A stretch of 64,000 nt of DNA from Desulfomicrobium sp. (GTDB taxonomy: Bacteria; Desulfobacterota; Desulfovibrionia; Desulfovibrionales; Desulfomicrobiaceae): assembly GCA_040768745.1 (NCBI GenBank), contig JAXGMI010000003.1, positions 32,001 to 96,000 on the forward strand, given 5' to 3'. Below are positions 1 to 64,000 of this stretch, piece after piece. Under the pieces are notes generated by a model. It had not been told where the DNA came from. It saw only the letters and a list, made by a program, of their open reading frames with translations, and made no database searches. Each line of letters starts with the position of its first letter. Positions within the stretch are counted from its first letter, which is position 1. Made by a program: the position numbers and the translations under genes.

Positions 1-79
1 ACGGGTCGTGAAATTCTTCTTGGCCTTGTGGACTGCCCTGGGCTATCAGCCTTGTGCCCCTTGACCAGCCGGAGTGCCC

Positions 80-640
80 ATGTCCCTTCCCGAAATCCTG
101 CTCATTGCCATCGCACTGGCCATGGACGCCTTTGCCGTGGCCGTGGCCTCGGGGGTGGCGCTGAAAATCGTCACCGCCCGCCAGACGTTCCGCCTGTCCT
201 GGCATTTCGGCTTGTTCCAGGCCCTCATGCCGATCCTGGGATGGTTCGGAGGCTTTGCCGTGCGCGAGTATTTCCTGCGCTTCGGACACTGGATCGCCTT
301 TGGCCTGCTCCTGTATATCGGAGGACACATGCTCTGGGAAGGCCTGCACCACGACGAGGAGGACGTCTGCCAGGACCCGACCCAGGGCTCGCGCCTCATT
401 ATGCTTTCCGTGGCCACCAGCATCGACGCCCTGGCCGTGGGCTTCACCCTGGCCATGCTGGACATCTCCGTCTGGACCCCCGCCGCAATCATCGGGACGG
501 TGGCCTTTGCTTTCACCGCTGCCGGGCTTCACCTGGGCAAGACCGTCGGCTGCCGCACCCGTCTCGGACAGCGCGCCGAGGTCCTCGGCGGGGGGGTGCT
601 TCTGGCCATCGGGACCAAGATCCTGTGGCAGGCGCTGTGA
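80..640 (+). CDS. mntP: Manganese efflux pump MntP family
   Basis: Two repeats of the family motif (ALAMDAFAVAV; ATSIDALAVG), six hydrophobic segments, C-terminal AEVLGGGVLLAIG. ATG at 80 follows GGAG. Confidence 0.9.
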   Translation: MSLPEILLIAIALAMDAFAVAVASGVALKIVTARQTFRLSWHFGLFQALMPILGWFGGFAVREYFLRFGHWIAFGLLLYIGGHMLWEGLHHDEEDVCQDPTQGSRLIMLSVATSIDALAVGFTLAMLDISVWTPAAIIGTVAFAFTAAGLHLGKTVGCRTRLGQRAEVLGGGVLLAIGTKILWQAL

Positions 641-874
641 GGTCCGAATTGTTCCCGCTTTCCCCATGGCGGTTGCGCAGGAAGCCCCGAGGCGGAGCCG
701 GCCACCCCTGACCTCCCAAGGCGCGCGGATCCGCGCACCGCATCCTCCCCGTATCCCCATGGCCCCGGGCCTGATGCCTTTGACCGATGTCCATGTTGGA
801 TCTAGGCAAACAGGGCCCTCTGGCATATCATTTTATATTTTCCCAACCATCAGTCCCAGACCAGGGAGGCCCCC

Positions 875-2818
875 ATGTTTGGCTGGACCGGAAGGATTCT
901 CGACATCGATTTGTCATCGGGCGCGATTCGCGAGCAAAGCCTTTCCCTGGACCTGGCTCGGGCCTTTCTGGGTGGACGCGGCCTGAATTCCAAGGTCCTT
1001 TTCGACCGCATCCCCCCCGGACTCGATCCCCTCTCCCCCGACAACGTCTACTGCATCGCGCCCGGCCCCCTGTCCGGCACGGCCCTGGGCATGACCAGCC
1101 GGGTGGAGGTCTCCACCCTTTCGCCCTATTCGGGCATCCTGGGAGACGGCAATGCGGGCGAGCGCTTCGCCTCGGTCATGAAGCACGCCCGGGCCGACCA
1201 GATCATCATCACTGGGCGGGCCAAGGCCCCCTGCTACCTGCTGGTCACGCCGGAATCGGCGCAACTCCTCGACGCCCTCGACCTCTGGGGTAAGGGTACC
1301 TGGGAGACGACAGACGCGCTGGTGGCCCGGCACGGTTCCAGGGCCTCGGTGGCTTGCATCGGGCAGGCCGGGGAGAACCTGGTCCGCTTCGCCTCCACCA
1401 TCGTAGACAGGTATGCCTCGGCCGCGCGGGGCAGCGGGGCGGTGCTGGGCTCCAAGAACCTCAAGGCCATCGTGGTGGCGGGTGACCACCGGGTGGGCCT
1501 GGCCGACCCCGAGGCCTTCCTGGAACTGGCCAAGCTTGACCGGGAATACTTCGCCAAAGACGACTTCCAGCGCAACGTGGCCAGCCGATACGGCTCGCAC
1601 CACGGCGTGACCAACTGGCGGCCTGGATTCCGCAACTACTTAAAATATCTGGAACCCGACCAGATTCCGCCCCAGCTTCGGCCCGAGGCCTGGAAGCGGT
1701 TCGAGACCGGCCGAACGGGCTGCGGCAACTGCCCCGTACGCTGCAAGAACGTCTACGAGATCCCCTCCGGCACGAGGCAGGGCGAGCACGGCGAAGCCCT
1801 GGAGTACGAGTCCATCTTCTGCATGGGCACCAATTGCGGCGTGACGGACCCCGTGGCCATCATGGAGATGAGCAACCTGGGCGACATCTACGGCATGGAC
1901 GTCATTCCCCTGGGCAACGCCATGGCCCTGGCCAAGGACCTGTATGCCCGCGGCCTCCTGACCCGGGAGCAGACCGGGGGCCTCGATCTGTCCTGGGAAA
2001 ACGCGGCCGACCAGGTCGAACTCGTCCACCGCACGGCCCTGCGCCAAGGGTTCGGCAACATTCTGGCCGAGGGCATGCTGTCCTTGGCCAAAATTCTGGG
2101 CGGCAGGGCCATGGACTATTGCTACCACGTCAAGGGGTTGAGCCGCGGCCCCTACCCGGCCGGCCTCTTCGCCCTGGCCCACGCCACCTCCACCCGCGGG
2201 GCCGACCATCTGCGCGGCCGCAGCTGGGCCTACGGCGAGAACGATCCGGACCTCTTCCCCAGGCTGCAGGCCTCGGGCGCCCTGCGGGCGGACATGGACG
2301 ATCCGGTGCAGGCCATCATCCTGTCCGAGAGGGTCTGCACCCTGGCTGACAGCGTGGGCCGCTGCAAGGGGGCCGTCAACTCCTGGGCCAACGCCGTACC
2401 CCTGGCCTGGAAGGAGCCCCTCCTGGGCGGGCTGGCCCGCCTGCTGACGGCGGCCACCGGCGAGCCCTTCGACGAGGAGGGCCTCCTCCGCGCCGCGGAC
2501 CGCATCTACACCCTGGAAAAGGCCTTCAACGCCCGCCGGGGCATCACCAGCGTCCACGACTCCATCCCCCTGCACCCCGATCACTTCAGCCCCGAGGACA
2601 TGGAGCGCGAACGCGCCAGGCACCGCGACCTGCTCCAGCGCTACTACGCCCTGCAGGGCCAGGACCCGGCCACCGGCGTCCCCACCCGGGAGCGCATGGA
2701 CGAACTGGGTCTGGCGGACGAGGGCAGACGCCTGCACGACGACGGCCCCTACAGTCCGTGGACGGGCCCGGCGCTGTGGCCCCTGCACAGATATCCGCAC
2801 GGAGGCTCCCGGGCCTAG
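875..2818 (+). CDS. aor: Tungsten/molybdenum aldehyde:ferredoxin oxidoreductase family protein
   Basis: N-terminal MFGWTGRILDIDLS..FLGGRGL, CIGQAGENLVRFA, GAVLGSKNLKAI, CxxCxxxC (CGNCPVRC), STRGADHLR; GGAGG RBS. Confidence 0.9.
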   Translation: MFGWTGRILDIDLSSGAIREQSLSLDLARAFLGGRGLNSKVLFDRIPPGLDPLSPDNVYCIAPGPLSGTALGMTSRVEVSTLSPYSGILGDGNAGERFASVMKHARADQIIITGRAKAPCYLLVTPESAQLLDALDLWGKGTWETTDALVARHGSRASVACIGQAGENLVRFASTIVDRYASAARGSGAVLGSKNLKAIVVAGDHRVGLADPEAFLELAKLDREYFAKDDFQRNVASRYGSHHGVTNWRPGFRNYLKYLEPDQIPPQLRPEAWKRFETGRTGCGNCPVRCKNVYEIPSGTRQGEHGEALEYESIFCMGTNCGVTDPVAIMEMSNLGDIYGMDVIPLGNAMALAKDLYARGLLTREQTGGLDLSWENAADQVELVHRTALRQGFGNILAEGMLSLAKILGGRAMDYCYHVKGLSRGPYPAGLFALAHATSTRGADHLRGRSWAYGENDPDLFPRLQASGALRADMDDPVQAIILSERVCTLADSVGRCKGAVNSWANAVPLAWKEPLLGGLARLLTAATGEPFDEEGLLRAADRIYTLEKAFNARRGITSVHDSIPLHPDHFSPEDMERERARHRDLLQRYYALQGQDPATGVPTRERMDELGLADEGRRLHDDGPYSPWTGPALWPLHRYPHGGSRA

Positions 2819-3015
2819 CATCCCCGGACCGATGCTGACCAGAACCTCGACGTGGGGGCAATCCAAGAGTGTCTGTTCAACCAGTCCTGCCGCATGGGTC
2901 TGGAAATCCTCCCAGGACAAAGAACCCGCGTACTCCACGTCTGGACGAACGGCCCCCCTTCAACGTATCAGGATGCAGTCCTTCGACCACCTCAAGCCAG
3001 ATGATCAGGATAGCC

Positions 3016-6000
3016 ATGCACCCCCTGCTCCTACGCCAAATCGAACAGGCCCTGCTGGATCTGAGCGCATGCCCCGCTGCGGTGGCGGCCGTGCTCCAGC
3101 TCGTCAGCGAGACCTACCAGGCATTCGATGACGAAAAAACTGTGTGCAGGGAGATGGAGCGACTGGACCACATCATCGAATTCCTGCCCGATGCCATCTT
3201 CGCGGTGGACAATGAGCACCGGGTCATCGCCTGGAACAAGGCCATGGCAGTCATGACCGGCGTACCCAAGCAGGAAATCCTGGGCACGGGGGGCTTCGAA
3301 TACGCCATCCCCTTCTACGGCCACCCCCGCCCCGTTCTGCTGGATTTCATCGCCAAGGATCCCAGTCAGAGCTACCCCATGTACAGTCCGGAGCAGACTC
3401 AGAACCAGACCCGGGCCACGGAGGTGTTCGTCCCGGCCTTGCACGGAGGGCGGGGGGCTTTTGTGTGGACCAAGGCCAGCCCCCTGTATGACCGGCAGGG
3501 CAGGATCGCCGGGGCCATCCAGAGCATCCGGGACATCACGGAAAAAAAGCGGTCCGAAATCACCACCAGGGTACTCTACCTCGTCTCCACGGCGGCCAGC
3601 ACCCCCATGGACAACGCGGAACTCTTCTCGCAGGTGAACGACCTCCTGGTCTGGCACCTGGATATCCAGATCCTGCACATCGCCCTGCCTGACTTCGAAA
3701 TCGACACCTACACCTTCTCCTGCCTTGACCAGGATTCCTGTGCCAGCGCCGAAATTCTCACCCGTCTCGCGGACCTGGCGGCCAAGGTCCAGCAGACCAT
3801 GCAGCCCACCATCTTCACGGAACGGCCCAACCTGACCGAAACGGGCTATCTTGGACAGACGGTCTGGTTCGCCTCCCCCCTCAAGTACGGAAGCCGGATC
3901 CTGGGCTCCGTGGTCATCGTGCTGCCGGAAGACAATCTGCATTTCAGCACCAGGGACGCACCCATCCTTGCTTCAGTGGCCGACCACCTGGCCCTGGCCA
4001 TTTCCCGCAATGCCACGGAACAGGCCCTGCGCAGAAGCGAGGAGAAGCACCGCCTGATCTTTGAAAACGCGACCGAGGGCATTTTCCAGGCGTCCCTGGA
4101 TCACGACCTCCTGAACGCCAATCCCGCCCTGGCCCGCATCCTCGGATATCCGGATGTGGAAAGCCTCATGCGGCACCGGAAGGGATTTCTCAGGCACCTG
4201 CTGTCCGACAAGGATCGGCTCACCCTGATGGACCAGGTCCTCAACCAGGGCCGGATCGACAATTTCGAGACCTCCATGAGTGAGGGAAACAAGACCCGGG
4301 GATGGCTGTCCATCAACATGCGAACCGTGCAGCACCCGGATGGGTCCATCGCCTATCTCGAAGGATCCATGCGCAACGTCTCCCAACGCAAGGAGGCGGA
4401 ACAGAAACTGGCGGTCCAGAAAAGCCTTTTCCAGCAACTCTTCGACAACTCGCCCCAGGGCATTCTTCTGCTCGGGGCGGACGGGGCCCCGCAGAACCTG
4501 AATCTGAGCTTCACGGCCATGTTCGGGTTCACCCGGGACGACGTGGACTCCCTCTTCGAGGTCCTCCTGCCCCCTGACAGCCTGGAGGAAAACTACTCCT
4601 TCCTGGCAAAGGTCCTGCAAGGCACCGCCCAGAGCCAGGAAACCCTCCGCCGCCACAAGGACGGACATGTCATTCCCGTGTCCATGCTCGGCTACCCCTA
4701 CCTGCTGGACGGCAAAATAGCCGGGGCCTTCTTCATCTTCAGCGACATTTCGGAGCGCAAGGACTATGAGAACAGACTGACCACCCAGGCCCTGCGCGAC
4801 AACCTGACCGGCTTGCCCAACCGGGTCCTGTTCATGGATCGCCTGAACCGGGCCATGGAGCGTCAGAAACGCAACCCAGGGTACCGCTTCGCCGTGCTCA
4901 TGATCGATTTGGACAGCTTCAAGCGGGTCAACGACACCCTTGGCCACCAGGCCGGGGACTCGCTCCTCAAGGAAGTCGCCAACCGCCTGACCAGGGGGCT
5001 GCGCGCCATTGACACCGTGGCCCGCATGGGCGGGGACGAATTCGCCATCATCCTGGAGGACTTCCACACCAACCGCCAGGCCATCGACATCGCGCACCGT
5101 CTCCTGAACGACGTCCGCCAGCCCATGCAGATCCAGGACCGGGAGATCCAGGTCAGCGCCTCCATCGGCATAGTGCTGCGCACTTCCCATTACCAGAGTC
5201 CAGACGAAATGATCCGCGATGCGGACATCTGCATGTACCGCTCCAAGGAGATGGGCAAAAACCAGTTCAAGATCTTCAGCAAGAGCATGTACGAAAAGGT
5301 GCTGCAGGCCGTGGAGATGGAGAACGACCTCCGCCGGGCCCTGGTCAACGAGGAATTCGAGCTCTTCTTCCAGCCCATCTTCACGGTCTCCACCGGCCAT
5401 CTGCGGGGGTTCGAGGCATTGGTGCGCTGGAATCACCCGCGCCATGGCCTGCTCACCCCGGGGTCCTTCATCCCCCTGGCCGAGGAGGCCGGGCTGGTCT
5501 CGGACATCGGCAAATGGGTTCTCTCCCAGGGATGCCGAACCCTGGTTCGATGGCAGGCCATGGAGGCCGAACAGATGCCCTACCTGTCCCTCAATCTTTC
5601 GCCCAAGGATTTCCTGCAGCCCAACCTCGCCAGCGACATCGCCGCCCTGCTCCAGCAGACGCGGCTGGATCCCAGCCACCTCAAGCTGGAGATCACGGAA
5701 ACCGCGGTCATGGACAATCCCGAGCAGACCACCTCCAAACTGGAAAAACTGCAGAAGCTGGGGGTGCAGATCGCCATGGATGATTTCGGCACTGGCTACT
5801 CCTCCCTGTCCTATCTGCAGCGCCTGCCCATCGACATCCTGAAGATCGACCGGTCCTTTGTGCAGACCATGCTGGAAAACCCGAGCAACCTGGAGATCAT
5901 CAAGGCCATCATCGGGCTGGGCAAAATCCTGGACCTGCGCATCGTGGCCGAAGGCGTGGAAACCCAGGACCAACTCCAGATCCTGCAGGATCTGGGATGC

Positions 6001-6087
6001 GACCTGGCCCAGGGGTATCTGCTGGGAAGACCCATGCCCCTGGAATCGGCCGAGGAATTGCTGGCCAAAAATCCGGCCCGGCAATGA
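3016..6087 (+). CDS. PAS/GAF sensor diguanylate cyclase-phosphodiesterase (GGDEF-EAL)
   Basis: Three PAS/PAC-like segments, GAF-like region, intact GGDEF (RMGGDEF), EALVRW and DDFGTGYSS. Start could be 3001 or 3016. Confidence 0.9.
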   Translation: MHPLLLRQIEQALLDLSACPAAVAAVLQLVSETYQAFDDEKTVCREMERLDHIIEFLPDAIFAVDNEHRVIAWNKAMAVMTGVPKQEILGTGGFEYAIPFYGHPRPVLLDFIAKDPSQSYPMYSPEQTQNQTRATEVFVPALHGGRGAFVWTKASPLYDRQGRIAGAIQSIRDITEKKRSEITTRVLYLVSTAASTPMDNAELFSQVNDLLVWHLDIQILHIALPDFEIDTYTFSCLDQDSCASAEILTRLADLAAKVQQTMQPTIFTERPNLTETGYLGQTVWFASPLKYGSRILGSVVIVLPEDNLHFSTRDAPILASVADHLALAISRNATEQALRRSEEKHRLIFENATEGIFQASLDHDLLNANPALARILGYPDVESLMRHRKGFLRHLLSDKDRLTLMDQVLNQGRIDNFETSMSEGNKTRGWLSINMRTVQHPDGSIAYLEGSMRNVSQRKEAEQKLAVQKSLFQQLFDNSPQGILLLGADGAPQNLNLSFTAMFGFTRDDVDSLFEVLLPPDSLEENYSFLAKVLQGTAQSQETLRRHKDGHVIPVSMLGYPYLLDGKIAGAFFIFSDISERKDYENRLTTQALRDNLTGLPNRVLFMDRLNRAMERQKRNPGYRFAVLMIDLDSFKRVNDTLGHQAGDSLLKEVANRLTRGLRAIDTVARMGGDEFAIILEDFHTNRQAIDIAHRLLNDVRQPMQIQDREIQVSASIGIVLRTSHYQSPDEMIRDADICMYRSKEMGKNQFKIFSKSMYEKVLQAVEMENDLRRALVNEEFELFFQPIFTVSTGHLRGFEALVRWNHPRHGLLTPGSFIPLAEEAGLVSDIGKWVLSQGCRTLVRWQAMEAEQMPYLSLNLSPKDFLQPNLASDIAALLQQTRLDPSHLKLEITETAVMDNPEQTTSKLEKLQKLGVQIAMDDFGTGYSSLSYLQRLPIDILKIDRSFVQTMLENPSNLEIIKAIIGLGKILDLRIVAEGVETQDQLQILQDLGCDLAQGYLLGRPMPLESAEELLAKNPARQ

Positions 6088-6091
6088 AACC

Positions 6092-6847
6092 ATGAACCCG
6101 CGCCATCAGCCACGTGCCGTCCACGACTCCCCGTTCAGGTCCTATCGTGCTGCACAGCAGCCCGACCTGATCTCTTTCCAGATCGTCATCGAACAGACCG
6201 ATCTCTGGGTCGCGGCCCGCAGGGATCTGTCCGTTCTCGTGGCCGACGAGGTCCGCCTGCTGCGCGCCCAGATTCAAGCCTATGCAACCATTCACCCCGA
6301 ATTCATCCCGGCCCTCAGTCCCCTGACGGCCGATCCCCGCGCACCCGAAGTCATCCAGCGCATGTGCCGGGCCGCCCAGCTGACGGGAGTGGGCCCCATG
6401 GCCGCGGTGGCCGGAACCATCGCCCAGCTGGTGGCGGAGAAATTCCAAAACCAGTCGCCCGACATCCTGGTCGAAAACGGTGGGGATACCTATCTCTGTT
6501 CCACCCGTGACCGGCATATCGGCATCCTGAGCGTGCCCGGGGAAGGCCTGCGCCTGTGCGTGCCCGTGCAGGCCAGGGAATTTCCCTGTTCGTTCTGCGC
6601 CTCTTCGGCCAAAATCGGCCATTCGCTCAGTTTCGGAAACGCCGACCTGGTGGTCACCCGGTCCCGCGACGCGGCCCTGGCCGATGCCGCAGCCACGGCC
6701 CTGGCCAATCTGCTTAAAAATGCCGCGGCCATGGACAGGGTTCTGGCCCTGGCTCAGCAATGGGAAGCAACGGGACTGGACGGTGTTTTCGCCCAGTGTG
6801 AAGGCAGGGTCGGGGTCTGGGGCAGGATGCAGCTGGATGTACTGTAG
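6092..6847 (+). CDS. UPF0280 / ApbE-like family protein
   Basis: VGPMAAVAGTIA, VENGGD, GHSLSFG, ADAAATA motifs; ATG 6092 directly after the EAL gene stop. Confidence 0.85.
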   Translation: MNPRHQPRAVHDSPFRSYRAAQQPDLISFQIVIEQTDLWVAARRDLSVLVADEVRLLRAQIQAYATIHPEFIPALSPLTADPRAPEVIQRMCRAAQLTGVGPMAAVAGTIAQLVAEKFQNQSPDILVENGGDTYLCSTRDRHIGILSVPGEGLRLCVPVQAREFPCSFCASSAKIGHSLSFGNADLVVTRSRDAALADAAATALANLLKNAAAMDRVLALAQQWEATGLDGVFAQCEGRVGVWGRMQLDVL

Positions 6848-6911
6848 GGACTGGGCTCCGGCTCCCTGCTGGACAATGCCGGATACCCCGTTGTACGGCG
6901 CGGATTCATGG

Positions 6912-6948
6912 AATAAAAACGCCCCGCTTTTTCTCAAAGCGGGGCGTT
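6912..6948 (-). terminator. Rho-independent terminator (13-bp stem; U-tract on the minus strand, probably bidirectional)
   Basis: AACGCCCCGCTTT-ttctc-AAAGCGGGGCGTT, with an A-run on the left that reads as a U-tail on the minus strand. Confidence 0.8.
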
Positions 6949-7278
6949 GCATTTCATCTCACAATTTTTTTGTTCTGTGTCAGTTCACTATTCTTGTTTG
7001 TAGTTTGAAATTCTTCCTGACCAAAATCAGCGCTTGTTGACGGTCACACCGTCTGGTTTGCCAGGGCGAGACTATATATTCTTCACCTCACTGGCCTTGG
7101 TGGAAGCGCTACTTTCGTCCACTCCACTTGCCGTTTGATGAGTCCAATGGTCTTCCCTCCGTTGAGGTTTGTCCAACTGAATTCAGGCTTCAATTTCCCT
7201 ATAGGCCCGAAACAAACCCTTGTCCAGAGGTAAAATACAAATTGGCACAAACACATCCTCCGATTATCCCCCAGAATA
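6912..7278 (-). ncRNA. Candidate GGA-rich small RNA (CsrB/RsmZ-like)
   Basis: No convincing ORF; 12 GGA motifs on the minus strand, 11 of them within about 7117-7270; ends in a minus-strand terminator; possible TTGTAT-N16-CATGAT promoter at about 7282-7309. Confidence 0.35.
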
Positions 7279-7420
7279 ATAATCATGCGTTAATTCCGAT
7301 ATGATACAAAAAAAACATGGCCTCGCCGCAGGGATGGATCAAAAAGCACCCCCTTGTTGGGGCAGTCCAGCTGGGCCGCATGTTCTTTGCCTTTGCCCCA
7401 TCCTTTGCTAGACAGGCTCC

Positions 7421-10051
7421 ATGACCGAGCCACAAGAACTCTCCCCGGCCCCCTCCACCGGGCCCAGGGCGTCTACCCTCCTGGTCACGACCGGTCTGGT
7501 CCTCCTTGGGCTGTGGGCCGCTCTGCCATGGGCGGCCTCCCGGGTCATTCCCATGCTCGCAGCCGACACGGCCATGGCCCCCCTGACCCTGGACGTCAGA
7601 AGGATCGGGCCGTTCGGCCTGGATCTGGCACAAATTGCAGGGGGGCCGCAGTCCTCCGTCCGCATCAAGAACCTGCAGGTGGACTGGAGCGTTGCGGGTC
7701 TGTTGCAGGGCAAGGTGGACGACGTGCGGGTCGTGGGTCTGGAAGTCCAGGTCCGGGAAACGGGCGGGAAATGGGAGGTTCCCTGCCTGACGGGAGGCCC
7801 TGAGTCCAGAGCCCACGGGTCTGCCCTGTTCCTGCCCGGGATCGAACGACTTGCCGTGGACGGTCGGGTCAACCTGGATGGCCGGGCATTGACCATGAGC
7901 CTCCCCTTTGCCGTCAACGGCTCCCTGGAACGGGGCGGGAGCGCTGTTCTGGACCTGCACGCAGCCCTGTCCGGACAGGACATGCAGGCCCGGATCCAGG
8001 CCAATCTTGCAGACAAGACCCTCCGCCTGAGCTGTTCCCTGCCCGATGCCTCCATCGCGGCCCTGACCCGACTGATCCCGGGGCGCAAGGACACACCCAC
8101 CAGCGGCTGGGTGCAGGTCCAGGCCGAGCTCGGCCTGGACCGGGACGGTAGGCCGCGCGTGGAGACAAGGCTTGAGGCGCGGGACTTCCAGGCCATGCTC
8201 GGCGCCGATCTTCTGGCCCAGGAGGGCAATGCCAGCGCGCAATTTGCCTGGCAGGAGGGCGAGCCCCACCTCATCATTTCTCCCGTCCGCCTGCGCTCAC
8301 CCCTGCCGGTGACAGTAGCCCTGCGCGACATTCGCGCCGATGTCGCAGCCAAGAACGTTGCCTTTTCCTGGGGGATCGAGCTGGGAAAGATGCCCGGACT
8401 GGCATGGACGACCACCCCCCGGCTGGCCGGGCAGACCAGCATCCAGTTCACGGACCAGGGCTTTGAGGCCCAAACCACGGCCGAACTCGGCCCCATCCGG
8501 ACCTCCCTGCCCAGCCATGCAGGCCTCTCGGCCAGCCTGGATCCAAGTCCGCTGCGCATCGCCATTTCATCCAACGCCACGGCAACGCATATGGACGCCA
8601 ATCTCGCCCTGGACGCCCTGAACCTGACCCGGGACAACCAAAGCGCCCGGCTCGCGGATTTGAACCTGCGCGCCAGCGCCTCCCTCAGTTCCGGCCGGAT
8701 CGTGGGTACGGCCAGCCTGGACGGGGGCAGGCTGGAGGCGAACCAGCCGGGCGCACGCCTGACCACCAACAGTCTCGGCGGCCAATGCGCATTCGACCTG
8801 GGAGACAACCAAACTGTCAGCGGGGTCGTGAGCGCCAGCGCCAGGGCCGTGTCGGGTCAGACAGCCGCCAATGTGAGCCTGCGTCTGCCCCTCGCCTGGC
8901 CCGCTCCGAGCGCCACGGCCGGACAGGCGCAGGCAGATCTGCAGTTCAGGGGCAAGACCGTGGCCAGAGGAGCGTCCTCTCTGCGTCAGAGCGCGCAGGG
9001 AATCGTGCTGGACGGGACGTTATCCCTGCTGCCCGTGGCCGTGCGCGCCGCCCTCAAGGGGCTGCTCGATCTGCGCAACCCCGCTTCCAGCTGGGTGCAG
9101 GTCAAGGCCGGCCAGAGCGTGTCCCTGCCCGGGAATCTGGCCCAGCTGGCCCCGACCCTGAAATCCCTGACCGGCAGCGCAAGACTGGACCTTGAAGCCC
9201 GCTGGGACACAGCCCGGGGCGGGCCCTCCTTCCCGGTGGAAGTGCGGCTGTCCGGTGCGACCCTGACCCATGGCCAGACCAAGACGACCCTGACCAACGC
9301 GAATCTGGGGCTTGCTTTTCCCGACCTGCTCGCCTTCCGGTCCGCTCCAGCCCAGCGCCTGCACTTCGACCGTCTGCAGCTGGGCTCCGTGGTCCTGGAA
9401 AAAGGGGACCTCCGCTTTCAGTTCGAAGCCCTGCACAGCATCCTGATCGAAGGGTGCCACGCCAGCTGGGCCGGTGGCCGCGTGGGCAGCCATGCCTTCC
9501 GCATCGACCCGGGGACCGAGGACTATACGGTTGAACTGTATTGCGATCGGGTCCAATTGGCCCAGGCCCTGAGCCAGTTCGGCATGACCAAAGCCCAGGG
9601 GGGCGGTACGGCCAACGGCCGCATCCCGGTCCGCTATAGCCGGGGCTCCATCAGCTTCGATGACGGCTTTCTCTATTCCACTCCCGGAGAAAACGGGGTA
9701 TTGCGCATCCCGGGCACCGAGATGCTCACCGCCGGCGTGCCGCCCGATTCGCCCCAGTTTGCCCAGCTGGACCTGGCCTCGGAAGCCCTCAAGGATTTCG
9801 CCTACGAATGGGCCAAGGTCGGCCTGAACACCCAAGATCAGGAGCTGCTCCTGGCCCTGCAGCTGGACGGCAGGCCGACACAGCCGCTGCCCTTTGCCTT
9901 CAACCGGGACATCGGCGGATTCACCCGCGTCACCGGGGAATCCCCGGGCTCGACCTTCCAGGGCATCCGCCTGGACGTGAATTTCCGCCTGCCTTTGGAT
10001 CAACTTCTGCAATACCGGAAGGTTCTCCAACTGATGAAAAACGGAGGTTAA
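7421..10051 (+). CDS. ydbH: YdbH family intermembrane lipid transport protein (AsmA-like)
   Basis: N-terminal TM anchor, long beta-rich body, C-terminal GRIPV..GFLYS..G.LRI / ALKDF.Y; followed by ynbE and ydbL in canonical order. Confidence 0.8.
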   Translation: MTEPQELSPAPSTGPRASTLLVTTGLVLLGLWAALPWAASRVIPMLAADTAMAPLTLDVRRIGPFGLDLAQIAGGPQSSVRIKNLQVDWSVAGLLQGKVDDVRVVGLEVQVRETGGKWEVPCLTGGPESRAHGSALFLPGIERLAVDGRVNLDGRALTMSLPFAVNGSLERGGSAVLDLHAALSGQDMQARIQANLADKTLRLSCSLPDASIAALTRLIPGRKDTPTSGWVQVQAELGLDRDGRPRVETRLEARDFQAMLGADLLAQEGNASAQFAWQEGEPHLIISPVRLRSPLPVTVALRDIRADVAAKNVAFSWGIELGKMPGLAWTTTPRLAGQTSIQFTDQGFEAQTTAELGPIRTSLPSHAGLSASLDPSPLRIAISSNATATHMDANLALDALNLTRDNQSARLADLNLRASASLSSGRIVGTASLDGGRLEANQPGARLTTNSLGGQCAFDLGDNQTVSGVVSASARAVSGQTAANVSLRLPLAWPAPSATAGQAQADLQFRGKTVARGASSLRQSAQGIVLDGTLSLLPVAVRAALKGLLDLRNPASSWVQVKAGQSVSLPGNLAQLAPTLKSLTGSARLDLEARWDTARGGPSFPVEVRLSGATLTHGQTKTTLTNANLGLAFPDLLAFRSAPAQRLHFDRLQLGSVVLEKGDLRFQFEALHSILIEGCHASWAGGRVGSHAFRIDPGTEDYTVELYCDRVQLAQALSQFGMTKAQGGGTANGRIPVRYSRGSISFDDGFLYSTPGENGVLRIPGTEMLTAGVPPDSPQFAQLDLASEALKDFAYEWAKVGLNTQDQELLLALQLDGRPTQPLPFAFNRDIGGFTRVTGESPGSTFQGIRLDVNFRLPLDQLLQYRKVLQLMKNGG

Positions 10052-10052
10052 T

Positions 10053-10256
10053 GTGCGTTCGTGCCTGCTTGTTCCCGTTTTCTGCCTGGGTCTGTGGATC
10101 CTGCCCGCGTGCAACACCAGGCATGAGGTGCAGATGGCCCCGGTGGAAGTCAAGCCCATCCACATCACCATCGACGTCAATGTCCGGGTCCAGAAGGACC
10201 TGGAAGACTTTTTCGGCGACATCGACAAGGCCGAGCAACAACTCAACCGGAAATAG
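10053..10256 (+). CDS. ynbE: YnbE-like lipoprotein
   Basis: Lipobox LPAC, KPIHITIDVNVRVQKDLEDFF motif; position between ydbH and ydbL. Confidence 0.8.
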   Translation: MRSCLLVPVFCLGLWILPACNTRHEVQMAPVEVKPIHITIDVNVRVQKDLEDFFGDIDKAEQQLNRK

Positions 10257-10265
10257 GGAAGACCC

Positions 10266-10637
10266 ATGGGACTCAAACATATTTGGACCTTCGCCATCGT
10301 GGCCGTGGCCGCCTTGTTCCTCTGCACGACCAATGCCCTGGGAGACGACATCAAGGACCGCATGAAGGCGCGTCTGCCCGTCATCAATGAACTCAAAGCC
10401 CAGGGGCTGGTAGGTGAAAACAATCAGGGGCTGCTGGAATTCCGGACCGGGCACACGCCCCAGGCCGATGTCGTGGCCGCCGAAAACCAGGATCGCAGGC
10501 AGGTCTACAAGGCCATCGCCGCCCGCCAGAACGCCACCCCCGAATTCGTCGGCCAGACCAGGGCCGCCCAGATCGCGGACAAGGAGCCTTCCGGATTCTG
10601 GATCCAGAACGCAGACGGATCCTGGACCAAAAAATAA
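10266..10637 (+). CDS. ydbL: YdbL / DUF1318 family periplasmic protein
   Basis: Signal peptide; LKAQGLVGENNQGLL, ENQDRRQVYKAIA, C-terminal GFWIQ...W.KK. Confidence 0.85.
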   Translation: MGLKHIWTFAIVAVAALFLCTTNALGDDIKDRMKARLPVINELKAQGLVGENNQGLLEFRTGHTPQADVVAAENQDRRQVYKAIAARQNATPEFVGQTRAAQIADKEPSGFWIQNADGSWTKK

Positions 10638-10967
10638 ATGCCGGGATGCGGCGGCAGGGTGAAAAACGGCACTTTTCCGCCGCTGTCCCCACGACCCGTC
10701 CGCTCCGACCCGCCCTTTTCTGGTCCGTCCGGAAGTTCGTGGTGCCGGGATTCCGGGCGGTTTCAGGATCAGATCCGCGTTCCGGGACCGGACCGGCCCC
10801 CGCACGCACGAGTCCCGTCTTGACCATCGGCCCGCAACCTGCTCTTGCAGCCTCCGTCCGGAACCTGCCAGGCCGCGTTTCTTGACCCGGAACAGTCCAG
10901 GCAGTAGAGCTGCCGGGCTGCATGGGGCCAGCCCCTCAATTCACTGTCCCGCATTAAGGAAAGCAAC

Positions 10968-11843
10968 ATGAACCCCCGCGTCCTGCGCGCCAATATCCTG
11001 CTTCTGCTGACCGCCCTGATCTGGGGCGCCGCTTTCGTGGCTCAGCGCATGGGCATGGACCATATGGGCCCCCTGACCTTCAACGGAATCCGCTTCGCCA
11101 TCGGGTCCCTGGCCCTGCTGCCCTTGATCCGTCACATGGGGGGACGCAGGACAACCCAAGCTCCGGGCCTTTCGGGAATGCTCCGCAGCGGCATGCTCAT
11201 GGGCGGCCTCCTCTTCCTGGGCGCCTGGCTGCAGCAGTTCGGCCTGTGCTACACCACGGCCGGCAAGGCCGGGTTCATCACCGGTCTCTACGTGGTGTTC
11301 GTCCCCCTGATCGGCATTTTCCTGGGCCACCGCTATGGGTTTGGCACCTGGGCCGGGTCGGCACTGGCCATGGCCGGGATGTACCTCCTGAGCGTCACCG
11401 AGAGCATGTCCATCGGCAAGGGGGATCTGCTGGTCCTTGCCTCAGCTTTTTTCTGGGCCGCGCATGTCATTGTGGTCGGCAAACTGACCCGGGGCATCGC
11501 CGCCGTGGACGCCGTCATACTGTCCTCCATCCAGTTCGCCACCTGCAGTCTGGCCAGTCTGGCCGGAGCGGTCGTGGTCGAAGACATCACCCTGGCCGGC
11601 CTGCGGGGAGGAATCATCCCCCTCCTCTACGGAGGGTTGATGAGCGTGGGCGTGGCCTACACCCTGCAGGTCGTGGCCCAGCGTGACGCCCGGCCCGCCC
11701 CGGCGGCCATCATTTTGAGCCTGGAGGCCGTGTTTGCAGTGCTGACCGGCTGGCTGCTGCTGGGGGAAACACTGACGCTCCAGGCCCTGATCGGCTGTGC
11801 CCTGATGCTGGGTGGAATGATCTGGTCCCAGATCAGACCCTGA
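10968..11843 (+). CDS. EamA/DMT family transporter
   Basis: About 10 TM segments, IWG.AFVAQ, AGFITGLYVVFVP, AIILSLEAVFA. Confidence 0.88.
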   Translation: MNPRVLRANILLLLTALIWGAAFVAQRMGMDHMGPLTFNGIRFAIGSLALLPLIRHMGGRRTTQAPGLSGMLRSGMLMGGLLFLGAWLQQFGLCYTTAGKAGFITGLYVVFVPLIGIFLGHRYGFGTWAGSALAMAGMYLLSVTESMSIGKGDLLVLASAFFWAAHVIVVGKLTRGIAAVDAVILSSIQFATCSLASLAGAVVVEDITLAGLRGGIIPLLYGGLMSVGVAYTLQVVAQRDARPAPAAIILSLEAVFAVLTGWLLLGETLTLQALIGCALMLGGMIWSQIRP

Positions 11844-11869
11844 ACAACGACGCACCCCTGAGACGCACC

Positions 11870-12721
11870 ATGCAAGTCAGACACCTCTTCTCGAGCCTGT
11901 CCACCCGCTGCCGCCGGCATCCCCGGATCGCCCTCATCGCCCTGGCAGCCGTCATTGTGGCCCTTGTCGCTGCGCAGAGACTTTTTCCATGCCTTTTCCG
12001 GCAATTCCCCGCCCTGCACGAGATTTCCCCTCCGCGGCCGATCCCTGCCATTCCCAAAAACCTGTCCGGGCTGACCTGGAACGAGGAAACCGCCACCCTG
12101 TTTGCCGTGACGAACCAGCCCGAGCTCGTCTTTGAGCTGACTCCCCAGGGACAGGTCCTGCGGCAGGTCAGGCTGCGCGGCTTCGAGGACACCGAAGGCA
12201 TTGCGCACATCAAGGGCACCCTCTTCGCGGTGGTGGAAGAACGCAGGGCCATCCTCGACATCTTCCACATTCCGGACAATGCCACGGAGGTGGATCACAC
12301 CGGGGCCCAGCGCCTGCAACTCGGCCCGGAAGACCCGAAAAACAAGGGCTTCGAGAGTCTGGCGTACGATCCCGGGACCAGGACCCTGCACACAATGCGC
12401 GAAGGCAGGCCCTTTGTCCGCCTCTCCATTCCCCTGGACGGGCACTTCCGCCCCGGGAGCATCCAGCACAGCCCCCTCCCCGAGCTCAATGTGCGGGACG
12501 TGGCGTCGGTCATCCGCGAACCAGACGGAACCCTGTGGATCCTGAGCGAGAAATCCTCGTGCATCGTCCTGTTGGGTGGGGATGGCCGTGTGCTGCGCAC
12601 GTTCAAGCTCGACGTGGACCCGGAGTCCTTCAGGCCCGAAGGCATCACCCGCGCCCCGGACGGCAGGATTTTTCTCGTCGGCGAGCCCAACATCCTGGCA
12701 GAATACGCCCTGCCGCACTGA
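11870..12721 (+). CDS. SdiA-regulated (YjiK-like) beta-propeller protein
   Basis: NLSGLTWN, DTEGIA, NKGFESLAYD, PEGIT..G.IFLVGEPN repeats. Confidence 0.8.
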   Translation: MQVRHLFSSLSTRCRRHPRIALIALAAVIVALVAAQRLFPCLFRQFPALHEISPPRPIPAIPKNLSGLTWNEETATLFAVTNQPELVFELTPQGQVLRQVRLRGFEDTEGIAHIKGTLFAVVEERRAILDIFHIPDNATEVDHTGAQRLQLGPEDPKNKGFESLAYDPGTRTLHTMREGRPFVRLSIPLDGHFRPGSIQHSPLPELNVRDVASVIREPDGTLWILSEKSSCIVLLGGDGRVLRTFKLDVDPESFRPEGITRAPDGRIFLVGEPNILAEYALPH

Positions 12722-12838
12722 AAAGCCGAGCGCTTCCCGGTCATCAGCCCGGCCCCCGGCCCATTTCCCTCTTGCATTGCCGGGTGAAAAGCGTAGTCCA
12801 CCCATGCTGATTGACTGAACAATGAGGAGGAGATCAGA

Positions 12839-14437
12839 GTGGTGGAACTGTTCAACAATCCCGTTTTCCTGCTTCTGGCCGTCATCCTGTGCGGCTACGG
12901 ACTTGGCCGGATCAGGCTCAAAACGCTCTCGCTGGGCTCCGCGGCCATCATCTTTGCCGGGCTGGCCTTCGGTCTGGCCGATTACGGACTCCCTCCCGTA
13001 CTCCAATCCCTGGGCCTGTCCCTCTTCATTTTTGCCGTCGGTCAGCAGGCCGGGCCTGGTTTTGTGCATTCCATGCGGCGTGAAGGCTTTACCCTGATCC
13101 TGGGGACCCTGGGCATGATCGCCGTGGGCCTGGGGGTGGCCCTGCTCCTCAAATCCTGGCTCGGATTCTCCCCCGACATAACGGCCGGCCTTTTCGCCGG
13201 GGCCCTGACCTCCACCCCGTCCCTGGCCGTGGCCGTGGAAATGTCCCACGACAGCCAGGCTCCGGCAGCCTACGGCGTGACCTATCTTTTCAGCGTGATC
13301 GGGGTTGTCCTGCTGGTCAGGCTCATGCCCTGGGCCCTGGGCGTGTCCATCCGTCAGGAAGAGGAACGGCTGGAGCAGGAAATGGCCCTGCTCCACCCGC
13401 AGGTGGACTTCACGCACTTGCGGGTCACCAATCAGAACCTGTGTGCAGGGCCGCTCCGTCAGGTCCTGCCCGAGGGCATGGCCGGGGTGACCATCACCCG
13501 GGTGCTGCGCAGCGGGGCCCGCGCACCGGAGCTGGCCACGGCCGAGAGCGTGCTGAACATAGGTGATCTGGTGCGGGTGGTCGGAACGAGGGACATGTTG
13601 CACCAGGCCGAGGTCATCATCGGCCCGGCCGTGGAGGCGGACCTGACCTTCAATTCCCTGCTGGTCAAAAAGGAAATCCTGCTCTCGCGCAAGGACGTGG
13701 CCGGAAAGACCCTGCGCGCCCTGAATCTGACCCATGTCTACGGGGTGCAGGTCTCGCGGATCACCAGGAACGGGTTCGACTGCCCGGCCGGGGCCAATGT
13801 CCGTCTGCGCCAGGGCGACGTCGTGCACGTGGTCGGGCACCCCGAGGCCCTGGAAAACGTCAAGAAACTGCTGGGCGACGACGTGCGGGAACTCTATGTG
13901 GTCAGCGTGGCCGTTATCCTATCCGGCCTGTTCTGCGGCATGCTCCTCGGAACAATCCCCCTCTATCTGCCCGGCCTGGGCCTTTTCACCCTCGGTCCCA
14001 CCGGGGGGATACTCCTGGCCGGACTTGGATTCGGGGCCATTCGCCAGATCGGCCCAATGGTCACCGAGCTGCCGCCCACGGCCACGACCATGCTGCGCGA
14101 CCTGGGGTTGGGCCTCTTCCTGGCCGCGGTCGGAACCAAGGCCGGAGCCACCCTGGTCCCGACCATGACCCAGTACGGACCGGCCCTGATCCTGGCCGGG
14201 GCGGCCGTCACCGTCTCCACCGCCCTGGCCGGCGCCGCCTTGTGCTTGCTTGCCTTACGCGTTCCGTTCCTGCGCACCCTCGGCGTCGTCGCCGGAGGCA
14301 TGACCTCCACCACCGGCCTGGACGCGGCCGCCGGCGTGAGCCCCACCACCTATGCGGCCACGGCCTTCGCCACGGTCTATCCTGTGGCCCTCATCGGCAA
14401 GATAGTGGCCACCAAGATCATCATGCTCCTGGGATGA
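12839..14437 (+). CDS. Aspartate:alanine exchanger (YidE/YbjL) family transporter with TrkA-C domains
   Basis: Duplicated GALTSTP / GGMTSTT membrane halves around two RCK-C-like domains; GTG start after AGGAGG. Confidence 0.85.
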   Translation: MVELFNNPVFLLLAVILCGYGLGRIRLKTLSLGSAAIIFAGLAFGLADYGLPPVLQSLGLSLFIFAVGQQAGPGFVHSMRREGFTLILGTLGMIAVGLGVALLLKSWLGFSPDITAGLFAGALTSTPSLAVAVEMSHDSQAPAAYGVTYLFSVIGVVLLVRLMPWALGVSIRQEEERLEQEMALLHPQVDFTHLRVTNQNLCAGPLRQVLPEGMAGVTITRVLRSGARAPELATAESVLNIGDLVRVVGTRDMLHQAEVIIGPAVEADLTFNSLLVKKEILLSRKDVAGKTLRALNLTHVYGVQVSRITRNGFDCPAGANVRLRQGDVVHVVGHPEALENVKKLLGDDVRELYVVSVAVILSGLFCGMLLGTIPLYLPGLGLFTLGPTGGILLAGLGFGAIRQIGPMVTELPPTATTMLRDLGLGLFLAAVGTKAGATLVPTMTQYGPALILAGAAVTVSTALAGAALCLLALRVPFLRTLGVVAGGMTSTTGLDAAAGVSPTTYAATAFATVYPVALIGKIVATKIIMLLG

Positions 14438-14449
14438 TCGCGGTCCTCT

Positions 14450-14928
14450 TCAGTTTCCTGACCCGCCCTTGACCACGGGCCCGTCAGCCGCGCCCGTGTT
14501 CTCGGGCATGGGTGCGGCCACGACTTCGCCGCGGACGCTGACCTGGCCCAGAGCCAGGATCTCCACCACCGCCGCGATCTTCCTGCCGCGACGCTCCTTG
14601 ACTGCGCCCCGCGGCTCCAGCTCCGGCCCCAGGGGCGTGGCCGCAGAAAGTCCAGGCGCAGCAAGGCGGTCACGAACCGGGGCACCACCCCATGGCCAGG
14701 GCAGACAGAGGCCGTGGCCACGCCGTGACAGTCCACCAGCGAGGCCAGAAGCCCGCCGTATACGAATCCTGGCAGGGCGATGTGCTCCGGCCGGGGCGTG
14801 AACCGGGCCAGGCATTGATCCCCGTCCCAAAGGAAGGTGATGTGCAGCCCGTGCCTGTTATTTTTGCCGCACCCTTAGCAATGGCTCAACTCCTCGCCAT
14901 AACGGTGCTGCACCGGAAGGACGGTCAT
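14450..14928 (-). pseudogene. PaaI/hotdog-fold thioesterase pseudogene (in-frame TAA plus frameshift)
   Basis: Reconstructs as MTVLPVQHRYGEELSHC*GCGKNNRHGLHITFLWDG...GFVYGGLLASLVDCHG...RFVTALLRLDFLRP/TPLGPELE...; TAA at 14875-14877 falls inside the C(Y/F)GCG motif; 1-nt loss near 14639. Confidence 0.8.
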
Positions 14929-15066
14929 GGCTTCCTTTTGACCGTGAAAAGGACACAACCCATGCCTCCAAGGCCGCGGCCCAGGGGGCCCGGCGTTGCC
15001 TCTGCCGGATGGCTCATGCCCGCGCTCCGGCCGCGGGACATGCCGCCACCCGTCTTCATCCCAGCC

Positions 15067-15336
15067 CTACTGCTTCTTCTGCCCCGACAGCCATTCTATG
15101 ATGGCTGTGTGCTCTTCCTGGCTCACAACCGGAGCTTTCTTCTTGGCCAGCATCCGGTCCACGGTCACTGTCCAGGCGGCCTTGTCCTTGACACCGTAGG
15201 CAGCCTTGACCCTGGCCAGGTCGTGACAGGCCGCGCAGGTCTTCTCCACCAGAGGACCGCCGTCCCCTGCAAGGGCGAAAACCGGCATCAGACAAAGCAC
15301 CATCGCCACCATCCACACACCTGCTGTCCTTTTCAT
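15067..15336 (-). CDS. Small periplasmic monoheme cytochrome c
   Basis: Signal peptide, single CAACH heme motif, W..TV.RM candidate distal Met; AGGAG RBS. Confidence 0.8.
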   Translation of the reverse strand: MKRTAGVWMVAMVLCLMPVFALAGDGGPLVEKTCAACHDLARVKAAYGVKDKAAWTVTVDRMLAKKKAPVVSQEEHTAIIEWLSGQKKQ

Positions 15337-15465
15337 GTTTGCTCCTGCATTGAACGTGCAATGACACCGTGGAAACTCCTGTAGCGCAGCATTGCTCTGA
15401 TGAAAAGACAGGGGAGAAAATGGCAGACACGGACTCTCGGCATCCCGGAGGTTTTCTGCCCGTTC

Positions 15466-16842
15466 TCACGCGTCGTCAGGCTGCCTGCTGTTTCCCCGCG
15501 CAAGGGAGAGGAACACACCGGCCACGCAGAGACCTGCACAGACCTCGAAGATGATGCGCATGCTGACCAGGAACTGCGCAACCGTGTCGGCGCCCACAGG
15601 CCGCCCCTGCATGGTGAAGCCGAAAACCACGCTGGCGACACCCATGGACAAGGACATGCCGAAGGTGCGCATGGTCGCCACAAGGCTGGAGGCGATGCTG
15701 TAATCCTTGGGAGAGACACTGCCCATGATGACGTTCATGTTGGGCGAGGCGAAAAGGGCGAACCCCAACCCCATCAGGGCCAGCATCCCCACGACCGTCC
15801 AGACCCCCGTGTCCTCCCTGACGAAGCCCAGGCCCAGCAGGCCGACCCCGCACAGGGCCATGCCCAGGGTGGCCATGAACCCCGCGTTGAAACGGTCGGA
15901 CAGCACCCCGGCCACAGGGGAGAGCACGGCCTGCACCGCGGGTTGCACGACGAGCACGAGCCCGGCGTGCACCGGCAAGAATCCCTTGACCACCTGCAGA
16001 TAGAGACTGAGCAGGAATCCCACCGCAAAGGTGCCGGAGTAGTTGATCATGGTTGCCAGGGTGGACATCAGAAAAACCCGGTTTCCTGTGAACAGCCGCA
16101 GGCTGACCACCGGATGCTCGGCCCGACGAAGATGGCGCACCAGGAAGATCATGGCTGCTGCGGCCAGTCCGAGCATGGTCAACCCCCACCGGGGTTCGGC
16201 CAGGCCGGTCAGGCCTTTGATCCCGGTCAGCACCACGGCTGCGTACAGCACGGTTCCCGCCACATCGAAGGTCTCGTCCCGGGCCGGACGCCATTCCTGG
16301 TCAATCCGGCAGGCCAGGATCCAGGCCAGAATTCCGGGAATGAGGCAGAGGTAGAACACGGCCCGCCATCCGGCCCAATCCGTCAGCAGGCCGCCCAGAA
16401 GCGGACCCACCGAGAGTCCGACATAGACGCAGCCGATGACGATGCCCATGGCCCGGCCCCGATCCTTGGCCGGGTAAAGGCTGGTGACAATGGCAATGCC
16501 GGTGGAGTTGATCATGGCCGCCCCGATGCCCTGCAGCACACGCAAAAAGATCAGGGCTCCGATGGACCAGGACAGGGACACCAGCATAGTGGACAGGGTG
16601 AACCAGGCCGTGCCCCACACAAAAACCCTCCGGCGGCCGACGATGTCCGCTATGCGCCCGATGGGCAGCAGAATCACGGAAAGGGAGAGCACATAGCCTC
16701 CCACAACCCAGCTCAATTCCACGGCTGTGGCGGAAAGGGCGGTCTGGATGGTCGGCAGGGCGATGCCCACGGCGGACATCATGAACGGGACGAGAAAACT
16801 GGCCACGGCCGAGGCGGCCAAAGCGGTGGAACGAGTGGACAT
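15466..16842 (-). CDS. MFS transporter, DHA2 (14-TM) drug efflux-like
   Basis: GRIADIVGRRR motif A, RVLQGIGAAM, GPLLGGLL motif C; ATG 16842 after GGAGG. Confidence 0.88.
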   Translation of the reverse strand: MSTRSTALAASAVASFLVPFMMSAVGIALPTIQTALSATAVELSWVVGGYVLSLSVILLPIGRIADIVGRRRVFVWGTAWFTLSTMLVSLSWSIGALIFLRVLQGIGAAMINSTGIAIVTSLYPAKDRGRAMGIVIGCVYVGLSVGPLLGGLLTDWAGWRAVFYLCLIPGILAWILACRIDQEWRPARDETFDVAGTVLYAAVVLTGIKGLTGLAEPRWGLTMLGLAAAAMIFLVRHLRRAEHPVVSLRLFTGNRVFLMSTLATMINYSGTFAVGFLLSLYLQVVKGFLPVHAGLVLVVQPAVQAVLSPVAGVLSDRFNAGFMATLGMALCGVGLLGLGFVREDTGVWTVVGMLALMGLGFALFASPNMNVIMGSVSPKDYSIASSLVATMRTFGMSLSMGVASVVFGFTMQGRPVGADTVAQFLVSMRIIFEVCAGLCVAGVFLSLARGNSRQPDDA

Positions 16843-16991
16843 GGACCCTCCGGAACGACCCGACATGGGTAGCCTGACAGGCCGGCCAGGGCAAGCATGC
16901 CGATCCAGGGCAAAATCGGCGGATCAGGGCCTGGAGCCCTCTTGTTTTCAGCAAATCGATGATCTATCGGCTTGGGGCGCAAGGAGGCTGT

Positions 16992-17906
16992 ATGCTGCAA
17001 TCCATGAATGAACTGCGGGACCGCGCTCTGGCCCTGCCCCGTCAGACCGTGGCCGTGGCCTGCGCCCACGACAAGGAAGCCATGAAGGCCGTGGCGCAGG
17101 CCCATTCGCTGGGCCTGGCCCATTTCGTTCTCGTGGGCAACACGGACAAGATCAAAACCATTGCCGATAAATTGGAACTGAACCTGGACAGCTTCGAGCT
17201 GGTCGAAGCCCGCGGCGAAGAGGCCGGAGCGGCCAGCGCCGTCAAGGTGGTCGCCTCGGGGCGGGCCCAGATCCTCCTCAAAGGCTTCCTCGACTCTTCC
17301 GTCCTGCTCAAGGCCGTGCTGGACCGCAGCACAGGTCTGCGCGACGGAGGCATGGTCAGCCATACCGTGGTCATGGACGTGCCGGGATTCCCCAAACTCT
17401 ATCTTTTGACCGACGCGGCCATGAACATCCGGCCGGACTTGGAGGCCAAGCGGCAGATCGTGCTCAACGCCGTGAAGGTCGCCAACGCGCTGGGCAATCA
17501 CGATCCCATTGTCGGCGTGCTCTGCGAGTCCGAAAAGGTCAATCCCAAGATGCCGGCGACCATGGACGCCTCGGCCCTGGTGGAAATGAACCGCAACGGC
17601 GGTCTGCCAGGCTGCAGGGTCGGCGGGCCCTATGCCCTGGACAACGCCATCAGCGAGGTGGCCGCCCGGCACAAAGGCATGAAAGACCCCTTGGCCGGCA
17701 GGGCCGACATCCTGCTGGCCCCTGATCTGGCGGCAGGCAACATCTTCTACAAATGCCTCATGTACTTCGCCCGGGCCAGGTCCGCCGGCGTGGTCATGGG
17801 CACCAAGGCCCCCGTGCTGCTCAATTCCAGGGCAGATTCCCACGAGACAAAGATCAACGCCGTGGCCCTGGGCATCCTCATCGCCGCTGCCGGGGGCAGG
17901 GCGTGA
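16992..17906 (+). CDS. ptb: Phosphate butyryltransferase / phosphate acyltransferase
   Basis: LLKG, TDAAMNIRP, GPYALDNAIS, PDLAAGNIFYK, SRADS; AAGGAGG RBS; adjacent to buk. Confidence 0.88.
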   Translation: MLQSMNELRDRALALPRQTVAVACAHDKEAMKAVAQAHSLGLAHFVLVGNTDKIKTIADKLELNLDSFELVEARGEEAGAASAVKVVASGRAQILLKGFLDSSVLLKAVLDRSTGLRDGGMVSHTVVMDVPGFPKLYLLTDAAMNIRPDLEAKRQIVLNAVKVANALGNHDPIVGVLCESEKVNPKMPATMDASALVEMNRNGGLPGCRVGGPYALDNAISEVAARHKGMKDPLAGRADILLAPDLAAGNIFYKCLMYFARARSAGVVMGTKAPVLLNSRADSHETKINAVALGILIAAAGGRA

Positions 17907-18976
17907 TCCCGCGCATCCTGGTCATCAATCCCGGCTCCACGTCCACGAAGATCGCTGTCTTTGCCGGGGAAGCACCGGTCTTCGTCGAGACCATACGCCA
18001 CGAGGCCGCGGACCTGGCCCGCTTCGGCCAGATCATGGACCAGGAGGGGTACCGGCGGGACCTCATCCTGTCCGGCCTGGACAGACATGGAATGACTCTT
18101 GCCGACCTGGCGGCAGTCATCGGCCGGGGCGGGCTGATGCGCCCCATCCCCGGCGGGGTCTACGCCGTGGACAAAGGCATGCTGGCCGACCTGAAATCCT
18201 GCCGTTTCGGCGTCCACGCCTCGAACCTCGGGGCCATCCTGGCCCGCGACCTGGCGGACGCAGCCGATATCCCGGCCTTCATCGCCGACCCTGTGGTGGT
18301 GGACGAACTGGGCCCCCTGGCCCGCTATTCCGGCCATCCGGCCATCACCCGGCGCAGCGTCTTCCACGCCCTCAACCACAAGGCCGTGGCCCGGCGGGCC
18401 TCGGTGGAGCTCGGGCAGCCCTATGAGCGTCTGCGGCTGGTCATCGCCCATCTGGGCGGCGGCGTGAGTGTGGGCGCCCATGAAAACGGGCGGGTGGTCG
18501 ATGTCAACAATGCCCTGGACGGCGAGGGGCCATTTTCTCCGGAGCGCAGCGGTGGCCTGCCCGCCGCGCAGGTGGTGGACTGGTGCACCGCTGCGGACGC
18601 GGACGAAAAAACGATCCGCCTGCGCATTGCCGGGCAGGGCGGATTTCTGGCCTATCTCGGCACGGCCAGCGGCCTTGAGATCCAGAACCGCATCCAGGCC
18701 GGAGACGAGAGCGCCCGGGAGGTGCACGCGGCACTGGCCTATCAGGTGGCCAAGGAAATCGGATCCATGGGGGCAGTCCTCAGCGGACGGGTCGACGCCG
18801 TCATCCTCACCGGCGGACTCGTCGGCGACCAGGACCTGGTGCGCCTCATCGCCTCCAGGATTGGGTTTCTTGGCCGGATCCTGGTCTATCCGGGAGAGGA
18901 CGAGATGGGCGCCCTGGCTCAGGCCGCTCACCGTGTGCTGTGCGGAACCGAACAGGCCCTGACCTATCCGGGCTGA
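17903..18976 (+). CDS. buk: Butyrate kinase
   Basis: ILVINPGSTSTKIA, GRGG, HASNLG, HALNHKAV, GPFSPERSG, YPGEDEM; GTGA overlap with ptb. Confidence 0.92.
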   Translation: MIPRILVINPGSTSTKIAVFAGEAPVFVETIRHEAADLARFGQIMDQEGYRRDLILSGLDRHGMTLADLAAVIGRGGLMRPIPGGVYAVDKGMLADLKSCRFGVHASNLGAILARDLADAADIPAFIADPVVVDELGPLARYSGHPAITRRSVFHALNHKAVARRASVELGQPYERLRLVIAHLGGGVSVGAHENGRVVDVNNALDGEGPFSPERSGGLPAAQVVDWCTAADADEKTIRLRIAGQGGFLAYLGTASGLEIQNRIQAGDESAREVHAALAYQVAKEIGSMGAVLSGRVDAVILTGGLVGDQDLVRLIASRIGFLGRILVYPGEDEMGALAQAAHRVLCGTEQALTYPG

Positions 18977-19120
18977 AGCGGGCCTCGTTCTCCCGCGGGC
19001 GACCTGCCACCTGGATGCCTGCCGGATCACCCCTGCTTCGCATGCGGGCAACCTTCCTGGCCAGGGCTGGCTGGAAGCCAGCATCATTTTTCCATGGGCC
19101 GCAAATTCTGGCCAGAGGCC

Positions 19121-19147
19121 AAAAAAAACCCTGCCGGGGCAGGGTTT
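19121..19147 (-). terminator. Rho-independent terminator of the RRM gene
   Basis: AAACCCTGCC-gg-GGCAGGGTTT preceded by an A8 run. Confidence 0.7.
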
Positions 19148-19166
19148 GTGGCTCAGATCGACGCGA

Positions 19167-19436
19167 CTACCATCTGGGCCGGCGTTCACGCTCGGGACGG
19201 GGACGGGCTTCGTTGACCTTCAGGGAACGTCCGCCGTAATCGGCGCCGTCCAGGGCGGCGATGGCCTCATCCGCCCCGCTTTCCATCTCCACGAAACCAA
19301 ACCCGCGGGCTCTGCCTGTCTCACGGTCGGAAATGAGTTTGACATTTGCAACCTGGCCATACGTGGCGAACAGGTTTTCCACATCCTGCTCGGTGGCACT
19401 CCAGGGCAGGTTTCCGACATAAATGTTCTTCGACAT
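19167..19436 (-). CDS. Single-RRM RNA-binding protein
   Basis: MSKNIYVGNL (RNP2), RGFGFVEM (RNP1), LKVNEARPR. Confidence 0.93.
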   Translation of the reverse strand: MSKNIYVGNLPWSATEQDVENLFATYGQVANVKLISDRETGRARGFGFVEMESGADEAIAALDGADYGGRSLKVNEARPRPERERRPRW

Positions 19437-19698
19437 AATACACTCGTCTCCTTGAAAAAAACTGAAAATTCCAGGTCGAGTCTCCCATCGGATCTGTCGC
19501 GCCTTTGGGTCCGAACCCTTCCCGTCTCCACACACCCTGCACCAACCGACCTCCGATTGATACATGGGGATGGCCATTACGTGCTTCTGGGCAAAGAGGC
19601 AAGGGTTTCTTTCAGAACGACAGTCATTTTCTCCCTCTTTGCCGGCCCTTCCTTCCGCCCGGCAACCGACATGGACCCGATGCGGGCATTCTGCTTGC

Positions 19699-19718
19699 AA
19701 TAACTAACAAGAGTTATT
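19699..19718. promoter_or_regulatory. 7-6-7 inverted repeat operator upstream of the glycyl-radical operon
   Basis: AATAACT-aacaag-AGTTATT, overlapping a TTGCAA -35-like hexamer, 10 bp before ATG 19729. Confidence 0.5.
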
Positions 19719-19728
19719 ACTGAATTTC

Positions 19729-20649
19729 ATGGCCAGTTCCACATCCATGACCGGCACCCTCTTCGCCATCAAACGCTACGCCTTGCACGACGGGCCGGAC
19801 CTGCGCATAAGCGTGTTCTTCAAGGGCTGTCCCCTGTCCTGCCTGTGGTGCCACAACCCCGAAGGCATGCGGTCTGGACCGGAAGCCCATACCTCACCTG
19901 AAAAATGCGTGGCCTGCGGGGCGTGCCTGCTGGCTTGTCCGCACAATGCGCTGCGCGCCGCGGGCCAGACCCTGATCCGGGACCCCTCCGCCTGCCCGGC
20001 CTGCGGGGCATGCGCCGAGGTCTGCCCGTCCCTGGCCCACGAAGTCGTGGGCCGGACGTGGACCGTGGGGGCCGTGCTCGACGAAATCGAGAAGGACGCG
20101 CCTTTTTTTGAAGGCACCTGCGGCGGGGTGACGTTCTCCGGCGGAGAGCCCCTGGACCAGCCCGAATTTCTGGAGGCCCTGCTGGTCGAGTGCGGCCGCC
20201 GGGGCTGGCACCGGGCCCTGGATACCAGTGGCTTCGCACCCTGGGAAACCCTGGACCGCATCAGACGGCATGTCGATCTTTTCCTGTTTGACTTGAAGCA
20301 CATGGATGCGCGGAAGCATCGCGCATGCACGGGAGTGGACAACGCACTGATCCTCGGCAATCTCCGCATTCTGGCGGATCTGGGCTCCCCTCTCCAGCTG
20401 CGCCTGCCCCTCATTCCGGGCCTGAACGACGACGAGGCCAATCTGCGCAGCACCGGACTCTTCGCCGCTTCCCTGCCCGGGGTGCGCAGCATCGACGTGC
20501 TGCCCTACCACTCCGCGGCCAGGGGCAAATACAAAAAACTTGGCCTCGCCTACCCTGCGGACCGCATCCCGCCGGCAAATGCCGAAATGGTGTCCCGGGC
20601 CGCAACGATTCTGCAGAACTGCGGTCTTTCAGTCCGCATCGGAGGATAG
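19729..20649 (+). CDS. Glycyl-radical enzyme activating protein (radical SAM with ferredoxin insert)
   Basis: HDGP, KGCPLSCLWCHNPE, two CxxCxxCxxxCP motifs, GGVTFSGGEP, LPYH. Confidence 0.92.
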   Translation: MASSTSMTGTLFAIKRYALHDGPDLRISVFFKGCPLSCLWCHNPEGMRSGPEAHTSPEKCVACGACLLACPHNALRAAGQTLIRDPSACPACGACAEVCPSLAHEVVGRTWTVGAVLDEIEKDAPFFEGTCGGVTFSGGEPLDQPEFLEALLVECGRRGWHRALDTSGFAPWETLDRIRRHVDLFLFDLKHMDARKHRACTGVDNALILGNLRILADLGSPLQLRLPLIPGLNDDEANLRSTGLFAASLPGVRSIDVLPYHSAARGKYKKLGLAYPADRIPPANAEMVSRAATILQNCGLSVRIGG

Positions 20650-23010
20650 ATGACTCCTCGCATTGACCGCCTGCGCCAGCAGAGCTTTGACGCCGAACCC
20701 TCCATTTCCATCGAGCGGGCCCTGCTGGAAACCCGCTTTTACCGCGACAATTACGGCCGCCACTCCCTGCCCGTGCTGCGCGCCCTGGTATTCAGGGATC
20801 TGTGCGAGAAGAAGGCCCTGTACCTCGGCCGGGACGAACTCATCGTCGGCGAACGGGGTCCCCGGCCCAAATGCGTGCCGACCTTTCCGGAACTGACCTG
20901 CCACACTGCCGATGACCTGCACGTGCTGAGCACCCGGCCCATGACCCGCTACCACGTCAGCCAGGAGGACATCGCGGCTTACGAGAGCGACGTCATCCCC
21001 TACTGGACAGGCCGCTCCATGCGCGACCGCGTCTTCTCCCAGGTCCCGGAGGAATGGCGCGCCGCCTACGAGGCCGGTCTCTTCACCGAATTCATGGAGC
21101 AGCGCGCCCCCGGCCACACGGCCCTGGACGGTACCATCTACTCCGCGGGCATGCTCGATTTCAAGGCGCGCATCGCCGGGCGCATGAATCGCCTGGACTA
21201 CCTGAACGATCCCCTGGCCGCCGACCGGGCCGAACAGCTCCGGGCCATGGACATTGCCTGCGATGCCGCCATCGTCTTTGCCGAACGCCACGCCGACCTG
21301 GCCTGGGAACAGGCCAAAAGCGAGACAGATCCCCTCCGCAGGGCCGAACTGGTCCGCATCGCAGACGTCTGCCGGCATGTCCCGGCCAACGCCCCGCGCG
21401 ATTTCTGGGAGGCCCTGCAGATGTACTGGTTCGTGCATCTGGGCATCATCACGGAGCTCAATGGGTGGGACGCCATGACCCCCGGCCACCTCGACCAGCA
21501 TCTGGCCCCGTTCTACGCCAAAGGACTGGCCGAGGGGACCCTGACCCGCGAGGAGGCCAAGGAGCTGCTGTCCTGTCTGTGGATCAAGGTCAACAACCAC
21601 CCGGCCCCGCCCAAGGTCGGCGTCACGGCCAAGGAGAGCGGCACCTACAACGACTTCACCAACATCAACCTGGGCGGTGTGCAGCGTGATGGCTCCGACG
21701 GCTCAAGCGAACTGTCCTATCTCATTCTGGAGGTGGTGGACGAGCTGAAACTCCTCCAGCCCCAGACCAGCGTGCACATCAGCCAGAAGACCCCGGACCG
21801 CTTCCTCAAAGCCGCGGCCAAGGTCATCAGAAACGGATACGGGTATCCGTCCATTTTCAACACCGACGCCGTGATCATGGAGCAGATCCGTGTCGGCAAG
21901 AGCGTGGAGGACGCGCGGGAGGGTGGCTGTTCCGGATGCATCGAGACCGGGGCCTTCGGCAAAGAGGCCTACATCCTGACCGGGTATCTGAACGTGCCCA
22001 AAGTCCTGGAACTGGCCCTGAATGACGGCCGCGATCAGCTCACCGGCCGGCAGATAGGCCCGCGCACAGGCGACGCGCGGGCATTCGCCACCTTCGAGGA
22101 CCTCTATGCGGCCTTCGCCCGCCAGCTCGACTGGGTGGTGGACCTCAAGGTCCGGGTCAACAACTACATCGAGCGCATGTATGCAGCCCATTCTCCTGCT
22201 CCCTTTTTGTCCGTGGTCATCCACGACTGCATCGAAAAAGGGCAGGACTACTACAACGGCGGCCCGCGCTACAACACCAACTACATCCAGTGCTGCGGCA
22301 TCGGCACGGTCACGGACAGCCTGTCCGCCATCAAAACCCATGTTTATGACGCCAGAACCGTTTCCATGGACCAACTTCTGGCTGCCCTGGCGGACAATTT
22401 CGCGAACCAGGAATCCCTCCGGCTCAGGCTCTGGAACAAGACCCCGTTCTTCGGAAATGACGACGACCGGGCCGACGACATCATGCGCAGGGTCTACGAC
22501 AGCCTGTTTCAGACCATCGACGGACGGCCCAACACCAAGGGCACGACCTACCACCTGAACATGCTCTCCACCACATGCCATGTCTATTTCGGCAAGATGC
22601 TCGGGGCCTCGGCCAACGGACGTCTGGCTGGCCAGCCAGAATCCGACGGGACCTCCCCCTCCCACGGGGCGGACAGGAACGGTCCCACGGCCGTGGTCAA
22701 GTCCCTGGCCAAAATGGACCAGATCAAATCCGGCGGCACGCTGCTGAACCAGCGTTTCCTGCCCGGCGTACTGAAGACCGATCAGGACCTGGACAAGCTC
22801 GCCCTGCTGGTGCGCGCCTATTTCCGCCTTGGCGGCCATCATATCCAGTTCAACGTGGTGGACACCGATACCCTGCGCAAGGCCCAGGCCCGGCCGGAGG
22901 AATACCGCAATCTGCTGGTCCGTGTGGCCGGCTACAGCGACTACTTCGTGGACCTGGATCTGGACCACCAGGAGGAGATCATCCGACGCACGGGCCAGGA
23001 CATGGGCTGA
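20650..23010 (+). CDS. hypD: Glycyl radical enzyme, trans-4-hydroxy-L-proline dehydratase (HypD)-like
   Basis: Gly loop VRVAGYS; Cys loop SGCIETG; EQRAPGH, WDAMTPG, ESGTYNDF, YILTGY and STTCH segments correspond to HypD active-site regions as recalled. Confidence 0.78.
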   Translation: MTPRIDRLRQQSFDAEPSISIERALLETRFYRDNYGRHSLPVLRALVFRDLCEKKALYLGRDELIVGERGPRPKCVPTFPELTCHTADDLHVLSTRPMTRYHVSQEDIAAYESDVIPYWTGRSMRDRVFSQVPEEWRAAYEAGLFTEFMEQRAPGHTALDGTIYSAGMLDFKARIAGRMNRLDYLNDPLAADRAEQLRAMDIACDAAIVFAERHADLAWEQAKSETDPLRRAELVRIADVCRHVPANAPRDFWEALQMYWFVHLGIITELNGWDAMTPGHLDQHLAPFYAKGLAEGTLTREEAKELLSCLWIKVNNHPAPPKVGVTAKESGTYNDFTNINLGGVQRDGSDGSSELSYLILEVVDELKLLQPQTSVHISQKTPDRFLKAAAKVIRNGYGYPSIFNTDAVIMEQIRVGKSVEDAREGGCSGCIETGAFGKEAYILTGYLNVPKVLELALNDGRDQLTGRQIGPRTGDARAFATFEDLYAAFARQLDWVVDLKVRVNNYIERMYAAHSPAPFLSVVIHDCIEKGQDYYNGGPRYNTNYIQCCGIGTVTDSLSAIKTHVYDARTVSMDQLLAALADNFANQESLRLRLWNKTPFFGNDDDRADDIMRRVYDSLFQTIDGRPNTKGTTYHLNMLSTTCHVYFGKMLGASANGRLAGQPESDGTSPSHGADRNGPTAVVKSLAKMDQIKSGGTLLNQRFLPGVLKTDQDLDKLALLVRAYFRLGGHHIQFNVVDTDTLRKAQARPEEYRNLLVRVAGYSDYFVDLDLDHQEEIIRRTGQDMG

Positions 23011-23177
23011 CCAGGGCAGTCTCGGCGGGGAGAGGCGCCCTCCGGACAGCCTTTCCGCCCCCGATGCCGGCCTCTGCTTGCATTTTCCGCTTTTTTGACC
23101 CAAAGGCAAAATATGCTTTCGGCCGAATTGGCCCCCAATCATCCGTTTCCATACACATCAAAAAACAAGGAGCTCCC

Positions 23178-23918
23178 ATGAAACGTATCCTGTTCTTCGC
23201 CCTGCTGGCCCTGGCCTTGTGCGCGACAACGGCGTCGGCCAAAAAGCTGATCGTGGCCACGGACACCAACTTCCCGCCCTTTGAATTCAAGGACCCCCAA
23301 TCCGGGAAGCACACCGGCTTCGACGTGGAACTCTGGGACGCCATCGCCAAGCAGATCGGAGCCGAGTACGAACTGCAGCCCATGGATTTCAACGGCATCA
23401 TTCCCGGTCTGCAGTCCGGCCAGCTGGACGTGGGCATCGCCGGCATGACCATCAAGCCGGAACGCGCCAAGGTAGTGGACTTCTCCGATCCCTACTACAA
23501 CGCGGGTCTCCTGATCCTGGTCAAGGCCGACAACACGACGATCACCGACGTGAAGAGCCTGGCAGGAAAGATCGTGTCCACCAAGCTCGGCACAACCAGC
23601 GAGGATTTCGCCAAGAAGGAAGCCGGGGCCAAGGAAGTCAAACTCTTCCCCAACAATGACGCCATGTTCATGGAACTGATGGCCGGAGGAGCCGACGCGG
23701 TCATCTTCGACTCCCCCGTGGTCTCCGACTTCATGCGTACGGCCGGCAAAGGCCAGGTCAAGGTGGTCGGCCCCTTGTACATGGGCCAGTCCTACGGCAT
23801 CGCCTTTCCCAAGGGCAGCGACCTCCCGGCCAAGACCAACGCGGCCCTGAAGAAACTCAGGGACAGCGGCGCCTACCGCGATCTGTACATCAAATGGTTC
23901 GGCACCGAACCCAAATAA
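23178..23918 (+). CDS. glnH: Glutamine/polar amino acid ABC transporter substrate-binding protein
   Basis: Signal peptide, VATDTNFPPFEFK, GFDVELW, PMDFNGIIPGLQ, C-terminal KWFGTEPK. Confidence 0.88.
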   Translation: MKRILFFALLALALCATTASAKKLIVATDTNFPPFEFKDPQSGKHTGFDVELWDAIAKQIGAEYELQPMDFNGIIPGLQSGQLDVGIAGMTIKPERAKVVDFSDPYYNAGLLILVKADNTTITDVKSLAGKIVSTKLGTTSEDFAKKEAGAKEVKLFPNNDAMFMELMAGGADAVIFDSPVVSDFMRTAGKGQVKVVGPLYMGQSYGIAFPKGSDLPAKTNAALKKLRDSGAYRDLYIKWFGTEPK

Positions 23919-23931
23919 CCTCCGCCAGCCC

Positions 23932-23960
23932 AGGGAGGCGGGCCATCCTGCCTCCCTTTC
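23932..23960 (+). terminator. Intercistronic stem-loop / weak terminator after glnH
   Basis: AGGGAGGCGGG-ccat-CCTGCCTCCCT-ttc. Confidence 0.5.
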
Positions 23961-23969
23961 GAGACGTCC

Positions 23970-24638
23970 ATGGCCTTTCAGTTCCAACCCCACATCGTCG
24001 TCGAAACCCTGCCCATGCTCATGCGCGGGGTGTGGTACACGGTCTACCTGACTGTCGGCGGACTCTTTTTCGGCTTTCTGCTGGGCGTGACCGCCGGACT
24101 CATGAAGCTGGCCCGGCCGGTCCTGGCCCGCAAGCTCTCCGGGATGTACGTTGAACTCATCCGCGGCACCCCCATGCTGGTGCAGGCCATGTTCCTCTAC
24201 TACGGGGTGCCCATGGCCGTGGGTCTGCGCATCCCCCCGCTGGTGGCCGGAATCATCGTCATCGCCGTCAACTCCGGGGCCTACATCGCGGAAATCGTGC
24301 GCGGGGCCATCCAGTCCATCAACATCGGCCAGACCGAGGCCGGACGTTCCATCGGCCTGACCAGGGCCCAGACCATGCGCTACATCATCTGGCCCCAGGC
24401 CTTCCGGCGCATGATCCCGCCCCTGGGCAACCAGTTCATCATCAGCCTGAAGGACACCTCCCTGCTCATGGTCATCGGCGTGGGCGAGCTGCTGCGCACG
24501 GGGCAGGAGATCGTGGCCGTCAATTTCCGGGCCTTCGAGGTCTACATGGCCGTGGCCATAGTCTACCTGGCCATGACCATGAGCATCGCCAAAGCCCTGC
24601 GCATGCTTGAACACAGGCTGACCACCAGGACCAGATGA
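23970..24638 (+). CDS. glnP: Polar amino acid ABC transporter permease
   Basis: [34 protein letters not shown] loop, LKDTSL. Confidence 0.9.
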
Positions 24639-24645
24639 CAGCACC

Positions 24646-25386
24646 ATGATCACAATCAAGAATCTGCACAAACAATTCGGGGACCTGGAAGTTCTCAAAG
24701 GCATTGATCTGGAGATCAAGGCGGGGGAGGTGATCTGCGTCATCGGGCCGTCGGGTTCGGGCAAATCCACGGTGCTCCGCTGCATCAACCGCCTGGAAAC
24801 GCCCACCTCGGGCACCGTCATTGTCGACGGCCACGACATCATGGACCCCAGGACCGACATCAACTACGTCCGCACCGAAGCGGGCATGGTCTTCCAGCAG
24901 TTCAACCTTTTCCCGCACATGAGCGTACTGGAAAACGTGACCCTGGGCCCCCTCAAGGTCCGCAAGATAAAACCCGAAGATGCCAGACACCTGGGCTACG
25001 ACCTGCTGGCCAAGGTCGGCCTGGCAGCCAAGGCCGAGAACTATCCGGATCAGCTTTCGGGCGGCCAGAAACAACGCGTGGCCATCGCCCGGGCCCTGGC
25101 TCTGCAACCCAAGGTCATCCTCTTCGACGAGCCCACCTCGGCCCTGGACCCGGAACTGGTCGGGGAAGTGCTGGAAGTGATGAAAAAGCTGGCGGCCGAG
25201 GGCATGACCATGGTTGTGGTCACCCACGAAATGGGATTCGCCCGCGAGGTGGCCGACAGGGTCATCTTCATCGACCAGGGCGTGATCCAGGAGGAAGGGC
25301 CTCCGCACGAATTTTTCACCAACCCCAGACACCCCCGCCTGCGCGATTTTCTGGGCAAGGTCGTGCACAAATGCGCGGACGACTGA
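24646..25386 (+). CDS. glnQ: Polar amino acid ABC transporter ATPase
   Basis: [40 protein letters not shown]. Confidence 0.92.
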
Positions 25387-25392
25387 ACTTCC

Positions 25393-26109
25393 CTAGGCTT
25401 TGCTGACTTCGGTTTCGATGCGGCCCACGAGCCGGGTGAAAACCTCTGGAACCGGGGCGGCGACAGTCATGCCCTGCCCTGAAAAGGGATGCACGAAGGT
25501 GATGGAGCGGGCGTGCAGGGCCAGCCGGGGAAAGCCGTCCTTCACCCCGTATTTTCTGTCTCCGACCACCGCATGCCCCAGGTCGGCCATCTGCACCCGG
25601 ATCTGGTGTTTGCGCCCGGTCAGGAGGGCAATCTCAAGCAGGCTGTACTCCCCTCTGGTCTGCACAACCCGCCATGCGGTCTGGGCCAGCTTTCCCGCGG
25701 ACGTGTCCCGCGTCGCATAGACCTTGTGCACCCCGCTCTCCACCAGATACGAAATGGCTGTCCCCCCCGGCCTGTCCATGGTGCCGTGCACCACGGCCAG
25801 ATACTCCTTTGTGGTCCCCACCCATCCGTCCTGCAGGGCCCGCTTGGCTGCCTCAGTCCTGGCGAAGAGCACGATGCCCGAGGTATCGCGGTCCAGGCGG
25901 TGGACGATGAACAGGCGGCTCCTGGACTTGGGGTTGCCCTTTCTGACGTAGTCCGTCAGGGCGAAGTAGGCAGTGCGAACCTTTTCTGTGTCCGTGGCCA
26001 TGGTCAGCATCCCGGCGGGCTTGTCCACGACCAGGACGTCCCTGTCTTCGTACATGATGACAAGGTCGGGTGGCAGATGCCTTGACCCCGGGCGGACTGG
26101 CTGTGACAT
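25393..26109 (-). CDS. RluA family pseudouridine synthase
   Basis: VDKPAGM, VHRLDRDTSG, TGRKHQIR, GDRKYG, LALHA. Confidence 0.9.
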   Translation of the reverse strand: MSQPVRPGSRHLPPDLVIMYEDRDVLVVDKPAGMLTMATDTEKVRTAYFALTDYVRKGNPKSRSRLFIVHRLDRDTSGIVLFARTEAAKRALQDGWVGTTKEYLAVVHGTMDRPGGTAISYLVESGVHKVYATRDTSAGKLAQTAWRVVQTRGEYSLLEIALLTGRKHQIRVQMADLGHAVVGDRKYGVKDGFPRLALHARSITFVHPFSGQGMTVAAPVPEVFTRLVGRIETEVSKA

Positions 26110-26122
26110 GGCGCTCCTCATG

Positions 26123-26154
26123 AAAAAAAACGCGCGGAAACCCATTCCGCGCGT
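26123..26154 (-). terminator. Rho-independent terminator of bfr
   Basis: ACGCGCGGAA-accca-TTCCGCGCGT with an A8 run on the left. Confidence 0.75.
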
Positions 26155-26180
26155 CTGCACAACAGCAATGAACCCGAAGC

Positions 26181-26723
26181 CTAGTTGCCGCCGCTGATCA
26201 GAAATCCCTTGGTGGAGGGACCAGTGGAAGAGGAGGTGCCGGCGATCTTGGACAGGTACGTGTCTCCCAACGTCTCGATGTGGTTGCCCACGTTGTCAAA
26301 GTAGTTCATGTGGGCCTGCTCCTCCTCGATGATGGTCTCGAACAGCTTGGCGCTGATGGCGTCCCCATTGTCTCGGCAGGTCAGCAGCAACTGGCTGTAC
26401 ACGTCAATGGTGTCATCCTCGAGCTGGGTGTCGTAGGGATAGATGGACCGCACATCCTGGGCCTTTTTCAGATCGCCATCGTAGGAAGTGACGGGTTCAC
26501 CACCCAGTTCCTTGACCCGCTCGGCGAACATTTCGGCGTGCCGCATCTCGTCGATGGCGATCAGCTTCATCTTGGCGGCCAGTTCGCCGTAATCCATGCT
26601 GTCCAGATTGTAGTGCTGGTTCATGTACTGGGTGATGGCAAACAGCTCCATGGCCCGGGCCTTGTTCAACACTTCTACAACGCGCGCCTTGCGCTCTTCC
26701 TTGGACGGACGTGCTTTGCTCAT
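26181..26723 (-). CDS. bfr: Bacterioferritin
   Basis: EL.AI.QYMNQH, DEMRHAE, EEQAH ferroxidase ligands; GGAGG RBS. Confidence 0.9.
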   Translation of the reverse strand: MSKARPSKEERKARVVEVLNKARAMELFAITQYMNQHYNLDSMDYGELAAKMKLIAIDEMRHAEMFAERVKELGGEPVTSYDGDLKKAQDVRSIYPYDTQLEDDTIDVYSQLLLTCRDNGDAISAKLFETIIEEEQAHMNYFDNVGNHIETLGDTYLSKIAGTSSSTGPSTKGFLISGGN

Positions 26724-26909
26724 GATTTTCCTCCGATATGACAAAACAAGTTGCTGTTTCAAAAAACTCGGTCTGCGTGATGTCTAGCAAAGGGGCTCAG
26801 CCGGGGGCAAGTCATTTATGCCCGATCGTTGGGTGTGGGAAGCCTTGATGGAGGCAGCGTTCAGGAGTAAGCAACACTCCTCTCCCGATTCGGAAAGCCA
26901 GGAACATCC

Positions 26910-27788
26910 ATGCTCGTCTATGCCCAACTTGTCAGTTCCGTCTTTTTCTGGGGTGCCACCTGGATCTCCGGCCGCGTCCTGGCCCAGGACATGGGACCAT
27001 TTTCCGCGGCCCTGCTGCGCTTCGTGACGGCTTCGGCCTTCCTGCTCTTCTGGTCCTGGCGCGTGAACGGGTCCTTCCCCGCACTGCCGAAAAAAGACAT
27101 CCTGCCTGTGGCCTTCCTGGGCCTGACCGGCATCTTCCTCTACAACGCCTTCTTCTTCACGGGCCTGCAGACTGTCCCGGCCGGACGCGCGGCCCTGATC
27201 ATCGCCTCGGTGCCCGTGATCATCAGCATCGTCTCGGCCATGATGCTCGGAGAGCCCCTGACGCGATCCAAGATCGTCGGAACACTGCTGTCCCTGACGG
27301 GAGCGTCCATCGTCCTCTCCGGGGGCAATCCCCTGGGTCTTTTCCGGGGCGGCCTGTCCCGCGGAGACCTCATGATCCTGGGCTGCGTGGCCGCCTGGAC
27401 CGCCTACTCCGTGGCCGGCAGCCGGGTCATGAAGCGGGTCAACCCCCTCATGGCCGTGACCTGGTCCTGCATCCTCGGCACCCTCATGCTCGTCGCGCCC
27501 GCCCTGACCTTCGGGCTGATCGGGGACATCGGCCGGGCCAGCCTCGTGGACTGGGGCAACATCCTCTTCCTGGGCGTCGTGGCCACGGGCGTGGCCTTCA
27601 CCTGGTACTACGCCGGCATCCGCGCCATCGGCGCCGCCCGGGCCGGCATCTTCATCAACCTGGTGCCCGTTTTCGCCATCGCCATGGGCTACGTCATCCT
27701 GGACGAACCCGTCACCTCCTCCCTGCTCACTGGCGGCGCCATGGTTATCTCCGGGGTCTGGCTGGCCAATCGGCCCTCCTCTTCCTGA
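26910..27788 (+). CDS. EamA/DMT family transporter
   Basis: About 10 TM segments, FWGATW, GIFLYNAFFF.GL, AGIFINLVPVFA. Confidence 0.88.
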   Translation: MLVYAQLVSSVFFWGATWISGRVLAQDMGPFSAALLRFVTASAFLLFWSWRVNGSFPALPKKDILPVAFLGLTGIFLYNAFFFTGLQTVPAGRAALIIASVPVIISIVSAMMLGEPLTRSKIVGTLLSLTGASIVLSGGNPLGLFRGGLSRGDLMILGCVAAWTAYSVAGSRVMKRVNPLMAVTWSCILGTLMLVAPALTFGLIGDIGRASLVDWGNILFLGVVATGVAFTWYYAGIRAIGAARAGIFINLVPVFAIAMGYVILDEPVTSSLLTGGAMVISGVWLANRPSSS

Positions 27789-27868
27789 AGAAGAAGTTAC
27801 GCTCGAAGGTTTTTAGGTCCCATCGGTCGTACAGGACCCATAGAGCCTATTTCGCCAATGCAAAAGCG

Positions 27869-29998
27869 CTACTGTGATCGCATAGTCAGCCCTATGCGGC
27901 GGCGCTTCACGTCCACCTCCAGCACCGTGACCTGCACCTGCTGGCCCGTGCGGACCACTTCCGAGGGATCGCGCACATAACGGTCGGCCAGGTTGCTGAT
28001 GTGCACCAGGCCGTCCTGATGCACGCCCACGTCCACGAAGGCCCCGAAGCGCGTCACGTTGGTCACGATGCCCGGCACGCCCATGCCCGGGTGCAGGTCC
28101 GCAATGTCGTGCACGTCGGCGAAGCGGAAGACCTGAAAGGCCGGGCGCGGGTCGCGTCCCGGCTTCTCCAGCTCGGCCAGGATGTCCTTCAGGGTGGGCA
28201 GCCCCACTTCATCCCCCACGTACCGCGCAAGATCGATGCGCCTGCGCTGACCTTCGTCCCGCAAGAGTTCCGCAACCCCGCAGCCGACATCCCTGGCCAT
28301 GCGCCCGACCAGTTCGTAGCGCTCGGGGTGGATGGCGCTGCCGTCCAAAGGATTCTTGCCGCCACGGATGCGCAGAAATCCCGCGCACTGCTCGAAGGCC
28401 TTGGGCCCCAGACGCTTGACCTTGAGCAGCCCGCGTCGGTCCGTGAAGGGTCCGTTCTCCTTGCGGTACTCGACGATATGGGCGGCCAGGACCGGGCCCA
28501 GGCCCGAGACATGGGCCAGGAGTTCCGGGCTGGCCGTGTTCACGTCCACGCCGACCTGGTTGACGCAGGACACGACCACGTCGTCGAGACTTTTCTTCAG
28601 GGCCGCCTGGTCCACGTCATGCTGGTACTGGCCCACGCCGATGGACTTGGGGTCGATCTTGACCAGCTCGGCCAGAGGATCCATGAGCCGGCGGCCGATG
28701 GACACCGCGCCACGGTAGGTCAGGTCCAGATCCGGAAATTCCCGCCGCGCGATCTCCGACGCCGAATAGACCGAGGCACCGGCCTCGTTGACGAGGATGA
28801 CGTCCACGTCCGCGGGCAGGCCAAGCCCCCTGACGAACGCCTCGGTCTCGCGGCCGCCCGTACCGTTGCCGATGGCAACCGCCTGCACGGCGTGGGTCCT
28901 GACCATGGAGACGATGATCCGCCCGGCCTCTTCGGCCTGCCCTTTGCCGCCGACAGGGAATATCGTCTGCCAGTGCAGGAGACTCCCCTGTTCGTCCAGA
29001 CAGACGAGCTTGGCCCCGGTGCGCAGACCCGGATCCAGGGCCAGAATGCGGCGGGGTCCGAGCGGCGGAGCCAGCAACAGCTCGCGCAGGTTGGCGGCGA
29101 ACACGGCGATGGCCTCCGCGTCGGACCGCCCCTTCAGCCCGCCCCACAGCTCCGTCTCCAGGGACGGAGCCAGCAGGCGGGAGTAGCCGTCGGACGCGGC
29201 CTCCTCCACGACTTGGCCGCAAGGTCCTTTCGGGACGGGAAAGGTCCGCAGCAGCAGAGACAGGGCTTCGTCCTGGTCCGGACGCAGGGCAAGGGACAGC
29301 ACCTTCTCCCGCTCGCCGCGCAGCATGGCCAGAATGCGGTGTCCCGGAGCGGTGCGCGCGGCCTCGCGCCAGTCGAAATAATCGCGGTACTTCTCCCCCG
29401 CCTCGTCCTGGCCCTTGCGCACGGCGGAGACGATGACGCCCTTGGCCGCGAACAGGGCGCGCAGCCCCTCGCGGCAGCGCCTGTCCTCGCTGACGGTCTC
29501 GGCGATAATGTCCCGCGCCCCGGCCAGGGCGGCCGCAGCGTCAGGCACGTCCTTTTCGGGATCGACGAACTCCGCGGCCGCGACGCCCGGATTTACGCCG
29601 CCGGCCAGGATCGCCCGCGCCAGAGGCTCCAGGCCCCTCTCCCTGGCCATGGTCGCCCGCGTGCGCTTCTTGGGCCGGTACGGGAGGTACACGTCCTCCA
29701 GTTCGGCCAGGGTCGCGGACCGCAGCACGGCCTGTTCCAGCTCCGCGCCCAGCAGATCGCGCTCGCGCAGGCTGCCCAGGACCGCCTCCCGGCGCTTGTC
29801 CAGCTCACGGGCCGCGTCCAGGGTGTCACGGAGGTTCTGGATGGCCACCTCGTCGAGCCCTCCGGTGCGCTCCTTGCGGTAGCGGGCGATGAAGGGCACC
29901 GTGCCGCCCTCGTCCAGCAGTTCGGCCACGCTCCTGACCTGGGCCTCGGAAATGGACACGGCCTTGCCGACGCGCTGAAAAATATCCGGTTCCGGCAT
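27869..29998 (-). CDS. tex: Tex family RNA-binding transcription accessory protein
   Basis: TVPFIARYRKE.TG.LDE, DPG.RTG.K, EAGASVYSAS, IGVGQYQHDV, C-terminal S1 domain (FGAFVDVGVHQDGLVHIS). Confidence 0.93.
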   Translation of the reverse strand: MPEPDIFQRVGKAVSISEAQVRSVAELLDEGGTVPFIARYRKERTGGLDEVAIQNLRDTLDAARELDKRREAVLGSLRERDLLGAELEQAVLRSATLAELEDVYLPYRPKKRTRATMARERGLEPLARAILAGGVNPGVAAAEFVDPEKDVPDAAAALAGARDIIAETVSEDRRCREGLRALFAAKGVIVSAVRKGQDEAGEKYRDYFDWREAARTAPGHRILAMLRGEREKVLSLALRPDQDEALSLLLRTFPVPKGPCGQVVEEAASDGYSRLLAPSLETELWGGLKGRSDAEAIAVFAANLRELLLAPPLGPRRILALDPGLRTGAKLVCLDEQGSLLHWQTIFPVGGKGQAEEAGRIIVSMVRTHAVQAVAIGNGTGGRETEAFVRGLGLPADVDVILVNEAGASVYSASEIARREFPDLDLTYRGAVSIGRRLMDPLAELVKIDPKSIGVGQYQHDVDQAALKKSLDDVVVSCVNQVGVDVNTASPELLAHVSGLGPVLAAHIVEYRKENGPFTDRRGLLKVKRLGPKAFEQCAGFLRIRGGKNPLDGSAIHPERYELVGRMARDVGCGVAELLRDEGQRRRIDLARYVGDEVGLPTLKDILAELEKPGRDPRPAFQVFRFADVHDIADLHPGMGVPGIVTNVTRFGAFVDVGVHQDGLVHISNLADRYVRDPSEVVRTGQQVQVTVLEVDVKRRRIGLTMRSQ

Positions 29999-30300
29999 GA
30001 AAACTCCTTGAGGTTGTGATCGAAGGGCCTACCGCTTCGAGGACGGCGACATCTGGCCGCTGGTCCTCGCGGTCGTGGCCCTCTCGCCCGCTGTGGCCGC
30101 AGCCCTGCGCATGCTCCATTAGCCCGTTGTTCCTTCCCGGGTCCCCACCCATGCAAAGCAGGCCGACGCGTACGCCAGCGGCATTGGATCGCGGCGGAAA
30201 GGAAAGAGACTGTGCCGGAACAATCGCGGCTGCGAAGACAAGGGGGGAAACAGGCTGAAGAACGTCGACCGACCGGTCCCGCCCTAAAAAGCCGCGGCGC

Positions 30301-31338
30301 CTAGTACGCCCCGCCCTGCTGCCTCCATCCCTTGAGCAGGCCGAAACATCCGGCCAGCATCATGTCCCCGCCCGGGGCCAGGAATTCCACCCTGGCGTCG
30401 GCCAGCAGGGCCCGCCTGGGACCCAGAACCACGATGCGCTCGAACCCATGGGTCAGGTCCGGCACGGTCACGCAGCCGTGGCCGCCGTCGTCGAAGACCT
30501 CCGTGTTGCCCAACTCTCCGCGCCGGAAGCGGGCCAGATGATCGAGCAGCCTGGCTTCGTCCAGATGGCCGGTGTGGTGTTCGTAGACCCCGAGTACGCG
30601 AGAGCCGAGGACCAGGAAGGCGATGGTGTGGCTGTTGCCGACATTGACCACGAGCACCCCGTCCGTGGCCGCCGAGCGCGCCACGGACGGATCGAAGAGG
30701 GCCCCCAGCAGGGCGGCGGAGCCCGTGTCGGCCACGAGCCCCACGCCGATGGAGCGGCGCAGGCAGGCCAGGCGGGTCATCTCCTCGGGTGGGTCGGCGT
30801 ACAGCAGGCGGGAGATGTCCCCCCCGTCCTCGTTCATGAACCGCTCCCAGTAGGCGAAACGCGAGATGCGGTTGCTCTTGCCAGGGTGGAAGCCGTGGTC
30901 CTGCACGCAGGCCAGGACAAGGTCGGGCTGAGGCAGGCCCGCGTGCTGCAGGAGGCCGCGCCAGAAGCCGGGATCGAAGTCCGTCAGCAGCACCTGGGAG
31001 GCGGAAAGGGGCGGGACGGACGTGATCTCGATGCCGTGGGCGCGCACCTGGTCCAGGTCGTCGCCCAGGGCCAGGGCGGCCTCGGGGTGGGCGTAGACCT
31101 TCAGGCCGGCGTCCTGGTGGGCCTTGACCGCCCGCCAAAACCCGCCGCCCATGTTCTGGCCGTGCAGATAGACGTCGCGACCGGCCTTTGTCAGCTCCCG
31201 GATGCGGGCCGCGACCGTGCGGGCTGGAGAGGGCAGAATGAACTTGGGGCAGTTCTCCAGCTCCAGGCCTTCCTGATACAGCAGCACGTCCTGGGTGCCG
31301 CTGCCGATGTCGAGAATGAGACAGATTGTTGATTGCAT
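30301..31338 (-). CDS. DUF1786 family protein (ASKHA-like fold)
   Basis: LDIGSGTQD, ENCPKFILPSPA, MGGG, VQDHG, DTG.AA, VNVGNSHT, GVYEHHT, GDMMLAGCFGL. Confidence 0.8.
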   Translation of the reverse strand: MQSTICLILDIGSGTQDVLLYQEGLELENCPKFILPSPARTVAARIRELTKAGRDVYLHGQNMGGGFWRAVKAHQDAGLKVYAHPEAALALGDDLDQVRAHGIEITSVPPLSASQVLLTDFDPGFWRGLLQHAGLPQPDLVLACVQDHGFHPGKSNRISRFAYWERFMNEDGGDISRLLYADPPEEMTRLACLRRSIGVGLVADTGSAALLGALFDPSVARSAATDGVLVVNVGNSHTIAFLVLGSRVLGVYEHHTGHLDEARLLDHLARFRRGELGNTEVFDDGGHGCVTVPDLTHGFERIVVLGPRRALLADARVEFLAPGGDMMLAGCFGLLKGWRQQGGAY

Positions 31339-31525
31339 GTTCACAGTTCCTCAAAATGTTCGTGGATGTCTTGGCCTCATGCATGACCGCGTCGAGCGCC
31401 AGCCACACAGTGATGGCGGTGGATGTGGCAGTTGATTTTGATGAGGTTGCAACGTGTGTCTCAACCGTGTTGCCGAAATTCTTCCACTTCGAGTCTTTAA
31501 AACTTCTTGGTGGATCCACCCGGCT

Positions 31526-32968
31526 TTACGCATTTTCCCGATGCCCCAGGTCTGCAAGCAGCTCGTATGGGCTGCGGATGCCGACGCCGGTGTGCTTCGC
31601 CGTGTGCAGATAAATCTCGGTCGTGGAAATGTCCGCATGTCCCAGGAGGTCCTGCAAATCGCGAATCCCTGTTCCAGTGGCCAATAAATGCGTTGCAAAG
31701 CTGTGGCGCAACACATGGGGCGTGACGCGCTTGTCGAATCCTGCCCGCTCCGCCGCCTGGCGAATCGCTTTCTGAAATGTCGTATCCAGCACATGATGAC
31801 GGCGGATGAGGCCGTTTCTGTGGTCGCGCATCAGACTTCGAGATGGCCAGAACCAAAACCACGTGAACTTTTCGCCCGCTTTTGGCCACTTGCGTTCAAG
31901 GGCCTGGGGCAGTTCCACAGCCGGCAGATTGGCCATGCGGTCCTTGGCGTGCAGAAGGCGCAAGCGCTCGCGGTGAGCTCGCAATGGAACAACAAGCTGG
32001 GGTGGAATCATCGTCAGCCGGCTCTTGTTTCCCTTGCCGAACTGCACCGCAAGTTGAAGCCGCTCCAGATCAACATCCCTCACCCGCAGTCGCAAAAGTT
32101 CGGACAGGCGCAAACCCGAGGCGTACATAAGTTCCGCCATCAGTCGATGCGTTCCATCCATCGAGGCGAAAAGACGGGCACATTCGTCCGAGGACAGCAC
32201 GGTCGGCACCTTCCGACCACGTCGCGCACGGGTAAAATCACCAAAGTCCCCGGGCTCGCGATTGAGGACCTCACGGAAAAAGAAAACCACGGCGTTCAGT
32301 GCCTGGCTCTGGGTGGCTACGGATACTCGCTCCTTGACGGCCAGATCGGACAGCCAGCGGCGAACATCGCCATGACTCAATTCCACGAGAGGTTTATTTC
32401 CGGAAAAGGCCATGAAGCGCCGACACCATGAGCGGTATGTTTTCTCGCTGTTCCAGGCCAGGTTTTTTTCACGAATCCGTCGCACCAGCGTTTGCTCCCA
32501 CTCAGGGCCGCCCAACTCACGCGCCCCGGCAGTTGGCACGTCATTCATGGAGTAGACGCGATAGACGTCATGTACCCGGCTGGCTTTTTGTGGCGAAAGC
32601 CCTTGTGACGTATCTTGGGCCGGAACTGGTTCGATTTTGCGTTCAGCACTGTTTCCGTGACCTTGAAATCCCTTGTTCGACGCGTCACCGCTCGACAAAG
32701 ACACATAGTCTCCTGCCATGCGGTTTCGTCCTTCGCGATAGTACCATCGCAATGCCTCTTGTCGGATAGCGAAGCGCTGAGGCGAAAGATAGGATTGTTT
32801 CCAATCGAGGTGTTCTTTGAAGACTGCGGCGCATGCGGTTTTTCCAGTCTCGCGAAGCCAGTGTCTGAATTTGATGATGGACTCGCGGTAGACCCGCTGC
32901 CGATCTGACGGGACAACTTCCGCCAAAACGTGCTCCCAATCATCAAAAGAGATTACGGTTGCGTCCAT
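31526..32968 (-). CDS. intI: Integron integrase with an N-terminal extension of about 150 aa
   Basis: Tyrosine recombinase residues intact (GLRLSE, GKGNK, HVLRHSFATHLL, LLGH, TEIYLH) plus the integron-specific insertion ALERKWP..WFWFWPS....D......RRHH; divergent from an attC-bounded array. Confidence 0.95.
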   Translation of the reverse strand: MDATVISFDDWEHVLAEVVPSDRQRVYRESIIKFRHWLRETGKTACAAVFKEHLDWKQSYLSPQRFAIRQEALRWYYREGRNRMAGDYVSLSSGDASNKGFQGHGNSAERKIEPVPAQDTSQGLSPQKASRVHDVYRVYSMNDVPTAGARELGGPEWEQTLVRRIREKNLAWNSEKTYRSWCRRFMAFSGNKPLVELSHGDVRRWLSDLAVKERVSVATQSQALNAVVFFFREVLNREPGDFGDFTRARRGRKVPTVLSSDECARLFASMDGTHRLMAELMYASGLRLSELLRLRVRDVDLERLQLAVQFGKGNKSRLTMIPPQLVVPLRAHRERLRLLHAKDRMANLPAVELPQALERKWPKAGEKFTWFWFWPSRSLMRDHRNGLIRRHHVLDTTFQKAIRQAAERAGFDKRVTPHVLRHSFATHLLATGTGIRDLQDLLGHADISTTEIYLHTAKHTGVGIRSPYELLADLGHRENA

Positions 32969-33139
32969 CTCCCCTCCGGGGGCTATTCGGTGATTTCAAG
33001 CACAAGCTTTCACGACCACATAAACATGACTTGAGTCAAAACATAAAGCTGACTTCAACGTCAAGTAGCAGCAGTATACGAGGGATAATATTCTAAAATA
33101 CAAAGACATCGTCGTTGACAAATAATTGACTAAGCGCGT

Positions 33140-33203
33140 AGGGATCGGAGAAAAAATTGAGACTGCCATTTGGGCGAAGTCCGGATAATAACACTGTTCG
33201 TTT
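33140..33203 (+). promoter_or_regulatory. attI region; crossover predicted at G|TT 33196/33197
   Basis: GTTCGTT at 33196-33202 lies just before the first cassette RBS and is near-complementary to the R'' box AGCGAAC of attC1, so it marks the first cassette boundary. The left extent of attI is uncertain. Confidence 0.65.
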
Positions 33204-33769
33204 AAAGATAACGAGGTGATTCATGGCAAATTTATTTTGGAAAAAAGATGGAGTAACCAAAAGTCTTCTATCTACACCCTTCAAGACTGAAGAAGAATTT
33301 GAAAAAGAAATTTTCAACACTCGTGAAATTCTAGAAGACATATTTCTAATTAAGCGTCAAATACGCGGTGGAAACAAAAATGGAATACCAGATATTGTCG
33401 GTATAGATAATGATGGCAATATTTGTATTATAGAAATGAAAAATGTCACGGTTGATGCATCCATAATTCCTCAAGTTCTCCAATACGCCTTTTGGGCAGA
33501 AACTAATCCAGATTCAATAAAATCATTATGGCTTGAGTGTGATAACAAGCCAGACGACATCGCCATTAGCTGGGATAGCTTTCAAGTGAGAATCATTGTT
33601 ATTGCACCATCAATCTTGCGCTCAACATTAGACATTGTTGATAAGATAAACTACCCTGTTGACCTTATAGAAGTAAAAAGGTGGGTTGAAGAAAAAAACT
33701 CATTATATCTTGTTAATAAATTGGAAACTGTGTATCGGTCTACGGTTTTTTGGACACGTTTTTGGTTAA

Positions 33770-34660
33770 TCAAGCCGCAACGTTCACGGCCTCTTTCTGG
33801 ATGGCCCGCACCGCTGCCGGAGTCTTGTAGCCGTGGCGTCCAATGATCCATTCCCGGTTGTACGTCTCCTTGAACTCCAAGAGGGCAAGTCGGAGTTCCT
33901 CGACCGTATCGAACCGCCGGACCCAGAGCAGGTTTTCCTTGAGCGTGCGCACGAACCTCTCGGCGATGCCGTTGCCTTGGGGTTCTCTGACGAAAGCAGG
34001 CGAACTCCGGATGCCCAGGAAGGAAACCTCCTCTTGAAACACACTGGAAACGTACTGGCTACCATTGTCATGTCGCAGGGTCAGGCCCTCTGCCACGGCG
34101 GGTCCAAAGGCTCCAAAGCTGTGGCGCACACCTTGGCGAATCGGCTCCAGGGCTTCAAAGCGCGTCCCGTACTTAGCGGCGTGGATGCCGACACACTCCA
34201 GAGAGCAGTGGTCCACGGCCAGGAAGATCGAAGCGTTGCCTTCCTGCATGGTCATCGTCGTGGTCATGTCCGTGCCCCACATCTCGTCCACCCGGGCAGT
34301 CTTGATCGTCCCGTCATGCGCCTTGGGGCCATGCGGCCTGCCGGGCTTGCGCACTGCGAGCAGGTTGTTCTCTCTCATGATCCGAAGCGTTCGCAGGGGG
34401 GACGTTCTGATGCCCTCAAAACGCAACCTGGCCCACACTTTCCGATAGCCTTCACCAGTAAAAGGGGAGTTCTGGATGCATGCCACGATGTGCCCGAACA
34501 ACTCCCCATCACTGTGGAAGCCAATAGGGCCTCGGCGGCTTGGTGTGCCCTCATTCGCAACCTTGCGTGCATAATGCGTGGACCTGGGGAGATTCCAGAC
34601 CCGGCAAACCAGCACCAGCCCATACGTCTGACCAGTGGAGGGCGAGGTGGACCGGCTCAT
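33770..34660 (-). CDS. IS3-family transposase OrfB (DDE integrase core)
   Basis: GYRKVWARL, WGTDMT (D), HDNGSQY (D), NGIAERFVRTLKE (E), YN..W. Confidence 0.92.
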   Translation of the reverse strand: MSRSTSPSTGQTYGLVLVCRVWNLPRSTHYARKVANEGTPSRRGPIGFHSDGELFGHIVACIQNSPFTGEGYRKVWARLRFEGIRTSPLRTLRIMRENNLLAVRKPGRPHGPKAHDGTIKTARVDEMWGTDMTTTMTMQEGNASIFLAVDHCSLECVGIHAAKYGTRFEALEPIRQGVRHSFGAFGPAVAEGLTLRHDNGSQYVSSVFQEEVSFLGIRSSPAFVREPQGNGIAERFVRTLKENLLWVRRFDTVEELRLALLEFKETYNREWIIGRHGYKTPAAVRAIQKEAVNVAA

Positions 34661-35046
34661 TTCCTCGACCTCCGCAACCCCAAAGGGTCTTTTGCCTCCA
34701 TCATTCGGATCTTCTCGCGGAGCAGTTCTATCTCCATGGTCTGCTCGCCGATTTTCTCATTGAGGCGCTTGTATTCGGCCTCCTCCGCCGGAGAGCGTTT
34801 TTTGAGACTATCCGCGCCACCGGCCAGAAAGGCATCTCTCCATTGTGAGAGCGTGGCAGCCGTCACGCCGAGTTCCCGACTGAGCGTTTCGATGTCTTCA
34901 CCACGCAGAAGCCGGAGGACGGCCTCGGTCTTGTGCTGTGCCCAGAATCGCTTGGGAGTTGCCTTCGTCTCCCCGGTTCCAGTCGGCCTACGGCCTCCCT
35001 CCACCGGGGAGACGGCTGAAATATCCTTGTCGCTTTGTTTGCTCAT
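34657..35046 (-). CDS. IS3-family transposase OrfA (HTH and coiled coil)
   Basis: K.EAVLRLLRGE..E.LSRELGV...TLSQWR HTH; KIGEQTMEIELLREK zipper; ATGA overlap with orfB. Confidence 0.88.
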   Translation of the reverse strand: MSKQSDKDISAVSPVEGGRRPTGTGETKATPKRFWAQHKTEAVLRLLRGEDIETLSRELGVTAATLSQWRDAFLAGGADSLKKRSPAEEAEYKRLNEKIGEQTMEIELLREKIRMMEAKDPLGLRRSRK

Positions 35047-35527
35047 GAATCACCTCATGGGGAGTCTCTCTACTCCCAATTTGGTGTCCAAGAAAACCCT
35101 ATCCCAGAGGAACTGATCCAAAAGTATCTCGCATCAAACCAACATCAGGAATGGAGGAGTATAACGAGGAATTCTATAAAAAAGAGTACAATAAAAATAG
35201 TGCCATTGAATTTATCAAATACGCCAAGGAAGTTGAAAAGTTTGTCGCGAAAAAGGATTGGAATTTAGAAACAAAATTTAACAAACATTATTGTGGCTTC
35301 AAAGCTGGCTTCTTCAATGCTTTCGGCATTCAGTGGATTGGTACTAAAACTTTTGCTCTTTTCTTTAAGCTACCGGAAGATGAGGCCAAGAGCACAAAAA
35401 TACAAATGACGAAATACGAATCTCAATGGAAGCAAGCTGTTTATTATATTGAACCTGGAAAAACGAAAATCAGTGATTATGAACCACTTTTTGATTTGGC
35501 CTATAAGAAATTGACAGGAAATTGAAA

Positions 35528-35588
35528 AGCGAACAAGGCGCTCAAGCCGATCGCCGCTTCGCGGCTCAGGCTTAGCTCTGCGTTATGT
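35528..35588 (+). repeat. attC1 (61 bp)
   Basis: R'' AGCGAAC, L'' GCTCAAGC ... L' GCTTAGC (extra-helical C), R' GTTATGT. Confidence 0.88.
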
Positions 35589-35613
35589 GGTTCGAGCAAT
35601 TTGAGGTACAGAT

Positions 35614-36564
35614 ATGCAATTTGGGAAAATACACAAGCTGAGTCCAAGAGACATATGGCCCAAAGAGGCAAAGGATTTCACACCTTGGCTTGCCGACAAC
35701 ATCGGAGCGCTTGGTGAAGCCCTTGGAATGGAACTTGAGCTGAAGGAAACCGAAGCGGCTGTTGGGGATTTCTCATTGGATCTATTGGCAAAGGACTTGG
35801 GTTCCGGCCACACTGTAATAATTGAGAACCAATTGACTCAAACAGATCACGATCATCTCGGCAAGCTGCTGACGTATGCAGCCGGTTTCGGCGCATCAAC
35901 AGTGGTATGGGTTGCTGAAGTTGTGCGAGATGAACATAGACAGGCTTTGGAGTGGCTAAATCAGCGGACTGACGAAGACACTCAGTTTTTTGGAGTTGTT
36001 GTTGAGGTCTTCAAGATTGACGATTCTAAACCCGCCTACAGCTTTAAACCGGTCGTTTCTCCAAGCGAATGGCAGAAATCAAGAAAAAGGCAAGCTATCG
36101 AAACTGTCTCCGCGAAAGGAGAGATGTACCGTAATTACTTCCAGGCATTGATTGATGAGCTTAGAGAAAAACACCAGTTCACAAATGCGAAGGTTGGGCA
36201 ACCTCAGAATTGGTATTCCTTTTCTTCTGGCATTTCTGGCATCACTTTTGGCGCTGTCTTCGTGCAAGGGGGCAAGGCACGTACTGAGTTTTACATAGAC
36301 TTTGGCGAAGGTGAGAAGAACAAGGCATTGTTTGATTGGCTATACGATAAAAGAGACGAAATTCACTCGAAATTGGGTAAAGAACTCGAGTGGGAACGTC
36401 TTGATGATAAGAGGGCTTCACGCATTGCGGTCTATAGGGACGGTTCAATTCAATCCAGTGAAGCCGAGCTAATGGAAATTAAGGCCTGGCATGTTGAAAA
36501 TCTTATCAATTTCAAGAGGATCTTGACTCCTCTTATAAAGAAAGAGATCAAGGTACATGCGTGA
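35614..36564 (+). CDS. Cassette 2: DUF4268 domain protein with an N-terminal endonuclease-like (D..ENQ) domain
   Basis: R..W..EA.DFTPWL..N, DLLAKD...VIIENQL..TDHDHLGKLLTYAAG; C-terminal LEWERLDDKRASRI. Confidence 0.85.
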   Translation: MQFGKIHKLSPRDIWPKEAKDFTPWLADNIGALGEALGMELELKETEAAVGDFSLDLLAKDLGSGHTVIIENQLTQTDHDHLGKLLTYAAGFGASTVVWVAEVVRDEHRQALEWLNQRTDEDTQFFGVVVEVFKIDDSKPAYSFKPVVSPSEWQKSRKRQAIETVSAKGEMYRNYFQALIDELREKHQFTNAKVGQPQNWYSFSSGISGITFGAVFVQGGKARTEFYIDFGEGEKNKALFDWLYDKRDEIHSKLGKELEWERLDDKRASRIAVYRDGSIQSSEAELMEIKAWHVENLINFKRILTPLIKKEIKVHA

Positions 36565-36566
36565 CC

Positions 36567-36657
36567 GCATAACCCGGCATTCAACCGGACGCGGAACACA
36601 GTTTGTTTTATTTTCCCCGGCGTTTTGTGCGCCGCGCCGGTTAATTTTGTGTTAGGC
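36567..36657 (+). repeat. attC2 (91 bp)
   Basis: R'' GCATAAC, L'' ATTCAACC ... L' GGTTAAT, R' GTTAGGC. Confidence 0.9.
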
Positions 36658-36691
36658 AGACCCTGCGGGCGGCAATCCTAAGGAGTTAATT

Positions 36692-37795
36692 TTGAGATAC
36701 TTCATAGACCTGTTTTCTCCTCAAACATTCTCAAAATTCTTAGCTTCAGATAAAAGCATTTCTGGATATGGGAAGAGACAGGAGGGAATTGCAAGTACTA
36801 TAAAAAAGGGAGACCTGTTTATCTGTTACTTAACCAAGGTTTCCCGATTTTGTGGCATTTTAGAGGTCCAAGATAAGTATCTCATAGACTCTACTCCTAT
36901 CTTCACAGATGAAGACGATCCATACATTGTTAGATTTAAGGTAAAACCAATCGTCCTTTTGGATATAGATAAGTCTATTCCGATATTTGAAGATATTCTT
37001 TGGAAAGAACTACATTTTACTCAGGATAAAATGTGGACATCAATGATTAGGTCGAGCCTACGGGAATTAAATGAACATGATGGAAAGATATTGATAAATG
37101 CCCTTATGAATCAAATCGGAGATAATGCAAAGCAGTATCAATTAACAGAGGTAGATCAGAAAAAGCTTAAGCTCCAGAAGCATACCGTAAAGACTCATGA
37201 AAAAGTAATAACTGTTTCTGTTCCAGAAAATGAAACCGACAATAAGAACTCGGTAACCGAAGATATTGAGGTAAGAGAATCAATTAAGATACAAGCAGAA
37301 TTGGCAAGAATTGGTGATCAAATGGGAATGAAAATATGGATTCCTAGATCTGATCGCCAACGAGTATTATTATATTTAAAGGGTAAATTTGACAGTTTTG
37401 TTGATAGTCTTCCTCTAAACTATGACTCAACCACATTAACTACAATTGAGAATATAGATGTCCTATGGCTTAAAGGAAGATCAATTATAAGAGCTTTTGA
37501 GGTTGAACATACAACATCTATATATTCAGGAATTTTACGAATGGCAGATTTAATGGCTTTGCAGCCAAATCTTGATATTAGGGCTCACATTGTTGCCCCA
37601 GAAGAAAGAAAGGAAAAGGTTTTTCAGGAAATAACTAGACCGGTATTCTCTTTACTAGAAGGTAGACCACTTTCAGAAAGATGCACATTTATTTCATATG
37701 ATTCTGTTCTCGAATTAGCAAAGGAAAAGCGATTGCAATATATGAATGACATGGTTTTGGAAGAGTATCAAGAATATGGATCAGAAGATGCCTAA
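36692..37795 (+). CDS. Cassette 3: EVE/PUA-like domain fused to a PD-(D/E)xK-like nuclease domain
   Basis: N-terminal IKKGDLFICYLTKVSRFCGILEV..P..RFKVKP (EVE-like); C-terminal IDVLW......AFEVEHTTSIYSGILRM.DL. TTG start after AAGGAG; the stop lies inside the attC3 R''. Confidence 0.75.
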   Translation: MRYFIDLFSPQTFSKFLASDKSISGYGKRQEGIASTIKKGDLFICYLTKVSRFCGILEVQDKYLIDSTPIFTDEDDPYIVRFKVKPIVLLDIDKSIPIFEDILWKELHFTQDKMWTSMIRSSLRELNEHDGKILINALMNQIGDNAKQYQLTEVDQKKLKLQKHTVKTHEKVITVSVPENETDNKNSVTEDIEVRESIKIQAELARIGDQMGMKIWIPRSDRQRVLLYLKGKFDSFVDSLPLNYDSTTLTTIENIDVLWLKGRSIIRAFEVEHTTSIYSGILRMADLMALQPNLDIRAHIVAPEERKEKVFQEITRPVFSLLEGRPLSERCTFISYDSVLELAKEKRLQYMNDMVLEEYQEYGSEDA

Positions 37796-37890
37796 CAAAC
37801 GCTTCAACTGGACTCGGTGCCCTGAAGCCTAGACCTACGGACGCTAGCCTGGAAACACAGGTACCTCGCCAGTTAAGCGAAATGTTCGGC
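37790..37890 (+). repeat. attC3 (101 bp)
   Basis: R'' GCCTAAC, CTTCAACTGG ... CCAGTTAAG, R' GTTCGGC. Confidence 0.9.
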
Positions 37891-37906
37891 AAAAAGAAAC
37901 AACGAC

Positions 37907-38602
37907 ATGAACACACCATGGCAATACAATGAAACGGCTCAGGTAGGAACTGACTACTGCAACGAGAGCGAAGTCGCTGCGTATGACGAGCGGATGCAGA
38001 AACTTCGCAATACGGGTGCCGAGGCAACAGACATCGCAAAAGCTCTGAACCTCTCGGCAGACTCAACCGTATGGGAGATCGGTACTGGCACAGGAGAGTG
38101 CGCCATTGCCCTCTGTGATGTGGTCAAACATGTCTACGCCACGGATGTTTCTCCGGCGATGCTTGAGTGCGCCCGGCGAAAAGCGAACCAGCGCGGTATT
38201 ACGAATATCACGTTTGCAAATGGAGGGTTCCTGTCAGGATTCCGTCCTGATCATTCCGTAGATGGGGTCGTCACTCAACTGGCATTGCATCACCTCCCGG
38301 ACTTTTGGAAGTTTAGAGCCATTTCAGCAATCGCAAACAGTCTTCGTCCCAAAGGGCGTCTATATCTTCGCGATGTTGTTTTCTCTTCGGCAACTGTTGA
38401 TTACGATGCCTTCTTCCAAGTTGTAATAGAGGGTGTTAGATCAAGCGCAGGCGACGATGTGGCAGAGCAAACGGTACAGCACATCAAGACCGAGTTTTCG
38501 ACACTGGATTGGATCCTTGAAGGAATGATCGAGCGCAATGGATTGACCATCGTCGAAAGAAGACAGGAAGGATTCCTGTCGGTCTATATCTGTGAAAAAT
38601 GA
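37907..38602 (+). CDS. Cassette 4: class I SAM-dependent methyltransferase
   Basis: VWEIGTGTG, ATDVSPAML, ALHHLPDFWK, LRPKGRLYLRD. Confidence 0.9.
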   Translation: MNTPWQYNETAQVGTDYCNESEVAAYDERMQKLRNTGAEATDIAKALNLSADSTVWEIGTGTGECAIALCDVVKHVYATDVSPAMLECARRKANQRGITNITFANGGFLSGFRPDHSVDGVVTQLALHHLPDFWKFRAISAIANSLRPKGRLYLRDVVFSSATVDYDAFFQVVIEGVRSSAGDDVAEQTVQHIKTEFSTLDWILEGMIERNGLTIVERRQEGFLSVYICEK

Positions 38603-38604
38603 AA

Positions 38605-38665
38605 GCCGAACCATGCCCTCCTGCGTACGTCGCTATCGCGCCGCCGCAGAGAGCTGACGTTAGGT
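38605..38665 (+). repeat. attC4 (61 bp)
   Basis: R'' GCCGAAC, CTCCTGCG ... CGCAGAG, R' GTTAGGT. Confidence 0.85.
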
Positions 38666-38682
38666 GGCAGCAGGAAAGTACA

Positions 38683-39132
38683 ATGAATCTCTTAGAAAAG
38701 CTGTTCCGTTCTAAATCTCCGAAACTTCAAAAGGCATCCGGTGAGTTCAAAACTTCGGGAGAGTTAATTGCCGAAGTAACGGACGGAGCAAATCTAGTAG
38801 AAGGTCAGCAAACTTGGGAAGTTGCCGAAGAAAAGAAGCACGATTTAGAAGCAATGAAAAAGTGCTGTGATGCAGAGCTTAAAACAATGGCAACAGCAGA
38901 CATCGTTGCCGCTCCCTATTACTTTGAACGCGTTGCTATTCTTTCCCGCAAAGATAAAAACTATGCTCAAGAAATTGCGTACTGTGAGAAATATATTCAG
39001 TTAGTAGAGGCCTACTACCGTAAGCACGGCACAACAGGTATTGCTGATGTTCGTAAAGGCCCACGGTTCCAGGCTATTCAAAAGCGACTACCCAAAGCCA
39101 AGGAGCTTTTAGCTCGTGCCAATGCCACCTAA
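38683..39132 (+). CDS. Cassette 5: hypothetical helical protein (149 aa)
   Basis: ATG after CAGGA; fills the space between attC4 and attC5; stop lies in R''; TPR-like segment PYYFERVAILSRKDKNYAQEIAYCEKYI. Confidence 0.8.
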   Translation: MNLLEKLFRSKSPKLQKASGEFKTSGELIAEVTDGANLVEGQQTWEVAEEKKHDLEAMKKCCDAELKTMATADIVAAPYYFERVAILSRKDKNYAQEIAYCEKYIQLVEAYYRKHGTTGIADVRKGPRFQAIQKRLPKAKELLARANAT

Positions 39133-39222
39133 CAATTCAATCAACCTGACCGCCCAAAGCTACGCTTTGGGTTCCCTCCGTTGCTGCGCAACTCCGGCGG
39201 CAGGTTATTTCCAACGTTAGGC
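39127..39222 (+). repeat. attC5 (96 bp, branched central region)
   Basis: R'' ACCTAAC, ATCAACCTG ... CAGGTTAT, internal hairpins CCCAAAGC/GCTTTGGG and GTTGC/GCAAC, R' GTTAGGC. Confidence 0.9.
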
Positions 39223-39241
39223 CCATTTCATGGAGAGGGGA

Positions 39242-39275
39242 TTGACAATCGGCCACCATGTGATTACATTGTAAT
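39242..39275 (+). promoter_or_regulatory. Cassette-internal sigma70 promoter and operator of the TA operon
   Basis: TTGACA (39242-47), 17-nt spacer, TACATT (39265-70); palindrome ATTACA-T-TGTAAT (39263-75) overlaps the -10. Confidence 0.8.
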
Positions 39276-39301
39276 TATTATTAGTGTGGCGGAGGTGGCC
39301 T

Positions 39302-39559
39302 GTGAGAGCAAGCATTGTTCGTATCGGAAATTCGCAAGGAATCCGAATCCCGAAAGTGGTGTTGGAGCAAACACAGCTTGAGGGGGAAGTCGAGTTAGAG
39401 GTGAAGGACAGAGAGATTTTGATTCGAGCGGTTTCCAAGCCTCGTCAGGATTGGGCTCAGAAGTTCAAAGCGATGGCGGAAAAAGGGGACGACAAGCTGT
39501 TGGACAGTTCTTCTATTGACCAAACTTCTTGGGACAAGGAAGAATGGGAATGGAAGTAA
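39302..39559 (+). CDS. mazE: Cassette 6: AbrB/MazE family antitoxin
   Basis: IVRIGNSQGIRIPK swapped-hairpin motif, PRQDWAQKF, acidic W-rich tail; GGAGG RBS with GTG start. Confidence 0.9.
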   Translation: MRASIVRIGNSQGIRIPKVVLEQTQLEGEVELEVKDREILIRAVSKPRQDWAQKFKAMAEKGDDKLLDSSSIDQTSWDKEEWEWK

Positions 39560-39873
39560 AAAGATTCGATGTATTCCTAGTGAATTTAGACCCTACTGTT
39601 GGTCATGAAATAAAGAAAAGTCGTCCCTGTCTGGTGATATCCCCTGATGAGATGAACAAATTCATAACCACTGTGATTGTTGCACCGATGACGACCAAGG
39701 GTAGAGATTATCCAACCCGAGTCTCTTGTGTATTTCAAGGCAAGGAAGGCCAAATTGTTTTGGATCAGATCCGAACTGTGGACAAGGCGAGACTGGCTAA
39801 GCGCTTGGGTAAAATCGACACGGAAACTCAAGTGAAAGTCTTCTCTGGTTTGGCAGAGCTATTTTCGGAATGA
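39550..39873 (+). CDS. mazF: Cassette 6: PemK/MazF family mRNA interferase toxin
   Basis: FDVFLVNLDPTVGHEIKKSRPCLVIS, VAPMTT, LDQIRTVDKARL; overlaps the antitoxin. Confidence 0.93.
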   Translation: MEVKRFDVFLVNLDPTVGHEIKKSRPCLVISPDEMNKFITTVIVAPMTTKGRDYPTRVSCVFQGKEGQIVLDQIRTVDKARLAKRLGKIDTETQVKVFSGLAELFSE

Positions 39874-39877
39874 AAGG

Positions 39878-39989
39878 GCCTAACTACAGGCTGAAGCTGA
39901 CGGCTCCTTCGTTCACGCCGCTTGCAGTCTATAACTGTCCTTGGCAAGCGGGCGTGCCCTCAACCCGGAGCTTAGCCTGGGCGTTGGGC
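39878..39989 (+). repeat. attC6 (112 bp)
   Basis: R'' GCCTAAC, GGCTGAAGCT ... AGCTTAGCC, internal CACGCC-GCTTGC / GCAAGC-GGGCGTG stem, R' GTTGGGC. Confidence 0.9.
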
Positions 39990-40004
39990 GCTAAGGAGAG
40001 AGTC

Positions 40005-40379
40005 GTGTCAGACCTCAAAGAACCCAGGGTCCTTTTCGCCGCAGAGAGAACGTTGCTTGCTTGGAATAGGACAAGCCTCTCACTGATAGCGTTCGGATTT
40101 GTCGTGGAGCGTGCGGGCCTGCTAATCCAGGCCCTGCGACCCGAGGCCGTTCACCCGCAGCAGCTTGAGCTGACTTTCTGGCTCGGTCTCGCATTGATAA
40201 TGCTCGGGGCAGTTACATCCGCGTATTCAGCCCGGCAATATGGAATCGTCCTGAAGTCGCTGACCCCTGCGGAGTTTCCGCCGGGCTACGCTGCAAGGTG
40301 GGGGTTGGCTGTTAATGTCGTGGTCGCAGTGCTGGGCGCAGCCTTAGCTGGTGTGCTTATTTTCTGGCGCATTACCTGA
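40005..40379 (+). CDS. Cassette 7: DUF202 / YidH family membrane protein
   Basis: EPRVLFAAERTLLAWNRTSLSLIAFGF signature, three TM segments; AAGGAG RBS with GTG start. Confidence 0.88.
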   Translation: MSDLKEPRVLFAAERTLLAWNRTSLSLIAFGFVVERAGLLIQALRPEAVHPQQLELTFWLGLALIMLGAVTSAYSARQYGIVLKSLTPAEFPPGYAARWGLAVNVVVAVLGAALAGVLIFWRIT

Positions 40380-40387
40380 GTGTTAGC

Positions 40388-40431
40388 GCCCAACAATTCG
40401 TTGCAGTCGCGACGGCCCTGACGGGCCGCGG
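40388..40431 (+). repeat. attC7, truncated (L' and R' missing)
   Basis: R'' GCCCAAC (complement of GTTGGGC), L'' GTTGCAG, central hairpin CGGCCC-tgac-GGGCCG, then no L' or GTT box. Confidence 0.75.
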
Positions 40432-40552
40432 ATTGCTGCGTCCCGGAGGCTTCCTTGCTTTCACCGACGCGGTCTGGCGCAAGGGAGACCCGCCACAGGA
40501 GGTCAAGGCGAGTTTCGATCTGGATTACCCGACCATCTGCACGAACCATTGA
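40427..40552 (+). pseudogene. Internal fragment of a class I SAM methyltransferase (relic cassette)
   Basis: Startless frame RGLLRPGGFLAFTDAVWRKGDPPQEVKASFDLDYPTICTNH*; LLRPGG followed by hydrophobic residues and TD is typical of methyltransferase post-motif III. Confidence 0.6.
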
Positions 40553-40601
40553 TCATGAATACCATGACTATACGGGCTCGATAACAGTCCAAGACACCGA
40601 C

Positions 40602-40653
40602 AAAAAATACGCCACCCCGGCCCCAAGCGCTTGCCCGGGGCCGGGATGACGTA
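40602..40653 (-). terminator. Rho-independent terminator of clpB
   Basis: TACGCCACCCCGGCCCC ... GGGGCCGGGATGACGTA stem with an A6 run on the left. Confidence 0.7.
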
Positions 40654-40666
40654 AGCCCAAAAACTG

Positions 40667-43261
<2,595 letters not shown>

Positions 43262-43290
43262 GGGAATCCTCCTTGAATCCTAAGAGGGCC

Positions 43291-43605
43291 TCAGAACTGC
43301 CCTGACAGGGCCCGAACTCTGCGCTCCAGAAAATCGATGCGCTCCAAAAGGTCCACGATTATGGTTCCGGCCACGGGGTTCAGCTCAAAATCCGCGCACA
43401 ACCTTCTGAACTTGCGCACCCTGCCCACATCCACGGCCATGAACAGAAATTCCTGCTGTGCCGTGCGGGCCGGGACGATCCAGTCCATGCGCACGAGTTC
43501 GGTCAGGTCCTCCTCGGTCAATCCGGTCAGTTCCAGGAATTCCCTGGTTCCCATGCGCGCGGAAGGCGCCGGAAGCCCGGGTTCGTGTCTCTGCAGAATG
43601 GTCAT
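43291..43605 (-). CDS. cbpM: Chaperone modulator CbpM (MerR-like)
   Basis: L.ELV...WI.P, RL..DFELN..AG.IIVDLLERI; lies between cbpA and clpB. Confidence 0.8.
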   Translation of the reverse strand: MTILQRHEPGLPAPSARMGTREFLELTGLTEEDLTELVRMDWIVPARTAQQEFLFMAVDVGRVRKFRRLCADFELNPVAGTIIVDLLERIDFLERRVRALSGQF

Positions 43606-43614
43606 CGTCCTCTC

Positions 43615-44556
43615 CTACCTCGCCTCGAATGAAGAAATCTGGGACAGTTCCCGCCAGAGCTCGCGTTCGCGGTCAGTCAGCTTCTTGGGGGTGCGGATGA
43701 CGATGCGCACGAACTGGTCACCCTGGGATGAACCCTTGCCCAACCCCTTGCCCGCCAGGCGCAGTTTCTGGCCACTGCTCACGCCGGAAGGAATGGTCAT
43801 GTCCACCGGACCGTCCAGCGTCGGGATCCGCACGGAGCAGCCCAAAGCGGCCTCCCAGGGAGCCAGACGCAAGTCGAAAATCACGTTGACACCCTCAAGC
43901 CGGAACAGCGGGTGATCCTCGATGCTGACCTGCAGCAACAGGTCTCCGGCCGGCCCCCCCCCGATTCCGGGCGAACCCTGGCCGGCCAGACGGATCTTGG
44001 CCCCATCCTTCACCCCGGACGGAATGTTCACCTCCAGGGTTTTGGACTGCATTTGCGGCCTGCCGTCTGGGCCACGGGCCTGCTCCTGCAGGGTCAGGGT
44101 CTTGCGGCCACCCCGGTAGGCCTCTTCCAGAGAAAGCGTCAGCCGCACCTCGGCATCGCGCCCTCTGGAACGCATGGTCCGTCCGAAGGGATCCCCGCCG
44201 AACCGGCTGCCCCCGAATCCTCCGGCGCCTCCGAAAATGGTCTCGAAAAAATCACTGAACCCCTCTCCGCCGAATCCGCCGGAGCGGAACTGAAAGTTTT
44301 CATACCCGGGAGGTGGCTGGAAATTCTGGCCCTCCTTCCAGTTGGGGCCCAAGGAATCGTACAGCCTGCGTTTTTCCGGATCCTTCAGAACCTCGTAGGC
44401 CTCGTTGATTTCCTTGAACTTGGATTCCGCCTGGGAGTCGTTGGGGTTGAGGTCCGGGTGGTATTTGCGGGCCAGCTTCTTGAAGGCCTTGCTGACCTCA
44501 TCCTGACTTGCATCCTTGGAGACTCCGAGCAATTTGTAGTAATCTCTGTATTCCAA
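43615..44556 (-). CDS. cbpA: DnaJ-class chaperone CbpA (no zinc finger)
   Basis: J domain DYY..LGV / YHPD / EAYEVL, G/F region, DnaJ C-terminal domain; TTG start. Confidence 0.9.
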
Positions 44557-44637
44557 AATAGTACCGCTCCTCTTGCCCGAGATGTACGAGGAAGAATAAT
44601 GCCCCCCAGCCGCAAGTCAACAATTTGACACAAATTT

Positions 44638-45273
44638 TCATCCCGTCCCGTACCCCTCCAGGGCGGGGACTGTGGGGGCAAGGACCTGCCACAGGGGACG
44701 GCCGAAATAGATCCACAGGTCCTCGTCGCGAGAACCGACACGTTCTGCAAAAGCCCGGCGGAAGTGGAGTTCCCCCCGGACCATGTCCATGAGTTCCTCC
44801 GGCACAGGGCCTGCGGAACTGCGGACCCATTCAAGGGCCAGATTCAGGGCCGGCAGCACCGGGAACAGGGACTCATGCCCAGCGATGCACTGCCCAAGGG
44901 CCGAATCCGCAGGGACCAAATCGAAGCGTGTGGCGTAGGGATGCTCCATGACCGCGTAGAGTGCAGCGGGGTCAGTACAGGACAGGGCCCGGCATTCCGC
45001 CGGACGCGCCGCGTAGATCCGGCATTGGGAGCTGGCCCGGTCATAGCAGACGCACTCCCATGATGCACCCTTGCCGCGGATTTTGACCAGTTCCCGAGGT
45101 ACGGACTGCAGCCCCCCCCTGCGCGGATCGTAAGCCATTTCACCAGAGCGGATGCAGACCAGATCCTGAACCCGGATACGGCCTTCCTCTACAAGGGGCA
45201 GATCCTCTCTGTGCAAGGACGGTCCGCCCTTGATGCAGCAGGTCCCGCATCGGCGGCATGAAGGTTGGGGCAT
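44638..45273 (-). CDS. YkgJ family Cys-cluster (CxxCxxCC) protein
   Basis: CRRCGTCC, C..Y......C.IY..RP..CR. Confidence 0.85.
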   Translation of the reverse strand: MPQPSCRRCGTCCIKGGPSLHREDLPLVEEGRIRVQDLVCIRSGEMAYDPRRGGLQSVPRELVKIRGKGASWECVCYDRASSQCRIYAARPAECRALSCTDPAALYAVMEHPYATRFDLVPADSALGQCIAGHESLFPVLPALNLALEWVRSSAGPVPEELMDMVRGELHFRRAFAERVGSRDEDLWIYFGRPLWQVLAPTVPALEGYGTG

Positions 45274-45437
45274 GGGCGACTCTCCTGAATTTCGGCCTGG
45301 CCAGCACGAGCAGCGGAACATGGAACGCTGGATCCGGCAAGTTCCATTCCGTGATTGCAGCCGCAAGCCGCAGGCAGTCAAGGCTTGAAAACAAGAAAAG
45401 CCGGCATGGCCGGCTTTCTTCCCTCAAACAACCCAGA

Positions 45438-45785
45438 TCAGTTATACAGCTCAGTCTCAAGCCATTCCTTCACATCGGCGTTCACCGGGTAGACACCCTT
45501 ATGGTTGTATACCCCGTGCAGGAATTTTTTGGCCAATGTATCTGGAAGAGCGAGAACGGCCAATTCCTTGGCTCCGTCGGAATTGCGATACAGCAATGTG
45601 GCCGTTGGCTTTTCATTCCACGTGTTGATCACGAAATAATGGGAAAAATCTTCTTTTCCCTTCACCGCGTTCTGATATCCACCCCGATATCCGTTGTTTC
45701 CCCACTCCAGATAAATGGCCACAGCATCTTCGGGGGTCATTTCCCAATCGATGACGAGATCCTTGTAAGCACGTAACTGTCCCAT
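45438..45785 (-). CDS. DVU0772 family conserved protein
   Basis: IDWEMTPEDAV..YLEWGNN, YFV..TW; GGAGG RBS; downstream hairpin at 45397-45418. Confidence 0.75.
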   Translation of the reverse strand: MGQLRAYKDLVIDWEMTPEDAVAIYLEWGNNGYRGGYQNAVKGKEDFSHYFVINTWNEKPTATLLYRNSDGAKELAVLALPDTLAKKFLHGVYNHKGVYPVNADVKEWLETELYN

Positions 45786-45798
45786 GATTCACCTCCAT

Positions 45799-45838
45799 CT
45801 TATGAATAATTACTAATAATAATTTTGAGAGGTGTCAA
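45799..45838 (-). promoter_or_regulatory. Sigma70 promoter overlapped by a PerR/Fur-type box
   Basis: Minus strand TTGACA, 17 nt, TAGTAA; ATTAGTAATTATTCATA has an AAT-n-ATT core. DVU0772 is a known PerR regulon member in D. vulgaris. Confidence 0.6.
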
Positions 45839-47268
45839 GCTGACTTTTCCAGTCGGATATCTGGACAGGGGCGTCGGACGCCGCGATGGTGCTGATAAAT
45901 TCGGGCAGCGGAAACGAAATTTGTGGCCCAAACCGGAATTCCAAGGGCGTGGATATGCGTGTACCCGGCCAGACAGTTGCGGACCAGCACTCCATCCCAC
46001 CCTTTTTTCATGCCCTGCCCCCGATCCAGGGAGAACACGAAGGAGGACACCCGGTCGGCATCGGTGCAGTGGGAATAGTGGAACTCATGTCCGGTCAGAA
46101 CGAACCCCACCGGGTAGAAAGGATTGGCTGACTGCACTCGTGAACAGATGTATCCGTGCCCCTGGGGTTTTTTGAACACCTTCGTCGTCAGCGGGAAAAC
46201 ACCGGCCATGGCATAGGCAGAACCGTCATACTGGAGCTCCTGACTCAGGTACATGAGCCCCCCACACTCGGCGTACACAGGCAGGCCACAACGGACATGC
46301 TCCCGGATGGACTGGCGCATGCCCGCATTGGAGGACAGTCCCTGCGCCAGCGTCTCGGGAAAGCCCCCGCCCATGTAAAGGGCATCCACCTCGGGAACTT
46401 CCCGGTCATCCAGGAGACTGAACTCGACAAGCTCCGCCCCGGCGTGCTGCAGGGCGTCCAGATTTTCCTGGTAATAGAACCACAGGGCCGCATCCCGGGC
46501 CACTCCGACCCGGACCCGCTCACCGCTCTCGGGTGCAGGGTACACGGGAGAAAGATGGCCTGTGAGAGAGGGTGCTGACTGCGCAATGCGCAGACAGGCT
46601 TCCAGATCGGTATGCTCGCGCACGAAGGACGCGATGTCCCTGATGGGATCGGCCAGAAACTCGGCATCGGAGATGAGCCCCATGTGGCGTTCAGGGATGG
46701 GGTTGACCGCCAGCTTTGGCAAAATTCCCAGTACCCGGACATCGGTATATTTCTCTATGGACTGGCGCAAAATATCCTGGTGGCGGCATCCGGCAGTGCG
46801 GTTCAGGATCACCCCCCGGATATCGACTTCCGGGTCAAAGGCGCAAAGCCCCATGATGATGGCCGCCATGGTCCGCGTGACCTTGGTGCAGTCGGCCACG
46901 ACAACAACCGGGCAGCGCAGAACCTTGGCCAGTTCCGCAGAGGAGCAGGAGCCCACGACGTCCTTGCCGTCGTACAGCCCCCGGTTGCCCTCAATGAGAG
47001 CCAGATCAGAGCCTCTGGCCTTGGTCCAGAACAGATTGTGGAGCACGTCGGCAGGCAATAAAAAAGGATCCAGATTGATGGTGATGCTGTTGCTGGCAAG
47101 AGCCAGCCACTTGGCATCAATATAATCCGGACCCTTTTTGAAGGTCTGAACGGAAATGCCCTGTCCGCAATACGCGCGGGCGAGGCCCAAACTCACTATG
47201 GTCTTGCCGGAACCGCCGCCGAGGCCAGCAACAAGAATCCGCGGACAAGACAACACAGAAGCGGGCAT
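45835..47268 (-). CDS. dsrN: Cobyrinate a,c-diamide synthase-like siroheme amidase DsrN
   Basis: GGSGKT, FKKGPDYIDA, EGNRGLYDG, PERHMGL, YAECGG, GHEFHYS; directly after dsrD. Confidence 0.9.
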   Translation of the reverse strand: MPASVLSCPRILVAGLGGGSGKTIVSLGLARAYCGQGISVQTFKKGPDYIDAKWLALASNSITINLDPFLLPADVLHNLFWTKARGSDLALIEGNRGLYDGKDVVGSCSSAELAKVLRCPVVVVADCTKVTRTMAAIIMGLCAFDPEVDIRGVILNRTAGCRHQDILRQSIEKYTDVRVLGILPKLAVNPIPERHMGLISDAEFLADPIRDIASFVREHTDLEACLRIAQSAPSLTGHLSPVYPAPESGERVRVGVARDAALWFYYQENLDALQHAGAELVEFSLLDDREVPEVDALYMGGGFPETLAQGLSSNAGMRQSIREHVRCGLPVYAECGGLMYLSQELQYDGSAYAMAGVFPLTTKVFKKPQGHGYICSRVQSANPFYPVGFVLTGHEFHYSHCTDADRVSSFVFSLDRGQGMKKGWDGVLVRNCLAGYTHIHALGIPVWATNFVSAARIYQHHRGVRRPCPDIRLEKSA

Positions 47269-47277
47269 CAGGGAGTC

Positions 47278-47514
47278 TTAATCTTCGCCTTCTGTGTGAG
47301 CCTGCTTGCCGGTCCCGGGAATGCCGTACATGGTGGTGCTGCCACTGGACCAGTATTCGAGCACGCCGTCGGACACGAGCTGGTTGATGAGCTTCTTGGC
47401 CTCGCGCATCTTCATGTCCGGAAACAGGGCGGCCAGGTCGTTGAAATAGAACTTGGACTTCTGCTTGGATTTGGACTGAATGTATTCAAGCACGATATCT
47501 TTAGGATCTGCCAT
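47278..47514 (-). CDS. dsrD: Dissimilatory sulfite reductase D protein
   Basis: KSKFYFND, LEYWSSGSTTMYG. Confidence 0.96.
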   Translation of the reverse strand: MADPKDIVLEYIQSKSKQKSKFYFNDLAALFPDMKMREAKKLINQLVSDGVLEYWSSGSTTMYGIPGTGKQAHTEGED

Positions 47515-47580
47515 ACTCGCCTCTCTTATGGTTTAGGGCCGACTTGCGCCGGCCCTATGGATTGTCGACTGGAACCCGAC

Positions 47581-48741
47581 TTAGAACTTGAAGTTCGTGG
47601 TCTGGCGCCAAGTGTAGTACGCAGGATCGCGGAAGTCGTCGATCATGTGTTCGGAGAACTCAAGACCGCACTTCTCGAAGAAGCGTTCCCAGCCGATGCG
47701 CTCGGCCCAGTCACCAACGCGCTCGTACTTGCGGGCATCCGCGGCATAGGCTTCGACAATCTTGCGGATGGTCTTAGCCAGCGTGGGCCAGCGGGGCGGT
47801 TCGTTGGGGATGAAGGCCACGACGACCTTGGAGAACTTGGGATTGCTGATGCGGTTGGAAACCTTGCCGCCAGCCATGATGACCAGGCCGTCACCGGTCT
47901 GGTCGGACAGGGGCAGCGACGGACACATGGTGTAGCAGTTGCCGCAGAACATACAACGATCACCCTTGATGGCCACGGTGTTCACCGTCTTGGTCTCGCC
48001 GGCTTCCGTGGTGATTTCCTTCTTGGTCGGACGGATGGCGCCCACGGGGCAGGCCGCCACGGCCAGCGGAATTTCGCACAGGTTGTCCAGCCATTCGTGG
48101 TCGATGATCGGAGGTTTGCGGTGGTAACCCAGGATGGCGATGTCAGAGCAATGCACGGCGCCGCACATGTTCAGACAGCAGGCCATGGAGATGCGGACCT
48201 GGGCCGGCATGCGCATCTGCCCGAACTCTTCGAACAGCTCGTCCAGAACGACCTTGACCGTTCCGGAAGCGTCCGTGGCCGGGGTGTGGCAGTGGACCCA
48301 ACCCTGGGTGTGCACGATGTTGGTGATGCCGGCGCCAGTGCCGCCGACCGGGAACTTGTGGCTGCCGCCGGACTGCTTCTGGGAATTCAGATAGTCCTTC
48401 AGCTTCTTGGCCTCGGCCAGGGTGCCGACCATGAATTCGATGTTGTTGCGGGTGGTGAAGCGCAGGTGTCCGCCACAGAACTTGTCGGCGATATCGCACA
48501 GGGCGCGGACATGGCCGACGGACATCAGACGGGATCCGCCGCAACGCACGGTGTACACTTCGTCGCCGCTTTCGGCCTTGTGCATCAGAATACCGGGTTC
48601 ACAGATTTCATGCCACAGCCATTTGCCTTTGTTCTTGGCAATAACAGGAGGAAGGAAATCGGAAAAATGGCGCGGGCCAATATCCGTGATCCTGTTTTCC
48701 ATGGGTTTTTCGGGATTGTATCCGGAAGAGATGAAAGCCAT
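47581..48741 (-). CDS. dsrB: Dissimilatory sulfite reductase beta subunit
   Basis: [47 protein letters not shown]. Confidence 0.98.
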
Positions 48742-48755
48742 TGTCAACCCCCTTC

Positions 48756-50069
48756 TTATCTCTGATGGTGTTTACGGTAATCCGCGATGTCGCGATCCCA
48801 GCCGCCGGGTACGTCTTCTTCTTTCCAGAAGATGTACGGATTGTGACGGGGTTCCTGCACATGCTGCGGCACGGGTGTCGCACCGATGGCGGAAATGGCC
48901 TTGGCCAGACCCTGACGCTTGATCAGTTCGCCAAGACGCTCGCGGTTCTTGCCCTCTTCCATCCACCATTCCCAGATGCCTTCAATGATTGCCTTGATTT
49001 CATCATAAGGCTCTTCGACCTTGATGAAGGGCACCAGCAGGGATCCCATCTGCGCGCCATCCAGGATCGGAGCCTTGGCGCCGACCAGGATGGACAGGCC
49101 GCGGTCGTTACCGATGCGCAGGGCGCGGGGCATGACGTTCAGACAGTGCATGCAACGGGTGCACTCACGGTTATTGATCTTCAGTTTGCCGTCTTCAATC
49201 CACATGCATTCGGTCGGGCAGAGATCAATGACTTCCTTCTCAATGTCAAAGGGACCCCAGTCCTTGCCGGCATGCGCACCAGCATTGGCCTTGAGTTCGC
49301 CGCCGATGTAGGCGGCAACAGCCTTCTGATCGATGCGGATGTCGTCTTTCCACGTCCCGATGAAGGACATGTCGGAACGGGCGATGGAGGCCACGCAGCA
49401 GTTCGGGCAGCCATCAAACTTGAACTTGAACTTGTACGGGAAAGCGGGACGATGCAGCTCGTCCTGGTACTCCTGGGTCATCTGGTAGCACAACTCCTGA
49501 GAGTCGTAGCAGGCCCATTCGCAGCGGGACTCGCCGAGGCACGAAGCTGGCGTGCGCAGGTTGGATCCGGAGCCACCGAGGTCGTTGTTCAGCTTGTGGG
49601 TCAGATCGAAAAAGAATTCTTCCAGCTGAGGAGTGGTGGTGCCCAGGAGCACGATGTCGCCGGTGGCGCCGTGCATGTTGGTCAGACCGGAGCCGCGCAA
49701 GTCCCACAGATCACAAAGCTGCTTCAGGAAGTCTGTGGTGTAGTACATGCCAGCCGGCTGGTTGACGCGTATGGTGTGAAAATGAGCCACGCCGGGGAAT
49801 TTCTGGGGCTGGTCACAGTAACGGCCGATGACGCCGCCGCCATAACCGAACACGCCGACGATACCGCCATGTTTCCAGTGGGTGGTGCCGTCCTTGTAGG
49901 ACAGTTCGAGAATGCCCAACAAATCGTCACAGACGTCAACTGGAATCTGATGTTCCACTTTCGCCGTGTTTTTGTGACGTCTCTCGGCTTCCTCCTTGAT
50001 GTCCGAAACAAAACTCGGCCACGGACCGCTCTGAAGCTGATCCAGCAACGGGGTCGCATGTTTAGCCAT
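48756..50069 (-). CDS. dsrA: Dissimilatory sulfite reductase alpha subunit
   Basis: [50 protein letters not shown]. Confidence 0.98.
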
Positions 50070-50161
50070 TACACATCCTCCTTAAAAGATTAGACCGTGC
50101 ACAGTCATCGCACTCACATTTTCGTAGAGCGCGACCCTCAACCTCGTAACAATTTCAAAGA

Positions 50162-50214
50162 TTTCTAAAAAATTCACGCTCGTGAATCTTCGTACAAAGC
50201 ACCTCTTTTGTCAA
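50162..50214 (-). promoter_or_regulatory. dsrA promoter with palindrome / tandem Rex-like half-sites
   Basis: TTGACA -35 (reverse complement of 50209-14); perfect ATTCACG-ct-CGTGAAT at 50172-50187. Confidence 0.45.
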
Positions 50215-50260
50215 CCCGAATTTCCCCGGAGAAAAATCCCCACTCCTGTGGGGCTTTCGG

Positions 50261-50887
50261 CTAGGAACGATACTGGGCAATCTCAGCCATGATCTGCGGC
50301 TCAACCTCGAACCCTGTCTCCGTGGCCTTGTCGAAATACCGGATCGCTGTGTGCGGATCGCCTTTTTCGAGGTAGGCAAGGCCCATGTTGTTGTAGGCAG
50401 GACCGAACATCGGCTCGATCTCAACCGCCTTGGCGCACTGCATGATGCATCCATCCGGGTCCCCCAGGGCAAGATAGGCGCTGCCCAGTGTGGTGTGGGC
50501 CTGGATGAATTGCGGATCGAAACTGATCGCTTTTTTAAGGGCCTTGACGGCCTTGTCGGGATTTTGCTGCTGCATGTGCACAAAGCCGATATTCCCCCAC
50601 GGGACCGCGAATCTGGGGCGGATTTCCGTCGCTTTTTTGTTCATGGCCAGACATTTCTCCAGATCCCCCCGGTGCATGGCCAGACCCCCCAGCTGCACAT
50701 AGGCTTCCGCGATATCTGGCTCCAGGGCCAGGGCCTCGTGAAACGCCTTTTCCGCCTCATCAAAATTCCGCTCGGCAACCAAGGATACCCCGAGATTGTA
50801 CAGCAAGGCTGCCGAATCCGGGTTGTCCTGCAGGGCGGCCTTGAGAGCGGCCACCGTCTTCGGGCCATAATCAAAAGTCTTCTTCAT
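50261..50887 (-). CDS. Tetratricopeptide repeat protein
   Basis: About five TPR units (YNLG, YVQLG, WGNIG, HTTLG, YNNMG). Confidence 0.88.
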   Translation of the reverse strand: MKKTFDYGPKTVAALKAALQDNPDSAALLYNLGVSLVAERNFDEAEKAFHEALALEPDIAEAYVQLGGLAMHRGDLEKCLAMNKKATEIRPRFAVPWGNIGFVHMQQQNPDKAVKALKKAISFDPQFIQAHTTLGSAYLALGDPDGCIMQCAKAVEIEPMFGPAYNNMGLAYLEKGDPHTAIRYFDKATETGFEVEPQIMAEIAQYRS

Positions 50888-50897
50888 CGGATTCCAC

Positions 50898-51269
50898 CTA
50901 GGGCTTGTAGTCATTGATATCGATATTGTGTTTCTTGAGTTCCTGGGCATACCAATGCGCGAACTCGTACATGCCGATGTAGCGGTCATCCCCGTTGACC
51001 ATGCCCAGACACATCTCCAGCACGCCCTGACCGTAGGCATTGCTGTATTTTTCCGGTGCGTGCTGCTGCAGGAATTCACGCACCAGCTGCTGTGTTGTCC
51101 GCCTGGTGCCATCGGTCCGCCACTCGATGGGATCCTTGGGCTCCGCGAAGGGATTCCACTTGTCATACCCGATCCGGTCAATGAATTTCCTGCGCCTGGG
51201 CGCCATCTTTTCATAGATGGCCTTTTTCTGGGCCTCGTGCTCTTCCGTCATGACAGCAGGCTTATACAT
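50898..51269 (-). CDS. Conserved hypothetical protein upstream of dsrA
   Basis: GGAG RBS, overlapping or abutting neighbours; RRRKFIDRIGYDKWNPF.EPKDP. Confidence 0.75.
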   Translation of the reverse strand: MYKPAVMTEEHEAQKKAIYEKMAPRRRKFIDRIGYDKWNPFAEPKDPIEWRTDGTRRTTQQLVREFLQQHAPEKYSNAYGQGVLEMCLGMVNGDDRYIGMYEFAHWYAQELKKHNIDINDYKP

Positions 51270-51948
51270 GCTCACTCCCTCCGATGGTCTCGGAATCACC
51301 GCCCGATGCGCCGAGACCGAAATACTCGTCTGAATAGACGGTCATCAGGGCCGTGGATACGGGGACATGCATGGTGCGGAAATCGGCATATCCCGATCCC
51401 ATGGCATCCAGGACCCTGTTACTGAGGGCCAGAAGTGCGTCCTGAATCCGCTCAATCTTCACCGCCGGGTAGGGCTGCCCCGGTTCAAATCCCGTCAGGC
51501 CACAGGTGTGGGACATACCGCCAATTTCCAGGGGAATCCCGTACAGGCGGCAGGTGATGGGCCGGAATGCATAGAGCTGACACATCTCCCCAGTCCCCAG
51601 CAACGGGCAGCGGATTCTTTCCCTGGCGGCCCGGTGCAGAATTTCCGCAGGATCCTTTTCTTCAGCCTCACGGGAGACCTTTTTTTTCAGAATATAGGCT
51701 TTGCGGTCAGCCTTGTCCGCCTCAATCAGAATCTGGTTCTTGTGTGTGTCGTCAAGATCGGAAAATTTGGAATTCAGGTACAGGGCCTCGATCAGCGTGA
51801 TGTCAAAAAGGGCATGACAACAGTCGCTGCAGCCCTGCCTGCATGTCACTTCCCGGGGAAACTGCCCGGAAACCTTCTGAAAAACGGCGTCGACCTGCCG
51901 CACGAGGGACTCATACTCAGCAAAAAACGGAGCCAGATCCAAATTCAT
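51262..51948 (-). CDS. YkgJ family Cys-cluster protein
   Basis: CRQGCSDCC, RCPLL....C.LY..RPITCRLYG. Confidence 0.85.
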   Translation of the reverse strand: MNLDLAPFFAEYESLVRQVDAVFQKVSGQFPREVTCRQGCSDCCHALFDITLIEALYLNSKFSDLDDTHKNQILIEADKADRKAYILKKKVSREAEEKDPAEILHRAARERIRCPLLGTGEMCQLYAFRPITCRLYGIPLEIGGMSHTCGLTGFEPGQPYPAVKIERIQDALLALSNRVLDAMGSGYADFRTMHVPVSTALMTVYSDEYFGLGASGGDSETIGGSEHV

Positions 51949-52066
51949 GAACTCAATCCTCAATCGGGCATGCGCGAAGGCCCGAAAAATTCAGGCATGG
52001 AAGGAAGTAATTTGAAAGAAAGTGACTGATACTGAGGTGCTGCCCAGCATTGAACGAGCAAGAAGC

Positions 52067-52090
52067 ATGGCAGGCCCGAAGGCCTGCCAT
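52067..52090 (-). terminator. Stem-loop with cUUCGg tetraloop after the ferredoxin gene
   Basis: Minus strand ATGGCAGGCC-TTCG-GGCCTGCCAT, with a weak U-tail. Confidence 0.6.
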
Positions 52091-52101
52091 ATGGAAAAGA
52101 A

Positions 52102-52290
52102 CTAGTTTTCTTCGACAGTGATTGCGCCTGAGGGACAGACTTCAATGCAGGATTCGCAGCCCAGACATTCTTCCATGTTCACAGGAACTGCCTTGCCGTT
52201 CTGGAGCTCATACACTTCCACAGGGCAGACATCCACGCATTCCCCATCACCGGTGCACTTGTCGTGATCAACTGTAACCGTATAACCCAT
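52102..52290 (-). CDS. fdx: Dicluster ferredoxin with a CxxDxxC first site
   Basis: CTGDGECVDVCP and CLGCESCIEVCP; GGAGG RBS. Confidence 0.93.
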   Translation of the reverse strand: MGYTVTVDHDKCTGDGECVDVCPVEVYELQNGKAVPVNMEECLGCESCIEVCPSGAITVEEN

Positions 52291-52449
52291 GATCTACCTC
52301 CAAAATTCTGTAAAATTCTCGCTTTCGCGAAATGGATGAAACCCACTTACACACGAACAATTTGCCTGTAAACCCAAATAACTTCCAGCAAAAAAGATAT
52401 TTCGCGACAGGGGGATATCCGGGCGATGGAGATCGCCCGGAGGTCTGCG

Positions 52450-53604
52450 CTACTCGATTTCTTCCTTCACCCCGATGGCAACCTTGTACAGGATGGTCAG
52501 CACGAGGAATCCTGTGGCGTAAATCCCCAGGGACACGCCGAGTTCCAACTGCGTCGGGACGTACTCGGTGATCTCGTGCAGGGGGTTGGGCACAAAGCCG
52601 CCACCGATCATGCCGAGGCCCTTGTCGATCCACGCCCCGATGAAAATGAGCAGGCAGGCTATGATGAGCATATTGTCCCGCTCCCTGTTTTTGGGCACCA
52701 GCAGGATAAGGATGCCGATGACGGCCATGATCATGGATGACCACATCCACGGCACCAGCACGCCATGACCATGGTAGCCGGCAAACAGGTATTGCAGGTG
52801 CGCCATGTGCGATGGAATCTGGCTGTAGAAGACCGTGAAGACTTCGCAAAGGAGCAGGAAGAGGTTCACGCACATGGCGTACACGACCGTTTTGCCCAAT
52901 GTGGACAACACGCCCTTGCCGGGGTCAAACCCCGTGAAGATCTTGGCGATATAGGTGACCAGGATCAGGAAGGCGGGGCCGGCGGCAAAGGCCGAAGCCA
53001 GAAAGCGCGCCGCCAGGACCGCCGTCAGCCAGTAACCGCGGCCGGGCAGGCCGCAGTACAGGAAGGCCGTGACGGTATGGATGGACACCGCCCACGGAAT
53101 GGACAGGTAGATGAAGAACTTGATCCATTTCGGCGGGGCGATCTGCTTGCGCTCCGCCTCCAGGGTGACCCAACCCACCAGGATGTTGATGAGCAGGTAG
53201 CCGTTCAGGACCACCATGTCCCAGAAGAGAATGGAATTGGGCGTGGGATGCAGCAGGACGTTCATCAGGCGCTGCGGGGAGCCGAGGTCAGCCACGATGA
53301 AGAGCAGACAGAGCACGACCATGGCCACGGCATTGAATTCGCCGAGGATCAGGATCTTGGCGAATTTGTGATAATCATGAAGATACTTGGGGATGACCAG
53401 CATGACGGCCGAGGCGGCAACGCCCACCAGAAAGGTGAATTGGGCGATATAAAACCCCCAGGACACGTCCCGGCTCATGCCCGTGATGGTCAGACCGTGG
53501 GAAAGCTGCTGCCAGTAGCAGGCGGCGCCGACGCTCATCAGCAGGAGCAGGAAGGCGATCCATCCCCAATAGACTTTCGTTCCAGATATGGCTTTTTCAA
53601 GCAT
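52450..53604 (-). CDS. dsrP: DsrP (NrfD-type membrane subunit)
   Basis: TGMSRDVSWG.YI.QFTFLVGVAASA, SIPWAVSIHTVTAFL. Confidence 0.95.
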   Translation of the reverse strand: MLEKAISGTKVYWGWIAFLLLLMSVGAACYWQQLSHGLTITGMSRDVSWGFYIAQFTFLVGVAASAVMLVIPKYLHDYHKFAKILILGEFNAVAMVVLCLLFIVADLGSPQRLMNVLLHPTPNSILFWDMVVLNGYLLINILVGWVTLEAERKQIAPPKWIKFFIYLSIPWAVSIHTVTAFLYCGLPGRGYWLTAVLAARFLASAFAAGPAFLILVTYIAKIFTGFDPGKGVLSTLGKTVVYAMCVNLFLLLCEVFTVFYSQIPSHMAHLQYLFAGYHGHGVLVPWMWSSMIMAVIGILILLVPKNRERDNMLIIACLLIFIGAWIDKGLGMIGGGFVPNPLHEITEYVPTQLELGVSLGIYATGFLVLTILYKVAIGVKEEIE

Positions 53605-53614
53605 GGCTCACCCC

Positions 53615-54409
53615 CTACACAAGATAATAGACACAAGGTTTGGTTCCCAGGGTCGGGCTACGCCTGATGGAGAAACGCTCGGCCAGAAGCTTGCGCACTT
53701 CGGATTCAGGATCAGACAAGTCACCAAACACCATCGCACCTTCAGAAACCTCGACACAGGCGGGCATCTTTCCCTCCGCCAGGCGCTCGGCACAGAACTC
53801 ACACTTCTCCACGACACCCTTGGTCCGGGTCGGGAAGTCCGGGTTGGTCTTCCCCAGATGCTTGCGGGGGTCCATGAAGTTGAAACTGCGCGAGCCGTAA
53901 GGACATCCCGCCATGCAGTAGCGGCATCCGATGCAGCGGTGGAAGTCCATCATGACAATGCCGTCTTCGCGCTGGAAGGTCGCTTTGGTCGGGCAGACCC
54001 GCACACACGGAGGATTGTCGCAGTGGTTGCACAGCGCCAGGGCGGACTTCGCCCCCGCCTGAGGCTGGAACTCGTGCAGATCCTCCAGGAACAGGTGATC
54101 CATGTGGGCTTCCCAGATCCACTTCAGGTTCTGCTTTCCGGGAATCTCGGGCACATTGTGGATGGAATGGCAGGTATGCACCACCTCTTCCATGATCTTT
54201 TCCGTCAGTTTGGTCGTGTCGATCACCATGGCCCAGCGGGAGGCCTTGAGGGAATTGGGGCCGGCGTGCACCGCGTGGCGGGAGGCGAAAAGCACTCCTT
54301 CGCTGGGTTCTGCCCCTGCCGATGCCAGGAGCTGCGAGGCGGGTCGGACGCCCCATCCCAGTGCAGCAAAGGCTGCGATCTTCAGAAAGTTTCTACGCAT
54401 TGTCTTCAT
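53615..54409 (-). CDS. dsrO: DsrO (Tat-exported Fe-S protein)
   Basis: RRNFLK Tat motif, CNHCDNPPCVRVCP, CIGCRYCMAGCP, VEKC.FC. Confidence 0.95.
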   Translation of the reverse strand: MKTMRRNFLKIAAFAALGWGVRPASQLLASAGAEPSEGVLFASRHAVHAGPNSLKASRWAMVIDTTKLTEKIMEEVVHTCHSIHNVPEIPGKQNLKWIWEAHMDHLFLEDLHEFQPQAGAKSALALCNHCDNPPCVRVCPTKATFQREDGIVMMDFHRCIGCRYCMAGCPYGSRSFNFMDPRKHLGKTNPDFPTRTKGVVEKCEFCAERLAEGKMPACVEVSEGAMVFGDLSDPESEVRKLLAERFSIRRSPTLGTKPCVYYLV

Positions 54410-54792
54410 TTCTTTTCCCCCTTCGGATCAACATGACAATCCCAGCAGTAGGGGCTTACGGAAACTGTCGCATGGCATTTGTCGCAGAACTTATCCTTGT
54501 TCTCATGGCACTTGAGGCAGGTCTTGGTCAGACTTTTCGCATGCACCCGATGCGTGGCGGTGGAATGGTACTCGTGCTGGCCGTTGCGGACGACCTCGTC
54601 ACGCCACTCGTTGAGCATGGCCATGTGCTCGCTGCGCATGAACTCGACCCCTTCCACGCATTCCTTGGCCATTTTGACCTTTTCCAGCTCTGGCCGTTTA
54701 TAGGCGGCACTGCCGATGTTGTTCCAGAAAGGATAGGTCATGAAGACCACGAACACGGCAAGACCAACCAGTATTTTATTCTTGTCGTACAT
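54406..54792 (-). CDS. dsrJ: DsrJ triheme cytochrome c
   Basis: CLKCH, CDKCH, CWDCH; MR.EHM..L.EWRD.VVR. Confidence 0.95.
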   Translation of the reverse strand: MYDKNKILVGLAVFVVFMTYPFWNNIGSAAYKRPELEKVKMAKECVEGVEFMRSEHMAMLNEWRDEVVRNGQHEYHSTATHRVHAKSLTKTCLKCHENKDKFCDKCHATVSVSPYCWDCHVDPKGEKK

Positions 54793-56420
54793 TATTCATC
54801 CTCCCCGGGCAGGTCTTCGCCGCGCAGATCGGTTTCGCGTTCCTTTTCTCCGGTCATGATCAGGGCGTTGGCCACCAGCTCATGGAGACCGCACACGCTC
54901 ACCCCGGGCACCCAGTAGTTCATGGAGTTGGGAAGCACTGCCCGGTCAATGGCGCAGACACAGCCGAGCATGTTCACCCCGTACTTCTCATGCACGTACT
55001 TCACGGCATTGGCCCGGGGCAGACCGCCCATCATGCGCAATTCGTCATTCTCGCCCGCATTCAGCCCGGCACCGCCGCCGCAGCAGAAGGTCTGCTCCCG
55101 GATGGTGCCCACGGGCATGTCCGTGAATTTCTCCACCACGCTCTTGGCAACATAACGGGGCTCATCCAGCAGGCCCATCCCGCGCGCCGGATTACAGGAA
55201 TCATGCCAGGTAAGGTGGACTCTGGCATTACGTTTCTTGTCGAAATTGAGCTTGCCGTTCTTGATCAGGTCAGCGGTGAATTCGGCGATATGCACCATTT
55301 TGGTGCTGGCCGCATTCTTGAAGACGGTCCCCGTGATCGGATTGACCGGGGTTTCCATCCTGGAGGACTGGAAGTCAGGACCATTGAGGGTATCCATGTA
55401 CTGATGGATGACGCGCCACATGTGTCCGCATTCTCCGCCCAGGATCCACTTCACACCGAGACGGTCGGCCTCCATGTACATCTTGGAATTGAGGCGCTTC
55501 ATGGTTTCGTGCGAGGTGAAGAAACCGAAGTTGCCGCCTTCGGAAGCGTAGGTGGACCATGTGATGTCCAGGCCGTATTCCCGCTTGAGATGCTCGAACA
55601 GGATCAGGTAGCCCATGCAGGTGTATGTGCCGGGGTCGGCGAAAACGTCACCGGACGGGGTGACAAACAGGATGTCGGCCCCCTTCCTGTTGAATGTCGG
55701 CTCCGGACGGATACCCGTGATGTCCTCGATATCATCGCAGAAGAAGTCGATCATATCGAAAAAGGCATGGGGCTGAATGCCCAGATGGTTGCCCGTGCGG
55801 TAGCAGTTGGCCACGGGGGTGGCGATCCAGTCGATGTTGAGGCCCAGCAGGTTCAGCAGTTCGCGGCCGATGATGGTCACCTCGGCCGTGTCGATACCGT
55901 AGGGACAGAACACGGAACAGCGCCGGCATTCGGAACACTGGAAAAAGTAGTACCACCATTCCTTGAGGACATCGACGGTCAGCTTGCGGCCTCCCGCGAA
56001 ACGCCCCAGGATCTTGCCGAAAGTGGTGAACTCGCCGCGGTAGACCGAGCGGAGCAATTCGGCACGCAACACCGGCATGTTCTTGGGGTCGCCGGAACCG
56101 ATGAAATAATGGCATTTGTCGGCGCACGCACCGCAGCGTACGCAGATGTCCATGAAAATCTTGAAGGACCGGAACTTGTGCAGACGCTCGCGTATGCCGT
56201 TGAAAATGATTTCCTGCCAGTTTTCAGGAAGCTTCCAGTCCTCATCCAGGGGGTTCCATTTCCGGGCATTGGGCAGCCCCACGTATTTAACGCTGTCAGG
56301 GTTGGCGGCATAGCAGTAACGGCCGGGCTTGATCTCCACCGGCACGTCCATCCAGTCCGCTCTGGGCGGATTGTGGTCAATATTGGCAAAAAGTGCTTCA
56401 GGGCGTGGCAGATCAGACAT
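54792..56420 (-). CDS. dsrK: DsrK (HdrD-like catalytic subunit)
   Basis: CVRCGACADKC, CSECRRCSVFCP, GECGHMWR, HDSCNPAR, CCGGG. Confidence 0.96.
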   Translation of the reverse strand: MSDLPRPEALFANIDHNPPRADWMDVPVEIKPGRYCYAANPDSVKYVGLPNARKWNPLDEDWKLPENWQEIIFNGIRERLHKFRSFKIFMDICVRCGACADKCHYFIGSGDPKNMPVLRAELLRSVYRGEFTTFGKILGRFAGGRKLTVDVLKEWWYYFFQCSECRRCSVFCPYGIDTAEVTIIGRELLNLLGLNIDWIATPVANCYRTGNHLGIQPHAFFDMIDFFCDDIEDITGIRPEPTFNRKGADILFVTPSGDVFADPGTYTCMGYLILFEHLKREYGLDITWSTYASEGGNFGFFTSHETMKRLNSKMYMEADRLGVKWILGGECGHMWRVIHQYMDTLNGPDFQSSRMETPVNPITGTVFKNAASTKMVHIAEFTADLIKNGKLNFDKKRNARVHLTWHDSCNPARGMGLLDEPRYVAKSVVEKFTDMPVGTIREQTFCCGGGAGLNAGENDELRMMGGLPRANAVKYVHEKYGVNMLGCVCAIDRAVLPNSMNYWVPGVSVCGLHELVANALIMTGEKERETDLRGEDLPGEDE

Positions 56421-57433
56421 CACTCGGCTCCTTCTGCTGACGGCTTGTCCACGGGAATATCCTTTTCTTCCATCTTCTCACGGAATTCATCCTCGTATTC
56501 CTCGTAGGTGTGGTAGTGGACGTTTTCAAATTTCCATGGATTGACATGGCGGAACTTTCTTGAGGCACAGTTCATGTTCCTGGTCGGGGAGAGGAACACG
56601 CCGCCCATGTGCATGAGCTTGCTCAGCGGGAAGTAGATGAGCAGGACCGAAACGAGGAACAGGTGAATATAGAAAATCACCCCGATCCCCTCGGGAATGA
56701 CCCACGAAAAGGTGACCAGTCCCATGGTCAGCTGCTTGACGGAAATAATGTCCACCTTGGTGAAGTAGCGCATGAAAATGCCGCTGAAGGCTATACCGAG
56801 GATCAGGAAGAGCGGAAAATAGTCCTGCACCTGGGAAATATAGCGGACCTGGGGCACCACGACCCGACGCAAGAACAGATAGGTCACGGCAAGGACAAAA
56901 ACGAGATCGGTCAGGTAGAGGGTGGGGGCTCCGATCTGGAGCAGGGAGTCCATGGTGTCGATCCCGGCAATGAGGACCGGGACCGGTTCCGTGAAAAACC
57001 GCATATGCCGCACCACGATCACAAGAAAGCTGTAATGAAAGGCCAGCGCTCCCAACCAGAGCCACTTGCTTGAACTGTAGGTCACCTTGGTTCCTTCGTG
57101 CAGGTCAACCTTGGTGTTCCGGAACAGAGACCTGAACAACAGCACCTCGAGGATCATCCGCGTGACGACCCCGCCCGTCGTGGACGGATTCTCGATGGTG
57201 CTCTGCTTGATCCAGGGCAGAGACTCCTGCTGGCCGCAGGTGGTGGGAATGCAGAATGGCACCGCCGATCTGCCCCAGTCCACGACCCTCACACAGAACC
57301 CCACCACGAAAACCGCGACTGCCAGGAAGGGTATGTACAGCCCGAAGGCCTTTTCCATACCCAATGTCCCGGCGCCCACAAGGGCTATTGCCGCGAGGGC
57401 AAAGACCAGGAAGAGGGAGTAAAGAGCTTTCAT
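56420..57433 (-). CDS. dsrM: DsrM (NarI-like cytochrome b)
   Basis: IPTTCGQQ.SL, FHYSF...RH.R, YFP.SKLMHMGG.F.SPTRN. Confidence 0.95.
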   Translation of the reverse strand: MKALYSLFLVFALAAIALVGAGTLGMEKAFGLYIPFLAVAVFVVGFCVRVVDWGRSAVPFCIPTTCGQQESLPWIKQSTIENPSTTGGVVTRMILEVLLFRSLFRNTKVDLHEGTKVTYSSSKWLWLGALAFHYSFLVIVVRHMRFFTEPVPVLIAGIDTMDSLLQIGAPTLYLTDLVFVLAVTYLFLRRVVVPQVRYISQVQDYFPLFLILGIAFSGIFMRYFTKVDIISVKQLTMGLVTFSWVIPEGIGVIFYIHLFLVSVLLIYFPLSKLMHMGGVFLSPTRNMNCASRKFRHVNPWKFENVHYHTYEEYEDEFREKMEEKDIPVDKPSAEGAE

Positions 57434-57483
57434 GTACCTTGTACCTCGCTAAAGGGTTAACTCTGAAATATATTTAACGGACA

Positions 57484-58008
57484 CTACCCCGTTATCTCCT
57501 CGTCCTTAAGCAGATTTGCCTTTTCCAGAAGCTTGTGGGTTCTGCTGTACAATTGATTGGCTTTCTGTTGCCACAGAACCTCGCGGCAATTCATGTAGAG
57601 ATCAAACCCCAGCATGGTCAGGCGATCAACAGTCAGGTTCCAGTCCCGCAGCATGGCGTCCACAACATCAGGACCGGCGGCCTTTTCCAGCTCCCTGTGC
57701 ACAATTTCCTTCAGCGCAGGCACGAAACAGAGGGCCACAGACGGAGAAAACCCCTGCACGGCCCGAATGCGCAGGATTCCGTCCAGCTCTTTGGTGCATT
57801 CGGCCACGTCTGCCCCCTTGGCCAGATTCAGAAACATCTTTTCGATATTGTTCCGGAACGTATGACCCACAGGGTTTGCAAACTGATTGGCAGATCCGGA
57901 AAAAAACTTGGCTCCTTCCGATGGATAGGTCTGAATGATGGCCTCCACCCATTGCGCTGAAATACCCCTGTGATTATCGACCAGAAATTTGCTCAGATCC
58001 ATATTCAC
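57484..58008 (-). CDS. dsrT: DsrT (RsbRD N-terminal-like domain protein)
   Basis: W......YP....F......FANPVG, RIRAVQ.F.PS.A, FD.YM.CRE; directly upstream of dsrM. Confidence 0.8.
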   Translation of the reverse strand: MNMDLSKFLVDNHRGISAQWVEAIIQTYPSEGAKFFSGSANQFANPVGHTFRNNIEKMFLNLAKGADVAECTKELDGILRIRAVQGFSPSVALCFVPALKEIVHRELEKAAGPDVVDAMLRDWNLTVDRLTMLGFDLYMNCREVLWQQKANQLYSRTHKLLEKANLLKDEEITG

Positions 58009-58115
58009 CTTAACTTTATGATTTTACAGAAACAAAAGAAACCTTCGCAACAGCATGGAACAATTGGGCATAGTTGCGCGGTTCTTAAATCAGCTCGGTT
58101 TCAAGGTCAAGCCAT

Positions 58116-58133
58116 TTGTGAAAAATGAAACAA
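58116..58133. promoter_or_regulatory. Rex-like operator upstream of dsrT-MKJOP
   Basis: TTGTGAA-aaat-GAAACAA compared with the Rex consensus TTGTGAA-N4-TTCACAA; the left half is perfect. Confidence 0.45.
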
Positions 58134-58320
58134 AGGCAATTCGCAAATAAATATATTAATTCAGCGTGTTGAATCATTGCGCCCTTTCGCCCACCCCTGC
58201 TCCTGGCCTGGCCATGACCTTCCCGCCGGCCCCTCCCTTCCCTGCGGACTAGGCATTCAGGGACGGTTGTGGTAGCTGCACGCACATTACATGAACAACG
58301 CTAGCTGCACGGCCCCCTGC

Positions 58321-60615
58321 ATGAAATTACAATCTGTCCTTCTGTGCTGTCTCTGTCTTCTCCTTCTGCAGTGCCCCGCTGCATCCGCTGACTCCGCCGA
58401 CCGGGCTGAAACCGAGTCATGGCGGCTGCTTGCGGACAGGACAGAGGCCAGCCATGACAACCAATTCGTCGAAGCCTTTGGCAACGTCGTGCTGGAGCGT
58501 GGAAGCGACTACATTCGTGCCGATTATGCCCGCTTTTATCAAGGGACCAGATGGGTATTCCTCAAGGGCGCAGTGGAGGCCAGGTTCCAGGGGGACTTTC
58601 TCAAGGCCGAGGAGGCGGAGTTCGACCTCAACTCCAATATCGGCTGGCTCAAAGACGGTCAGGTTTTCATGGAAGAGCCGCACATGTACTTCGAAGGGGC
58701 CATCCTGAAAAAAACCGGGCCGGAAACATACGAATTCCGGGAGGCAACCATCACGGTCTGCGACGGGGACAGGCCTGCGTGGTCCATCAAATCCGCCCGC
58801 GGGGACATCACAGTGGATGGATACGCCCATCTCTGGGCGCCCCGCTTCCAGATCCTGGATCAGCCTGTGCTCTTCTCCCCCTACGCGGTCATCCCGGTGA
58901 AAACCAAACGGCAGAGCGGATTTCTCCTTCCGGAAATAGGCTCCAGCGACCGCCTCGGCATCACCTATGACCAGCCTTACTACCAGGTCATCGACGAAGA
59001 ACAGGACGTGACCCTGTACTCCCATCTGATGACATCCAGAGGGCTCATGCTCGGAGCGGAATACCGCCATGTCCCCGATATCCACACCAAGGGCATCTGG
59101 AAACTCGACTACCTGCATGACCTCGAGACTGAAGGTTCGTCCCTTTACAGCGACAATCCAGACATGGAGCGGGGCAACCGCAGCCGGTGGTGGGCCCGCG
59201 GCAAATTCGACGGTTATCTGGGTGAGCCGGACTGGAACCTCAAAGCTGATCTCGACCTTGTGTCCGACCAGGACTATCTTCGTGAATTTTCCAGAGGGTA
59301 TTCAGGATTCAGCAAGTCCCGCCGGGATTTTCTGAAATACTTCGGTCGCGATATCGAAGACAATGACAGCGACCTGCGCATCAACCGTCTCTTTTTGAGC
59401 CGCAGCTGGGCCAATATCGGGATCCAGGGCCTTGTGGAATACACGCAGAATCTCGAATACGGAAGCAACAGCAAGCTTTCCAACAAACGCAGTGAAGACA
59501 ATCCGACTGTGCAGCGCCTTCCCGAATTGAATCTGCACCTCTATCAGACGCAGCTCGCGGCAACTCCGCTGACCATGGAAGGAAGCTCGCAGCTTGCATC
59601 ATTCTGGCGGGAGTACGGCACAACCGGAACCCGCATCGACGTTCACCCTGTCCTCGGCCTTCCTCTCCATTTTCAATACGGGTCGATCATCCCCAAGGCC
59701 GGAGTCAGGGGGACGAGTTACTTCATCCAGCGTTTTGAAGGTGATGACCAGGACGTGGAGACTGACGAGAGCACCCAGGCGCGCTTCCTGCCGGACTTCT
59801 CCGCCACTGCCTACACCGAGTTCTCCCGGGTGTTCACCCTCCACGAAGAACGCGATGTGGAGCTGGATCAGACAGATTCCACCTGGCTCAAACTCAAACA
59901 TGCGGTCCAACCAAGGCTGGAATACACCTATCTGCCCTACGCGGATCAGGACAGACATCCCTATTTTGATGAAACCGACCGCATTGATGCCACCAACGAG
60001 CTGCGGTACTCGCTCAGCAACATTTTCACCTGCAAATCCGGACAACTGCGACCTGATCCGGCCAAACGCGGATCAACTGACATCAAGTTCGATTTTTTTG
60101 AACTGACCAGACTGCGTTTCGAGCAGGCCTACAATTTCCGCGAAGCCAGCAGGGAACACCAGATTGACGAGTATCCCAATCGTCCGTTCTCTGATGTTCT
60201 GACCGACCTGACCACCCGTCTCTCCCCCTGGCTCTCCCTGACCAACAAAACCTGGATCTCCCCCTACGAAGGTCAGGTCACGGAGCACGAACACTATCTG
60301 ACCTTCGCCTACGAGGACCTCACCTACGCCCTGTTCGGCCTGGATTTTCTTGAAGAAATTGACGAGTATGAGCGGCAGGAACAGGAACGGCAACGCATTG
60401 CCAAATTCGGGGGCGCCATGAGCCTCTCCCCGCAGTGGAGCGTGGCCGTTCTGTACCGCGTCGACTACGAAGCCAGCGTGGATCTGGAAAAAGAAGTCGT
60501 CCTCCGTTACGACCACCAGTGCTTTTCCGCAGAAACTGCGTGGAGCCAGACCGAGGATGACAACCGGTTCGAGTTCCGCGTCATTCTGGCCCAACTGGGC
60601 GCTCTCGGCCGCTGA
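58321..60615 (+). CDS. lptD: LPS assembly protein LptD
   Basis: Signal peptide, OstA-like N-terminus (EAFGNV), TVCD..PAWSI, KRQSGFLLP, barrel ending Y.HQC. Start is 58291 or 58321. Confidence 0.88.
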   Translation: MKLQSVLLCCLCLLLLQCPAASADSADRAETESWRLLADRTEASHDNQFVEAFGNVVLERGSDYIRADYARFYQGTRWVFLKGAVEARFQGDFLKAEEAEFDLNSNIGWLKDGQVFMEEPHMYFEGAILKKTGPETYEFREATITVCDGDRPAWSIKSARGDITVDGYAHLWAPRFQILDQPVLFSPYAVIPVKTKRQSGFLLPEIGSSDRLGITYDQPYYQVIDEEQDVTLYSHLMTSRGLMLGAEYRHVPDIHTKGIWKLDYLHDLETEGSSLYSDNPDMERGNRSRWWARGKFDGYLGEPDWNLKADLDLVSDQDYLREFSRGYSGFSKSRRDFLKYFGRDIEDNDSDLRINRLFLSRSWANIGIQGLVEYTQNLEYGSNSKLSNKRSEDNPTVQRLPELNLHLYQTQLAATPLTMEGSSQLASFWREYGTTGTRIDVHPVLGLPLHFQYGSIIPKAGVRGTSYFIQRFEGDDQDVETDESTQARFLPDFSATAYTEFSRVFTLHEERDVELDQTDSTWLKLKHAVQPRLEYTYLPYADQDRHPYFDETDRIDATNELRYSLSNIFTCKSGQLRPDPAKRGSTDIKFDFFELTRLRFEQAYNFREASREHQIDEYPNRPFSDVLTDLTTRLSPWLSLTNKTWISPYEGQVTEHEHYLTFAYEDLTYALFGLDFLEEIDEYERQEQERQRIAKFGGAMSLSPQWSVAVLYRVDYEASVDLEKEVVLRYDHQCFSAETAWSQTEDDNRFEFRVILAQLGALGR

Positions 60616-60618
60616 AAG

Positions 60619-62397
60619 ATGGCGCACGACTCCGGTATCCGTCTTCTTCCCCCCGAATTGCAGAACCAGATTGCTGCAGGCGAGGTTGTCGAACGCCCGG
60701 CCAGCGTGCTCAAGGAGCTGATGGAGAACGCCCTCGATGCCGGGGCCACCCGCATCCGTGTCCAGATCAGGGATGGCGGACAATCCTCGGTTGTCATCTC
60801 GGACAACGGGTCGGGCATTCCCGCTGAGCAGCTCGAACTGGCGGTCACCCGCCACGCCACCAGCAAGCTTGAGACCCTGGAGGATCTGCAGACAATCCGG
60901 ACCTTCGGTTTCCGCGGCGAGGCCCTGCCCAGCATCGCCTCTGTCTGTCGCTTCCACCTGGCCTCATCCTCCGGGGAGGACGGGGTCGGAGCCGCGTTGG
61001 AACTGCTCCACGGACGCCTTCTGGGCAGGACCGAGGTGGCCATGCCCCGCGGGACACGGATTGAGGTCAGCGATCTCTTTGCCAATGTCCCGGCCCGGCT
61101 CAAATTCCTGAAACAGCCGGCAACAGAGACGCGCAAATGCACAGACATTTTCGTGCGCATGGCCCTGGCCAATCTGCAGGTCGATTTCGAACTCCTCATC
61201 GGCGACCGCCAGGTCCACCGCTTCCTGGCGGGACAGTCCCTGGCAGACCGCCTCAGGTCCATCTGGCCCGATGGGATCATGGAGTCCGTTCACGACCTGC
61301 AACACACCGAGGGCGGCCTGCAGATCTGTGGGCTTCTGGGGGATCCGGCCACGGCGCAGGCCAGGCCAGACCGCATCCTGATCTATGTCAACCAACGGCC
61401 CGTGCAGGACAAAACCGTGCTGAGCGCTGTGCGGGAAGGATACCGCGGAAAAATCCTGGGCCGGGAGTATCCCCAGGCTGTCATTTTCCTGCATCTCCCC
61501 CTGGACGAGGTGGACGTCAATGTGCACCCGGCCAAGGCAGAGGTCCGCTTCCGGGACGAGGGGGCTGTTTTCCGAGCCGTGCGCAGGGCCGTGACTCAGG
61601 GCCTGGAACGGACCGCTCCGCCGTCCGGGGACCCCTCTCAACCCGGCCAGCCGGTCCGGTATCCGGATCAGTCCCCGGAACCGGCGTTCCCGTCCCCTGC
61701 ATCCCGCCTTATGGAGCAGACTCCGGGACATGCATTCCCTTGGCCCCTGAAATTCGAATCTTCCAGGTCCGCCGAACGCCTCTTTGCCACCCCCCCTGTC
61801 ACGGACCGGGCCGAATCACGCCCCACGCCCCTCCCAGGACCCGAACCCGCTCCACCCTTCCGCTATCTCGGCCAGCTCGCGCGCACATATCTGATCGTTC
61901 TGACCAACGACGAAATCACGATCATTGATCAGCATGCCGCCCACGAGCGGGTGTTGTTTCACATGCTGCAGACCCAGGGGCACAAAGGGGAGCGCCGCCC
62001 TCTGCTCATGGCCCTGGAAATTCCGCTCCATCCCGCCCACTGTTCTGTGCTGCAGGACAGGTGGAGCGAACTGGGCCGGCTGGGCTTCGGCCTCGAACTG
62101 AGCAGTCCGCAGCTTCTTCTGGTCCGGGCCGTGCCGGCGCTGCTCACCCCTGCCGCGGCAAAGGAATTCATGGAGGATGTTCTCCTCAGCAAGGCCAGAT
62201 CCATGGAGGATCTGTGGTCCATCATGGCGTGCAGGGCCGCCCTCAAGGCAGGGGAAGCCATTGCCGCTGACGAGGCCCTGTCCCTTATCGAGGCCTGGCA
62301 GAAGCTGCCGGATCGCGAGCATTGCCCTCATGGCCGCCCCATTGCCCTGCGCTGGGGAGAGCGTGAACTGGAAAAAATGTTCAAACGCCGCACGTGA
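60619..62397 (+). CDS. mutL: DNA mismatch repair protein MutL
   Basis: IAAGEVVERPASVLKELMEN, GFRGEAL, DVNVHPAK, DQHAAHER, CPHGRP. Confidence 0.97.
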   Translation: MAHDSGIRLLPPELQNQIAAGEVVERPASVLKELMENALDAGATRIRVQIRDGGQSSVVISDNGSGIPAEQLELAVTRHATSKLETLEDLQTIRTFGFRGEALPSIASVCRFHLASSSGEDGVGAALELLHGRLLGRTEVAMPRGTRIEVSDLFANVPARLKFLKQPATETRKCTDIFVRMALANLQVDFELLIGDRQVHRFLAGQSLADRLRSIWPDGIMESVHDLQHTEGGLQICGLLGDPATAQARPDRILIYVNQRPVQDKTVLSAVREGYRGKILGREYPQAVIFLHLPLDEVDVNVHPAKAEVRFRDEGAVFRAVRRAVTQGLERTAPPSGDPSQPGQPVRYPDQSPEPAFPSPASRLMEQTPGHAFPWPLKFESSRSAERLFATPPVTDRAESRPTPLPGPEPAPPFRYLGQLARTYLIVLTNDEITIIDQHAAHERVLFHMLQTQGHKGERRPLLMALEIPLHPAHCSVLQDRWSELGRLGFGLELSSPQLLLVRAVPALLTPAAAKEFMEDVLLSKARSMEDLWSIMACRAALKAGEAIAADEALSLIEAWQKLPDREHCPHGRPIALRWGERELEKMFKRRT

Positions 62398-62441
62398 TTT
62401 GTGCGCGCAGGATGCTCAATCGTACTAAACAGGAGGATTCC

Positions 62442-63716
62442 TTGAATATTCTCATCGTCGGTGCCGGAGGACGAGAGCACGCCCTGGCCTGGAAAATCCG
62501 CCAGAGCCCGCTCCTGGACAGACTTTTCATCGCCCCCGGAAACGGGGGCACGGCCCGGATCGGGGTCAATGTCCCTGTCCGGGATGACGACATCCCCGGA
62601 CTGGTGTCCTTTGCCCGGGACAACGGGGTCGACCTCGTGGTCGCCGGTCCGGAGCTGCCCCTGGTCCTGGGCCTGAAGGAAGCCCTGGACGCCGTGCACA
62701 TCCCCTGCTTCGGACCCTGCGCCTTCGCTGCCCAGCTCGAGGGGTCCAAGGCCTTCGCCAAGACCATGATGCGCGAAACAGGCGTGCCCACGGCGGATTT
62801 CCGCGTTTTCGACACCTACGTGGCCGCCCTCGAATATGTCCGGGCCCATGCCCTGCCCGTTGTCATCAAGGCCGACGGCCTGGCTGCAGGCAAGGGCGTC
62901 GTCATCGCCCAGACCCTGGTCGAGGCGGAGGAGGCCCTCAAAAACATGATGCTCGACCGCGCCTTCGGCGATGCCGGACTGACCGTGGTCGTCGAGGAGG
63001 CCCTGGTGGGCGAGGAGGCCTCCTTCCTGGCCTTCTGCGACGGATCGACCGTGGTGCCCATGCCCTCCCTGCAGGACCACAAGCGGGTCGGCGATGGCGA
63101 TACGGGCCCCAACACCGGCGGCATGGGCGCCTACAGCCCGGCCCCGGTCCTTCCTGCGGATCAGTCCACCACCATGGCCGACCTGGCCATCCGTCCCATC
63201 ACCGACCGTCTCGCGGCCATCGGACAGCCCTTCAAGGGCGTGCTCTATGCGGGCCTGATGATGACCGCCAAGGGTCCCATGGTCCTGGAATACAACGTCC
63301 GCTTCGGTGACCCCGAGTGCCAGCCCCTCATGGCCCGCCTCAAGTCGGACCTGGTCGGGATCATGCTCGCCTGCGTGCGCGGCAGCCTCGCTCCCGAACA
63401 GGTTGTCTTCCATCCCGAAACAAGCTGCTGCGTGGTGGTGGCCGCGGGCGGCTATCCGGGCAGCTACCCCAAGGGCATGGTCATCACCGGCATCGACGAG
63501 GCCGAACAGGTCGAAGGAGTGACGGTCTTCCAGGCCGGGACCCAGCTCAAGGACGGGGTGACCGTGACCAGCGGCGGCCGTGTCCTGGGCGTCACGGCCC
63601 TGGGCCGGGATCTGCAGGAGGCCCGCGACCGGGCCTACCGCGGGGTCAGCCGCGTCCACTTCGACAACAGCTACTGCCGCACGGATATCGCCGTGAAAGG
63701 CTTGAGGAGGTCATGA
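62442..63716 (+). CDS. purD: Phosphoribosylamine-glycine ligase
   Basis: G.GGREHAL, EGSKAFAK, KADGLAAGKGV, DTGPNTGGMGAY, RFGDPE; AGGAGG RBS with TTG start. Confidence 0.97.
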   Translation: MNILIVGAGGREHALAWKIRQSPLLDRLFIAPGNGGTARIGVNVPVRDDDIPGLVSFARDNGVDLVVAGPELPLVLGLKEALDAVHIPCFGPCAFAAQLEGSKAFAKTMMRETGVPTADFRVFDTYVAALEYVRAHALPVVIKADGLAAGKGVVIAQTLVEAEEALKNMMLDRAFGDAGLTVVVEEALVGEEASFLAFCDGSTVVPMPSLQDHKRVGDGDTGPNTGGMGAYSPAPVLPADQSTTMADLAIRPITDRLAAIGQPFKGVLYAGLMMTAKGPMVLEYNVRFGDPECQPLMARLKSDLVGIMLACVRGSLAPEQVVFHPETSCCVVVAAGGYPGSYPKGMVITGIDEAEQVEGVTVFQAGTQLKDGVTVTSGGRVLGVTALGRDLQEARDRAYRGVSRVHFDNSYCRTDIAVKGLRRS

Positions 63717-64000
63717 TGGCCCAGGTTGCGATCTTCATGGGCAGCAAATCCGACGAGGCCACGGTCCGCCCCTGTGCGGAAGTGCTCGACAAGCTGGGGG
63801 TGCCCCATGTCTTCACCGTCACTTCCGCCCACCGCACGCCGGAGCGGACGGCCCGGCTGGTGAGCGAACTGGAGGCGGACGGCACCCAGATCTTCATCTG
63901 CGCAGCCGGTCTGGCCGCGCATCTGGCCGGAGCCGTGGCAGCCAAGACCATCCGCCCGGTCCTGGGCATCCCCATCGCGGCCTCGGCCCTGGGCGGGATG
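63716..64000 (+). CDS. purE: N5-CAIR mutase PurE (5' partial; runs off the window)
   Basis: MAQVAIFMGSKSD...SAHRTPER...AAGLAAHLAGAVA; not in the ORF track because it has no stop in the window. Confidence 0.93.
   Translation, partial: MAQVAIFMGSKSDEATVRPCAEVLDKLGVPHVFTVTSAHRTPERTARLVSELEADGTQIFICAAGLAAHLAGAVAAKTIRPVLGIPIAASALGGM

Follow-up and report, generated by a model that had tools for sequence, protein, structure and literature searches.

The window, by which we mean the whole stretch of 64,000 nucleotides of Desulfomicrobium sp. DNA that was analysed, carries an integron integrase gene (intI) whose product is extended at its N-terminus, and the question raised by this locus is what the additional segment is and what it might do beside an attI site. 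The protein shares with canonical integron integrases (IntIs; IntI1, VchIntIA of PDB 2A3V, TIGR02249) the core-binding and catalytic domains and the catalytic residues, and the locus has, like theirs, an attI site, attC-bounded cassettes and a divergently oriented intI. It differs from them in about 140 extra N-terminal residues, comprising a second core-binding-like domain and a linker, and in the placement of the cassette promoter Pc and a set of repeats outside the gene, in a 230-bp spacer. The positions of all features are summarized in Table 1.

Table 1. Features of the integron and its integrase, with positions counted from the first base of the window
Feature	Positions	Strand	Basis
intI, long-form integron integrase, 480 aa	31526..32968	-	ORF, Pfam, TIGR02249
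Extra N-terminal domain, aa 1-87, four predicted helices, predicted core-binding (SAM-like) fold	32708..32968	-	AF2, Foldseek, VIA, dN/dS
Variable linker, aa 88-135, predicted disordered	32564..32707	-	pLDDT <50; 13% mean identity; dN/dS
Conserved pre-core motif, aa 136-155, contains Met141	32504..32563	-	70% mean identity
Canonical core-binding domain, aa 156-240	32249..32503	-	PF13495, E 1.7e-20
Catalytic domain, aa 256-465, R-K-H-R-H-Y and IntI-type insertion	31574..32203	-	PF00589, E 7.8e-33; TIGR02249
Shine-Dalgarno of intI	32969..32977	-	Sequence; anti-SD pairing -10.0 kcal/mol
16-bp repeat, middle copy, degenerate, 12.3 bits	33018..33033	+	Alignment, matrix
16-bp repeat, distal copy, 21.1 bits	33041..33056	+	Alignment, matrix
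Putative -35 of intI promoter, TTGACG	33059..33064	-	Layout in relatives; matching -10 poor in the window
Conserved TTGAC, putative -35 of cassette promoter Pc	33115..33120	+	36-region alignment; not called by scanner
attI: left arm starting GAAGT (repeat-like), spacer, R core	33176..33202	+	Conserved block, matrix
Cassette 1, nuclease-like gene split by IS (33731 to about 35115)	33223..35525	+	Pfam/profile matches
attC 1	35529..35590	+	R''/R' boxes; folds, z -0.8
attC 2, after DUF4268 gene 35614-36564	36567..36657	+	R''/R' boxes; z -0.3
attC 3, after EVE-domain gene 36692-37795	37790..37890	+	R''/R' boxes; z -2.9
attC 4, after methyltransferase gene 37907-38602	38605..38665	+	R''/R' boxes; z -1.6
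attC 5	39127..39222	+	R''/R' boxes; z -3.9
attC 6, after MazE/PemK-type toxin-antitoxin cassette 39284-39873	39878..39989	+	R''/R' boxes; z -2.9
Truncated attC after DUF202 gene, R'' present, no R', array end	40387..40480	+	Box search

The R-K-H-R-H-Y residues are catalytic in tyrosine recombinases, and in the window protein the set is complete (R287, K312/K315, H418, R421, H444 and Y453) and invariant across 25 aligned full-length homologues. The product scores 356 bits against TIGR02249 (cut-off 265) over residues 161-469, with profile positions 5-313 of 315 covered in a single stretch that includes the IntI-specific insertion (I2 helix region), whereas Xer models match it in pieces only. 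In the structural model the I2 helix region has low pLDDT; the catalytic part finds VchIntIA (2a3v) as its top Foldseek match. The gene encodes an intact integron integrase, as the earlier note had claimed, and heads a cassette array. Pfam recognizes Phage_int_SAM_4 at residues 161-238 only, leaving the preceding segment without a family assignment.

The extra N-terminal domain is likely translated, judging from the start signals. The sequence GGAGGGGAG stands immediately 5' of the intI ATG at 32968, while anti-Shine-Dalgarno (anti-SD) pairing detects no ribosome site ahead of the internal Met141 in the window gene. Across 26 loci, the median pairing energy is -9.1 kcal/mol at the upstream ATG and -3.2 kcal/mol at Met141, and values of -6 kcal/mol or lower are reached at the upstream ATG in 19 loci and at Met141 in two; the proposal that a ribosome-binding site at the first ATG makes translation of the extension probable is borne out, and the upstream start is favoured over an internal one. 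That the extension is a passenger, with translation from Met141 yielding a normal-length enzyme, is hardly credible. Met141 is found in 21 of the 26 loci, and one same-genus relative has lost most of the domain with the downstream frame open; against this, the strong ribosome site lies at the upstream ATG only, the N-domain has a dN/dS of 0.10-0.21 in eight of nine pairs (the ninth being saturated), and, of the 45 short members, five that sit within long lineages still show N-domain remnants in a different frame. The relative concerned (L046; G025:C17, about 40050-40310), from the one genome among 24 of the same genus that gave a match, occupies the same chromosomal site; of its N-domain about the first 33 codons survive, a perfect inverted repeat of about 28 bp standing where the others were lost, the remainder of intI is open and 91% identical, and the first cassette differs from that of the window. 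Contigs of three metatranscriptome runs from one study, which may hold DNA and are silent on strand, start and level, cover parts of intI, N-domain included, and none of them covers the region from 33017 to about 33318.

The extra domain is conserved and under purifying selection: averaged over 47 full-length sequences, residues 6-83 reach 63% identity, the canonical core-binding domain 72% and the catalytic domain 81%. Residues 1-87 are predicted to fold as a tyrosine-recombinase core-binding domain. The AlphaFold2 (AF2) model is all-helical, with four helices and a pLDDT of 89.5, and tyrosine recombinases occupy Foldseek ranks 1-6, led by VchIntIA (TM 0.60, E 0.72) and followed by XerA, Tre/Cre and XerD, at non-significant E-values of about 0.7 or worse. 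In VIA, ranks 1-6 of 48,161 chains are N-domains of tyrosine recombinases (rmsd 2.4-3.1 Å over 72-79 residues; VchIntIA Z 7.6), with Z scores of 7.2-8.4, where values of 7-8 on small helical domains fall in the noise or middling range stated for the tool. The nearest named ESM Atlas clusters include SAM_4, SAM_1 and SAM_2, and a sequence search of solved structures with the N-domain profile returned nothing significant. Both conservation and a core-binding-like model are thus found in the segment for which a SAM-like fold had been proposed. Rank 7 in VIA is SroF, which represses transcription with an integrase-like fold (bioRxiv 10.1101/2025.11.27.690993, available in part); SroF and MrpR (PDB 9rd5, 8a0a) illustrate that the tyrosine-recombinase fold can serve as a transcriptional repressor, but both are described as phage regulators, while the window domain forms part of an integrase whose catalytic residues are intact.

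The layout resembles that of lambda Int-type recombinases in having three domains, the additional N-terminal module of which is expected to read accessory DNA. In the available part of a recombinase survey (bioRxiv 10.1101/542381), integron integrases are classed as arm-less and arm-binding domains contain beta strands. The window N-domain differs from the lambda Int arm-binding domain in being predicted as an all-helical core-binding fold; identity with an arm-binding domain of that type was rejected, beta strands being absent from the confident model. Another IntI (L135:1240-1500, plus strand) bears an N-terminal addition of another kind, with a weak likeness to HARP (PF07443, E 0.0036), and a stretch in L123 is similar to it by eye only.

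The origin of the domain was addressed by comparing it with the canonical core-binding domain of the same protein and with those of other integrases. Direct comparison gives little: BLASTP between the two domains yields a 17-residue match only, profile-profile alignment of the two window-type domains reaches a probability of 3.8% and a score of 18.3 (maximum of 60 column shuffles, 18.6), and the N-domain against core-binding domains of short IntIs reaches a profile probability of 8.6%. A chain through relatives connects them, however, with 97.8% between window-type and sister N-domains, 92.5% between sister and other long forms, and 98.3% between other long-form N-domains and the core-binding domains of short IntIs. 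An iterated HMM picks up the window-type N-domain (reversed control at most 6.2 bits). Among 59 N-domains not of the window type, 40 match PF13495 at E ≤ 0.01, with 29 exceeding the family cut-off, and the Xer-type SAM_1 model matches none of the 59; PF13495 gives no match to the window N-domain itself and weak ones to 3 of 21 window-type domains (best E 0.005). Since homology appears only via relatives and direct similarity is at chance level, the tandem duplication that the earlier note had read here is right as to a core-binding homologue in origin, but the domain is not a copy of this protein's own domain, and a recent duplication was rejected on the same comparisons. Similarly, the alignment made by eye of residues 10-83 with 156-235 has the right register but no direct significance. 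On these profile comparisons the duplication is ancient and common to many lineages. HMMER over 1.84 billion representatives returned 117 matches, mostly short proteins whose context is unrecorded, so stand-alone N-domains cannot be claimed.

The two core-binding-like domains are joined by a segment of two parts. A linker of about 70 residues had been described, of which residues 88-135 are indeed variable, whereas residues 136-155 are conserved. In the variable part dN/dS is 0.53-1.57 in six of nine pairs, the others being saturated, and the distance from N-domain to conserved motif ranges over 25-94 residues (41 of the 47 rows, those with both located). The conserved part is a 20-residue motif (MNDVP...DLGG) directly before the canonical core-binding domain; it is of low confidence in the model and could be the docking point of the N-domain. 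The full-length model has no confident contact between domains (pTM 0.39).

Long integrases are not peculiar to this genome. Residues 1-150, used as a query, picked out 29 of 138 candidate proteins, the window's own included. The N-domain is encoded in 42 of 91 pattern-matched GTDB stretches, mostly Kiritimatiellia, Lentisphaerae and Verrucomicrobiota records, and in a 454-aa IntI of a Thiodictyon plasmid. An IntI above the cut-off occurs in 154 of 301 genomes of the class of genome G001 and in 91 of 251 of the window's phylum. Of 146 distinct intact IntI cores, a sample biased towards best-scoring rows and matches to the window's own protein, 90 carry the N-domain, 45 lack it and 11 have too little upstream DNA; short forms are also present in both host groups sampled. 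The idea of a distinct architecture has to be qualified, as on these counts the long form is common, and it was noted in print in 2008: in the available text of Nemergut et al. (PMC2426708), the deltaproteobacterial IntIs of 'clade 15' are about 120 aa longer than usual, and the extra length is read as one shared 'gene fusion', probably functional. The fused part and its function are not given in that text; here it is a core-binding homologue, found also in Kiritimatiellia and the Thiodictyon plasmid IntI, and its likeness to clade 15 is by description, not by sequence. The architecture had been half-noticed, and it has stood unexplained since 2008. A literature search, with subscription journals mostly outside its coverage, found no paper naming the duplicated domain or the repeats, and the available parts of PMC3414803 and bioRxiv 10.1101/542381 mention neither domain identity nor repeats. 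The mechanistic work surveyed concerns the short IntI1 and VchIntIA, while the three-domain form is frequent in both environmental groups sampled.

In the trees, the sub-lineage of the window is a single branch (support 1.0 and, in the IQ-TREE quick tree, 99) with mostly Kiritimatiellia members. The window and L046, L041, L045 and L008, which belong to its order or to named Desulfovibrionales records, form one clade nested among the Kiritimatiellia, and this nesting suggests a single transfer of the sub-lineage integron into sulfate reducers. Long lineages are basal in FastTree, but the base is open in the IQ-TREE quick tree, and the AU test (p 0.546) does not reject a root that separates long from short forms, with a rooting sample of two Xer outgroups and two host groups only. 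Ancestry of the long form was accordingly dropped as a conclusion, although the two-domain front end may be ancestral, the clinical short integrases having arisen by its loss.

This distribution bears on the possibility that the extra domain is an intramolecular brake, occupying the DNA-binding face or competing with the canonical domain in hosts without LexA control of intI, which we regard as distinctly unlikely. According to the available part of PMC3108266, the beta/gamma-proteobacterial form alone was found to have LexA boxes, and lost control was linked to integrase inactivation; long forms are also common in both groups sampled. The same groups nevertheless contain short forms, the full-length model offers no confident inter-domain contact, and a brake leaves the repeats of the spacer unexplained.

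These repeats were defined from an alignment of 36 upstream regions, in which a 16-bp box with the consensus GCATAAAGCCTACTTC recurs. In the usual layout a single inverted copy adjoins the ribosome site and a pair of direct copies is spaced 23-24 bp apart; in some members the middle copy is absent and a copy abuts attI instead. In the window there are two copies, one strong box and one weak box, and an inverted copy at the ribosome site is not detectable by the matrix. The attI left arm starts with the same GAAGTAGGCT as the box, on the other strand, and in the commonest variant 12 of 16 positions match. The inner half of the box, TTATGC, is its least variable part and departs from the attI arm, and the window's own attI arm scores -8.9 bits against the box matrix. 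Two other explanations were set aside: only one half resembles a dif-like box (compared with Xer arms), and an mRNA hairpin between inverted copies is unable to explain relatives without the middle copy. Rfam holds no relevant family.

The boxes are strongly tied to one sub-lineage. In an unguided search, a 14-mer present at least three times turns up in 16 of the 24 spacers from the sub-lineage, against 5 of the 95 others. With the matrix, at least two sites occur in 19 of 24 sub-lineage members, a partly circular figure because the matrix was built from the sub-lineage itself, and in six of seven broken members, but in none of 13 sister, 41 other long and 41 short integrons. A motif-first metagenome scan returned 21 loci, many of them near-copies, of which 19 have a window-type N-domain 96-99 nt downstream; of the remaining two, one runs into a contig end and the other is an attI platform. 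Across five whole genomes, integron platforms account for 22 of 26 motif matches, and a strict tandem pattern, which missed known degenerate copies, gave five matches in three of the 301 genomes of G001's class, all at such platforms. Judged from sequence, the 16-bp repeats and their restriction to the window's sub-lineage are a new finding, none being detected in the 95 other integrons tested by matrix. A second, decayed copy of the intI-attI spacer lies in G001 (L184; G001:C10, about 66700-66900), whose genome has an intact platform elsewhere.

The position of the boxes is operator-like. In relatives the distal box fills the -35/-10 spacer of the putative intI promoter: 19 of 26 loci have it behind TTG(A/C) within a spacer of 17 bp, and 11 of the 19 have a plausible -10; the window is not among these 11, and a sigma-70 consensus scan of its intI-attI spacer called no promoter. 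Such a layout, with copies in the promoter spacer, in the +1 region and, inverted, at the ribosome site, would suit a host transcription factor, the link with the N-domain then reflecting shared ancestry only. We consider this very unlikely: the window's genome holds two matches of at least 16 bits against four in the reversed genome, so that no regulon is apparent, and the motif is kept in hosts of two phyla and in platforms without intI. LexA-type control, with a motif shared between the box and the lexA and recA promoters, was rejected on its scores, the best box upstream of three lexA genes reaching 4.2 bits and none being found at recA of the window's genome (G000).

Platforms without an integrase were found in genome G002, which has three of them (L049, L050 and L051; G002:C1:117959, C2:261038 and C2:1751579) beside the intact integron L025. 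Each retains attI, three boxes at exact consensus and only the last codons of intI, and is followed by a different, attC-bearing first cassette. No alignment to the intact copy is left in the DNA between their boxes, and the platforms may derive from another intact integron. They count as one origin, being near-identical to one another. L051 is followed by a Mu-type portal gene (PF06074), the start of which also comes after L049, L050 and the intact L025, so a Mu-like element may have multiplied the platforms. Another attI platform (L191 and L210; G336:C415:185-440) has three boxes, of which two are inverted, as is usual, and the third is direct, and no intI start in the 184 bases available upstream.

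Two questions meet in these observations: how attI is recognized, and how integrases are restrained where LexA boxes are absent. The reading that we favour, held tentatively at a little under an even chance, is that the extra domain, on a flexible tether, reads or bridges the 16-bp boxes and docks the integrase beside attI. The integrase would dock on candidate boxes between its own gene and attI, and it is itself the probable binder since the box resembles the attI left arm, has accompanied the gene from one phylum to another and is nearly absent elsewhere in host genomes; the extra domain would be the part that reads or bridges them. Cassette insertion at attI would be the main use of docking, as the retention of boxes in intI-less platforms suggests, and strand exchange would fall, as it does in other IntIs, to the canonical core-binding and catalytic domains. 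Less firmly, the same binding might also dampen intI transcription, given that boxes overlap the putative promoter and adjoin the ribosome site. The suggestion that an extra domain contacts accessory sites as in lambda Int is plausible in this form and has gained a concrete candidate site, although the fold is of the core-binding and not the arm-binding, beta-strand type.

A precedent exists in attI1, in which the accessory sites DR1 and DR2 lie upstream of the L and R boxes (PMC4792948, PMC8946536) and favour attI1 x attC recombination (PMC8946536), both papers being available in part. The window-type boxes are alike in being extra integrase-type sites upstream of the L/R boxes; they differ in their 16-bp length, their distance of about 120-200 bp from the crossover, the inverted copy of most relatives, the overlap with the putative intI promoter and their association with an extra protein domain. 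This precedent also allows a reading in which the repeats are ordinary monomer sites of the canonical two-domain clamp, analogous to DR1/DR2, and the extra domain has a role general to all long forms, such as non-specific DNA tethering or stabilization of the synapse by protein contacts; we judge it possible, if somewhat unlikely. The clamp could bind the box alone, because the box resembles a whole attI arm (the 12 matching positions given above). Most long integrases keep the domain without the repeats, all 54 outside the sub-lineage lacking matrix-detectable copies, so that the repeats cannot explain the domain in general. Covariation of motif variants with N-domain residues was sought, and none was preferential, the best columns being mostly in the catalytic domain and tracking the tree. 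What speaks against the clamp acting alone is that the most invariant part of the box, its inner half, is unlike the attI arm, and that the sub-lineage N-domain has diverged from other long forms and is yet conserved at the level given above, as a new specificity would give. The domain type and the repeats arose together on one branch, which counts as a single event.

A stronger version of box reading by the extra domain, in which the duplicated domain is a sequence-specific reader forming a lambda-like accessory system that licenses attI, satellites in trans included, and provides self-repression independent of LexA, is in our estimate unlikely as a whole. If true, integrons would gain a lambda-like accessory-site system and a means of self-repression without LexA; in the available part of a 2022 review of integrase regulation (PMC8876359), the terms 'autoregul' and 'self-regul' are absent by count. 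The function of the domain becomes directly testable, since in this sub-lineage a defined domain comes with a 16-bp candidate site, both exist in natural variants, and platforms lacking intI are at hand.

Beyond the boxes, the locus has the parts of a complete integron. The attI site adjoins intI, with a predicted crossover at G33196/T33197; in relatives the conserved attI block runs as far as GTT, after which come first cassettes that vary. The array, a low-GC stretch head to head with intI, contains six complete attC sites and one truncated site. Folding of the complete sites against shuffles gives z below -2.8 in three of six, and a covariance model from the seven sites contains no base pairs. 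A further suggestion, that the extra domain lets the enzyme tolerate non-canonical attC boxes, finds no footing here, as the attC sites of the window look ordinary by box search and folding. The first cassette gene is split by an insertion sequence (33731-35115; rve, HTH_21 and HTH_Tnp_1) flanked by a 5-bp direct repeat, which we take to be IS3-like, and an IS-free allele of the cassette occurs in two of four public runs. The first three cassettes (33223-37795) encode nuclease-like or DNA-reader proteins (weak NucS-like, DUF4268 and EVE), and their products are possibly anti-phage.
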